DNA from: Trichoplax sp. H2 | Lineage: Eukaryota | Length of the DNA stretch: 64,000 nucleotides | Assembly (NCBI GenBank): GCA_003344405.1 | Contig: NOWV01000018.1 | Location: forward strand, 248,001-312,000 | Direction: 5' to 3' | Shown: in pieces, positions 1-64,000 of the stretch | Position numbering within the stretch: position 1 is the stretch's first letter | Layout: every line of letters begins with the position of its first letter | Translations under genes and position numbers: made by a program | The notes under the pieces: generated by a model | Seen by the model: only the letters and a program-made list of their open reading frames with translations | Database searches by the model: none | What the model was told of the DNA's origin: nothing

Positions 1-72
1 AAAATAATTTTCTTTGGGTTGATGTGTCTATTTGTGGTGCTGTTATGACTAACATTTGTATGATTGCTTCAG

Positions 73-932
73 TTACCTAGCTTAGGACACATTCCACGCT
101 TTTTTCAAAGCATGAGTTCTAGAAATGATGCCATACCTAAAGCTTCTGTCACTGTTGTGCACACGATTACCTCTAGTGATGTAAGTCAGATGATTAATTT
201 TATTAGTAATACGAAATACGGTGTAAGGAAGATTCATATTTGATTATTTTTGTGTAATAAATTAACAGATTTGTATTAGAGCTATGACGGAGACCGAATG
301 CATTGGTTCAGTTATGGTTGCAATGAAGAAAAGACCCGACATCATAGGGCTAGCTTGTGAGGCGTATTATAATATGTTTGAACACAAGGAAAGCGCTTTT
401 GTTCAACAGGTTTGGAAAGAACGATTAGACATTATTATCGTCTGTAGCGCTTTCTTATTGTAATTTAATAATACTGCATAGGCCCTCAAAGCAGAAGTTG
501 TACCATATTTACTGAGCTTACTAGATTGCGGCTTAGAAACTGTTCCGAACGCTGCTTCAACAAAGGCTCAGATTGTCAAAGCCCTCAAAGCTATGGCAAT
601 GGATTTACAACACGGAGAACAGGTATAGTAAAAACTACTGGTAGCTAATGTTTCCTTAGAAATTCTTATTGTACAGAATCGGCTAACCTGAGTTCGTGTG
701 CGAATGTTTCATAACTTAGATTGCCGCTATACTGGAACAGTCATCAGTTTGGGCGTCTTACAAAGATCAAAAGCATGATCTTTTTATTCAAGATACGAAT
801 ATTGCTGGTTACTTAACTGGACCAGTTGGCACAGCGGGATATTTGACTGCAGGTCCTGCTCATAGTTCTAACTTACCTGATGCACCTCCGCCACTTCAAA
901 ATTCTTCAATTCATCAAGAAGATGATGATTGA
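73..932 (+). CDS. DNAJC13: DnaJ homolog subfamily C member 13 / RME-8, last four exons (gene starts upstream of the window)
   Basis: GT-AG exons 73-180, 269-409, 482-622 and 720-932 join in frame: [14 protein letters not shown]...[13 protein letters not shown]...[14 protein letters not shown]...[16 protein letters not shown]...AGYLTG...AGYLT...stop TGA 930-932. This matches the remembered RME-8 C-terminus. Confidence 0.95.
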
Positions 933-3900
933 TTATGAAATACAGTTATGAACTAGGAGCTATATTTACAAGTACTCTATTAGATAGATACTCTTGAATC
1001 AGTGATAAATTGTACAGTAAATTTAGGGTAACGAGATAATTTACTCGCGTTTGATCTCGGATAATTTCTAAAGATCTTTTGTAAGGTTAATCAATTTTAT
1101 ATCAGTGAATTTAAAACAAATCAAATGCTCCTTATTTGCAATTATTTCTCTATTAAAAATCTTGATGATGTGATTTTATGTCAACTATAAACAGCGAATT
1201 TTACCAGATTTTTTACCGTCGTATTGTTCAATACAATATACAGTTGGCGTTCAATCTTAAAGTCCTTGGTGATGTGGTTTAAATGATTTTGTACAAGCGT
1301 ATAGTGAACAGTATTACGTTAGTGCTCTTCAATCTATTAGATTTGCTTTTCCAAGTTAAAATCACAATTTGTAACAACACTTTCTGTCCATAAAATTTAT
1401 GCAAAATTCTTATACGATAAACAGCATTGAGTCTATCCTAGAAAAATTTTGTCAGCTGTAATTGCCTACTGCGTTTATTCTTTCATTAGTCTATGAGTCT
1501 CGGTATAGTATGGATTCCTTGAAAACTAGTAAAATTTATCTTGTTGTACGTGTATTATCACCGAATAAACTAATAAACTTATCATAATTAATGAGATCAA
1601 TTAAAATAGTACAGTAGTCTGCTCACTTGTGAAATTATACTAAAGAAATAAAATTTATCATTTAAGATGTCTGCGAGTGTATAATATCCGACACTAGTAA
1701 ATTACTACCAGTAATTACTGTATATAATAATCTTAAAAGTACAGTATGCGTATTACCTGGTCAGCATTGGTATAGAGCATCATTGCTGACGATTATATAT
1801 ATGTAGTTATAATACTAATACAAGTATACTGTAATGATGTAGTTTCAGATAATCATGCAACTAGCGTTTCCAGCTTTCTAATTTGTTATACAGCATGCAG
1901 TATAGCTTTGAAATACGGATGTTTGGCTTAATTTGTATTTTAACGTTATTTAGCATCTCGAACCAGTTGCATGCTTCCATTCATAGCTCATGGCATAATC
2001 GTAGCTATTCTACAGGTCAAAAGCGTACTATTGCTTAGACTTTGAAAGTAATTATGCAAAGATTCGGTATTAATATCATTTGATTTCGGAATTTGTTCAA
2101 GTTGCGGTATTTGAACACTCTTTGAATATTGATTGTCTTTGATGGATGCCATTCATACACATAATATTAGTACCCCTTCCTTAGGCTATAAATATCAAGT
2201 GCAGTAATTACAGTCTTTTTAAGTTAACGGAAGTATGGAAACAACCATTTATTGCATTTATACTTAAAAGGTAGAGTTTAATTGCTTTTGATAGATACCT
2301 TGATATCAATAACTTCTTGAGCGAAAGGTGTGAAATAGAACTGTTCTACCGCCTCTCTGTGTGCCTAGAGCATGCTTGTGATTTTCCGCTATATCTCAAA
2401 AATCACCTCTTTGCTCTAAGATCTCTCTTGTATCTCACTGAAAATCAAGTCATCAAATCTCAGCAAACATTCCCACCCCGTTATATTACTGGTAGCAAGC
2501 AGATTGTTATTATATAAAGATTCGAAAATACCAGTTTGATCGTTCTAGATGAATGCCTTAGCGTTAGAAACTCTACCTTGTGATATGGATATTAAGTAAT
2601 TACTGTCCTACCGAAATCTGTAAACAGAAAATTGTTATACTGTATAGAGAGAGAGAGAGATGAAGATAGTAGTTTGATAGTTCTTGATAGATAGCATGGA
2701 ATGGGATCAATAAATCCTTTCTTGGCCTGTAGCTGTATCTATATCGTAACATTTGATCATGTCTCGTAAATAATTTGTATGGGAAGGAAATGTTTCTGTC
2801 TGCTGTTTTGTTGTATTGATAGGTGGTTATTTTTAAAACATGACAAGATAGCTATTTATCTACGTATCATATGTATCGAAACAGTAGTAAAAATTTATTA
2901 TTGAGCTTCTGTAGTTGAAATGCTATTCATTCAAATAGCACTGGCTCTATCTTTGGAAATACGCTGATACTTGTTATATTATACTTTGTTTCGTTCTTCT
3001 GACAGATATTTGCAGTTCACTCACAGATTATTTCACTAAATTAATTTATCTAAGCATCATGAATCTTCGATATCACGTTGAGCTGGCTGTCAAGATAAAT
3101 GCTAATTTTACTAAAGGTTATTTTTCTCTGGTGTTTTTTTCGTAAATTTGTAAAAGAATGAATGTGATCGATAATTGCCTTACCATGCATCTAACGCGAG
3201 ATGTTCGTACGATCTTTCCAGTGAATTACTACGAGCAAAAAGTCTGTCGTTTGTTTAAAAAATTTAATTATAGCTTACAAGCAAAGCCAAATGTACTACA
3301 GTCTTAAATTGATCTTTAAATCCTAGGTGATACAGTATCATAGGACGCTATCATCTATTGTACGCGTATTATTATTAGCCTAAGGTGCATGCTAATTGAA
3401 TCAGATTTTTTATTTTTTCCGTCTATATCTGATGCATTCGTAGCCCTTTGAACGAGTTTATCAGTATATTCCAATCTACATCATTTAGTTTGATAAAGCG
3501 AAGTTGCTAGTCCAATTTGTTAACAGATTTCATGATAGGGTTTCCCTTAAAGTTAGTTCGTTCATCCTTCTTCTAATGTTATAATAGTTAAAGTACAATC
3601 GCTCTACTCTAGACTCTAGAGTCATAAGAGGCACGAGTCTATCTGAACGGTGCTCTATTTCCTGTTTACTTTTGTATGAATGACTACTTCTACTATAGCT
3701 TGTAAATGATATAGAATTTAAACTGTAATCAACTGGTGATCAGATACGATTTCTATCTGCATAAAATTGACGTACTCGTATCATTACGCATTCAGATTTC
3801 TCTATCAATAAACAAGCTTAGAATAGCCAATTGCTGTGTTGCAACAAGATTGCTATATTCGTACGTGTAGCCAATATATTCGGTGAATTGAATGACTATA

Positions 3901-6900
3901 GAAGGAAAGAAGGGAAATTTACAGTTATTCCATTCGATTTACGTAAGATATGAGTAACACAACGATATCCGTAATTAGAACGATGATATAATTCTTGGTC
4001 ATAATTTGCTTTCTCTACAATAAGCACAAACATGCCTCCATTGATACTTTCTAATGTACAAACAAATATTCTACAATAGCTAAACGGGCATACTTGTATA
4101 TTTTCATCATCATTTTACTTCAGGCTTCTGGTAATATACAGTACATGGTCTCATTGCAACTGTAGACTACGTTTGGTACAGCATTTACTTACTGTAGGTA
4201 CTACGGCGCTGACCATTTATTTGTCGATATTCCTTCATGATTGTTGATTGATAACACGTTAAATCTTAATCTTATTGGCCACAAAGATTATACGATAAAG
4301 TTCTACTTATTGGCTACAGCATTTTATCTGATCTAAAGCAAATCATTGCAGAGTGGGTATGCAGGATACTGTACTGTACGAAATGGAACTTTATCTTATC
4401 ATTCATTTCAAATCTTGATTAATTATTGCGATATTTCCTAGAGTATTGTTAGATCAAGAAGGACAAAAATAACAACAATTAATCTATCGATGGTGATATG
4501 AATTATCATCACCGTAAGTATTTTAGTACAGTACGTATTTAGTAGTTGATAAAGATGCTATGCATGAGGTTGATAGAATAAGAATGCGCCTATTCTGCTC
4601 GTTGTTAGCATACTCTACTCTTAAACTGAGTAGCAAAGATGGACAATAACAACAACAATAAATAATCGGCCTTAATATCCTACTTAGAGCTAGTCCTTGA
4701 CTGATATCATTTATTTCAATATCAATATGAGTATAGTGCAATATCTTTTTTGCTCTATGGATTTATCTATGTTGACAGCAGATTGTTGATTACTACTGCA
4801 GGGTAGTAGAGTATTAGTCTACACATACGATGATGTTAATGATGAAATTAACACCAAGAAGCAGCAACAACAGTTTACCCTCCGTCCTCATTCATCTCAC
4901 ACCTATTCGTGTGAAAGATGAGTCATGAACTTATGAAAAATTAATTTTCAAAAAGTCCCTAGATGAGTTATGCCAGTGTATATGCAAAGATACATAAACA
5001 TTAGAGTTAGGACTATTCGCATAAGTATTTATTCAGAGCAGGAAGCAGCTACTAGATCGCTATAGAATACGTAATCTATTGTCATAATTGAATGGTAAAT
5101 TAACTCCCAAAGGCTATTTTCTACGTAAGGATATCCTGCTGTCTACTACTTATGGACAGTAGACTACTATTATATTGGCATCTCCAATAGGGGCTAGGCG
5201 GCACGAACTTTGCACCAAATTCTTATGCAAATAGGAAAAACAGTACAGTATAGTGTACGCTATACGCTTATAACTCAGCAGCAATAGTGTGGTTAGTTAT
5301 TACAGTGCTTACGGTATAAAAGCATTATCCTGTTCCTATATATTACAGTAGTTCTAGCCAGATTGCATTAATTTAATTACGTTGAGGAAGAAGGTACCCC
5401 GTTTATATAGCAAATAGCTTTGGCTAATTTGAATTTGGATTCATCATAGTGATCAAAGGAAAGAAAGACAGTCGTCACAATATCGACCATTACTAGTGTA
5501 AAAAAAATCAATTGTAGCTAGCTACCCCTATGAGAGCGATATCTTGACGGTACATCTAATACTGGTAAGTACTGAGCTCAATCTTATAAAGTACTCTATC
5601 AAAAACTGCTTAATGATGCAAAAATAAATACTACTGCTAATGCTAAAGGATGTTATCTAGTGGACGTTGATTGCAATCGCGTTTTTCAATTCATGGAGAT
5701 TAAATTAATGGATGGTGGGATCGTCACTTTTTAATTAGAGGTAGCAAATGGTGACTGACTATTACCTTGATTACGATAAATGGTTGTAGAGAAAGTTATT
5801 ACGAAATAAATGAAGTTGTAATCAATTGGCAAAAAACCCCCTAAAATACAGTACGCGTATATAATTGTAATTAATTGTTGGATCGTCAAATGGAAATTTC
5901 GCAACCGGCATTAACCTCCGTCAAGGCAGATAGTATGGCCTGTCTTTGACCATCATTTTATTTTTGATTTCTATCTCTTGCACGATTTTGCATCTTACAG
6001 TAACTTGCAAACGCCGGAAAAATGATTGACATTGATCCAATGGCTGCCATTTTCAAACTACTTCTGAAGAGTAACGTTAATATTTTGGCAAGGAAAGTAG
6101 TGCTTTATTTTAGACGCCCATACGAGATGTTGACTTTACGACTCAAAAGGGATACTAGGCCTACGTACAGTTATAATGTGATGATTATTTTGGCGAATTA
6201 TAAAGTACAGTACAGTGAAGTAATCTGATAGGACTGAAATGGTGATTAGGCGTTTTCTGCCACCCTTACACACTGCAGTCAGTTTTTTATTTAATTATAT
6301 ATTATTCACCAGTTAATTAACGACGTGTGTTCAAGATCTATGTACAGTACTCTGTTCGCCAACTACAGTAAGTTATGATTTGTAATCACAGACACATGCC
6401 ATGAAGATTTAATCAGCACTTACTGCAGATTTTCTTTAGAAGAGAATATTCATTTGAGCGAGTTTATCGCTCAAGTTTACTCTAATCTGGCACGGGTTTT
6501 AGCTTTCATGATGTCTTTTAAAAAGTCTAGTGCGATCAGAATATTGTTCCATTTTAACTATGTCTGTGCCCCCTCGTGATTATTTCGCATTGAATAACGT
6601 AAAGCGATCAAGTGATCATATTTGCCTTTTTATGACAAGTTTGCTTTGCTAAATCACCACTTAGCTGATTTTACTGGATTCTACGTACTGTAATGTAGGT
6701 TATATTGATTTTAAGCTGCTGGGCTTAATTAATATTTTGTAGCTCAACTCTTTAGCAGTGTACATGTTAAACTAGTAAACGTAATCTTATGACAACTTGC
6801 ATACAATGAACTTTTACATTATTAAAAACGGAATATAATAAGCAATTGTGTTCATGTTTACCGATGCTTACGAAGACGTATAATCCATTCTCCAATCAAT

Positions 6901-7083
6901 AACCTGATTATTATATTATTCCGCTCTTAAAATGGTAATTAATTGCTCGCTACCCTAGCATAATGCATACATGTTACACGTATTAATAGTCCGATAGTGT
7001 CCATGGATGGACTTTAACTCGTATGGTCATTCTAATGGAATCCCAAGAGATTCACCTTTTCTACGCATAAAAAACATTAAAAA

Positions 7084-8339
7084 ATGTCCGTGCCTGCTGT
7101 GACTGAAATTATAGCAGATATAGAAAATGATGTAGTAACTGCTGAAATGATATTGTATAAAGGAGAAAAGTGTGAACACGAGGTACTTTAGTGCTTTATG
7201 CAAGTTTGCACTTAGTTTAGGTCAGTTATAATTTGAGAAAATTTCTATACCCAATGAGCTTAGAATCCATTTTACAATGTAAACGAATATAAGATGAAAT
7301 CTATTCTATATGTACATTATACAAGTCATGTTTGCTGTCTTCTTTATCAAAGTAAATATTATTCTATTGATTATGATTAGTTCTGTACAGTGTACATGAA
7401 CTTGCTTGTATTGTAATTTAAATTCTTGTATTTTGGAAGAATTGTACGCTTCGACAACGCTGACATGTAGTCAAGTTTATTATTGATGAAGGGCGCATCC
7501 TAAAATTTAAAATTTATTGCTTTCTATGCGGCATATTGAACATTTTGGTTGAATAATATCTATCTACAGGTCCTGTTTTATTTCATCAAATGATCAATCA
7601 GCCATAGTTAACCTTGTAGTGCAAGCTTTCGACTAATATACTGTAATTTAAGGGCAGTTAAATGCTACTGTAGTGATGATAATGATTATTCAGCAAGTGT
7701 GGTAATAACCATACATGTAAATGTCCTATTAAGTTATTCAACGGGGCATTTTTAATTCATTTCCTTAATCGATATTTCTATTAGTAATCTAAATCAGGAT
7801 TGGTTGAACTATACGTTAATGATAATCGAATACACCTTACCATGTATCATTGACAAACATTGAATGGAGCTGCAAGGCATGTTCAAAATATTACTTATAG
7901 CAGATAGTATCATGAAACCCTGATACCCCTGATATTGCTGACTTGGAAGCGGAAAGGAAAGAGTTTGAGATTTGCATTTCAGTTCTGGCCACAAAACGCA
8001 CTTGATTCAAGTAGTCATTTGAAGTTCAAGATTTACAATATAGTTCATAATTGAATTTCTATAATTGGAGGGGATTGTACATTACACATTATATGCGTTC
8101 TACAAATTCCAGTCTACAGTACAATAACTTTGAGCCTAGTGTCGCTGTTGAATATACTACATCGTAGCCATAGATGATAATAAAAGCTTCTTGCTCACCC
8201 AATTTTTATTATCTTTCCTTTTCCACTACTGTAGGTCGGTATCATGGATGATAATAATGATGATAAATTCGATACGCGCGCCGAGCTCGAACGCAGACGT
8301 CAAGAGCAATTCAGAAGAAGTAAAAGCTGTGGTTTGCCG
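7084..8339 (+). CDS. Candidate 5' coding exons of the supervillin-like gene
   Basis: Exon 7084-7182 (ATG start, MSVPAVTEIIADIENDVVTAEMILYKGEKCEHE, donor GAG|gtactt) and exon 8235-8339 (tag|VGIMDDNNDDKFDTRAELERRRQEQFRRSKSCGLP|gtatgt) are both phase 0. They are compatible with the phase-0 acceptor at 12764. There is no homology support. Confidence 0.55.
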
Positions 8340-8701
8340 GTATGTTGTCAACAGGTTTAGATTGTGTCAACAATATTGGTTTTATATTTTTATTGAGTAG
8401 AGCATTTGCAATGGGAGGTATACTGATGAATGTGCAGTACATTCATACGGATCAATATTATATTCCAAAATTTCATAACGACTTATTACTACCCATTCTC
8501 ACACCCGCTCTTTCAACAGGTATAAGCCACTAGTACGTATAAATGTACTCGTAAAAAAATGGCATCAACATTCAAATGATGTGTGCATAGTTTCCAGAAA
8601 TAAGCTAAGATTAATTGCAATTGAGGCTTTAGAAAACGATGCAATAGCACGAAATTCATTTTGAAAAAAAGTTTTAAACATTTCGTAATTATAGGTTCAT
8701 G

Positions 8702-9033
8702 AACATGAAATACTACTAGTAGGTGTGATTCCATGGGTTTACTGAGGCCATTTGTTAATAAATGTTAATAAAGAAACATTCTACATGCCGAGAAGTTCAT
8801 ACGAGTATCATATCCTAGACATGGACGCATAAACATGAAATACTACTAGTAGATGTGATTCCACGGCTTTACTAAGGCCATTTGTTAATAAATGTAAATA
8901 AAAGAAACATTTTACATGCCGATACGTTCATGCGAGTATGATATCCTAGACATGGACGCATAAGCATGAAATACTATTAGTAGATGTGATTCTACGGCTT
9001 TGCTGAGGCCATTTTGCTAAGAAGTGCTAATAA
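8702..9033. repeat. Tandem repeat, ~130-bp unit, ~2.5 copies (intronic)
   Basis: The unit start (a[ag]catgaaatact[ac]..agtag[ag]tgtgatt) recurs at 8702, 8832 and 8963. Confidence 0.9.
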
Positions 9034-10571
9034 AAGTACAGTGTCAATACTACTGTAATATGATAATAATGAGTCACTGGCGTTTTACAAACCATGATCG
9101 GAAATTGAATACTGTTGTTGAATGATATTGAGTAAAACTTGTGGCACGGTAGATGTATTTGAGCTACGTTGGTGTTTTCGATCATTTAAAATTATAATGA
9201 ATAATAATTATTGTTAGGCCTGTCAAGCAACGGTATGAAGACTTGTGCTAGGTTCGCCTATTTGGGTCGTTGAGGGCCATAGGAATTGGAGATCGCTGCG
9301 CCACTGAAAGGCCATGACTCTTGGAATAAGATTGATACTCGATCTACATTAGTTCAGTAGTTGGATTATAGTAGTTTCTCGAAGGGCTGCAGTCTTGTAC
9401 TTTAAATTTGGGGGATCGGTAATGGTTCATTATATATATATATATTGTATTAACTAATCAAGTCATTATCAATTTCTACCCATAAACTGGTCAGATATGT
9501 AAGATTCGTTTACCGTAGATAAACTGATGGAAGACTTGAGTTTAAATTGCATTTTTTGAGTCTACACTACGTAGGAGTATTTCATAAGCACGGCATGCCA
9601 TCTATTCATTCAAGTCCATACGCCATGCTAGTAAGAGGGACTACTCCAAGAAAGGAGTTTCCTCCATAACCGCATCGACAATACACGAAGGGGGTCAAGA
9701 TGACCAATAACCTTCCTTAAATAACTGACGTTGTCTATAGCGAATAAATGCATCCAAATTACTGATTTCCAACTCTTTCTACCTATGTATTTTATCGTGC
9801 AATGGCTACCTATAGCCTATACTTTCAAATTGAATCCATCTGTTATTCCTGCAGACATGTTGGATTGCAAGCCATTTCTCCAACTGTCATGTCGGTCGGT
9901 ATAAGACGAGTGTTGCTATTATTTATATAGCTCGGGTGGTATTGTTTGAACACCGGCTAGTAAAACGTCATCGCATGGCTTTTTGTTGATTTTCTTCCTA
10001 TTGGCTGTCGTTATTGTCAATAGTATATCGTATACACTCAATAGCGTACCATAAAACACTATAGCATGAGCCATTACCATGGGCTTATTTCTCATTGAAA
10101 TTCATCTTAGAAGCACCCTTTTAAAAAAATAAAAAAAAATAGCTTGCAGTCAATACAAGTTTTCTATCCTCCATTTCATTAGCCATTAGTTTATTCTTGG
10201 GCTTATCCTACCTGTATTTTTTTTTACAATCCTTTTACCTCAGCTACGCCTGTTGAGAAGGTATCGGAAGTAAGTGTTTATGCCTAGTGATTTTAGCCAA
10301 TACCATGTTGATGTTTAGATTAGATTGTTATTTCTACAAATTTAGCACATTTCATCAGTTCGGTATGAATAAATAGTTTAGACACGGTTAGGATAATATT
10401 GGAGGCAACTGGAAAGATGGATAGTAGAGTAGACTAGGCAATGGATGGTGTAGTCGATCAGGGTTAAATAGTTGAAATGGTTTGCCTGTAGTTATTGAAA
10501 GTTGCAATCCAATCGATTGACTTGGTACTTTTCCTGACTGCACACTGTGCAGTAGGCATTTGACCAACTGG

Positions 10572-12197
10572 ATGCTAGTGTTGTTTGTATGGACATGAAA
10601 ATATTGCCTGATAAACTATTCAATCTTGCAATGTACAGTAGAATGAAGATCAGACCTCAATTTGAATGTTTCTCCTCCTTTTTCATACCCTTTTCCAGTC
10701 AAAATTTCCTTCTTCTCTATCAACAGTTTCTCATACTCTATTCCTATGCAGTATTCTACCCTTCGTTACTGATTTTTGTTATGCTATTCGATCATATTAA
10801 CTGCTAGTGTTGATTGTATATATGTACGTGCATGTCAGAATAGATTGCTTGACCAACCATTGAATCTTACTGTGCAGCTGGCAATATAGAATGATGGACT
10901 ACTTACAGTACTCAATTCACTAGTCCTGGTAAAATAATGGTGGTCAGACCTCAATTTGAATTTTCTCTTCCCTTTTTCATGCTATTTTTCAGTCAAAATT
11001 TCCTTCTTCTCTGTGAAATTTCTCATTCCTATACTGTATTCTACCCTTCTTTACTCATTTTATGATGATATTCGATCATATTAACTGCTAGTGTTGATTG
11101 TATATATGTATGTGCATGTCAGAATAAGTTGTTTGACGAACCATTAAATCTTACAGTGCAGCAGGCAATATAGAATGATGGACTACTTACAGTACTCAAT
11201 TCACTAGTCCTGGTAAAATAATGGTGGTCAGACCTCAATTTGAATTTTCTCTTCCCTTTTTCAGCCAAACTTTGCTTCTTCCCTATCAAAAGTTTCTCAT
11301 TCTCTATTCCTATGCAGTATTCTACCCTTCTTTACTCATTTTGTTATGACATTCGATCATATTAACTGCTAGTGTTGATTGGATATACGTACGTGCATGT
11401 CAGAATAAGTTGTTTGACGAACCATTAAATCTTACAGTGCAGCAGGCAATATAGAATGATGGACTACTTACAGCACTCAATTCACTAGTCCTTGGTAAAA
11501 TAATGATGGTCAGACCTCAATTTGAATTTTCTCTTGCCTTTTTCAGTCAAACTTTGCTTCTTCCCTATCAAAAGTTTCTCATTCTCTATTCCTATGCAGC
11601 ATTCTACCCTTCGTTACTGATTCTTGTTATGATATTTTAAATGCTAGTGTTGATTGTACAGTATATCTATATAGTTATACAAAATATATTGTAAGTGCTT
11701 GTCAGAATAAGTTGCCTGACGAACCATTGAATCTTACAGTGCAGCAGGCAATGTAGAATGATGGTCTACGTACATTACTTAATTCACTAGTCCTGGTAAA
11801 ATAATGGTGGTCAGACCTCAATTTGAATTTTCTCCTCCCTTTTTCATTCTATTTTTCAGTCGAATTTCTCATTCTCTATTCCTATGCTGTGCACTACCCT
11901 TCGTTAGCGGTTATTATGGACTATAACTACAGTACAGTATTATATTATTAAACACATCAACTGCTAGTGTTGATGTACGCGTATGGACCTAAGAATATTG
12001 CCCAACAAAGCATATTCAATTTTGCAGACTGCAATGGTCGTCAGACCTAAATTTGAATTTTTTTCTTCCTTTTTTTATGCCCTTTTACAGTGAAAATTTC
12101 CTTCTTCTGTATGAAAAATTTCTTATACTCTATTCCTATGCTGTATTCTACCCGTCGTTAATTGTTATTATTATTATTATTCAATCACGTTAACCTA
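10572..12197. repeat. Tandem repeat, ~230-320-bp unit, ~6 copies (intronic)
   Basis: The anchor tgctagtgttg recurs near 10572, 10802, 11086, 11367, 11642 and 11962. Shared internal blocks include cagacctcaatttgaat and ctctattcctatgc..attctaccc. Confidence 0.92.
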
Positions 12198-12763
12198 CTA
12201 AAAACGACAGGACTATTTTTTTTAATCGATCAAGCATTTTGTTTCCACCTCTCGCTCCTTTTTTCAATGAAACGGCTATTCTTGTGTGAGGATTTAATAA
12301 GTCTATTTCTATAGGAATGGCGAATGTCATAATGGCAGCTAATGAAGCTTAGTTTATCTACTTAAAATCGGGAAATTTCAATACAGTGCTATTCTATTAA
12401 TGTAAAGTGATTGCCAAAATTGACAAAAAACACAATATTCAATTCTACAAACAAATTCATTGAGTCATACATACAGTTTAATCTATAGCTAGCCAACAAT
12501 ACGATTGGAATAATACGCAATTATGGTGCTAGCCTTACTGCTATTATTGCATAGAAACAGACATTGTTGGTTAGTGTTAAACGGAAGCTTGAACGCGCAA
12601 TAACTTAATTGAATTAATGTAATCTCGAACGGAAATGATTTTACACCTAACCATAGTGTATCTAGAGTTTAATTCTTAAAGAAAAACATAGAAAAATCGC
12701 CTTCAAATAATAATTGAATTGCTATTATATTCAAGCAGCTCATAACGATTTAATCTCATGTAG

Positions 12764-15700
12764 GAAAACTATCCTCTGCAAAAAGAGGCAGCTGTAGAGA
12801 ATAATTTAAATTCAAAGAAGAAAATAACACGATTTGACAAGAAACCAATTTTAAAGAGTCGTAAGAGTTTACCGGCTTTTAGGTTGCAAGACTCATCCGA
12901 GAATCGGGACTCTACTACTGACAATAATAATAATAATAACAATAATAATCAAAGCAAAATCTCTCGTCTCTTTAATGTTACGTTAAAATCACCGACTGAT
13001 CGTAACAAAAGTAATCACCACCAAGATCATAGTATTGGATCGAAGAAAGAATTTCGTCGACAAGTAGCACATGTTAGGGATAATCTTAATCGCCATGAGT
13101 TATCAACCAAGCATTCAAACATAACTGCACCCCGCACTAGTCACGGGGTCGAAAAAGAAAATCCACAACAATTACAAGAGGCACTGCAAAAACGCTCTCA
13201 ATTAAGATCGACTAAAAGTAACCATCTACTTGATCAAGATAATAAAAGGCGTAAATTATCGCAAATCAAAGCTAAATTAGCTACAACCTTTACAGAATTA
13301 GAAATGGAATTGGAAAAACAAGGTGATGATATTGATGCTGAAGTTTTCACCGATTATCCAGCAGATAGTAGCCAATCGTCAAAGTCCAACATAGCTCAAG
13401 GTAGTAGTCGTAAATCTTCTGATATGATACCTGGTGAATCACAAGAATTGGTAACTAGGAAACTCTCGCTAAAATCTGTTGGTTCTATAGCTGATGCAAA
13501 CAATGATAGAAAGTTATCAAAACCGGATACATCTGGCGCTGAATTTTTACACATTAAATCTTCCTTAAGAACAGCTTCTAAACGATCAGCTGCCAAAAAT
13601 GATAATGAACCTGAAAAGGACGAGCATCAAGTACTCGCTCAAAGGAAATTGTCATTGAAAAATACTTCTCGTGGTCTTGCACAAATTAGTGAAAGCGATA
13701 AAAAGACTGGTAATGAAGCCTTACCTTTCTTACAAATGAAAAATTTATTGAAATCCACTGGTAGAGGCAAGCATATTATAACCGAAGCTGGCGATGATAA
13801 CACCAATAATGATACCAAGGTAGTGAAAGCAACCCGAACGGAAAGCGACAAAGAGGAACTAGTCCCTGCTCTAATGCAGACTAAATCTTTACTAAAACGA
13901 AAAGAGAATAAGCTAGAAGATGTGAATGCAGAAAATAATGCTAAATCGGCTGAGGCTTTGGCTTTTTTACAAGCGAAAGCATTACTACGTGGTACTGGAA
14001 AGCGTGTTGTAGATGAAGAAACACCAAAAACTGAACCGGTCTCATCTGATGGAGATGCTTTTCTTCAGATTAAATCCCAGCTTCGAGGTACTGGAAGACG
14101 TATTGTTGAAGAAGAAAATGAAAATGAAAATGTTGATTCCCCTTCGCCAGAGAATGATGGTTTACTTCAAGTTAAGTCACAACTTCGAGGTACTGGAAGA
14201 CGTACTAGTGAAGAAGATAAAGTAGAAAATATTGATCCCCCTTCTCCAGAGAGTGATGCTTTACTCGAAATTAAGTCACAACATCGAGGTACCGGTAAAC
14301 TTACCATGGATAAAAAACCAGCAAAGGAGGAGTCAACATTTCCCCAAAGTAATATTTCCCATCAGCCGAGGAAAATCTCTTCTGTTACTGTACAGCCTGT
14401 TGCTCAAAAAATAAATGACAACAAAAAAAGTACATCAGAACCAATAGTGTCAAAAGTGGCTCCTACTAGTGCTAAAACTGAAAAGATGAAAGCACAAGAA
14501 CGAAAACTATCTAGTGAAGCGGAAGATATTAAAAGTGAATTAATATCTTTAAAAAGTCAGCTAAGGAAAACAGACAATAAATTTGCAGAAGAAGTCAGCC
14601 AAATCAAGGAACAGGTATAGTCCTTCATCGTAAAGTGTAGTTTTGGTTACTTGCCCATACTGATTACACTAATGACTTATTTTTCAAATGATATATTTAG
14701 GAAACTATTAAAGAAGCAGTGGATGATGTGGATTCGGAATTACGGTAACATATCCAATATTAACAATGTTTCTCATTAGATCCATGATGATATTCTAAGA
14801 TCTTCTCTATTGAAATAATTGTAAGGTATTTTGTTAGTTAACAATTTACATTATCTTGCTATTTTATAATCCAATGCAGGTATAAAAACTTTGCCACATC
14901 TCGTAGAGCCGTAAGGCCAAATCGTCGACAGCGAACTTCTGCCAATCCGTTAAAATCATTACAGAACAGATCTGATTTACTGGAAGATGAAGAGGTACAG
15001 CCTAATATCTTCCTTTAAGCTTTAAGTCATCCTAAGGTTTTACACTAGATAATCGTTTTAGTTCGGCGTACATTATGTAGATTTTGCTGAGGTCTTGTTT
15101 GTTGCTAATGATTTACGTAACTAAAATCTTTTGTCAATCGAGCAATGGTATAAGTAAATAGGATGTAATAGAACCGTTTGATTGTCGTGTTCTATTGAGT
15201 GAGCTAATTTGTATTTCTTATTATTTATTTCCTATGCACGTTAACGTTTGAATAGATGTCAATATACTGCAGATTTTAGTGCGCTAAGATTATTGTCCGA
15301 TAATATAATGTAATAAATGAAATCGATCAGATCAATCACTTTATACAGTTTACGTTATTTTAACGAAATTATTTACTTTCAAATGCTATACTTGTATAAT
15401 GTATGAAATAGTGTTTTTGATAGCCACTACCGATGTAAACATAACTTGTCGCTCCTTATTCAACACTACTACTGCTACTTAACTGTTATTAATACATGCA
15501 CTGTAGTTACTTTCTTCGTCATAATACTGTAGTAATTTATGAAACGAATTTTTTTGATGGTAGGCTGCTGGAAAAAGAGCAACAGCTACCTCTGGAGAAT
15601 CGCTTTCAACGCGTATTCGACTTCCCAGTATGTTCTTAATTATAATTATGATCAATTACTCTTGATCTGCGCTAATTTAAGCTAATATTTTCTGAAATAT

Positions 15701-18700
15701 TGTGCAATAAATAATCCTATAATCTTCTGGCTACTATATCATTGATACTAATAAATTTTGTAATGTAATTAACCATATTGCACCAGCAGAAAATGGTATG
15801 AAAGTGAGAGTATGCTAATCTAGTCTTATTTTCGCTCACACTTAGAAAACCAACAATTTGCTCCAGCTGCAGTTGCTGGACTTGCTGCTGATTTAGATTT
15901 CACCTCAGTTTCTCTTCGCAAGCAAGAGGATATTCCACCACCGTGCTACCCTGATGTTATACTACTTCATATTAAAGGTATATTATAAAGTGTTTAAGAT
16001 TCTTCAGCAGATCTTGATAAGAGGATCTACTATTTGACATTACAGTATTTGCAAGTGGTTCGAATATGAATCTTTTTGGAATTAAATTGTATTAACCTGA
16101 AGACTTGTATATCTCAGGGCGCCGTAATGTCCAGTGCCGTTTTGTTGAACCTATTTCCTCATCAATCAACATTGGCGATGCGTTTATTTTGATAACGCAA
16201 CAAGATATATTTCTATTATTAGGAGATAAAGTTAACGTAATTGAAAAGAATAAGGTAGGCGGGATCTAACGGACAGTACAGTATATTCTAAATATTCGTA
16301 TATATATCGTTCACCTAAGAATCGTAAAGTGCTGAAGTACAGTGAGGCACTAACGCAACGTTAGGGAAAGATTATGCAATAATTTTTACCAATTCATTAA
16401 GTAGTATTTCGTCTATTTCATAACAGTACTATACTGTAGATCAATTCAACGTTATTGTAGAAGTACCACAACTTTGAGAATCATAAGTAACATCTTCTTT
16501 CGTCTAGGCTGCTGAGATAGCGACACTAATTATTCAGCAGAAAGATTACAATTGTAAAGCCTCACGACCGATCATCTACGATAACGTTAAGGATTGTGAT
16601 TTTAACGGTGTTAATACCGACAAATTTTGGGAATATTTAGGTGGAAAACAGCCCTTTACTCGTACGTACATCTTCTACATGGATGTAAACAAAATTAGTT
16701 CAGATATTCTGTATGCTATATTATGAGACTATAAGTTATTACTGTATTCACAAAAAATTTCATTTGCAGCTCTGGATTCTGCCTTAAGTGATGAAGAATT
16801 TGAACAAGGAATCGATGCCATCAATCAAATATTTGTTGTACAATGCAATCCAACGGAAACATTGGTAGAGTTAGATGATTGCAGCGGTAAACCTTTGAGA
16901 GTTTCCTTATTAGATTCCAAAAATGTAAGTTGGATTAGTTTCTATTTGTGTTAGTAAATAGGTAATTGAAAATCCTAATCGGAATTTGCGTTTATGGAAT
17001 ACAAATATAGGTTTATGTTTTGGATTTTGGCAGCGAGGTCTACGTTTGGGCAGGCCGATTCGCAGAAACGGACGCTAGACGAGCCGGAAATAGGCTTGGT
17101 CAAGAAATGTTTGATAAAGAATACCAGTTTGCAGGCCCCATCAATCCTTTACTGCCAATAAGCATTGACAACTATGATGAAGATGAAAAGAAGGTCTCGA
17201 CGGCTAGGCCTCCATGGGGTTTTTTCCAAATTCTTAAAGAACGCACAGAAACGTCTGCTTTCAGAGAAAAATTCTTCGATTGGCCTGAACCCGGTCTTTC
17301 GGATAATTCTAGAACTCTTAAAATGACTTATTTTGAAGAAAAAACGGTTAAAAAGAAGGTATTAGAATATGCACGATAGCTCTAATTATCTAATTTAATT
17401 ATTTAATGTTGTTATTGTGTATTTAATTGTACATTAGAAACCATCGATTCCTTCAGAACTTACAGTCTACGATGCAAAGAATATGATTAAGAATGAGATA
17501 GAGGAACCGAGTACTATATTAGAAGGTCAAGATATAGGAAGAGGTGAAGGTGTACCTTGCAAAGCCGGAGAACCTGGCAATGAAGTAGAACATTTATCTG
17601 TAAAGATATGGATTGTTAGTGGTCGTGTCCATGAAGCTCTAGATCCGAAGGAATATGGAGAGTTCTATTCGGGAGAAACTTATGTAATTTGCTGGCGATA
17701 TCGGGTAACAGTTATTTATGGCAAAAGACGTAGAGCACAGCACAAAACAGGCCGAGATCGAACTGTGTATTTTTATTGGCACGGAAGCGATTGCAGTATT
17801 GGTGATAAAGGAACTTCAGCTCTATTAACTGTAGAGCTTGATGATGAGAAAGCTCCGCAAGTAAATAATTGTGGTGATATCAGCGATTGGAATCGATATA
17901 GAATTAATATTGTATTCTTATATTCTTATATAGATACCGTTGGAACAAGGAAATGAACCACCTTGTTTTTTTCTTTTATTTAGTGGAAAAGCAGTTTTCC
18001 ATATTGGAAGGTATTTGTTATTTTTGCCATATATCGGTATATATTTTTATCATTACTAAATTCTTTTATAATGTGTGTTTGCGTGATGCAGGCGAAATAA
18101 AGCAATGAGTCCTGGAATTGCAGGTATGGTGTACTGCAGTTATCTAACTGTACTACTTGATTAAGAATTACTAAAGACAATCAAATTGTAAATCAATGAT
18201 TTTGACAATATTTTAAAACTCTTTTATTAATAACTATTTGTCCAAGATGATAAAACATGTCGTATGTTTCGAATCCAAAATGAAACTTTAAACGAAACCT
18301 GTTTGGTGGAAATCTTGCCGCGGTAAGCTAATTATTGCGTTATTAAGTTGTTGCTACTTTGTAACGCGGATGCGATAGGCAGGTACCTTAAATTTCAGTT
18401 TAGGATTAAGATAATTCTTAAATTACTAAACTGATCCTTTATTGATTTATAAACAGTACTACATCACTGCGGTCGCGTTCCTGTTTGATTATTGTTGTTC
18501 CTGGTAAGATTTTATACGTTTGGAATGGTTTAAAGGCTTCTGAGGCGATACGTAAAATGGCGAAACATGCTGCGGAGTCTTTTCTGTCCCGGTTGGTTAT
18601 TAGCTAAGCTAGGCATTATATTCGGTCTATTTGCTACAGACTATTTTATAAAAAAACAGCACCTATCTGAAACTATTCTATCCTTCGATAAGGTTGGAAG

Positions 18701-20132
18701 ATGTAGCTGAGAGTCAGGAAATCGAAGAAGGTGATGAGACTAAGGCATTTTGGACCATTCTTGGAGGAAGGGATGACTATGGATCTTTATCATGGAGTAT
18801 GTCGTTATAAATAGCGTCGCACTAAAATTAGCAATTATATGTATATGTTTTTGCTAAATAGCGATACATTATTACATAGTACATGCATACGTACCTTAAT
18901 TTCTGCTATATTCATAAATCACTACCTAATAAACTTGAAAAATTTCTTGTTTTAGGTGATAAAAGCTATAATTTCAGACCGAGACTATTCGCCATGAATA
19001 GTAAGACTGGATACTTTATCGCAGACGAGATTCTATCTCCGACTAGAGTACCTAAAGAGCCATATCCTTTTCCTTTTGTTCAATCAGATATTTATTGTGC
19101 GGAACAGCCTGGTAACATTGCAATCAATTGGTTCGGATTGACTTTTATGTATTATTTGATTATTGTTTGTTTATTTCTTTAGCTATTTTTCTTGTTGATG
19201 CATACCACGAGGTATATTTATGGCTTGGTTGGTGGCGAATAGTTGATGGTGAAGAAATTGTTGCTAGAATAGGTGCTGCTGATGTTCGCTGGATTAAAAA
19301 TAAAAAATTAGCTATTGAAACAGCCTATAATTATTGTCAAGGTACGGAATAACTATCAAGAAGAGTATTTTTTTAATCGTTATAATCGGTAATATTAGTC
19401 ATTCATAGCGTCTTATAGTAAAATAGTTTGTATTTAACAATTGCGATTTTCTTCCTTTCGGATTACATTAGCGTTGAAACGTGATATGAGTGCAGCTATG
19501 ATTGTGCTAGCAGGCTATGAACCAATTGCTTTTCAAGCTATCTTTCCAGAATGGGATGTTGATATGGATGCAAGAAAAGCAAATATGAAGGTAAAAGGAG
19601 AATCCATTAGTTGTCGCTTGTCATTTATGAACTGCTGCTGTTCTAGTGTGTGGTATAGCAATTTCTCGATTTAAAAATCGTATATACTTGTTTTTGTCCA
19701 GGAATTTCGCAGTGTGTATTCTAACAAAAGAGTATTAATTCAAGACGAAATGAAAAAATTGTTAACGTTAGTCGGACTTGGCTAATGCGTTATTGATATT
19801 AGGATAAGTCTTGTTCGTTATTATCTATTGTAATTCTATTACAAATCTGTTATGACTTATAGAAAGACTATCTATTCGCTTGAATTATTACGAACTAATC
19901 TACCCGACGATGTTGAGCGCGAGAAAATGGAAGAATACTTAAGTGATGAAGACTTCCAAGTAAGATATGTATTTAACGTTTGCCTTCATTTTAACGAATC
20001 TGGATAAATCTCATAAAGGATAACGAGTTGTCTTTATAAATTTAGATCGCTATTAAGATGAGTAGAAGCGATTTTGCTGCACTTCCAAAGTGGAAAAAGC
20101 TACAAATAAAGAAACAAGCAGGATTATTTTAA
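12764..20132 (+). CDS. SVIL: Supervillin-like protein (long N-terminal extension, gelsolin repeats, villin headpiece)
   Basis: 21 GT-AG exons join in frame (1510 codons incl. stop): 12764-14614, 14701-14744, 14880-14994, 15564-15627, 15846-15977, 16118-16254, 16508-16661, 16770-16924, 17011-17358, 17438-17860, 17934-18010, 18092-18123, 18247-18322, 18457-18591, 18693-18796, 18956-19111, 19183-19341, 19472-19590, 19702-19766, 19863-19959, 20046-20132. Supervillin-type motifs: RRAVRPNRRQRTSANPLK, LLHIKGRRNVQCRFVEP, DFGSEVYVW, FREKFFDWP, PFPFVQSDIY. Headpiece: EEYLSDEDF...LPKWKKLQIKKQAGLF*. Confidence 0.93.
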
Positions 20133-21463
20133 TGATATTCAAATTGATCGTATAGTTTTCAAAGTTTTAATAATCTTAGTATCGGATTTATATTTAATTA
20201 CATTTTAATCTTTATCACACAGTAGGTATATTATTGTGCTATATGAGTGAAGATATAAGTACTATATTTACGGTTTATTAAGTATTATCGTAATCAACTG
20301 TCTTTTATGTGTGACATAGTGATATTTTATAAGCGGATAAAGAATTGAATTATCGGTATTAAAAATTGTCTGTTTCCAACAAAGATTTTTTTTCCTGTCG
20401 TTGTAGGAACTTGTGAATTTAATGTTACAAATTAATATACATATACCGTATGCATATTTATATTATTTCTGTATACTGTACGAGGATGCTGCATGTGGTT
20501 ACTAATTTCGAGATGTTACCGATCTTTGTGTAAAATCAGATATTAATATCTATCATAATTAAGAGATGGAATGGTTTATACATTATTTTCAAGATTTTTA
20601 CCAGGTTTATCTGTACAAAAAGTGGATATATAATCCTTAGCTAACAGATTCGTAACTACTTTGCATTGTTTTCTTATATTGTATTATATCCTATTGAATA
20701 TTGGCAATGCTAAGTCAATGAATTATTGTTTTTCACCCTGACTTATTCTATGCATCTTAGGTAGAAGCGATTTCTTGAGTGAATTTACGTAAACGGCTAT
20801 TGCGCAGTTTGGGTTTTAATAAATTTTCATTTATTACCACAAGTCAGTCGTACCTTGGATATTTTTTTAAATTGTAACTGTTTGGCTTATTACACTTAAT
20901 CGGAATGTTGATTGTACAGAATAAATTTAACAGGGATACAGAATTCTCCAAATTGTTCCATATTTCACATGCTGTAGAATTAGATATATTTCAATACTTT
21001 CAGTAATATTGTGAATAAATACAGTGTCACTTTATTATCACTTGTTTTGTACAATTTGGGATTCATAACAAAATTGAATTCTAAATTGAGATTAAAACTA
21101 CCTACTTGATAAACTTCATTTACAGGAAGAACATGACTATGTTAGATTTCAACAGAGTTACGATTGTTGTTAAATAATTTTAAACTTTAAGTAACTTGTT
21201 CTATACATATACAGAGACGGTCTCATGCTCATAAAAATCTCTTCGTCATTAGTGATACTTTACGTTGTATTGAAGGACTGGTTTTATATTTTGAAATATT
21301 ACAATAAAGACGATAGCCTTCCAAGCGGTATTACAAAATAATACAACTATGCAACTAAAGCAGGAAAATAAAGTAACTGCTGATGATTTCTAAGTTCAAA
21401 TGGAAAGATAGTTATGGATATCGAACAGTATCTTTGCTATGACTTTACTCCACAGCAACTTAA

Positions 21464-22977
21464 TTAAAGGGCTTTAGAAGATTGAGCATGTTTTGCTGCT
21501 TTTTCTTCTTCGACAAGTTGATTCCATTCCATAAGTTCTTCCTGAATTGTAATAATTAAGAAGTACTGACGTTTAAATAAAATTTATAAAATAACAACTT
21601 TGCTATGATAAACAAATGTAGAAATGAAAGTAGCATCGTTAGTTTAATCATAGTTAGACTAATAAATTTGATAACGTACCCTGGCTTGTTCTTCTTTTGC
21701 TTTTTCGAACAATTCTTTCTGCTGTTTTTCTAATTCCGTAAGAGAAAATCCCTAGGCAGATAGGTAAAAATGATTTTATCATACGATTATTTATGTTCCA
21801 TAAATAATAAATAAAGGTTAAGTAAGAAGTTCTTACCGATTTTTCTAGCTTCTTAGAGCACTTTTTCCTTTCCTATTCAGTGGCAGGATGAAGCAAACTT
21901 AGCATAATTTAAAGGTTAATGAACGTATTCTATACAGAAAGTATTGATTAAGCTGAATAACCTCTTTCTCAGTTTTTAAGTCTCCCAAAACCTTTTTCAA
22001 CTCACCAACGTAACCTTCAAATCCCAAATTCTACAAGTAGAATGGATAATATTTCACAAAATAAATCATAATCATTTACGCATACATGCAGTATTTGCAT
22101 GAAGATCTATAATGTAGTGTATTAATTATTTATGCATAGTTAGAATACGTATACATAACAAGTAGATGTCTTCATGAAAGATAATTTTCTCTACCTTTAA
22201 AGCCTCGATAACATGCTCCGGAAAAATAGTCTTTTTATTCTTTTGACTACAAATAGAATTACTTTCGGACGATACCATATGGACAAATTCTATAATGTTA
22301 TAATTGATGACAAGCATCAGGGAAAAGTTTCTGATATCGTAAATCTACTGTGCCATCTTTAAAAATTGGCCCTATTATAACTGGTATTAGTAATAGAATA
22401 AAGAGAATACAGTGTGGTTTGTGTCCACGATTGTGTTTCTCTTCTTTCATAACGTTATTCAGTATTTCTGATATAAGTGAGACTAGATAAAATGTGCAGT
22501 TGTCCACTTTTGCTATCTGGACAGTGGTAAAATCCTTCATCAACCGCAGGTTTACACTAACATTCTAGTGTAATGTATGTTATTACTTGATATAGTAATG
22601 ATAGTATATCGCATGCTAGATAGTAGTAACATCAGCATTAACAAATCTACTAAATTAATTTTCTGCTACTTACCATTACAAATATTAGAAATTAGATCTT
22701 TGGCATCATTCGATACCCGTACGCCAGGTACGACTTCCTTGATAAACTTTTGAATCGTCGCTATAATTATTGCAAGATAAGAAGATATCGCGGTTTAATC
22801 AACACATTCATGATGTTGCATTGTAGTGTACTTGCAGAAATACTATCTACTCATAATGTTACATTAAATTAATAATTGTAGATCACTAATACTATTGCGT
22901 AGATATTTGATGCTATTATAAGAACCCAAGAGTAGATTACATCGGGTAAATTCACGATAAGGTTTACGAAAAGCCAT
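21464..22977 (-). CDS. DR1: Protein Dr1 / negative cofactor 2 beta (histone-fold TBP repressor), ~157 aa
   Basis: Minus-strand exons 22977-22941, 22760-22674, 22289-22195, 22030-21962, 21872-21837, 21751-21680 and 21541-21464 join in frame: ...STIQKFIKEVVPGVRVSNDAKDLISNICNEFVHMVSSESNSICSQKNKKTIFPEHVIEALKNLGFEGY...ELEKQQKELFEKAK. The first coding exon is less certain than the rest. Confidence 0.92.
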
Positions 22978-24439
22978 ATCAGAATTCCAAGTTATACTTT
23001 ACAACGAGTATTGCAGGTAGATTTATAGTAGTTACTTTGATCTAACTGCACCGTAAATCTACTGACATCACTCCCAAACATATTCTTATTTACAGAGTAC
23101 ATTTGCTATCCGATTTGTCAGGTTTACGATTCGACAAGATTGGCACCTGAGTTATGTACCATATACGGATATGCTCTATTTTAAGACACAAATTTAGCTA
23201 GCGACAAATACTCCAAATTGAGCGTAATCTTGTGGTATAAAATACGTTTTATTAGCACCTAGGCAAGAGTATTTATCTTATTTTCAACAGCATCGTCATT
23301 GTGGCTGATGAAGCTGTCGAGTGGACGTGTACACTTATCTCTCTCTTTCTATATAACATACAGCATGTATGCAAGATAAATTCAGTCTATCTTACGTGTA
23401 ATTAAGCTCGCATGTCCTAGAGAGGTGTCAAAATTTTTTCTCCGCTATGTTCTGTAGTGATGTTTTTGTCTAGTATAGTATGTTAGAATACTGATTGATT
23501 AAAACGTTTACAGTACTTGCGCCACTTGGAATATTCATACAATTTAATCATGAACTTAATAGTGAAATCAACGCCGTCATGAAATTAGAGAGGTGGTAGA
23601 TCGTATTTTAGATCAATTGCTACAATTGGGACGGTCTATCATTTGACTTATCAATCATTACGGCATTAACGATATCTACTGTATTAGAATGATATGGCTA
23701 TTGCACATGATGAGGAAAGCGCCGTCACCAATACACACAAGAGATAAAATGTTAAGATACTGTTGTAATGGAGGGTGTCTACATACTGTAGTTAATCATG
23801 TTTTTATCTCGTGTTTCCTAACCCTTCCAACTCGTTTCAAGCCATTAATAGCTATAATCTACAGTACAGAACATGCACAAATCTAGCTATACTGTACAGT
23901 ACTATTGAATCAGTCAGAGAGTCCATGGCGATTTGACACTATTGCCCAGGTTCCTACGTGATTTACTACACAGTACTATCTCTATAATAAGAGGAAACGG
24001 TCATAACTTGGAAACATGTACGATGATAGCTTGAATAGTACTTCAAAATCAAATGATTAAAGGATGATTTATTATTTTTTAGCGGTACAGGACTTTCTCA
24101 ATTCGAGATACACTTTAATACTTGTAAGACAAGCGTGAAATTGGTAGTATTCATTCTACCTGGAGCAATTGATTTCCTACAGTATGGCGTGTCATTTATC
24201 ATCCCATGCACTCTTTATACTTACATCGAGGTAAATTAGCCGATTCTTCATCCGAATCAGTCATGGTCGAGTAATAATACGGGGATATAGGAGGTTGAAT
24301 ATCTTCGATTGCAAGTGGGTTTGGAAAGAAACGTCAATTCCGTTTCAAGATGATAATGCGATCGATCGGCTAGATCGACCTTAACAGTCTTACTATAGAA
24401 CTGTCCTGTTGTCCCGGGGCTTCAGTCTGTCCAGAAATC

Positions 24440-24625
24440 ATGATGCTGTGTACTCTACAGCATCGCTATCATCTGAAGCCACTAAACTACTACAGTACTA
24501 TGCTGTGTTGCTACAGTACGAAACTCTTACTGTACAGTACAGTACAATGGTGCACTGACTGGAATTCTTTTTCAATCTACAGTACTGTACTGTACTGCAC
24601 GCGTAAACACAGTACAGTACTGAAC
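24440..24625. repeat. TACAG/CTGTA pentamer-rich low-complexity island
   Basis: Multiple tacagtac / tactgtac runs occur in both orientations, e.g. tactgtacagtacagtaca and ctacagtactgtactgtactg. Confidence 0.7.
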
Positions 24626-24737
24626 AATTTGATTATTTTCGATGTCTACCCTTCGTTCAAAAATCAAAAGTTTTATTTTGTACTTTTTATTTTATTGCCG
24701 TTTTAATGGACATGTAAGAAGTTTTTTTAGGAACTAC

Positions 24738-25027
24738 TATAGCCCTTACTAAATATAGCCCTTACTAAAATATAGCTAACTATAGCTCTTACTAAAATAT
24801 AGCTAACTATAGCCCTTACTAAAATATAACTAACTATAGCCCTTACTAAAATATAACTAACTATAGACCTTACTAAAATATAGCTAACTATAGCCCTTAC
24901 TAAAATATAGCTAACTATAGCCCTTACTAAAATATAGCTAAATATAGCCCTTACTTTCTTTGATCTCTTTAAAGTGTTGATATAGCTAAATATAGCCCTG
25001 ACTTTCTTTGATCTCTTTAAAGTGGTG
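24738..25027. repeat. 27-bp minisatellite (TATAGCCCTTACTAAAATATAGCTAAC, ~7-8 copies) ending in a 48-bp duplication
   Basis: Near-perfect head-to-tail copies run from 24738 to about 24955. The block tatagctaaatatagccct[tg]actttctttgatctctttaaagtg then occurs twice (about 24933 and 24981). Confidence 0.95.
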
Positions 25028-28000
25028 AATTATAATCATGAAAGTAAAAAATTTCAAATTTTACAAGACTACACCTGGATACTAACAATACTTGATCAAT
25101 ATGGAACTGTACTCGAGGTATACGGTTGGCTCTTGCCCACTATACGCTCGTATAGGGCCACCGCATCAATCAAGAGGATAATTAGGTATTCAAACAACCC
25201 TCTTATAGTATTACCGGTATTAATAATTACTGGCGATGACGCCATTATTCCTTATACGTGAATCGTTACGCGGCTTAAAATTAATTCAAGTCAACGGACA
25301 TAAACATCAAAGTAGAATCTGTACCCTACTGGCTACAGTCCCTACTATGCTATACATTATTTCATTCAATACAATCCCAGCCTAGATAAAGCTAGTTCTT
25401 AATAGTATATCCAGTACCGCACGTAGTCTATTTTCTAAACTCTTATCAAAATTATCGTAAATTATGAATGATTTAGAGTAATAATCACACATTGCGAGTA
25501 ATTATTAAAATATTAATAGTCTTAGCTATTCATACGTGATTTCGCTGTCGGCACCTCACAATCGTATCAATCCTGCCTACATTAGCACCTGAATAAACTT
25601 TGCTCACCAAAAATGACGATCAAGATTAACAATATGCAAAGATACGTTGTTGACAGAGTAGTGCAATTAGTTAAGTTCGTAAATCACCACGCAATAATTG
25701 AAATTAATTACTTTATGACTCAGATGCGGTAAAACGTAACTTCGACTAGGCGAATATTTCTAGCAGTAAAAATGATGACTAATAGAGAATGCGTTTTGGC
25801 ACACAAATAGTAAAATTCATCAATACCTTTATGGTATGCAGTAACAAATCTTTATGCATATACGAATATACTCATCTACGCTGACATAGCTAGGATACCT
25901 TTACGACATACGAGTACTGTATGATTTCACAAAGCACCAACGGTATTTTACTACATGATAAGAGCGTAATCTTCCACCATTAGGCTATATACCAGGCGCA
26001 ATATATTGTACATTGATTGTTAATTCTTATTACAATAAGGAGCATTAGGACATACTAAATTGAATTAGTTACAGTGCCTTTTCACAAGCTGGGGGATGAA
26101 ATCATAGAAATATAATAATGATTATAAATATAGTCAAAAGATAAATAAAACGTTTGTTATCTATTAGGAATTAAAATACGCAAGTATCGCATTATCATTA
26201 TCATGCTATGCGTATTTTACAATTGCAAGAAACATGCGATAGCATAACACTATCTATCCAAATTTGCTTTATAATTCCGGTAGAGATGTGTTTACAATTA
26301 ATGTTAAACATTTCCTTAAGTTAGTCGTTGACGAAATGGAATTTTTTAAAGTGATGACATAAGACGATAATTAATGCATTTCTCTACGCCTACCTACTTT
26401 TTACTGTACTAATTAATTTGCCGTTATTACTACGGTTTATTTTGTCATAATATTCACGCACTTTGATGACGATAAGGGAGCTCATTATAATCAATATTAT
26501 GTATTGATAATAACTGTGATTTTCACATACAACTATACTGTAAGGCATATTGGTAATCATTCTTTACGGTAACATTGTTTTATCTTATAAACAAATTTTA
26601 TCTATACACTCAAATATAACAATTACAAAATTCAATTATTAGATACGTAATCAAGCAATCGCATGATTCCTTTAGTATTATAATACTCAAGAAGTAATCA
26701 TAACAATTATTTTCTTTATTTTCGCCTTTCAATTAGGCAAGTTTTCCTGCCATTTATTAGTCATCTTATCGGTGATGATTTATTAAAGGCTATACCACAT
26801 TTTTTATTGCACTTTACTTCGTCAATACATCATCAATTTCTGAATAAAGCTCCAATAATACATACATATATGTAATAAGATGATACGGAATGATTCATAT
26901 GGTACTCAATTGAATGGAATACCCGGTAAAATTATAACTCATTTCGAAATTTATGTGCATACATTCTACCATCTTAACGACGCCTTAAAAGGAATTCTAT
27001 TTTAGGGTAAATATCCGCTTGGTACGCATTAATGTTAGGAAGAATTATTGTTTAATGACAATGAGCCTTTGTTTAGTTGTGATTAATCCACGCGGATAAA
27101 ATATAAGAGAAAGATATAAAAATTGTAATAACATAGAAGTTATGCGGCTCATAATAATGATATAATGATATTATTAGCATTTAGGAAGTAACGCAATTTT
27201 CAATCGGAAAGAAATTAAAGAATATTAATATTGTTATTGTCACCTCCGTGCAATATACAGTATCTTTATTTCTTTCATATGATAAAAATAGTTACGTAAA
27301 CGAAAAAGAAGGTTGAATATTGCTATCTATTATGGAATTTACCGGAGGAAATGAGATTTTCTCAATAATAGGGAATAAATAGCTTCCTCGATCATGCAAT
27401 ACTAATCAATTTTGCATGTCATCAAAAAGTTGTGATTTAATCCTTTGATAGCGAGTGTGTTAACTGTAATTAAAGACTTTGATTTCTACAAATCACTGCA
27501 GCAACTATGCAATGTAAGATTCCTCAATTTACTCTCAGGAATATCAAATATAACCGTCTATCGTGTTACACAAGCTACCTTCCACTTTTTATTAACTAAA
27601 GACAATATGTATGAAATGTTATTATCGCAGTAAATAGATATTCCCCAAGTACTATACAGGGTTAAGAATTGTAAGCCGGCACTTTATTCTTTTGATTTTA
27701 TTTTCAAATTAGTTGAAGAAATTTTGAATATGTTGCTATGTATTACAACATTATTATACCTCTTTTGATATATAATAGTTATGCTGTCGGAATTATAATT
27801 GTAATAAGACTATACAGTATTGCCTAAATGGATGAATTGAAATGCCTTTAGACGATAAATTGTCTAAGATATACATTACGCTAGCTTTTATTGACTCAAA
27901 AATGAAAGGATATACGATTTACTTCTGGGATGGTAAAAATTGCTTGAGGCAATCCTTTCATAATCGTTTATCGTTTATTTTTAAAAATTCAACAACAGAT

Positions 28001-29045
28001 TAGAACTGGCATCATGCTATGATTTACAATATAGAGTTCTGGCTAGCTATTATTAGTTTGACCTCCTGATGTCAATGTTATTTTTGTAGCTTTCAGAACA
28101 GCATATCATAACAATAAAATCCTGTAAATTTTCCACCAGAAAAAAATTTCAGTAGATAAACACTACATTACATTACCAAGTCATCTAAACTAGTAAAACA
28201 TAGTTGTATTAATGTGAAGAATCATGCAGCCACCAAGCAGTGATTTTAAGGGCACTCAAAGGGATAAGCGGCATTTATTATGATGATGTCTATTCGTATT
28301 GTTATTTTAGCGGCGACAATAAGCTTAATGGTATTGTTTTATTGCTACAGGTGATCAAATCAGTTTTGATAGTAAGAAGATAATTTTGAAAGAGGTTAAA
28401 AAAGATGATTAAACCTAGAGAGGATATTTACTTAATCAAAGATGTTGGCCATATATTTAGATATAAGCGGATATATAATACAAAGCGAAATCAGTTGATT
28501 AATTCCTATTGTTGATTTTCTGCCTCCTATGATTGTAGTATAGTGGATATAATTAGTCAACTCGAGTTAATAACGTAAAATGGACAAAACTAAGATGAAA
28601 ACTTTCCAACTGTGATCAAGAAAGTACCACGGCGATACACTGCTGCCGTGCTATTGATGAACATCAATCTATTAACGTTAAAACAAGCTACGAATTTATG
28701 ACGTAACGGCATCATTTGGTTACTTATAATAACAATTTGTCATATGATCGTTAGCAATTTTCCCCGTATATATATTTTTTTAATTATAACCGATCTCTAT
28801 GTATCTGTTGTGACTCATATCAAGATACTGCTAGATTTTTATATACTTTACAGATAAAAAAACGTTATTATTGAAAACACTACCGTACTGTAATTATTAA
28901 ATAATCGCAGGAGATGATGATTATTCCGGTGCGTACTTAAAGCGATGGTCACAAGCCGCTTGGTTATAATAAATTGATCATTATTTATAATTCATTACGG
29001 AAAATCATTTTTATGTATCGAAGTAGAGACTAAGGCAGGTTAAGA

Positions 29046-30194
29046 ATGACATTGAGAAACAGAGAGAGTAAAATGGTTGAACCTTCACCCATTATTACTG
29101 GTGTAAGTACACTTCAGAATAATAAAAGTCAACTATATAATGGTTATGGCCAACACTACCCTAGCAACCGGCATTATAGTGAATACGTCAAGGAAGTCAG
29201 GAAGTGGCAAGAAAGCTTTATCAAGCGTGAAAAGCAACAACTAAAAGAAAGTATAAAAAAAGTGCCATCCTGCTCAAATGATCGAATAGGTCAAGCTGAT
29301 AATATTAATCAGTTTAATCGAACAGCAGCACTGAAGAGCAACTCGTATCCTTCGGTACTTTATAAAGGTAGGCTTCACAGTTTTATGCCTAGAAGCGATA
29401 TTGACCGCTTGGATCCGCTCAGCCCACCTTCAACTTTAACTAATCAGAAAGAATTGCGACGTTCTATCATGGCTATGACGGCACAAGGTAACCCACAATC
29501 TAATAATAACATCTCGGTTAAAAGTAATCATTACGGATCTAAAGCAAATAATTTTATGGTCCCAGTCAACCAGAGAAATGTATCTATACCCACTCTCCAT
29601 TATAATAGAGATAAAAGTAGTAAACGTCGATTATCACCTTTATTGATGATTACAAGAAGGCAGCGTCATCATAAAACTACTACTTCTACTTCGATTAAAG
29701 ATCGTAAAAAAGTCAGTGATATTGAAAGTCACATCGATATGACTGTTAAATCATCTGATAAAAATCTCGATCAAGATAGACAGCAACCGGCCAATCCTTT
29801 AACTAATGGAGAACAGGATTGTGGAACAATCACACACGATGACGAGCTAGAGGTTAATAATGGCAATTCGGATAGAAATGATGGTGACGATTCTGAAAAG
29901 AAACAGTTAGTTCAACCTGAGGAATTATCAATGAAAGAGTTGAATCTTGACGATAATGTTGATTCCGACGTAAAAATCGTTATTGATGAAGTAGAAGATA
30001 ACACACAGAATGAAATTACAGAACAGAATGATGTCAGCAGTAGTGATAATCATTTAAAAATTAATTCTGTTTATCCTAAACTAAGGGCCGTTTTTGCCTT
30101 TACTAAATTTCTTAAATGTCAAGGCCAAATATCAAACCTGGTAAAAGAATTAAAGGATATCGTTCACGCAGTTGAGGAAAATACACAAGAATAA
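29046..30194 (+). CDS. Hypothetical single-exon protein, 382 aa, mostly hydrophilic/disordered
   Basis: This is an 1149-nt ATG-to-TAA ORF in AT-rich DNA where background ORFs are under ~100 codons, and its composition is protein-like. I recognise no domain. Confidence 0.8.
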   Translation: MTLRNRESKMVEPSPIITGVSTLQNNKSQLYNGYGQHYPSNRHYSEYVKEVRKWQESFIKREKQQLKESIKKVPSCSNDRIGQADNINQFNRTAALKSNSYPSVLYKGRLHSFMPRSDIDRLDPLSPPSTLTNQKELRRSIMAMTAQGNPQSNNNISVKSNHYGSKANNFMVPVNQRNVSIPTLHYNRDKSSKRRLSPLLMITRRQRHHKTTTSTSIKDRKKVSDIESHIDMTVKSSDKNLDQDRQQPANPLTNGEQDCGTITHDDELEVNNGNSDRNDGDDSEKKQLVQPEELSMKELNLDDNVDSDVKIVIDEVEDNTQNEITEQNDVSSSDNHLKINSVYPKLRAVFAFTKFLKCQGQISNLVKELKDIVHAVEENTQE

Positions 30195-32689
30195 AGTATT
30201 CGAATATGGATTGAGATTAGTACATTGAGATATCACATTGTTACAGCTCACTTGATAGCATATGCAATATACGAGTACAGCCATTCTCACAATTTTAATT
30301 ATTCGGCGGTGTTGGAGCTGTTGTACATCGTACTATTACAGTAGTGTTATTGCCTTGATGCTTCTAAAAACGACTTATGCAGCTTTATTTTTTACTACTT
30401 AAACATATATAAGATTGTTCGTTACTAATATATTACGAATTTTGTGACATTAACTGATCAAGTATAAACAGTAAATAGCTTTTGAGCCCTGTAAGAGTGA
30501 GGAAAGGATTATTTGCCCTTGCCTTTGACTTACTAATAAATGTATCGTAAATTCTATACAATTTTGTATGAATGTCGTTAATTAATTAATTTAGTTAACT
30601 ACGGTATAGTTCGTCGTCCAAAAAGTCAGCAATACGATCGAGAAGGTAAATTGTGATCAAATTATCAGCATTATATCGTGTATATGAAGATTTTGTTTGA
30701 GATTACGCATAATCCCATTTTCCATCAGTTTAATAATGAAATTTATTCCTTGCCATATTAAAATAGCCATGCTCATCTTATCTCGGTTATTCAAGAAGAT
30801 TTTGGTGGTAATTTTATCATCAAATTATAACTTTGTCAAGTTTTAGCAATAGTCTATTAATGGATGTTGCTGCTCTTTGTATACTTGTACAATACAAATA
30901 AATAAATATGCATTTATTACTTCAAAGTTCTAATCTTAATACTGGGTAGACGTATGATATTAAAAATATCATACGGTACACACGATTTCATTTTCTACCA
31001 TGGTCTTCAATGTTTACGCACATATTACTTTCAATAGGAACCGCTAAAATGAAAACGTTTTCTCAATGGTCTCTCACCATCTCTGATTGTACTATAGTAG
31101 TTCCTGCTATACGTTCGCGCAATATGTATTATCGATAATTATCGATAAGCGCTATTGAAGCAATAGTAGCTTGATATACTATACGAAATTGAGCATAGAT
31201 AATCTTTTCTCGATCAAGTAGCTCTATCATGCCACTTTTACCATAGACATGTTCTACTTGTTGAAAGTATGAAAGGAATGAAAAGATTGCTGAACTGCAT
31301 AAGAATGATAGACACATATGCTGTTCATTCACGTTTAAGAGGGAGTAAAGTAAGATATTATTTTACTTGTCCAGTAGATGATTAGTTATACTTTATAGTG
31401 AATGAAACGATTCTTCTAGTCCAGTTTATGCGTATACTGTATTATAATTAACTCCTTGACATAATTTGATTAATTTTAAGAGTAATGTGAGACGCTACTC
31501 TAGAGTAATATTGCCATAATTGTTTTTTTAAAGTGCCAGACCACATTATCTTTTGTGCATGCCATCATCAACTTTTTTAGTATGCACTTGAGGACTAATG
31601 GCTATGACGGTGTAACTGAATTAAATATTGAATGATGGGGGGTATTGTCATTTAATTCGTCGACATTGTATGTTATTTTTTTTTATTCCATACGAATATC
31701 TTGACAACCAATACTTTGCTATTACCGTCTACATATGTATCAGCCTTCCCTCACGTTGGTAAAAATGGTAAATTATACAGTATATTATGTTATGTGAAGT
31801 TTACAGTATGTATATATACAGTAGTAGTATTCGCAAAGAGAGAGTCAAGACATTTTGACAGGTAGGCGTACCATGCAACTTCGTACTACGTATAGTTGCA
31901 CGTTCACAGTGATTTGTAGATCTCTGATTGCAAGTAAGGAAGTCTGTATTCCGAATAGCCATTTAAAATCAGTACATACGTATACTTACTAGACAGTAAT
32001 ATTACTACTTGTCTTTACCATAGAATCCCACCAACTGTCAAGATATCCAAAATAGTCGTCTGTTTTGTATTCTTTTTCATAGGAATAATGCACCATGGCA
32101 GATTTATTCTATAGCCATGACGATAAAGCTGGAATCATGAAGTCTTAGTGTTACACAGTAGTGGATAGTCCATGATGACTATTACACCATGTATAATGTA
32201 TTGCATACTAATTCGCTATTCAGTATGAAGTCTGCTGGTGAAACCTCTTCAAAGAGGGAAATATCGACGAGCGAAACATAATTTTTTTTATGATGATGCT
32301 GATTATCTTTCATACGAGTTTCAAGTGTTTTAATTTTTTAAACTATTTAAGCTGAATCCTTTTTACATATTTATCGTACTCTACGATACAATACAGCCGA
32401 ACATTTAATAGCGATGCAGCGTCCAACGCTAAAAATAGAACTACAACACAGTAAAGTGCGCAGTAGTTCTCGCGAAACTCTGTGACCCGTATATCAATGT
32501 GAAAGGAGACCATTCTGTATACTTTACACTAGTGTACGCTATACAGTACGTTTGTATTTGAAACATTTTCCTAATCGAATTTCCGAGCAAGAAATCGGCA
32601 TTTTACGGAACACTCGCATAATCATGGTTTGCTGATGCTTTTTAATTAATATCACTTGCAAATCACGAACATCAAGTTCAAGCCATGAG

Positions 32690-33665
32690 AGTACTGTACA
32701 CTGTGTACAGTACAGTAACTGCATAAGCATGATGATACACTGTACAATGTACTGTAGTGTACTGTACAATGTACTGTACTGTATAAAAGAACAGTACAGT
32801 ATGTACTGTATGAAAAGGATGACAGTCTTGATAGTGTACGAACAGTACTGTAAAGTTAATATGAATGAAATACTCTATGTTTGCAAGTGAATTTTATCAC
32901 TATTTTTATTTCTATTCGTCCTAGAACGCTTTTTATAATTCAATACTAAGTGCGGGCATTCATTTCTACGAAAGCGAGTGAGTTTACTTGAAATTTCCAA
33001 TCCTTAACGTCAAATTATAACTGAAGGATAGCACTACAGTTCATAAATGCTTCGCCGTTTCTTCATTAATTTGTGTACAGTACAGTACATTACTTTGAAG
33101 TGCTACTGCTACGTGTACTGTACTGTACAGTACAGTGTACAGTGCAGTCTGGCATAATCTACAGTACTGTACTGTACTGTACTGTACTGTACGACGTGTT
33201 GGCCAACTGCGGTACTTTGTAATGCTGTACAGTGTACTGTACAGTAGTGTAGAGTAGAATACAGAAGTCCTTCTGTAAGGTGGCAGAGATACTCGGCTAC
33301 GCGTCAAAGACTTTCTGGTACACAACCATGATTTGTAGTACGCACTACGCAGACGCAATACTGTACAACTGGTGCACTGCTAGACACTGTATTGTGTACT
33401 GTCTAGTACAGTACATTGTACTGTATCAAGGGCATCTTAGGCAAATAGCAAATCCTGTACTGTACAGTATGTACAGTACAGTACTGTAGGCATGGATTTA
33501 CTGTACATTGTACTGTGGGCATGGATTTACTGTACATTGTACTGTAGTCGACTGTATGGTCCGCGCTGGTACAGACCAGACCGCTTGCGTCATACAGTAC
33601 CATTCTCTCTCTGCAGTACAATACACAATCAAGGCAAATTGGTGCGTCTATCTAGTACTGTATGA
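32690..33665. repeat. TACAG/CTGTA pentamer-rich island with head-to-head inverted runs
   Basis: It contains a (TACTG)5 run at ~33165-33191, inverted runs such as gtactgtactgtacagtacagt (~33115-33136), and a 28-nt direct repeat ggcatggatttactgtacattgtactgt at 33489 and 33518. Confidence 0.8.
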
Positions 33666-36600
33666 CTGTCGTTTGACTGCATTCAGCGCGCGTAGGTGCA
33701 CATGAGCCGACCCAAAACGATATCATATGTTGCCTGACGTATTACTCATCACACTCCAGTGGGACAATAGCCGGGAGTCTGCGACGTCAACTAGGAAAGG
33801 TGGCGTCGTTGGTTAGTTTCATTGGGAAAGTTTGGTGGTAAGTTAAAATTGATCTTGTAAACTTATTCCATTGGTTTTTAAACTATCTTACCTAGGTACT
33901 CTATACATCGTATAAATTCAATCGGATGAGTAATGAATGATCAATAGACTGTAGTTTGATCTATTTCAACTGGTAAAATGGGCCAATTTCTCCACTCACT
34001 CTTGGTACCATCTTTACTTGGTTGCATTGTTTGATTGTAGTTTCAATGGTACTGTTCAATTCACTGTCAAGTCTTTTTCAAAGAAATACGCCAATTTCTT
34101 TCTTTTGCATGTAGATATAGTCTTCTTGCCATCATTTCCTTCTAGCAAGGCAATGAGTCGGTATTAGCTCTTCAAAGGTATGACTCTTTCGATATGGACT
34201 GAGAAAGAGGCTAAATTGATCCATTTCAGCCGTTAAAAACAAACAGTTAGAGACGAGTAGTTTGCCTACTCTTGCTAATGGTGTAATCGGTCACTTTCTT
34301 TCGACATACTTGATTCGTCAGATAGATCGATGGAGCCTATCCAACCTCTACTTTAACACTCTTAAAGAAGAATTACCTATCGATCTAAACCATTTCCCGT
34401 GTTCAATTCTACTCATACAATCTATGTTAACATGAAATGGGAATAACCAATATTCTCTTCATTGGACAAAATTCTACTCGTACAAAAGATAAATCGACAG
34501 CATGATTTAAACCTTAATAGTACTGGAAAGGATAGCTTTAAAAACTGAATGATGTAGCCTGTACAGTAGTTTGTTGAGGTTATTGGATATTTTTTTTTTT
34601 TTTGGACATGAGACTACTGTACATTATAGTATTCTTCTTTTAAAATGTCATAATATTGCTATTTTCCCTGCAAAGGCTACCATGTTCGATCGTAACTGCC
34701 ACATCTAGAATTGTGGCTACTCACTGCATACATTGTATACTTTCTGAAAGTCGTTTTCCACCATCGTAGGATTGGATATCAATTTCCATATGATATTCAA
34801 TGTTACAACTAGCCTCTGCAAGTTACCCTCCTCAATGCTCTTTTCTGTACTAGATTTGGTGAAACGGTCAGTCTCACAAGTTTCAAATATCCAGATAACG
34901 CCATACTTTCGTCTTCCTGAATTGCTAAAAATAGCTATTATTCTGTTGTATCAATCGCATCGAACCAGTTAGTATCAAGACAGTACTAAGTGATTATTCT
35001 GCGCATTTTACCCCTTTATTCATCGTCATTCCACCATATGGCTAGCACAATTCCTTTTTTTCATACCTTCTAAGCACGTCTATTCTAATATCATGACTTT
35101 AGTAATTGTAAAGCAACGTGATAATTGTAAAATGGATCAAGCGTATGCATTTAACCGATAGGTGCCATAGTAGGATCGGATTAGTTTTTGATATCCCGGT
35201 TCTTCTAGGCCGCCTTTATTGTTGAGTAGTTGATGCTTAGTAAAACTTGATGAAAGGTGGACTCGTCTGTTGTTTAAAATCTTAGCGTTAATGATTTAAA
35301 ATAGTTCCGGCATTTATCTTCTCCCTAAATTTATTGAAACTCTAACCAAAATGTTTGGACATCGCTTATTTTAAAGTTTTAAAATATCGCTGTACTTTAT
35401 GAATAGTTAATAGCGTTGGAATACGTCTATCTAATTACTACATTGCAAGAGATTGCCTATCTATTGATATACCTTCATTTATGACACTCTGCAAGTTGTA
35501 GTCTAGCTAGCTTTTCTAATCGACTACTGTGTAAAACTAGTAAACCACCATTTGTTCCAATTAAATTTTATCTTGAATTTTTTTCCTACAATAGCTGAGC
35601 ATACTGGTAGTCACCATAGAAGTTATTGACTCATGTCGTATCACTGTACTTACTCTCAATATATCATGTAGTATAATCATTACTGTATTACTTGCAACAT
35701 CCACTATAAATAACCTCCAGTGAACTGGATGGAATAAGGAGCCAGGGAATATAGATACTACGAATACATCAATTATTAATTTTATAGGTGTAAATTTAAA
35801 GATTTTTAGAGTTTTAGTCGCTGGAGATTCTTATTATCATACATGAATGTATGAAGGAAATGCTTGTAGACTGCTCTACTGTAATGTAGATTAGCTTATC
35901 ATAATTGATTATTCTAGTGTTGGATGAGATTAATCGCAGAATCATTGTCCTTAATAGAAATCTAACTTTATTCCGCTATTGCCAATATCAGAATATTTCA
36001 TCCAAATTTTAAATATTATTCCCTGAAAGAATCCGCTTTTCTATTAATGCAAAGTAATTATCATTAATGATATCAGTAGTAATACTTGTTAACTGTAGTA
36101 TAATGAATTGATATCATTTTTATCCAATTTCTATCTCGATATGCTCTTATTCAGAATAATGTAGTTCTAGTAGCTAATCTTGCAATATCTACAATTTCAC
36201 ATGATCTCTACGTGTACGTTAATCCCGGGAATAACCGATGTATTTATATTTATTTCTTTATTCATTCAGCTCATACGAGTATTTTCCGTCCTTAAAGTTA
36301 AATCAATAAATTTTAGAATGTAACTTGATCCCAGAGTTGACCCGTCGCCACTTTCTGGGAATGACAGATTCTCGGGAATTGCCGAAATTGACTGTTCTTT
36401 CTCAGGATCGATCTTAACAAGTTAAATCGAGATAAGGAGCCTTAAAAGTAATATCATCATCCTATATAGTTCAATTCTTAATCGCTTATAAAGATCGTTA
36501 AAACATATGTTGCAAGTATGGTATTATCTTGATTATTATAAATTTATGCTATAGTTACTATAGAGATTAGCGTACATGTAAGGTTTTAACCACGACATTA

Positions 36601-37789
36601 TCGGGTTATTTTTTATTCGTATGGGCTATTTCAAATTCTTTGTGCTTTAATCACCACTTTTGCCGATGAATAATGTTACATCGAGTCATTTTTTAGAGTA
36701 AACCATGGACTACTATTTTTTTTTTTAGAAGTCTATAAATAAACCTAGGCTATAAATACGGCAATAGCCCAACATTAATTCATTCATTAAAGGAGTATAA
36801 GCTGTTAAATGATTTCATATTCCTTTAACCAAACCATTGTTATAACTGACTGCGGTATGTGCTTATTGCTACAGAGTCTATTCAATTTTGAAAGTAATAT
36901 ATATTTGTCTTAACTAGTACAGTTATATCATATTAGCAATTATCACTACAAACAAGTAGCAACAGCCATAGCAAATTAATTAAGGGAAATTATGATTTAT
37001 TTTAAATTGATATTGATGCGTTCGGTCTTCCTATTCCTACCATGATAATATATGGCATTTTAGACTTAATAATCATGTAAACCCTGAGCTGTAAACTGTA
37101 TTATTTAAAACGATTACAAAAATAGATTTGAGATTTGATAAGTTTTTAATGCTATAGCAATTTAAAACTTAGCATATTTATTAGAGACAAATTCGAAGAT
37201 ACTATATGTATTGTATATAGTATTATATATAGCGGTTTTAAATTAATCCCTGGAATAATATACGTTATTATAGCATCACCTCATTTTATCAATTATAAAT
37301 AGCTAGTTACGGCATTTCTTATTATTAGACGATCGTTCAGGATGCACGTTGTAATTTTTTACTCTGTTATAAGTGCTTTTGTAATACTATTATCAATAGA
37401 ATAGCTTATGGCATGTAGTAATGTGATTGTTTTACAATTTTGACTTCTGGACGTAGTTAGGCTAGTTCATTGAGATATTATAACAAGAAAAGTAGTATTT
37501 AATATCAAATTTGCTAATCACCTCAATTGTATAAGCAATAACTTATTAAAAGTGGGTAAGATAGGTATAAAATATATAATTGACTGATTTAAACCGTTAG
37601 TTATAAATGCGTCCTAGTAAATGGGTTGGATCTGTTATCTTACCGAAGCTGAATTTCTCTTGTTGTAGGTTATCAGAATTATTGAGTTATCATTCCATTA
37701 CTACCGGAGCTGAGATTGTTAAGCTGAACCCTTCATCATAGATTATTTTCTTTGTTATATACCAATATTTGGAAAGTAAAGCTACAAAG

Positions 37790-40197
<2,408 letters not shown>

Positions 40198-43168
40198 TGT
40201 AGGTATTAGACGAAGCAGATGGTACGAGACTTTGTTGTATAAAATGCTGCAAGAACGCCAAGCAGACTGAATTGTACTGGTACTATCCAATAGTACTGCA
40301 AAAGAAATACTATATGATTATATCTCAATTAGCTATTTGCTATCTCATATATAAACTGTTGATATAGCAAAGAATGGAGCTATTTCCTCTGTTGTAATTC
40401 AGTGCGTAAATTTACGGAGAATTAGTTCATTAAAGATGTAGTATTTAAAATTTCACATCATTTAACATAAATTATTATTTACTTTAGGTCAGAACACTTG
40501 CGCCTACTGCGCATAACTGATAGGATAAGTTTACTTGTATGTAACTGTCTAGACATTTAATTTTTCGTATTGGTATTTCGTTACATTCCTACGGCTGTAG
40601 GAAACAAACGTAATAAGTACCTAATCATATCGTTTCATACGATATGTACTTTTATGACCTGCTTATCATCTTTAATCAATGAAAGACTTCTATTCTTGGC
40701 ATAAAAATTATTAAACAGAGTACAGATAGTAGTTTTACTTATTAGTTATCGCCGGTTGCTATTGTAGCCTTGTTGGCGTACATTATATAGTTCTAAATCG
40801 CTTCATAGATAAATAGCTATTGTACTACTTCATTACTTTACATGCAATTATATATTCTAACCCTCATTTTCCATATAAAATAACGAAAAACTGACTCTTC
40901 TGGTCTGAATATAATGGTATTGTGTGTTGAGCTTGCAGTGAACGCATTTCCGCTACCTTCCAATACATATGTACATGTTTTAACTATTCTCGCCTGCGAT
41001 TTAAGTAGTAGTGATTATTACTCAGGCAATGCTGTCGATGGTACAGTATGGTGGCAATGTAGCACCTTTTATCAATGTAATCAGAAATACATTTTGATTA
41101 ACTGATTCTTTTAAACACTTATGATGCCAAATAGGTCATAAACTGCTATTTTGAACGGTCTTGATTATGACTTGCATTTCGGTCATGGCAGTAATGCTAA
41201 AATATTCCGATTGTAAGCAATAATTCTATTTTGTAATCGGTAAAATAAGCAGTGCCTTTACTCAGCGAAATGTATTGTACAGGTTTTTGGACTTTACGGA
41301 TGGAATTATTATATTCTATACCTTTTTTGCATATCTGAAGTTATAGTAATTGGAAATATTAATCTATGTAGGGATAACTGTTTAAGATGAAAATTATTTC
41401 TCGCTCCGCTTCTATTCCATGATATTTGTAATTGTAATTTATTCAATTCTAATGCAAACTCAATGCGAAATGTAAATGGTAATGCAATAGTTGTCCATAA
41501 GTTCATTAATAATATCAGGAATGAGGGAGTATCTCAGGTGAGATCTCGGAATTTGAAAGAAAGCTTGGATACTACTGGCTTGTAATAATAAAGATTATAA
41601 TGATTACTAAAAATGATTGAAAGAATTGTTTGTAGAATTTATGTAATTGGCAGATTTAGATTATGAATATCATAATTTCTTATAGAATAAGTTTGACTCT
41701 ATTGCGGCAGTTACTTTACAATTATTGGAGACGTTTAAGAACAGTCATACAAAATTGATTACAAGTATGTAAATTGGAAAGGTTCTAATTTGTAGTAGAC
41801 CAAGTATACAGTAAAGAAAAGCGATTGTAGCAATTTTTACGGAAAGATTGTAACGCTTCAACACTATGCCCTTTGCACACTGTAAATCAGTTAGAGTCAA
41901 AGAGCATCCCCATTTATAATCGATTGATGGAATACAATTTATAATTTATATCCTTGAAAATACTAAATCACTTAATTAAGCTTATCATAGGTTTAGAAGG
42001 TAATTTGTAATTTCTTACTATTTTGATATAAGTGTTATAAATGATATTCGTTATGATTAATCGTTCGAAACTCTTACATAAATACTACATAAACTTCTAT
42101 TCAAAATTAACGGAACGATACTGCTTTTGTTTAGAATTAACACATACTGTTGCTAGTGTATAAAAGAATGAATACGATAGTATTTACCGAATCCATTACT
42201 TTTTGCTTATTTCTAATGCCATCAATTCATATTTATTAATTACAAATCAAAAATTATTAGGTTAGTTGCAAATATATACTTTGTATTATGCAAAAATACA
42301 TCAATGAGTTAACATTTGATTTAGGTAGCATAATATAAATCAATAAGTTGATTAAGCCAAAAGTTACTTAACAAATTCGATAAATCAGGAGTGCTTTAGG
42401 TAATCCAAATCAACAAAAATGATCGTATATCTATCTAGTCCATTAGCAGATAATTACTATATCAATTTACAGTTTGTTTAATATACTCTCCAAATTGATA
42501 GCATTAATAAGTAGATTAAGCATAAACATAATTGATATAAACCCGAAAATAATTAAACACTCTTTAATTTTTCATCAATGACAAATCTAAATCCAATACT
42601 ACTGATACTTGAAAATTATTACTTCATAACAGGTTAACGTTTAACTTCAGATCATATTATTCTGATGTAGTAGATCATCGATAGCTGAATAAAATACATG
42701 TATCTTAAATTTCTTATCTTTTCATTCAAAAATTTATAAATATGTTATAAATTTCGCTACCAAAATAGTAAGACTTAAATCCAATCAGCTTGATACACGT
42801 ACAGATATGATTTTATACTGAGCTGTTTGCCAACAGAGGTTGATACATACTTTGCTATAGAATAAAGCTAATTTATCTGTAATTGTAATATCATATAAAT
42901 GATCAAAAGGATTACATCCTAGAATATTTATATATTTCAGACATTTGATATGTACATAAGTATAGATATAATACAGTAGAAATTTTGCACAAGATCCTCA
43001 ATCCTAGAAAATAAACAATATCTCAAATAAAAGAAAATATACGAAATTGATGTTTTGTGTGTTTTCTAGTAATTCATGTATATTTCTTGTCCATTCAACT
43101 AATACTGATACTAGCTGCTGTTGTCCTTGTCCTACATGACTACGAGTATAACTAGTTGTAAATAGAAA

Positions 43169-46100
43169 TCAAGCCAGCGTCCCTCTTATTGATGGTGTAT
43201 CATCTGTCACATTTGCTATCGAAGAATCAATCAGTTGTTCTTGTTCAGATTGTAGTGAAGCTTTCCTAAATTCATTAACATATTAGTTAAAGTCGTTCAC
43301 CGTAAACCGTAGATTTTTTACTTTTTGATTATTATCACTGATACTCTGTAATATAGTAAATATTACTGGTGTATATAGATATTTATGGTTAATTAAGGAA
43401 ATACAGAACTCGACTATTAATTTCTTTTAAGTGATTAAAAAATCTTCATTATCATTACCGACATGAAGTGAAACAAAACAAACGCAGGACTTTTCTCTTA
43501 AAACAGGTCAATAATTGACGGAAAATGCAGCATACAGGATCCCAATTATCGTAATAACAAGCCCAACATAATGCCAAATACGATAATAAGACAAGAATAC
43601 CGCCACCAACGTATATGGCTTCAAATTTTTCCTAAAGTATTTATAAAATGAGATCAGTTCGTAGCAATTGTATCATTTATGTTGATGTAATGGATTACCT
43701 TTTTCACTACTACATTAACGATAACAGTTAGGGGGATGGTAAGATTCAAGGAAGCTACAGCCATTATTGATGATGTTAACACACTACTCCTAAAATTAAT
43801 ATATATGGATAAACAAACAATATCAGCTGAAAATATGGAATAAACTTTTGGCAATTTATTCAATGCAGCGAATTATACCAGAGCCACAAGAAACCAATAA
43901 AGCTATTTAGTAAGGCGTCGATAAGTAGCAGCAGCAAAACTTGGATAGGAGGAAATTCAAATGGCTCAAAATGGGCATAATTAATACCAATAAGCATAGG
44001 CCATGTAGTTAACATTGCAAATAGACCAACATAGCCTATTATAAAGAATTAAATGAGCATAATTTTGACTGTCTTTCTAAGTAATATTTATGTCTAATAA
44101 ATTTAATGTTAGGGTAGCGGAGTATAATTCATGATTATACTGAAATTTTATCTTACCAAATATTAAAGGCGTACTAATCTGTGTCTTCGTTAGAACTGAT
44201 CTTTTCACGAACAGTAGATAGCCCGTAAATCTATTTCAGGTGAGCATTTATTTATTAGTTGTAAAATTGATATTGTATGCAAGACATCATGAGATTAATA
44301 ATAATACAGGAAATCTTACGAGAGAGCGCCAATACACGCAAGAAATGCACTGAGTGGCCATTTATTTGTTATTTTTAGATTGCCAAATAGTAGCATTGCA
44401 ACACCGGAGAGACTATATCAAAATTAATATTGATGTCAATATGTTGGAGATTTGTACTTCATTTATTAAGATAACGTTAATAAGTTAATAGAACAATACA
44501 TAAGTAAACTAACTGACAACATAGGTCCAAAGTAATGGAAATTGATAAACTAATACACTGGTTAGATAATTGCTATTCTATTTAAAGCCTTACCTGACTA
44601 CGATTGCCAAAAATTTAGATAGGGTAAATGCTTCTGATTCAGCATTATTACACGCAAAGCTTAAGACCATAACAAATATACCTACAGATACATTGGATGG
44701 TCATTAGGTCAGGTATTGAGAGTTACAAAGATAACTGATAAATTAAAAAATTGTTTATATAAATAGGAGTGCATACCGGACAAAGCAACAAACATATTGA
44801 TCGTTAGAACATCAGTGCTTGTTAAGGCTTCCGCAAAGACTACATTCGTTACAAACCACTGAGGTAATGATTATAATAGGATTAAAATTGGAATATAACG
44901 AAAGTAATATTTTGTATTGCTATCATGAAATTAGATTTGTATCATAGAGAAATGATATAACAAGAAAAAAATAGTTCAGTTCAATTATATGCTGTAGGTT
45001 ATTGAAAATATGCTATTAAAGATACATGAAAGTAATCCTATTGAACTTTAATTATCTTTTGTAAAAGTACTTCAGTTCTACTAAATTTAAAAAGTCTTTG
45101 AAAAGTAAAATCTCTTAATAAATATGACATTTAAAGACAAGCGTCGTAATAGCATTGAACTCGAATCGATTTTTGTAAAAAGTATTTAGTTCCCGAAACT
45201 AAAATGTTATTATAAATATCGTCTCTTAAGCAATACGATATTTGATGATAGCGTCATAATATTGCATTGACATCTTCATTTTTATATAATATTTCAGCTT
45301 TACTGAATTGAATATCATCTCTTAACTAAAATAAAACATTTAAGGTAAGTATTGCTATGATATAGAATTCTAGTCTTTTTTTAGGTGGCCTACCGGTGTA
45401 ACTACGAATATCGCAACTTTAAGGATAGTGAAGGTATACATTGGAGCCATGCTATTATACAGTTTCTTTTCCAATGCTAGAGTATCATTATAGGATAATC
45501 TTGCTAAGCGGGCTTCTGCGGAGTAATTATCTGTGTTGAAAATAGAAATGAAGGAGATTTTCATGACATTTAATCCTACTTTGAAACTTTTTTGGAGAAT
45601 AATATATGTAGTTTAGTACAATAAGCAATGGCATTGCTAAAAAGCTTGTTATTTAGTTATAGAATTAGACTTGCGGACCTAATTTATTGTGAAGGGTAAT
45701 ACGAAAATGCATCATAGATTTCTAGAATCATACCTGGCATTTTGCAGACCATTCGTTGCGTATTAAATGAGACTCGTTTTTTGGATTTCTTAGGATTGGA
45801 TTTATCCCCAACTAGAATAGGATTGTGGAGCAAGGGTAAGGTATTTTCAAAATGAAACAAAGCCAAGATTTTATTCATAGCGTAGATAGTAAATTTATAG
45901 AAATAATAATAAATTTGAATGCTTTTATTTATCATTAGATAGTTAAAGATTATACCTTTTCGTATTTCTTCACGCTTAGGCAGTTCGGTCCATTTAATTG
46001 TTTCTAACCAAGGTGTTTGCTACATTATTAAGAGATATAGAGCAGTGAATCAGTGTCAAACTTTAGATACTGTTTCTGTAAATGAATTTTTGATGGTGTA

Positions 46101-49100
46101 AGTCGACTCAAAATACGATGATCAGGATTGTAACTCAATGCTATTCCTGCTATTAATCTGCAAGTCTACATGTAAAAGAAAACTTTTTTCACTTTGCTAT
46201 TGTTGATATTAAGTTATGTACCAGAGGTTCGTATACGATATTGACTTCTTGTTCATCTTTTGTACCATTAACCTAAGCAAAAGGAAGAGATAATATCATG
46301 AGTGGCCAATTGATAATATTTAGTTTTAACTGTTTGAAATGATAACGTCATCAGTCAGCAAGAATAAATTTAATTTATGGCTGCACGTTGAATACTAAAT
46401 GATCATCGAAGCACATTAAAACATTCAATATTGTGTAGTAAGTTAAAAGAATCAGCCATTCTAAATGTAATCGATTCGAAATGCTCTCAGCGATGCTACG
46501 ATTGCCTCAAGCTAATAACGGCCAACAAAAAGTATCCCATTACAGGCTGTAATATATGCTATCTAGAGTACATAATTTACAAGAATTCCTGTGTAAATAA
46601 TGTGTCGTAATTTAAGCTTTCAGGATTTTGATTACATCATATGGGCACATTCAATATTTGCAATCGCATTCCATCATAATTGTTATTAACAGCAATTTTT
46701 AATCCTTTCTATACTCATATGGTTTGTATTCAATACGCCATTTAAAGGAATGCTGTTTACAACATGAATAGGCGTCTACCCATAGTCTATCTTATGTCAA
46801 AGTTTTGTATTGACACATTTACTCTAATATTGAACTTTGCCCAAAACATTTTGATTACTTTTTTGATTACTGTATCATTCGGCTACGGTAATCTATTTGA
46901 GCTAGTATTAAATCTCACTATTTGATCGCTAAGAAATACTTGCGCCTTACTTGGTGATCTTCTTTTCCTTCAGAATCAGCATCAGTAGAATACTGCGAAG
47001 GTAGACAAGGAAAGAAAGGATTTTGTTTACTAGTGTACAACGGCCAAAGGATTAGAATGAGTAGGAAGACCACCATCATCGAAGATTTAACGTAGCCTAT
47101 GAAACAAGGCTTGGAATAATTCATGCCATGGATGATATGCTATAATATTGATTATAATTTGATTACGTAAAACATTGATTATTGAATATCGAATTCACAA
47201 GAAGAAACCATAGCTAAGAATAGTAACAATAATAAAGGCTAGAGTTGGCCGGCATAAAGCCTTCTTATTGAAGGAAGGAATGGCTATTCCGAGTCGTAGT
47301 TAATTATATGAAAGCGTAAAATCATACAGCACCCTTATTAGCAAAAACATACCAAAATCTCGAAATTTTGGTACTATCGTAGTTATCGATTGAATTCGCA
47401 GTGGAAATATTTTATACCGGAAGTAAAAGCAATTTCATCTACATGCATAGAGATCTAGTAGTTGTTACGTTATTTTTGCTACTGAATTTGAAGTTTCTTA
47501 TGGTAAATATCTCGAATTACGTGATTCTTCTACTATATAAGTTTGCTTAAGCTGCGCATTGCAAGATGATAATAATTTAATTCTTGAAGAGTCGTATTAG
47601 AAGACGAATGCTATCGTTTATTTCCCTGCTGAATCGATACCGAAATAGTTTTCAATGGTTTTAATCAAAGATTGTATTCTAAAAGTGTTAATGATTGTTG
47701 ATGATCTTAGGCTTAAAATGCTTATGAAAATAAGTCCGCAGATAGAAAAAATAGTTCCTTATTGCGATTAAAGATCATAATTTGAAACCATTTGATGATA
47801 ATGAAGAACATTACAGTTAAGTCTTCATATATAGCAGAAAATTATTACCTCAAAAATGATTGAAGATCATGATCTACAAAGTGCTAGTGATTATTATTAA
47901 TCAATCTTGCAGTTAACAAGTTCATAAAAGCAAATCTCTAGATAGGAAATCATTGATTTTGTGAAGATTAACTGAGACGAAAATGTCATCTCTGTCAGTA
48001 TTGATTGTGTAACTGTAAACAGTCAGTGTCGTAGTTAGAATTGTACTATTGAACCTTGGACATTAGAGAATTGCTTTAACCTTGGCTTATTTACGAATAA
48101 AAACAAAATTTGAATGATTTTAGTATCCACTAGAGCTTGCGGTAAATGAATGGAAGATTTTATCAGTATTTAATACACTGTTTTCTCTATGCTGCTGCTA
48201 CGTCTAGATGCAAATATAAGTACTAGTATAATATCTGATATTCATAAACGACATAAACTAATCGAAGACTTTTAGATGTCAATTTTAACGAGTTTGATGA
48301 ATTCCATCCCTTCTTCCCTCCTGCTGTTGCTAGCGTCCACCACGATTCCTGATTGCGGAATTACTAATTTATCCACCCCGTAAGGACTAAAAATTTAACC
48401 ATAGCGTCATTTATGTATCTCTATTTAATAGCCAAAAATTGACACTGTGGTGTAATTTCCTTTCCAGCTTTGATTTATGTCCTAACTTGTAGTTATCGTT
48501 ATGGACATTTTACTATATCAATGATATCGATATAACCGATAACGCTACGGCGAAATAATGCTGTAAATTATCGCTTTCGTAAGAGTTAGTAGCAAAGGAT
48601 AGACTATTAGTGATTTAACGAAGAAATTGATTTATACTATGATAGTCTAGGCGTACTATAGGATAGTCTAGCTATGGTATACGTAGACGGAAAAAAAGCG
48701 TAGAAGCTGTCTGTTGTAGAAAGTTAATTTAAACTGCAGTCTGTAGTAGATTAATTAAGGATTATTCAAGAAAGCCATGTTCAAAAAATACTGTAGCTTG
48801 CTATGTCCAGTTGGCTACGATCAGTTGTTAATGAGAGATTATTATCAAGTTTTGCGATAATTATAATTAGCGTCTTTCGTTACAAATGATGTACAATTAT
48901 TATGAAGAAATTTCAAAATGGACAAAGCAGTTCAAATTAGCCATTTTAAGACTAGCCTGCTGCGTTGATCAAGAATAGCCAAAAGAACCGTGAATAGCAA
49001 GGAAAAAAGTGATTAAGACAGCATTATTGATTTACTGTTCATCACATAAAGTTATTATGTATGTTTAAAATAAGTTCATTAATGGTGATTGCTTTTTGCA

Positions 49101-49348
49101 TGGGTCCTATTCCAGCATGGGACAGATATGACGGTTGATAAGAGTGCAATTTTAAGTAATAGTAATAACACTGGAAAAGAAAATAGTCTTGATGATATGC
49201 TACATCAGGTTCAAAATGGATGCAAAATTGACTTGTATCTTACCTGTGTTAATTCGATGGAAATAACCCATAGTATATCAACGATGATGAGCAGTACTAC
49301 ACCTAGTAAATATTTTCGGCGATGTGTACAGTGTCGATAAGAAGGCAT
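43169..49348 (-). CDS. SLC35F5: Solute carrier family 35 member F5-like (DMT/EamA fold) membrane transporter, ~502 aa
   Basis: Minus-strand exons 49348-49244, 47139-46951, 46272-46222, 46019-45956, 45811-45734, 45530-45394, 44858-44777, 44681-44594, 44412-44320, 44230-44157, 44035-43879, 43789-43699, 43631-43459, 43337-43308 (uncertain) and 43265-43169 join in frame. Motifs: RRKYLLGVVLLIIVDILWVISIELT, KKRVSF, EARLARLSY, FTLSKFLA, FEPFEFP, FLWLW, LTIPL, YDNWDPV. Confidence 0.9.
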
Positions 49349-52300
49349 CTTCAAATCATGAAGCCTACATGCCAATGATAAAGAAAGAAAAAATTGAATG
49401 TTGTGACGTTAACATGAAACCTTTAGTTTCATCTTTTCCAAAATTGGAAAGATTTTATGCTATATATAGATCAGCATAGCCATATCTATTCAATAATGTC
49501 ATTGATGATTGCCATTTAATTTCCGCAAGATTGAAACCATATTTAGGCAAAGAATAAAGTAGGATCGTGGAAACAATAAAGTTTATGTTTGCTACTCTAG
49601 AGTATCATCTATGGACAACTAGTCTGTGGTCAATATATGTATAACATTAATAAAACAAGTTGATCTATTGCTTGAATGATTGATCGATAAGATGAGTTAG
49701 CAAAGATGAAACAATGATTCATCTTTACCAAAGTATTTCAGTCCTGAATTTTGTACTATTGAAATGAGAGAAGAAGATCATTCGCCTTTAATCTGCTATA
49801 TCTATTGTAACTTGACAACTAGTTAGGATATCAGTTGATAACTTGATCCTGCTATAATTGTAAGCGAAGAGTGAGAATGTTTAACGATGGCAGCAAGGCA
49901 AGAAGAAAGAATCGAGGGTAACGAGACTGTCCTGTGCAGAAAAAAATAAAAATAAAAAATAAGGAGAACAAACCTCCAACGCCGGCTGTTGATATTGTCT
50001 CGCATTAGAGTATTATCGCCATTCTTTTCCCTGGTAAAAGTTGGTATCGTTGGATCGTCGTTGGACTTGTGGAAAGAGAGAAACGATAACAAATGAACAG
50101 GCACAAGCAGTGACTGCAAAATGAGAGGAAAAAAAAATGAAATGATGACAATCTGTCAGTCCAATCGCCAGAAATTAAAGGGTCGATTTACAATCGCTAA
50201 CCACCCAATACGTTCATGCAAGATCAATCGGTTATGGTAAGATGATGGATGATACAGTAATGCCGTAGTAAAAGAAATCTCTACTATAAACTACGCCTAC
50301 TTGCCTTTCTCTGCTTTCATCAATATACAGTACAAATAATTAATTACTGTCAGCTAGATAAACATGGTTTGATAGGCTGGCCTTAATTGTTCTATACGTT
50401 GATGATAAATCAATCAATAGCATTTATATCCTGATCGATGTACCTTATGTTACTAGCTTCGCTTGGCCAATCTTTATGCACGCGATGCTATAATCAATGG
50501 TACAATGGTTAGAATGGCGTTTTAAGGCAGTTGAGAAAAGTGAAATTATCTTTACTCGATCGAAGTTATGGTAGGCAGAAGGAAATTTCTACTATTCCAG
50601 TCGAAAGTAAAGAAATATGTGGCCAGCTGGGAACTGTAGGCCATTCAATAGATGTTAACGATAGTACTATCAGAACGTCAATGACTAAAGTAGTCATACA
50701 GGAGCTTAACGTATGATTGCTGCCTTGATTAATGAATTAGTTCTGCTTGCTCTATTTTGCTTCCATTTGCAGTCAATAGTCAAATCGTTAGAGCACAATA
50801 CTGTACGATGAAGAAATTTCGAAGCAGCTGGGAAATGTTAAACTCTAGAGTTCTCTCATTTGATCGGTATTATTAGGGACGCTACGTTAATCCTAGGTGA
50901 TATTGAATAGTATAGCCGATAGCATAGAATATGGAGGAAGGCGATTGCAACGTAACTAAATCGATGAGGCAGTGGTACTTGTACAGAGCTAGAGTATCAA
51001 TCAACAAAACAGTTTTCACTTTTCAGGCAACTGAGAATGACTGCAGTGTTCTCTGTAGAACACTACTGTCAGGTTTGATCCATGTTCTTGTACTAATAGG
51101 AGTTACTTTAGTTCAAATATTAGTGGTATGGAGTAAGATGATCTATGTAGAATGGAGGAGCAAGAAAGGAGTTTCCTATAGGGCTGTAGTTAGTCAATAC
51201 CGTAGATGATGAACAGATCCCGAAATTGCTAATGTCTCAGTTATTGCAACTATAATTTGACTGACAAGGAATGCTGTTCAAGTCACAAAATATTTTCTAA
51301 AACCATTCCATGAATTTCATTCATTTCGTTAGAACGAAAATTATCAATATGAATTACAGCCATGCAGATTTTAGAAATAAAGTCATCATTTAAAGCATCA
51401 TTTTTCACTACATACTGTTCCGGACTACTAAAATACATCTAGAAGTCCATGGTACTGTATTGTATAATGATAGAATGAAGGTAAACTGGCCAGATTAAGG
51501 CATCTAATCAGGCATTGGTCAACTTGGGGCTTGCCTATAATAATTCTTTTTCACCCTAGGGTCTAGGGAACTCTTAGTCCCAACGTGTTATCATTATTAC
51601 TCATCCAGTAAAAAAAATAATCTATACAAAATATTAAATTCAAATCAAATCAAATCAATAAACAATTATGTATTTGTACTTTACAATCCATGGTACTGTA
51701 AGGTGCGGGAAATCAAATTCAATTCGTAGAGATAATTCAAACATATACGTCTATTAATCCACGGTACTACCAATGTGGCTGGGTTGGCCAATCATTCACA
51801 TCATTTCTTACTTGCAAGTATTTTCATTCAAGCCACATATTACTGAATTTAAGACCAAAAGTGGATTGTTATAATTATCATCAATGTAGTTATAGATGCA
51901 GATAAACCTTGATAGCAATGAGAAACCCATGAAACTCCAATTTATGTCAAATATATTACTTTGAGACGCTTTACTGCCCTGATTATGTACAATAACAGGG
52001 CTATTAGTTAATTAAACTGGATGCAATGATGACAATGTGGTTCGAAATCTCTGCTGTACTCAGTAGTCTGTATGTAGTCTCTGTATTAAAATAATACGAT
52101 CGTAAATCCGTTAAAGAAGTTAACTATCGTTCGTTATGTCCCTGTTATTAGCTTAACTTTTAGCCCATATCTTAGTACAGTGTCTTGGCTGAGTAGTAAT
52201 GTCGACAGTAAATGGCAAATCTACGCGTGCATGCAATTGCCAACACAGTAATAAGAGTGGACAAATTCGAATTGAACTGCTCTGATTTAATCCGAGGGCA

Positions 52301-52668
52301 AAGTCTGAGTTATGAGTTATTTCAATGCTTCTACGGCCTAATAGATAGCAATGTAGATAGGACCATTGAATCCAGTATGCAGCATTAAACAGCTTATTGA
52401 ATAGTAATACAGTATCTGCATTGCAAATGGCTGTTGGCCTATTACTACTCGTATTATGCTGTACGCATTCTTGTTGATCAGTAGAATATAAAGAAGAGTA
52501 TATTATTTGTATAGCACTTTTATGTGTATAGCTCAGCGTTTAGACCATTCGATACTAAGCAGTAAGTTTTCTAATAACGAAGGGCTTTACTTAAGAAACT
52601 AAGCAACTCATCACAGTATAATGTACCAATTATGCAGGCCAAATTGCAGAGCCAAATATGCAGGTTGC

Positions 52669-53214
52669 AGATCTCTATATCTGTAATAACAGAATGATGC
52701 AGAGTAGTCACGACAGTCATAGAGTTCCTTTCTACAGATTCTACAGTATAGTTCCGAATAGTCTGCTGTCGATATTATATTATGGAAATTGATTTCTTTA
52801 CAAGGCATCTGCAAGAAAGGAATTATAACAGCATGTAGTAGTAACAGTTGTAGATCTCTATGCCTGTAATAGCAGAACGATGTAGAGTAGTCACGACAGT
52901 TATAGAGTTCCTTTCTACAGATTCTACAGTATAGTTCCGAATAGTCTGCTGTCGATATCATATTATGGAAATTGATTTCTTTACAAAGCATCTGCAAGAA
53001 ATGAATTATAACGGCATGTAGTAGCAACAGTTTTAGATCTCTATGCCTGTAATAGCAGAATGATGCAGAGTAGTCACGACAGTCATAGAATTCCTTTCTA
53101 CGGATTCTACAGTATAGTTGCGAATAGTCTACTGTCGATATTATATTATGGAAATTGATTTCTTTACAAGGCATCTGCAAGGAATGAATTATAACAGCAT
53201 GTAGTAGTAACAGT
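52669..53214. repeat. Tandem repeat, 183-bp unit, 3 highly similar copies
   Basis: The anchor agatctctat occurs at 52669, 52852 and 53035, an exact 183-bp period. Units differ only by scattered substitutions. Confidence 0.95.
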
Positions 53215-53497
53215 TAAGAGATGGTTTTGCTCCTACCAATTAATGCCATCGGCGATTTTGTTCCACACAGTGCAGCATTGCCTAAGTGTATTGGCAGTAT
53301 TGGTGCTAGAAACCATGATCAAAGTTGTACGCTTACACTAGCTAACGAGACTTGACCTCATACTGTCGTTACGATATCATACCAACATTGGCAAATAATT
53401 TTCCAAACGCCACATTACATCATCATTCCCTAATGTGCTTTTGGAGAGTACATTGCTACTGATATTCCAGCCAGGAATAAAGCAATTGTTGTTTATC

Positions 53498-56168
53498 ATG
53501 CGATTTCTGCTATTTATAGTATGTCTGACGAGTATCTTGCCATGTAGCTGTGGGCTAAAAGTAGCTATCTTGCCAATGATGGGTGGAAGTCATGTTCTAA
53601 CTATGGATATCATCACACAACAGTTGATTGAGAGAGGACATGAGGTAAGAACAGCCATAACTAAATTGACTACAGAGTAAACTTTGATCGATCTGTTAAG
53701 GTTATAGAACAAATAAGAACATACTTAGTTGATGAAATTTCTTTGGTATCGTTTTTACTCTATGTCTATATCAATTAAGGTGTGAATAATCTTCATTACA
53801 CTATATATCTATTCTGTGCAATCGTCAGATCGATGTAAGCTGAACTGTGTTAACAGCAAGCTGCAACAACTTTATTACGTGTCTAGAAGAGATACAACAA
53901 TGATTAACTAGATAACAACCATGGAGGAAGTGATATACTACAGCTATATCGTAAATGTTTCGGTCATAGAACGTATTGTGCATTCTATGGTGCTCAAACA
54001 TTCATAGTATCGGGACTAACTGACCTATAGAATTGAGCAGAAAGCATTCAAGCAAATTATTTTGCTAAGGACGTCATGCTCAGCGCTTATTGAGCATGTG
54101 TACGTGTGTAAACGAATCTTCTTGGATTGCTAATCAAAGTAACTACTTTATTCCATCGACAAATTACTTCTATCACAAAATATTGATGGTAAAATTAACA
54201 GTAAACTATTTTTTAAACAAGCAGGATGAATCGAGTCGCCTACAAAATTTCAAACTCTGCTGAAAGATAATTTCAATACTTGGTATATTACTTGCCACGC
54301 TAGTAATTAGCTATGGATTGCTAAATTACAGGTAATTTAGTGATCCATGAACTAATATCATATGCCATGCAGATATAGTAGATAAAATAAGTGTATATAT
54401 ACATTGAATAAGTCAACTTGAGTATGTAAGTACACTGAAGCCCAAAGCACATCGTATAGCGTACGAGTATATGTATTACAATTAGATGACATGCCATTAT
54501 GATGCTTTTTATTAATATTATATACTTTTATTTATAAGCGTTTCATAAGCTGTCTCTAAATTGACAATACTGTTTACCACGTATTAATCCTCACTAAATG
54601 ATATTAACACGTATCCTGATACTTTTCCTAGACTGTAACCATCATCTCCAATCAACCCGGTCAGCTCCGAAAAATGAAACCATCTCCAACCGTTTTATAC
54701 AACGTTGAGAACCCAATTATTGCAGGCCAAAGAGCAGCCAATGTTACAAAATTATCTCTAATTGGCTTAGTTCAAAGTCTATTCGAAATACAACGACAGT
54801 ATTGTGAAGCTACCTTAGCTAACGATACACTAGTCCGGTTGCTAGACGATGTCGACATTTTCGTAACTGATAGCTTATATATCTGCGGCGTACTGGTACC
54901 AGAAATGCTTCAAAAGCCTAATATAATCATATCCCTTGGAGCAGATATTATTGGTTATCATACATTCTTAGCAGATTATGCTGATTCAACTTATATCCCA
55001 ATGCTGGGTTTTTTCCATTCTACAAAGTTAACTATGATTCAACGGGCCTTTAATGCAGCCATTAAACAATTCTTACTAATTACTTATTCATACATGTCAT
55101 CGAATTTAATGAATAGTTTACGATACAAGTTCAACATTAGCACACAGTCAAGTCATTATAGAATAAAAAGAAATCCATCGCTTTTTCTAGCTGCATGTGA
55201 TTTTGCTTTAGAATATCCGAGACCATTACCACCGAATATCAAAGTTATTGGGCCATTATCTCCTCGACCTTCATCATCATTATCTAAAGAACTTGAAGAT
55301 TATATGCAAGCTTCTGATAACGGTATCATCGTATTATCATTAGGCACGGAATTACAACTGCCTAAAGGTAAAGCTACAGAAATGTTGAAAGCTCTAGCAC
55401 AAATACCATATCGTGTGTTGTGGAAAGGTAATCAACCCGAAGAAACAATTTCAGATAACGTAAAAGTAATCAAATGGATGCCACAAAATGATATCCTTGG
55501 CCACAACAAGACGGTTGGATTTATCACACATTGTGGAGCAAACGGTTTATATGAAGCTGCTTATCATGGAGTCCCAATGATTGGAATGCCCTCAATGATT
55601 GAACAAAAAGGAAACGCAGGTAGAATGGTTGGTGCAGGTATCGGCGTACTTATTAACTATCATCAATTTCAAGCGAAGGATATAGTGAAGGCTGTTCAAG
55701 AAATAACTACCAATGGAAGGTATATGATAGTATATTAAAAGAGTAATTTATTCCTCTTATTTAGTTTACCACGGTCTAGCATAGTGTTATAGAAATAATA
55801 TAACAGCTTTTAAAATTATTTGTGCAATTGATTTATGATCAACGTTTCACTTGTATCGTTACTACTATAGTAAATTGTAATGGTCTAAATTTGTAACTAG
55901 ATACAAAGAAAATGTTATGAAGGTTTCACGTATTTTGAAAAGCAGGCCAAGAGCTCCGCGAGATGTTGTCGTTGATTGGGTCGAATATGTCGCTAATACT
56001 AATGGAGCACATCATTTAAAAGTTAAGGGTGAAGAACTCTGGCTGTATGAGTATTATAATCTAGATGTGTGCTTGTTTATCGCAATGATAATGTATTTTA
56101 TATATCTTATGATGAGAGTGTGCAAAAATATGATGTTGGGAAAGCAATCCAAGTTGAAAGATGACTAA
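53498..56168 (+). CDS. Membrane-bound UDP-glycosyltransferase (UDP-glucuronosyltransferase/GT1 family), 500 aa
   Basis: Exons 53498-53644, 54632-55719 and 55901-56168 total 1503 nt. Features: signal peptide MRFLLFIVCLTSILPCSCG, catalytic His in GGSHV, EYPRPLPPN, UGT signature WMPQNDILGH...FITHCGANGLYEAAYHGVPMIGMP, DWVEYV...GAHHL, a C-terminal TM helix and the ER-retrieval KxKxx motif (KLKDD). Confidence 0.95.
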
Positions 56169-57444
56169 AAAATCTTTATCTCGACCATCAAAGACCGACT
56201 CAGATAAAGCAATTAGCTTAAAGAGGATAATTAAAACCCTGAAATAATATCCATATTTAATACTTATTGCTTTCTTAATAATCGTTTATAAACTAAATGG
56301 AGCATTTTTAATGTTAATATAGAAAATTGAGGATTACTATCTTGTTAATTTAAATTCAACTCCTTTAATGCACCATTTATTCGAGATTATTGATCAGTGA
56401 GTATAGTACGGTAATTAGTGAATTTCCGTTAAGTTATACTATACCATGTGACATCCCAATTTATATAAATGTATCATTGCCTAATTGGAGCAGGTAAACA
56501 ATTCTTGTTATATAATCGTCGCCACAAATATAATTTACCTGTGAAATGTTAAAAAAAAATTGTTTACTGAGCGCTTTGCTAAACTGTTACCGTTATGTCT
56601 CTCTAACTGAGCATTCCTGATTAATTAAAATAGAATTGAATTTTTAACCTTGAGATACATGTAAGCTGTAAGTTATTTATCTAATTTACCGTGATTTACA
56701 GTCAACCCTTTTATCTATTGATAACTTGTGATAGTCACTTCCTAAGATAGCCAACTCAGCTTTGACTAGATACAAAATATTCTTTTAAGTGTTTATGGGC
56801 CCTCCATTTAATAGTAGTCGTTCTGTCTGCTCTAGACACTTTCACATAAATTATTTGAAATATAAATTATTAGAAAGAGGCCTAGATCAGGGCTTAAGTT
56901 ACGAGTCATTGTTGTATGTACTGTTTAGCGACGGGAAAATTAGATACAGAATACAACTGTAATTCAAATAATCGCTACTATACCATAGGGCTTTTCAGAC
57001 GTAATAGTTACCATTAATAAAATGCCTTATTAATCCGATTCGATTTTAAATCGTAAATTTTTTTCTTTGTAATTTGATTTAGGATATATAATTACTACAA
57101 ATGATTTGATTCTCATTGTATCAACTAGCTGTATTTCATAGCTATAGCATATTCAATTTATAACTCTGTATGCACATTTAAATCTGACGTAATTAGGATA
57201 AGTAGTAATGGTACGGCCGCTAAATGATCTAGTATTCGCTTTCTATGTAAATATTGCAGGTTTCTATTTCAACAGAACTAGATATATTCGTACTAGATTT
57301 TCAATTCAGTTTGGTCTCATCATCTTTCCTATTATGTTAAATTACTAGAAAGAGCTCTGGGTTATAGTTTAAATTACTAGTCATGATTTAAAGTCTATCT
57401 ACGATAACCCTAAATAAAGAACATAACTCCAGTTTTAAAGTTAA

Positions 57445-58449
57445 AATGTTGCTATATCGGTTGCCTTTTTTGAAGATGAAATATTTACTGATGCTAAGCT
57501 GTTTTTCAAGCCTCTTAATTCGATTTCACGAAAAAATTTTAGTAGATCTAATATAAGAAATAATACTTTATAGCAATCATAGTTAGCGCATGATATAATT
57601 CAACTCAGCTACAGTATTTGGTTATCCTCATTCTCTATACAGCGCTTAAGATCTATCGTTTATTGAAAACTACGCGGTAATGGTGGCTGGCGTTGTCTAG
57701 GCTTTCTTCAATAGTTTAAATTACTATGGTTACTTAGCAATACAAAAAACAGAAAAATTCCGTTCACATAGTCAATATGTTATAGAAGGTTAGTTTTACA
57801 ATCAGGCTGAAATTCGTTCACCGATAAAAATTCCTTTCTAAAGACATGAAAGTCCGCTATAACATTATATTCGTATGTATTCATAACAACTGGCGTAAGG
57901 AAGCATTACGTAACGGGATCTTAATGATCGCAATTTTATTCATTAATCGTCACCGTATTGAATTTTATTACTATAGGCAGCGAGCAAGTTATCAACAAGA
58001 TAGCCTGAATTAGAATATTAATGATCATTGATTCGAGTAAACGCCAACTCCTGACAATAAATCCTATATAGCAAAAATTACATAAGTACTACATTTATGA
58101 CAATTATGACAATAGCGACGATAGTTGTTTACTTAGTTTGAAGGATAACGATGTCCTCCAACAAAGCATTAATTATTTGTTGGCATTTGATTTAAACTAT
58201 TGTTTTCCAAGGTATAATTACCTCATTTTTATAATTATATTGTTAATTTTGATGTAGCCTACAATAGCTAGCATTACGTCAAGCTCTAAAACATGAATTA
58301 GTCTTGCTTTCAAATTCTTTTATCCGCGTCGATGATTGCTTGTCACTAATTAAAGTCATCTACTCACACTTCAGAATATTACCAGAATTGATTGAATCAG
58401 CTTTAGATAGTTTCATGTTGATACCACTACTGCTATCCTTGCTGCATTC
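57445..58449 (+). pseudogene. Decayed importin-beta-like gene fragment (tandem copy upstream of the next gene)
   Basis: Colinear exon-like remnants carry in-frame stops and frameshifts. VAFFEDEIFTDAKL resembles VVYYELLEDTDPKL in the neighbouring copy. Other remnants: AVMVAGVV*AFFNSL, FVHR*KFLSKDMKVR, NKIA*IRI...NPI*QKLHK...DNYDNSDDS, and FPRILPELIESALD/FHVDTTTAILAAF. Confidence 0.6.
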
Positions 58450-61400
58450 ATGATGGATTTGGAGAGAATATTGGAATTACATGTTACAGTATCAATCGGT
58501 AAGTCTCAAAATACAAAGTATCAATAAAGCCAAAATAACGCTGAACATAATATTGTAATCTTATTTTAAGCGAAAATTACTTCCAACCTTGATTTTATAA
58601 CAACAATCAATAAATAGTGCCTATAACTTGCCGGAAAACATTTTACATGATATGACGGTAGCGGATACATAGAAGAATTAGATTATTAAAGGTTCAAAAA
58701 ACTGAAAACATTAAATTAGTCTATATTAGAGACTGTGACTATCAAACTTAAAGACTGTTGACAAAGTAAAGCTACATTAATTTATTGCTAGATCTGCTTT
58801 ATCACCCTCTAAAGCTACTAAGTAATGTAAGATGTTGTGAAACTCTTTGTTGATACAATGATTATTTCCCTGGATACATCGCGCTTACAAATAATTTTCA
58901 ACATTAGCGATATTGATAGTCTTCTAAAATGAATTAAAATGGGTAAAATATGTTCACTTTACAGTACTATATATCTTTCTTCTATTATCATCTATTAATG
59001 TTACAAAGTACTGTCGAACATTGTGAAAAATTTTTACTATAATTTACATTCGCCTTGACAGCTATCGCTACTTGTAATATTTTTACCGTCATAAATAATT
59101 AATCGTAGCCTTGTCAGCTAGATTAGAACTTGTGTGAGAAGTAGTTCTAAAACCCCGCACTTTATCCCACAACAATCTCGGACAATTAAAGTCAACTTCC
59201 TTCCAATTTTTGAAATGCCTAATTAGAAATTAAAAATTTAAATTACAAGCATAATTTAATTGATGATCATGTTTATAAGTTGCTGACACTTGTATCAGTA
59301 TTACTGTTATATCGCCCTTCTAAACGTACCATATCACAGTGGAAAATTTAATTCTCGAACTACGTATGATTATTAACTGATCTAGCTAATACGATCACAT
59401 TTAACTTTAGCGAGTATATTTAGTGACTTATGTCTCTAAAGCTTTATTTGAAGTTTTAAATTGGCCATAAGTTAGACAGAAGAAATTGCTCATCTCTGAC
59501 TTTTTCTTTATTACCGTACATCTTTTTCATTGTGATTAAGAACTTGATGTTTTGTTTATAATTAATTATAAATAGATCCAATTTAAAAGACTGTACCTCA
59601 TTTAAATCAGTACTCCCGGTATAAGCGTTTATTGCGATCATTATTTGAAGCTTCCTTTAAAATTTTACTTGGAGTTATAAACCGATCTAACTTAAAAAGG
59701 ATTCCTTCCGTTTCATCCAGTACCTTATATTATTCGTCATGATTGTTATTTGAAAAACATTTTCATTAATCAAAAAACATGTTCTCATCTATCTTTTATT
59801 CCAAACAGATGAAAACAAAGCATTAGATGCAGCTGTTGAACAATATTTTCAACAAGTGGAAAAAGATTTGGTAGGTAGATGGGAAATTCAAATCATACCG
59901 TAGAATATTTGTGTAGAACTCAATTATTTTTTACGTATTCGTTCTCAAGCGTCTTTTCTGTTTGACTTGATAAGATTATACTTGAAATATTACTTATGTT
60001 TTGGGCGTCGATATTAGTTTAGTCTTTGTTTACTGGAGTCTACTATAGTGTTCAATAGCAATACAATAACTTCAACAAAAGTAATAGCTTGCCTTAATTG
60101 TTTAGTAACTTGTACTGTATAGCAAGATTACCCAGGATATGTACTATAGTTCGCTATTTAATTAATGATAACAATCGATTAAAACTTGAGTCATTTATTT
60201 AGCTAAGATTATTTTACCTTACATAGCAGTATCCTCATAAATCATGAAGTTTGACTTGATCGGTATTAACAAACGTAATCGCCCAACCAAGTGCCGTTAA
60301 CAGATCTAAAAATAATATTGTTAACTTAATGGATATTCTGCTGGATTAATCTCGTTAACAAAACGGATAAGTATGCAGAGTACTTTGCCTCGCATACTCT
60401 TTTGAGTCTATCATATAGACTGGGGTTAATAAATATTATCAACTAGCTTATAATAATTAGATTATGGTCTAATCAAGAATTTATACAGCTAAAAATAGCA
60501 TTGATAACGGCCATTCTGCGGGATTGATCTCGCTAACGAAATAGATAATGCATAGATTACTTTGTCTTGCATACTCTTTTGAGTCTTATCATTAGATGGG
60601 ACTGATAAATATTATTCACTAGCTGGTAATCAAGAATTAAGACAGTTTAAAGATAACATTGTTAACGGACATTACGCTGGATTAATCTCGCTAAGGATAT
60701 AGATAAGGTGTAGATTACTTTGTCTTGCAAGCTCTTTTGAATCTTACCATTTAGAATGGGCAAATGAATACTATTAGCTAGTCGATAATCTAATCAAGGA
60801 TTAATACAGTTAAAAAACATTGATAACAGCCATTCTACTTGATCTATCCATTGTTAACAGTATAGATATAGAAAGCGTTGATGGATTTACCTTATTAACT
60901 CTCTTAAATCGAGCTACTTTGACATGATCAATCTTCTTTATCTGATAATTAATTAACCCAATCAACGATTGAAATAGTCAAAGGCAGGATGGACAGGGGG
61001 CATTCTATTAGATGCATTCATTGTTAACAGCATAGATAAAAGAAAATATTGATAACTGAGCTCTATCAATTCTTTTAAATGAAGTCATTTTTAATCAATA
61101 CTAACTGTCTGACATCTCTAATCAAGCGTTAATACATAGTTAAAGATAAGATTGATAACGGTATCCAATTTTTGATCACTTCATTTATTAGCAGTATTAG
61201 GTACCGGTAGTGTTGATCGCTATACCTTATCAGCGCTCTTCAATCGACTAATTTTAGATCAAATAATTTTGAACGTTTATAGAAGCTTACTTTATAAGCT
61301 AACTTGATGATCTAATCACGATCAATTTATTTAATAAAGAAATCATCGATAGTTAATGTTTTTACTTGATCAGCAATTTTAATTGTATTATCGGATGTTA

Positions 61401-63233
61401 TAACATAACAGAATAAACTATATTGCAGTCGAATTTTTAACATTATTCATTTTTATCTGAGTGATCATTAAAAGCTTCTTTTAAAATATTGTAAACATAA
61501 ATAAATATGTTATCGTTCAATATATATTTTATAATCTTCTAGCCAAAATTCTTAGAAACTTTGGCAAGCCTATGGGCTGATAACAATCGATCCTATCTAG
61601 CTCGGATAGCGGTAGGAATGCTTATCAAGAATTATCTTATCTATCCTTTGGATACCTTGAAAGAGAGATATTATAAAAGATGGAAAGAATTGGATAGAAA
61701 TTCTAAAGATTGTATTAAAACCGCGGTAACGTAAAAATTATTATATACGTACGATATAACCTTGTTACGGTGTTGTCTTGTCATTAGGATAGTTTAATAA
61801 GTACAGTAGTAGCTAGTGTGGAGAATATCCATATTTGTAGTGCTAGGTAAGATAAGTAATACCTTAACGTGGATGTTGTTTGTGATAGTTCATTACATAT
61901 TTGATTTGATATTGATTGTTATTGTGTCATAGATAACAGTAAGATGATTCAAGTTCTAGTTGATGATAATTGAATTAGATAACCTACGTGCTTAGATTAA
62001 GATTAAGTATGAGTAAGAGATTCAAAATATTTACTGATAGAAAAGCTATGTAAGGGTAAGGTATAATAATAATACTGTTGTTGTTCACAAATTAGACGGT
62101 TCCTATATAAACGGGAACATTTGAGTTGAGTGGGGTGGCAAGAAGTTGTAGATGTATCTTTACTAATAAAAGTTTTATCTTTACAGTATTTTACTGTGTG
62201 TGTTTAACGTTAAGTAAAAGGGCGTTTAAGTCAGTAGCTACTTATAGACTTTTACTGTACGTTACCTTGTCGCAGAAGTGAAATTGTGACAATCCTATAG
62301 ATATACTATGATTCTGTGGAGTCTTACCTTAATGATCATCTACCACTTAAAAGATGTTACAAGCACTGGATACCGAGTCAAGCCGACCTTCGTATGTTAC
62401 TGAGGTATTTGTTACCTTAATCATTAATAAATATAGTGTTTAGAATGGCTATAATTACATTAAATAATGTAAAAATTTGAAATGATACTGTAACAGAATA
62501 GCGAAATCATAGCTATTCTAGACTTTTCTGTTTGATATCGTTATTAATAAATATAATTTGTAAACGTGACATTATCAATTAACTAACGGTATAATAGGAA
62601 TTTTAGATAAACCTTGGCTATAGTACAGCATGGTTTTCCTAGTTAAATTTCTTCCACATGCTTAATTAATAGCTTATTGATATTGTTATTGCTTTCTGGT
62701 GATTTTAGTGTATTGGCTATGTTGTATACTATGAATTATTGGAGGATACCGATCCTAAATTGATTCCAGCACTAGCGGAAAACATGATTAATAAGTCCAG
62801 TTCAAAAATATTAAAAGAATCATCTGCAGAGGCTATCGGTCATATTTTTCGTTTAATGAAAAATGTGGTAAGATTTATACTTTTAACGAATTCATTCAAT
62901 GGCTTTGCTACTTTCTATTTTGTGCCGTATTGCTCAGTTTTACATTTACTGTATATTGTATAGGAGAATGATTATTTAATATTAGAATCCGATCATGTAT
63001 TAGCTGCTTTATTAAATGGGATCAATTGGAAAGATGCAAGGTAGTATCTGTATAGCATTATGGACCAATCTTCTTTCGGTGTGCACAGTTGTTTGTGTCC
63101 TTATGTAGATTAAACCCTTAGGGAGTATTTCCACTTAATATGTTTCTAATCAATTAGTCAACGTGTTCAAAATACGATAATGACAGCTTTAAGTCACTTC
63201 CTGACATATGTGAAAGAAAATATCAAAGGAGAC
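58450..63233 (+). CDS. Divergent importin subunit beta-1 (KPNB1)-like protein, N-terminal HEAT repeats; 3' structure unresolved or possibly degenerate
   Basis: GT-AG exons 58450-58498, 59809-59870, 61543-61725, 62354-62404, 62709-62867, 62964-63040 and 63158-63233 join into 219 open codons: MMDLERILELHVTVSID...LPKFLETLASLWAD...ARIAVGMLIKNYL...YYKRWKELD...MLQALDTESSRPS...PKLIPALAEN...LKESSAEAIG. This is colinear with the remembered importin-beta N-terminus (MELITILEKTVSPD...ARVAAGLQIKNSL...YQQRWLAID...VLQTLGTETYRPS...MKESTLEAIG). A further possible exon lies at 63735-63854. Confidence 0.8.
60317..61270. repeat. Diverged tandem repeat, ~160-180-bp unit, ~6 copies, in intron 2 of the importin-beta-like gene
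   Basis: The anchor attg[ta]taac occurs at 60317, 60500, 60658, 60819 and 61151, with a weaker unit near 60985. Shared blocks include tactttg[ct]ct[ct]gca...ctcttttga and taatcaag. Confidence 0.8.
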
Positions 63234-64000
63234 GTAAGTTATGCCTTGTTATTTTTCTATAAGTTGAGTTCGTTCACTACGATTAAATTTTAAATTTAAG
63301 ATTATTTAATCTTGTAGTAATATTTAATAAGAGGCCTTAATTATGCTTTTTTTATACGGTAATGGCTTATTGTGCACGATATTCATTCAATTTAATTAGA
63401 GTGTAGATTTCAAAAGTAGTTGGGCATATTTTAATTTTTAAATTCTAAAGAGAGACATAAACAATGTGAATCTTATCAAGCTTTACAAAATGTTTCCTTA
63501 TTGTAGTTAGATTATGAGTTTTATATTTATATATGTCTACTTTGGTATTTAAGTTTTAACTACAGTAGATATCAAATATAAATACCTGTAATAACGGCTT
63601 CAATACTTTATTTAACTAAATTATAGTAAAGTATATATCTTAAGACTATCCGCCTCAAATCCTATTACTATCCATTTCAACTAATATTTTTTAACTTAAA
63701 TCTTTACGCTTTCATGGAATAATGACCATGATAGGCTATAAAGAATACGCTACTATTTCATCAAGAGGAAGATGAAGTGATTGATATGAAATATATAAAA
63801 TATAAAATTATCCCTGAACGCGATGATGACATATTTATTGAAAATAATGGCGTGGTTAGTCATCATATTTGGATAGATTAGTTACCTATGAGCAAAGGCA
63901 TTCCGTCATAGCTAAATTTTCCACCAAATAAATTTAAATAGGAACATAAATCCAATGGATCATTATCAAGAATAAGCAATGTTGACTACGTGGTTAAAAA

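What the first reader, a model, noticed from the sequence alone, without database searches (positions are those of the whole stretch)
13181..14572. Supervillin with an N-terminal array of ~12 short WH2/FAM107-like putative actin-binding motifs
Seen: the giant exon repeats the pattern hh-x-x-[KR]-x-x-L-[KR]-x-[TV], mostly every 30-45 aa: ALQKRSQLRST, LSQIKAKLATT, LVTRKLSLKSV, FLHIKSSLRTA, LAQRKLSLKNT, FLQMKNLLKST, LMQTKSLLKRK, FLQAKALLRGT, FLQIKSQLRGT, LLQVKSQLRGT, LLEIKSQHRGT, LISLKSQLRKT. The spacers are acidic or disordered. Established: an amphipathic helix followed by L[KR][KR][TV] is the WH2/beta-thymosin actin-binding signature, and tandem WH2 arrays nucleate actin in Spire and Cobl. From memory, the actin bundler FAM107A/DRR1 has a similar short motif (EFIKVRENLRR). 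I do not know of such a regular array in vertebrate supervillin. Inference: a multivalent actin nucleator or bundler fused to a gelsolin/headpiece module. Caveat: the helix-to-LKKT spacing is shorter than in canonical WH2.
Basis: partly seen in the sequence, partly recalled or inferred. Interest (0 to 1): 0.72.

Follow-up and report, generated by a model that had tools for sequence, protein, structure and literature searches.

The report
Repeated short motif in placozoan supervillin
The disordered front half of the Trichoplax supervillin protein carries twelve copies of a short basic motif that other supervillins lack; it may be a string of weak actin-filament docking sites, but no tool here could test binding.

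Summary
All 12 listed strings lie in one frame of a 1851-nt exon (12764-14614, +). The strict pattern occurs 8 times against 0.01 expected (0 of 5000 shuffles). Seven of 11 spacings are 30-34 residues.

The gene is the Trichoplax supervillin orthologue. Its C-terminal 769 aa are 34-36% identical to vertebrate supervillins (E about 1e-139). RNA contigs show the exon spliced.

The array is lineage-specific. A profile of the repeats finds 12 of 12 copies in Trichoplax and nothing above noise in 92 other supervillin-group proteins.

WH2, thymosin and FAM107 membership is not supported: Pfam gave no family at E<=10 and a PDB profile search gave no actin-binding peptide. The F-actin motif VxxLxxxFE reported in human supervillin is also absent.

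In a more distant placozoan, alignment in this exon survives only in patches that begin at motifs. Motif 9 keeps F, L, I and K while its flanks fall to random identity.

Best reading (0.45): multivalent, weak actin-filament-binding linear motifs in the slot where vertebrate supervillin has three F-actin-binding regions. Rivals are membrane/PIP2 or kinase sites, true WH2-like nucleation, and neutral repeats. Co-folding with actin never ran, so binding is untested.

The parts
12764..14614 (+). Giant exon (617 codons) encoding the disordered N-terminal region of the supervillin orthologue
   Evidence: Open frame. 99% identical to P0001 aa 42-656 and identical to the Trichoplax sp. H2 'Supervillin' P0118. 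Acceptor ag|12764 and donor 14614|gt. An RNA contig joins 14612->14699 with GT..AG and joins an upstream exon to 12763/4.
13181..13213 (+). Motif copy 1, ALQKRSQLRST
   Evidence: 17.1 bits to the repeat profile
13256..13288 (+). Motif copy 2, LSQIKAKLATT (degenerate: A at position 9)
   Evidence: 14.5 bits
13448..13480 (+). Motif copy 3, LVTRKLSLKSV
   Evidence: 14.0 bits. The one strain variant inside a motif (13453 A>G) is synonymous.
13544..13576 (+). Motif copy 4, FLHIKSSLRTA
   Evidence: 17.1 bits
13634..13666 (+). Motif copy 5, LAQRKLSLKNT
   Evidence: 17.3 bits
13727..13759 (+). Motif copy 6, FLQMKNLLKST
   Evidence: 18.5 bits. A contig of the distant relative (run X21) starts to align at 13716, just before this copy.
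13871..13903 (+). Motif copy 7, LMQTKSLLKRK (degenerate: K at position 11)
   Evidence: 15.6 bits
13964..13996 (+). Motif copy 8, FLQAKALLRGT
   Evidence: 18.9 bits
14060..14092 (+). Motif copy 9, FLQIKSQLRGT (closest to consensus)
   Evidence: 25.5 bits. In the distant relative (run X22) the first half reads GDTFLNIKSS against GDAFLQIKSQ here, and 14081-14123 aligns at 36 of 43 nt.
14162..14194 (+). Motif copy 10, LLQVKSQLRGT
   Evidence: 23.3 bits
14261..14293 (+). Motif copy 11, LLEIKSQHRGT
   Evidence: 21.3 bits
14540..14572 (+). Motif copy 12, LISLKSQLRKT
   Evidence: 17.2 bits
14054..14292 (+). 99-nt DNA tandem repeat (2.4 copies, 82% matches) covering copies 9-11: the youngest part of the array
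   Evidence: pairwise nt identities
8235..8339 (+). Upstream coding exon (...ELERRRQEQFRRSKSCGLP) that the RNA contig joins directly to 12764
   Evidence: tblastn of P0118 aa 34-68 and the position of the loose-end string
15846..20129 (+). Downstream exons encoding the gelsolin-like repeats and villin headpiece of the same gene
   Evidence: tblastn map. 15 GT..AG joints are listed for the RNA contigs, with 11 more rows not shown. Pfam Gelsolin 1.5e-18 and VHP 2.8e-16 in P0118.

Best explanation
The 12 copies are a placozoan-specific array of short linear motifs. The consensus is [DE]-A-[FL]-L-Q-h-K-S-x-L-[RK]-x-T-G-[RK]-[RK]. From the sequence I infer about two and a half turns of helix, bounded by P/D/E/S before it and G/S/T after it, then a basic tail. 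The copies are set in acidic disordered spacers in the N-terminal region of the Trichoplax supervillin orthologue.

The most likely function is multivalent, individually weak binding to actin filaments. Each copy would dock one actin subunit, and the roughly 31-34-residue period would let neighbouring copies reach neighbouring subunits. The array would then hold the protein along a filament or bridge filaments, while the C-terminal gelsolin-like repeats and headpiece add further contacts. On this reading it is the functional counterpart of the three F-actin-binding stretches mapped in the disordered N-terminus of vertebrate supervillin.

Shown here: the array, its excess over chance, its transcription, its absence from other supervillins, and patchy conservation in a second placozoan.

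Inferred: helix formation, actin as the partner, and one copy per subunit.
For: - The array is real and non-random.
- The exon is transcribed and spliced.
- The protein is a supervillin orthologue with gelsolin repeats and headpiece.
[quoted passage not shown] A myosin-II site lies just upstream at residues 99-153 (passages read in PMC5802837, and PMC3842989). The Trichoplax array occupies the same position, between a short N-terminal segment and the gelsolin-like region.
- Single-helix linear motifs of about 9 residues are an established way to bind the cleft between actin subdomains 1 and 3, and human supervillin is listed among the 103 proteins carrying one (PMC13364712, sections read). The Trichoplax motif has hydrophobic residues at positions 1, 4 and 8, the same i, i+3, i+7 spacing.
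- Constraint on the motif. The older copies (1-8 and 12) share only the motif, while their spacers differ freely.
- In a relative that is 81-88% identical in nucleotides in the gelsolin exons, the big exon aligns only in patches. One patch starts at 13716 just before copy 6, and another covers 14081-14123 in copy 9. The 30 nt before 14081 encode GDTFLNIKSS (22 of 30 nt identical; F, L, I, K, S kept, two of them through synonymous changes). The adjoining spacer letters match at 11-12 of 30.
- Of the 8 strain variants listed in the exon, 4 change the amino acid and all 4 of those lie in spacers.
Against: - No binding test of any kind was obtained.
- No sequence family of actin-binding motifs is matched: Pfam at E<=10, the PDB profile search, and the pattern for VxxLxxxFE, which has 0 hits in P0001.
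- At the two positions the SFM paper finds essential or affinity-setting, the motif has L instead of F at P8 and K/R instead of E at P9.
- The helical hydrophobic moment of the motifs (mean 0.33) is no higher than that of all 9-residue windows of the exon (0.32).
- The conservation evidence rests on short printed fragments of one relative. The list of aligned pieces was cut, so the extents of the patches are partly inferred from depth bins.
- 4 non-synonymous variants all falling in spacers is not significant, because the motifs make up about a fifth of the exon.
- Copies 9-11 are a recent duplication.
- The SFM paper reports no motif-positive orthologues in Cnidaria, Mollusca or Nematoda for its validated proteins. 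Deep conservation of such motifs is therefore not the rule.
Confidence: 0.45

Rival explanations
1. The motifs dock something other than actin, or are regulatory sites. One option is basic-hydrophobic patches that bind acidic membrane lipids such as PIP2. Another is repeated sites for a basophilic kinase, because T at position 11 has K/R at -2 and often at +2/+3. A third is sites for myosin II or calmodulin.
For: - Each copy with its 3 following residues is strongly basic (+40 net over 168 aa) and sits among acidic spacers.
- T at position 11 in 9 of 12 copies has K/R at position 9 in 11 of 12 and K/R at positions 13-14 in 6-7 of 12.
- The motif resembles the start of the protein's own first gelsolin-like domain...ILLHIKGRRNV... 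in P0001, and MLLQIKGRRNV in a vertebrate supervillin. Copy 9 reads FLQIK-SQLRGT-GRRIV. By my recollection of the gelsolin sequence, that domain start corresponds to gelsolin 161-169. PMC6080781 (passage read) describes gelsolin 161-169 as a PIP2 site overlapping the F-actin site and conserved across the gelsolin superfamily.
- That vertebrate supervillin is a membrane-associated protein is seen only in a reference title listed.
Against: - V, A or K replaces T in 3 of 12 copies. This fits a packing role better than an obligatory phospho-acceptor.
- Conserved L, Q and K inside the helix suggest a specific protein interface rather than bulk electrostatics.
- The resemblance to the gelsolin-domain start needs a 6-residue insertion, was noticed after the fact, and was not picked up by the repeat profile.
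- No lipid or kinase test was possible.
Confidence: 0.25
2. One reading: the copies are shortened WH2/thymosin-type motifs that bind actin monomers, and the array nucleates filaments as Spire and Cordon-bleu do.
For: - The shape is a short hydrophobic helix followed by L-[KR]-x-[TV], with T/V alternation as in LKK[TV].
- The period of about 31-34 residues is similar to tandem WH2 or thymosin arrays (the comparison is recalled).
- 3 of 12 copies fit a recalled WH2-type regular expression with the canonical linker.
Against: - No WH2, thymosin or FAM107 family for the exon or for any of the 12 repeats at E<=10.
- No WH2 or thymosin chain in the PDB profile search at E<=10.
- 9 of 12 copies fail the canonical linker length; in most, the L of L[KR]xT is contiguous with the helix.
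- According to PMC13364712, WH2 motifs have a basic stretch at P16-P19 well separated from the helix.
- Vertebrate supervillin's N-terminus is known for filament binding and bundling, not nucleation (a reference title).
Confidence: 0.12
3. The array is a by-product of tandem duplication in a fast-evolving disordered region and has no specific function of its own.
For: - Copies 9-11 are a recent 99-nt tandem duplication.
- The exon has no detectable relatives outside Trichoplax.
- The array is absent from 92 other supervillin-group proteins.
Against: - Copies 1-8 and 12 have lost all spacer similarity yet keep K at position 5 (12 of 12) and L at position 8 (11 of 12).
- The motif core is kept in a more distant placozoan while neighbouring spacers fall to random identity.
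Confidence: 0.08

Closest known systems
F-actin-binding regions of the disordered N-terminus of vertebrate supervillin (bovine residues 171-342, 343-571, 570-830)
   Same: Same protein family. Same position, between a short N-terminal segment and the gelsolin-like region. Disordered and multivalent (passages read).
   Different: No sequence similarity: the repeat profile scores at most -2.3 bits in 92 supervillin-group proteins. The vertebrate proteins instead carry VADLRKLFE, LSVAAKRLLF and LSLAEKLALF, each once. They have no regular array.
[quoted passage not shown]
   Same: A single short helix in a disordered region with hydrophobic residues at i, i+3 and i+7. Human supervillin is on the paper's list, and repeats of the motif occur in some of its proteins.
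   Different: P8 is L rather than F, and P9 is K/R rather than E. The pattern finds 0 hits in P0001. The SFM has no L[KR]xT-G-[KR][KR] tail.
WH2 / beta-thymosin motifs in tandem (Spire, Cordon-bleu, thymosin repeats)
   Same: Helix followed by L-[KR]-x-[TV]; tandem copies with a period of about 30-38 residues (the periods are recalled).
   Different: No profile match. The linker is too short in 9 of 12 copies. Monomer binding is untested.
Nebulin-type simple repeats (about 35 residues, one per actin subunit; recalled)
   Same: A regular period close to 31-34 residues in a protein that lies along filaments, which suggests one copy per subunit.
   Different: No nebulin family hit at E<=10. The Trichoplax spacers are acidic and variable, and only 12 copies exist.
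Gelsolin 161-169 PIP2/F-actin site and its counterpart at the start of supervillin's first gelsolin-like domain
   Same: hLQhK followed by G-[KR]-R-x-V. The protein's own domain start reads LLHIKGRRNV, and vertebrate supervillin reads LLQIKGRRNV. The site is described as conserved in the superfamily.
   Different: The repeats carry six extra residues (SQLRGT) in the middle and lie in a disordered region rather than in a folded beta-strand. The likeness was noticed after the fact and is not statistically supported.

Membership tests
Supervillin (gelsolin/villin superfamily) | C-terminal gelsolin-like repeats ending in a villin headpiece | tested here: met
   Pfam Gelsolin 1.5e-18 and VHP 2.8e-16 in P0118; the exons map to window 15846-20129.
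Supervillin (gelsolin/villin superfamily) | Closer to supervillins than to villin/gelsolin over the whole C-terminal region | tested here: met
   34-36% identity over 100% of 769 aa with proteins named supervillin, best E 2.9e-139. Plant villins reach 22-24% at E about 1e-30. The H2 record is itself named Supervillin.
Supervillin (gelsolin/villin superfamily) | Long N-terminal region that binds F-actin and myosin II | not testable with these tools
   A long region with no Pfam family except a chance-level lectin match is present. A short ERRRQ string recalls the vertebrate myosin-II site, but BLAST gives E>=1.7.
WH2 (Pfam WH2 family) | Match to the family profile | tested here: not met
   No WH2 family for the exon at E<=10; 0 of 12 repeats matched any family at E<=10. 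HMMER's filters may drop matches above about E 0.1.
WH2 (Pfam WH2 family) | Helix, then a 4-7-residue linker, then L-[KR]-x-[VT...] (regular expression recalled from ELM) | tested here: not met
   3 of 12 copies fit; 5 fit only with a 3-residue linker.
WH2 (Pfam WH2 family) | Binds monomeric actin in the cleft between subdomains 1 and 3 | not tested
   A co-folding job with an actin stand-in was prepared but never returned a result.
Beta-thymosin | Match to the family profile or to solved thymosin peptides | tested here: not met
   (Pfam, E<=10). (PDB profile, E<=10): only two MAGI1 PDZ chains.
FAM107 / DRR1 | Match to the family profile | tested here: not met
No such family at E<=10.
SFM (VxxLxxxFE; PMC13364712) | V/I/L at P1, L at P4, F at P8, E at P9; P1 and P8 essential | tested here: not met
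   The pattern [VIL]xx[LIVM]xxx[FY][EDQ] has 0 hits in P0001 and 1 in each of three vertebrate supervillins. In the repeats, P8 is L in 11 of 12 and P9 is K/R in 11 of 12.
SFM (VxxLxxxFE; PMC13364712) | Predicted or measured docking on filamentous actin with the ITPKA polarity | not tested
   No co-fold was obtained.
Nebulin repeat | Match to the family profile | tested here: not met
   No such family at E<=10.

The most novel reading that the evidence does not exclude
The repeats are a previously undescribed class of actin-binding linear motif: a compact 'helix fused to L[KR]xT' unit, shorter than WH2 and chemically unlike the VxxLxxxFE motif. Arrayed twelve times at about one-subunit spacing, they would make placozoan supervillin a nebulin-like filament-lining or bundling protein. 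Because the unit also resembles the conserved PIP2/F-actin site at the start of the gelsolin-like region, it may have been copied from that site and may be switched off by PIP2. That would give a simple early-animal solution to membrane-regulated actin attachment, and a clean model for the still unmapped actin sites of vertebrate supervillin.
Probability: 0.2. Interest if true: 0.7.

Novelty: new variant of a known kind. Interest (0 to 1): 0.42.

Why it matters
In the passages read here, the N-terminal actin-binding regions of vertebrate supervillin are described only as fragments of about 170-260 residues. In print I found only one residue-level candidate, supervillin's listing among proteins carrying the VxxLxxxFE motif.

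A placozoan orthologue that presents one short unit twelve times would be an unusually clean system. It could define a minimal supervillin-type actin (or lipid) docking motif. It would also show how multivalent linear motifs arise by tandem duplication in disordered regions of cytoskeletal proteins in an early-branching animal.

If the motifs bind nothing, the case is an ordinary fast-evolving repeat in a disordered region.

Tried and rejected
Searches and jobs that gave nothing:
- Co-folding of repeat 9 (with the 12-repeat alignment A2) with an actin stand-in. I fetched a 376-aa actin ORF (L074:266-1393, 854 bits to Drosophila Actin-5C chains). The job was answered 'queue full' eight times and 'no usable answer' twice. 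No verdict exists.
- Structure prediction of aa 281-617 of the exon. There is no model, so helix formation is inferred from sequence only.
- phmmer of the exon against 1.84 billion representatives gave 0 hits. It did not return the Trichoplax protein either, so the library probably lacks it.
- Word-indexed searches. Among longer proteins only P0001 was found. Among proteins of 220-702 aa none was found. No fragments from other placozoans turned up.
- No whole genome is held for this window.

Ideas tested and dropped:
- Amphipathic helix. The hydrophobic moment of the motifs is not above the exon's background.
- Homology of the ERRRQ string to the vertebrate myosin-II site. BLAST of the first 100 aa of P0118 against the 92 proteins gives E>=1.7, so this stays a lead only.
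- Self-BLAST and a crude pattern-enrichment scan, meant to look for other arrays in mite and vertebrate N-termini. Both were uninformative: there were no off-diagonal hits even for the positive control, and the shuffle control was poor.

Literature:
- 'supervillin'+'Trichoplax' returned 1 paper and 'supervillin'+'Nematostella' returned 4. 'WH2'+'tandem'+'placozoa' returned 5, and 'supervillin'+'WH2' returned 11. Judged from titles and abstracts, none describes this array.
- Chen 2003 and Fedechkin 2013 were not readable; I cite them only through other papers' passages.
- Supplements of PMC13364712, which list the supervillin motif, are closed. I therefore cannot say which human residues they mean.
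Full report
**What is there**

The window is AT-rich eukaryotic DNA. On the + strand an open frame runs from 12764 to 14617. The first begins at nt 13181 and the last ends at nt 14572.

None of the shuffles reached 8.
- In six-frame translation of the whole window the pattern occurs 8 times here and 3 times elsewhere; 2 of those 3 run across stop codons.
- Seven of the eleven spacings are 30-34 residues.
- Position 5 is K/R in 12 of 12 copies. Position 8 is L in 11, position 9 is K/R in 11, position 3 is Q in 8, and position 11 is T in 9. A G-[KR]-[KR] tail follows in about half.
- Each copy with its three following residues is strongly basic (+40 net over 168 aa). The spacers are acidic (-32 over 299 aa).
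- Residues before the motif are rich in P, D, E, S and G, and residues 10-12 in G, S and T. From this I infer a helix of about nine residues with caps at both ends. No structure model could be obtained.

**Which gene**

- The exon is 99% identical to residues 42-656 of TRIADDRAFT_54138 of Trichoplax adhaerens (P0001, 1548 aa).
- It is identical to the protein that the Trichoplax sp. H2 record names Supervillin (P0118).
- The last 769 residues of P0001 align over their full length at 34-36% identity with proteins named supervillin (best E 2.9e-139) and at 28% with a mite supervillin. Plant villins reach only 22-24% at E about 1e-30.
- Pfam finds gelsolin repeats and a villin headpiece. 'Supervillin' is therefore correct.
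- Contigs of a run on record as RNA (X19) carry GT..AG joints through the gene. These include 14612->14699 at the exon's 3' edge, and a join of an upstream exon ending at 8339 directly to 12764. The exon is thus transcribed and spliced. Both deposited gene models place a different small exon in front of it.

**Is the array a standard supervillin feature? No.**

- A profile built from the twelve copies scores them at 14.0-25.5 bits.
- It scores nothing above -2.3 bits in the other 92 proteins of the supervillin group. The named ones among these are vertebrate supervillins and one mite; five are unnamed.
- Shuffled versions of the same proteins reach 3.7 bits.
- Pfam annotates only gelsolin, headpiece and two weak DUF matches in two vertebrate supervillins and the mite supervillin.
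- The vertebrate N-termini carry other single motifs: VADLRKLFE, LSVAAKRLLF and LSLAEKLALF.
- The exon has no detectable relative outside Trichoplax in the searches I could run. These searches reach few eukaryotes and no other non-bilaterian supervillin, so the statement is limited to what was examined.

**Is it WH2, thymosin or FAM107? Not by any test available.**

- Pfam gave no such family for the whole exon at E<=10, and no family at all for any of the twelve 28-residue repeats at E<=10.
- A profile of the repeats against every PDB chain at E<=10 gave only two MAGI1 PDZ chains.
- A WH2-type regular expression that I recalled from ELM fits 3 of 12 copies with its canonical 4-7-residue linker, and 5 copies only with a 3-residue linker. 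In most copies the L of L[KR]xT directly continues the helix.
- The T/V alternation at the last position and the basic residues are WH2-like. The unit works at best 'like' a compressed WH2 and is not a member.

**A second known kind**

PMC13364712 (sections read) defines a nine-residue filament-binding helix, VxxLxxxFE, and lists human supervillin among its 103 carriers. The Trichoplax unit shares the i, i+3, i+7 hydrophobic spacing. However, it has L for the essential F at P8 and K/R for E at P9. The pattern is absent from P0001, while each of three vertebrate supervillins has one match. It is not a member of this kind either.

**Constraint**

- Copies 9-11 are a recent 99-nt tandem duplication, so their likeness proves little.
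- Copies 1-8 and 12 have lost all spacer similarity yet keep the core.
- Two runs of a third organism hold contigs that align to the gelsolin exons at 81-88% (table 8). I read this organism as a more distant placozoan.
- In the big exon those contigs align only in patches. One starts at 13716, just before copy 6. One covers 14081-14123 inside copy 9. Depth in the last bin of the exon suggests a third patch near copy 12, but the piece list was cut, so that is inferred.
- The 30 letters in front of 14081 encode GDTFLNIKSS against GDAFLQIKSQ here. That is 22 of 30 nt identical, with F and S kept through synonymous changes. The letters just outside the patches match at 11-12 of 30.
- Among near-identical strains, the 4 listed amino-acid changes in the exon all lie in spacers. 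With four events this is not significant.
- Taken together the motifs look better conserved than the spacers, but the evidence is thin.

**Most likely mechanism (confidence 0.45)**

In vertebrate supervillin, three fragments (171-342, 343-571, 570-830) each bind F-actin, and they follow a myosin-II site at residues 99-153 (passages). Reference titles listed in those passages describe the N-terminal 830 residues as intrinsically disordered. The Trichoplax array sits in the equivalent slot.

I therefore read it as a multivalent set of weak filament-docking helices, with roughly one copy per actin subunit given the 31-34-residue period. It would act together with the gelsolin-like repeats and the headpiece. 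Every step after 'conserved array in the right place' is inference.

**Rivals**

- Lipid or kinase sites, or another partner (0.25).
  - For: the units are basic-hydrophobic.
  - For: T11 has basic residues at -2 and often at +2/+3.
  - For: the unit resembles the start of the protein's own first gelsolin-like domain, LLHIKGRRNV. I recall this as the counterpart of gelsolin 161-169, a PIP2 site overlapping the F-actin site.
  - Against: that likeness needs a six-residue insertion and was seen after the fact.
- WH2-like monomer binding and nucleation (0.12).
- Neutral duplication (0.08).

**What could not be done**

I obtained an animal-type actin ORF from a metagenome contig and prepared a co-folding job with the repeat alignment. 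The tool never returned a result and then reported its cap as used. Binding therefore remains untested.

**Verdict**

- The array is new to the supervillins examined.
- WH2/FAM107 membership and the nucleator idea are unsupported.
- A filament-binding role is plausible but unproven.
- This is a new variant of a known kind (tandem linear motifs in a cytoskeletal disordered region), of moderate interest.

Noticed in passing
window 8235-8339 (+); P0118 aa 34-68: The upstream exon encodes ...TRAELERRRQEQFRRSKS. 65 of 92 other supervillin-group proteins carry [AE]ERRRQ within KAERIARYKAERRRQL, a stretch whose R-Y and R-R residues appear to correspond to the bovine myosin-II-binding residues R107/Y108 and R112/R113 named in PMC3842989 (correspondence inferred, not checked by alignment). 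BLAST of the first 100 aa gives only E>=1.7, so a shared myosin-II site is a lead, not a finding.
   Followed up: partly
window about 15960-16140 (+); P0001 aa 770-780: The start of the first gelsolin-like domain reads LLHIKGRRNV (vertebrates: LLQIKGRRNV; mite: LLLIKGRRKA). It resembles the N-terminal repeat unit (FLQIK...GRRIV) apart from six extra residues in the repeat. This could be chance, or the repeat could have been copied from this site.
   Followed up: partly
window 8339->12764, 9802-9900 and 10183-10269 (+): The two deposited gene models (P0001, P0118) each put a different small exon between the 5' exons and the giant exon. The RNA contig of run X19 joins 8339 directly to 12764. Either the 5' end is alternatively spliced or the models are wrong there.
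   Followed up: partly
window 12923-12949 (+): An AAT x9 run encodes the poly-Asn stretch. Its length differs by two codons between the H1 protein and the window/H2 protein.
   Followed up: yes
window 37931-40194 (+): Exons of an ICA69/arfaptin-domain gene (Pfam ICA69 1.7e-25; Arfaptin 2.4e-09 and 3.8e-09).
   Followed up: no
window 54632-56165 (+): Exons of a UDP-glucuronosyl/glucosyl transferase gene (Pfam UDPGT 2.3e-59 and 5.3e-18).
   Followed up: no
window 29034-30191 (+) and 52614-53213 (-): Long open frames of 386 and 200 aa with no Pfam family at E<=0.01.
   Followed up: no
P0010 aa 934-984, P0017 aa 906-947: The vertebrate supervillin stretch around LSLAEKLALFNKL gives a weak, sub-threshold match to Pfam DUF4695 (E 1.7e-4 and 1e-5). 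This hints that the short motif is shared with another protein family.
   Followed up: no
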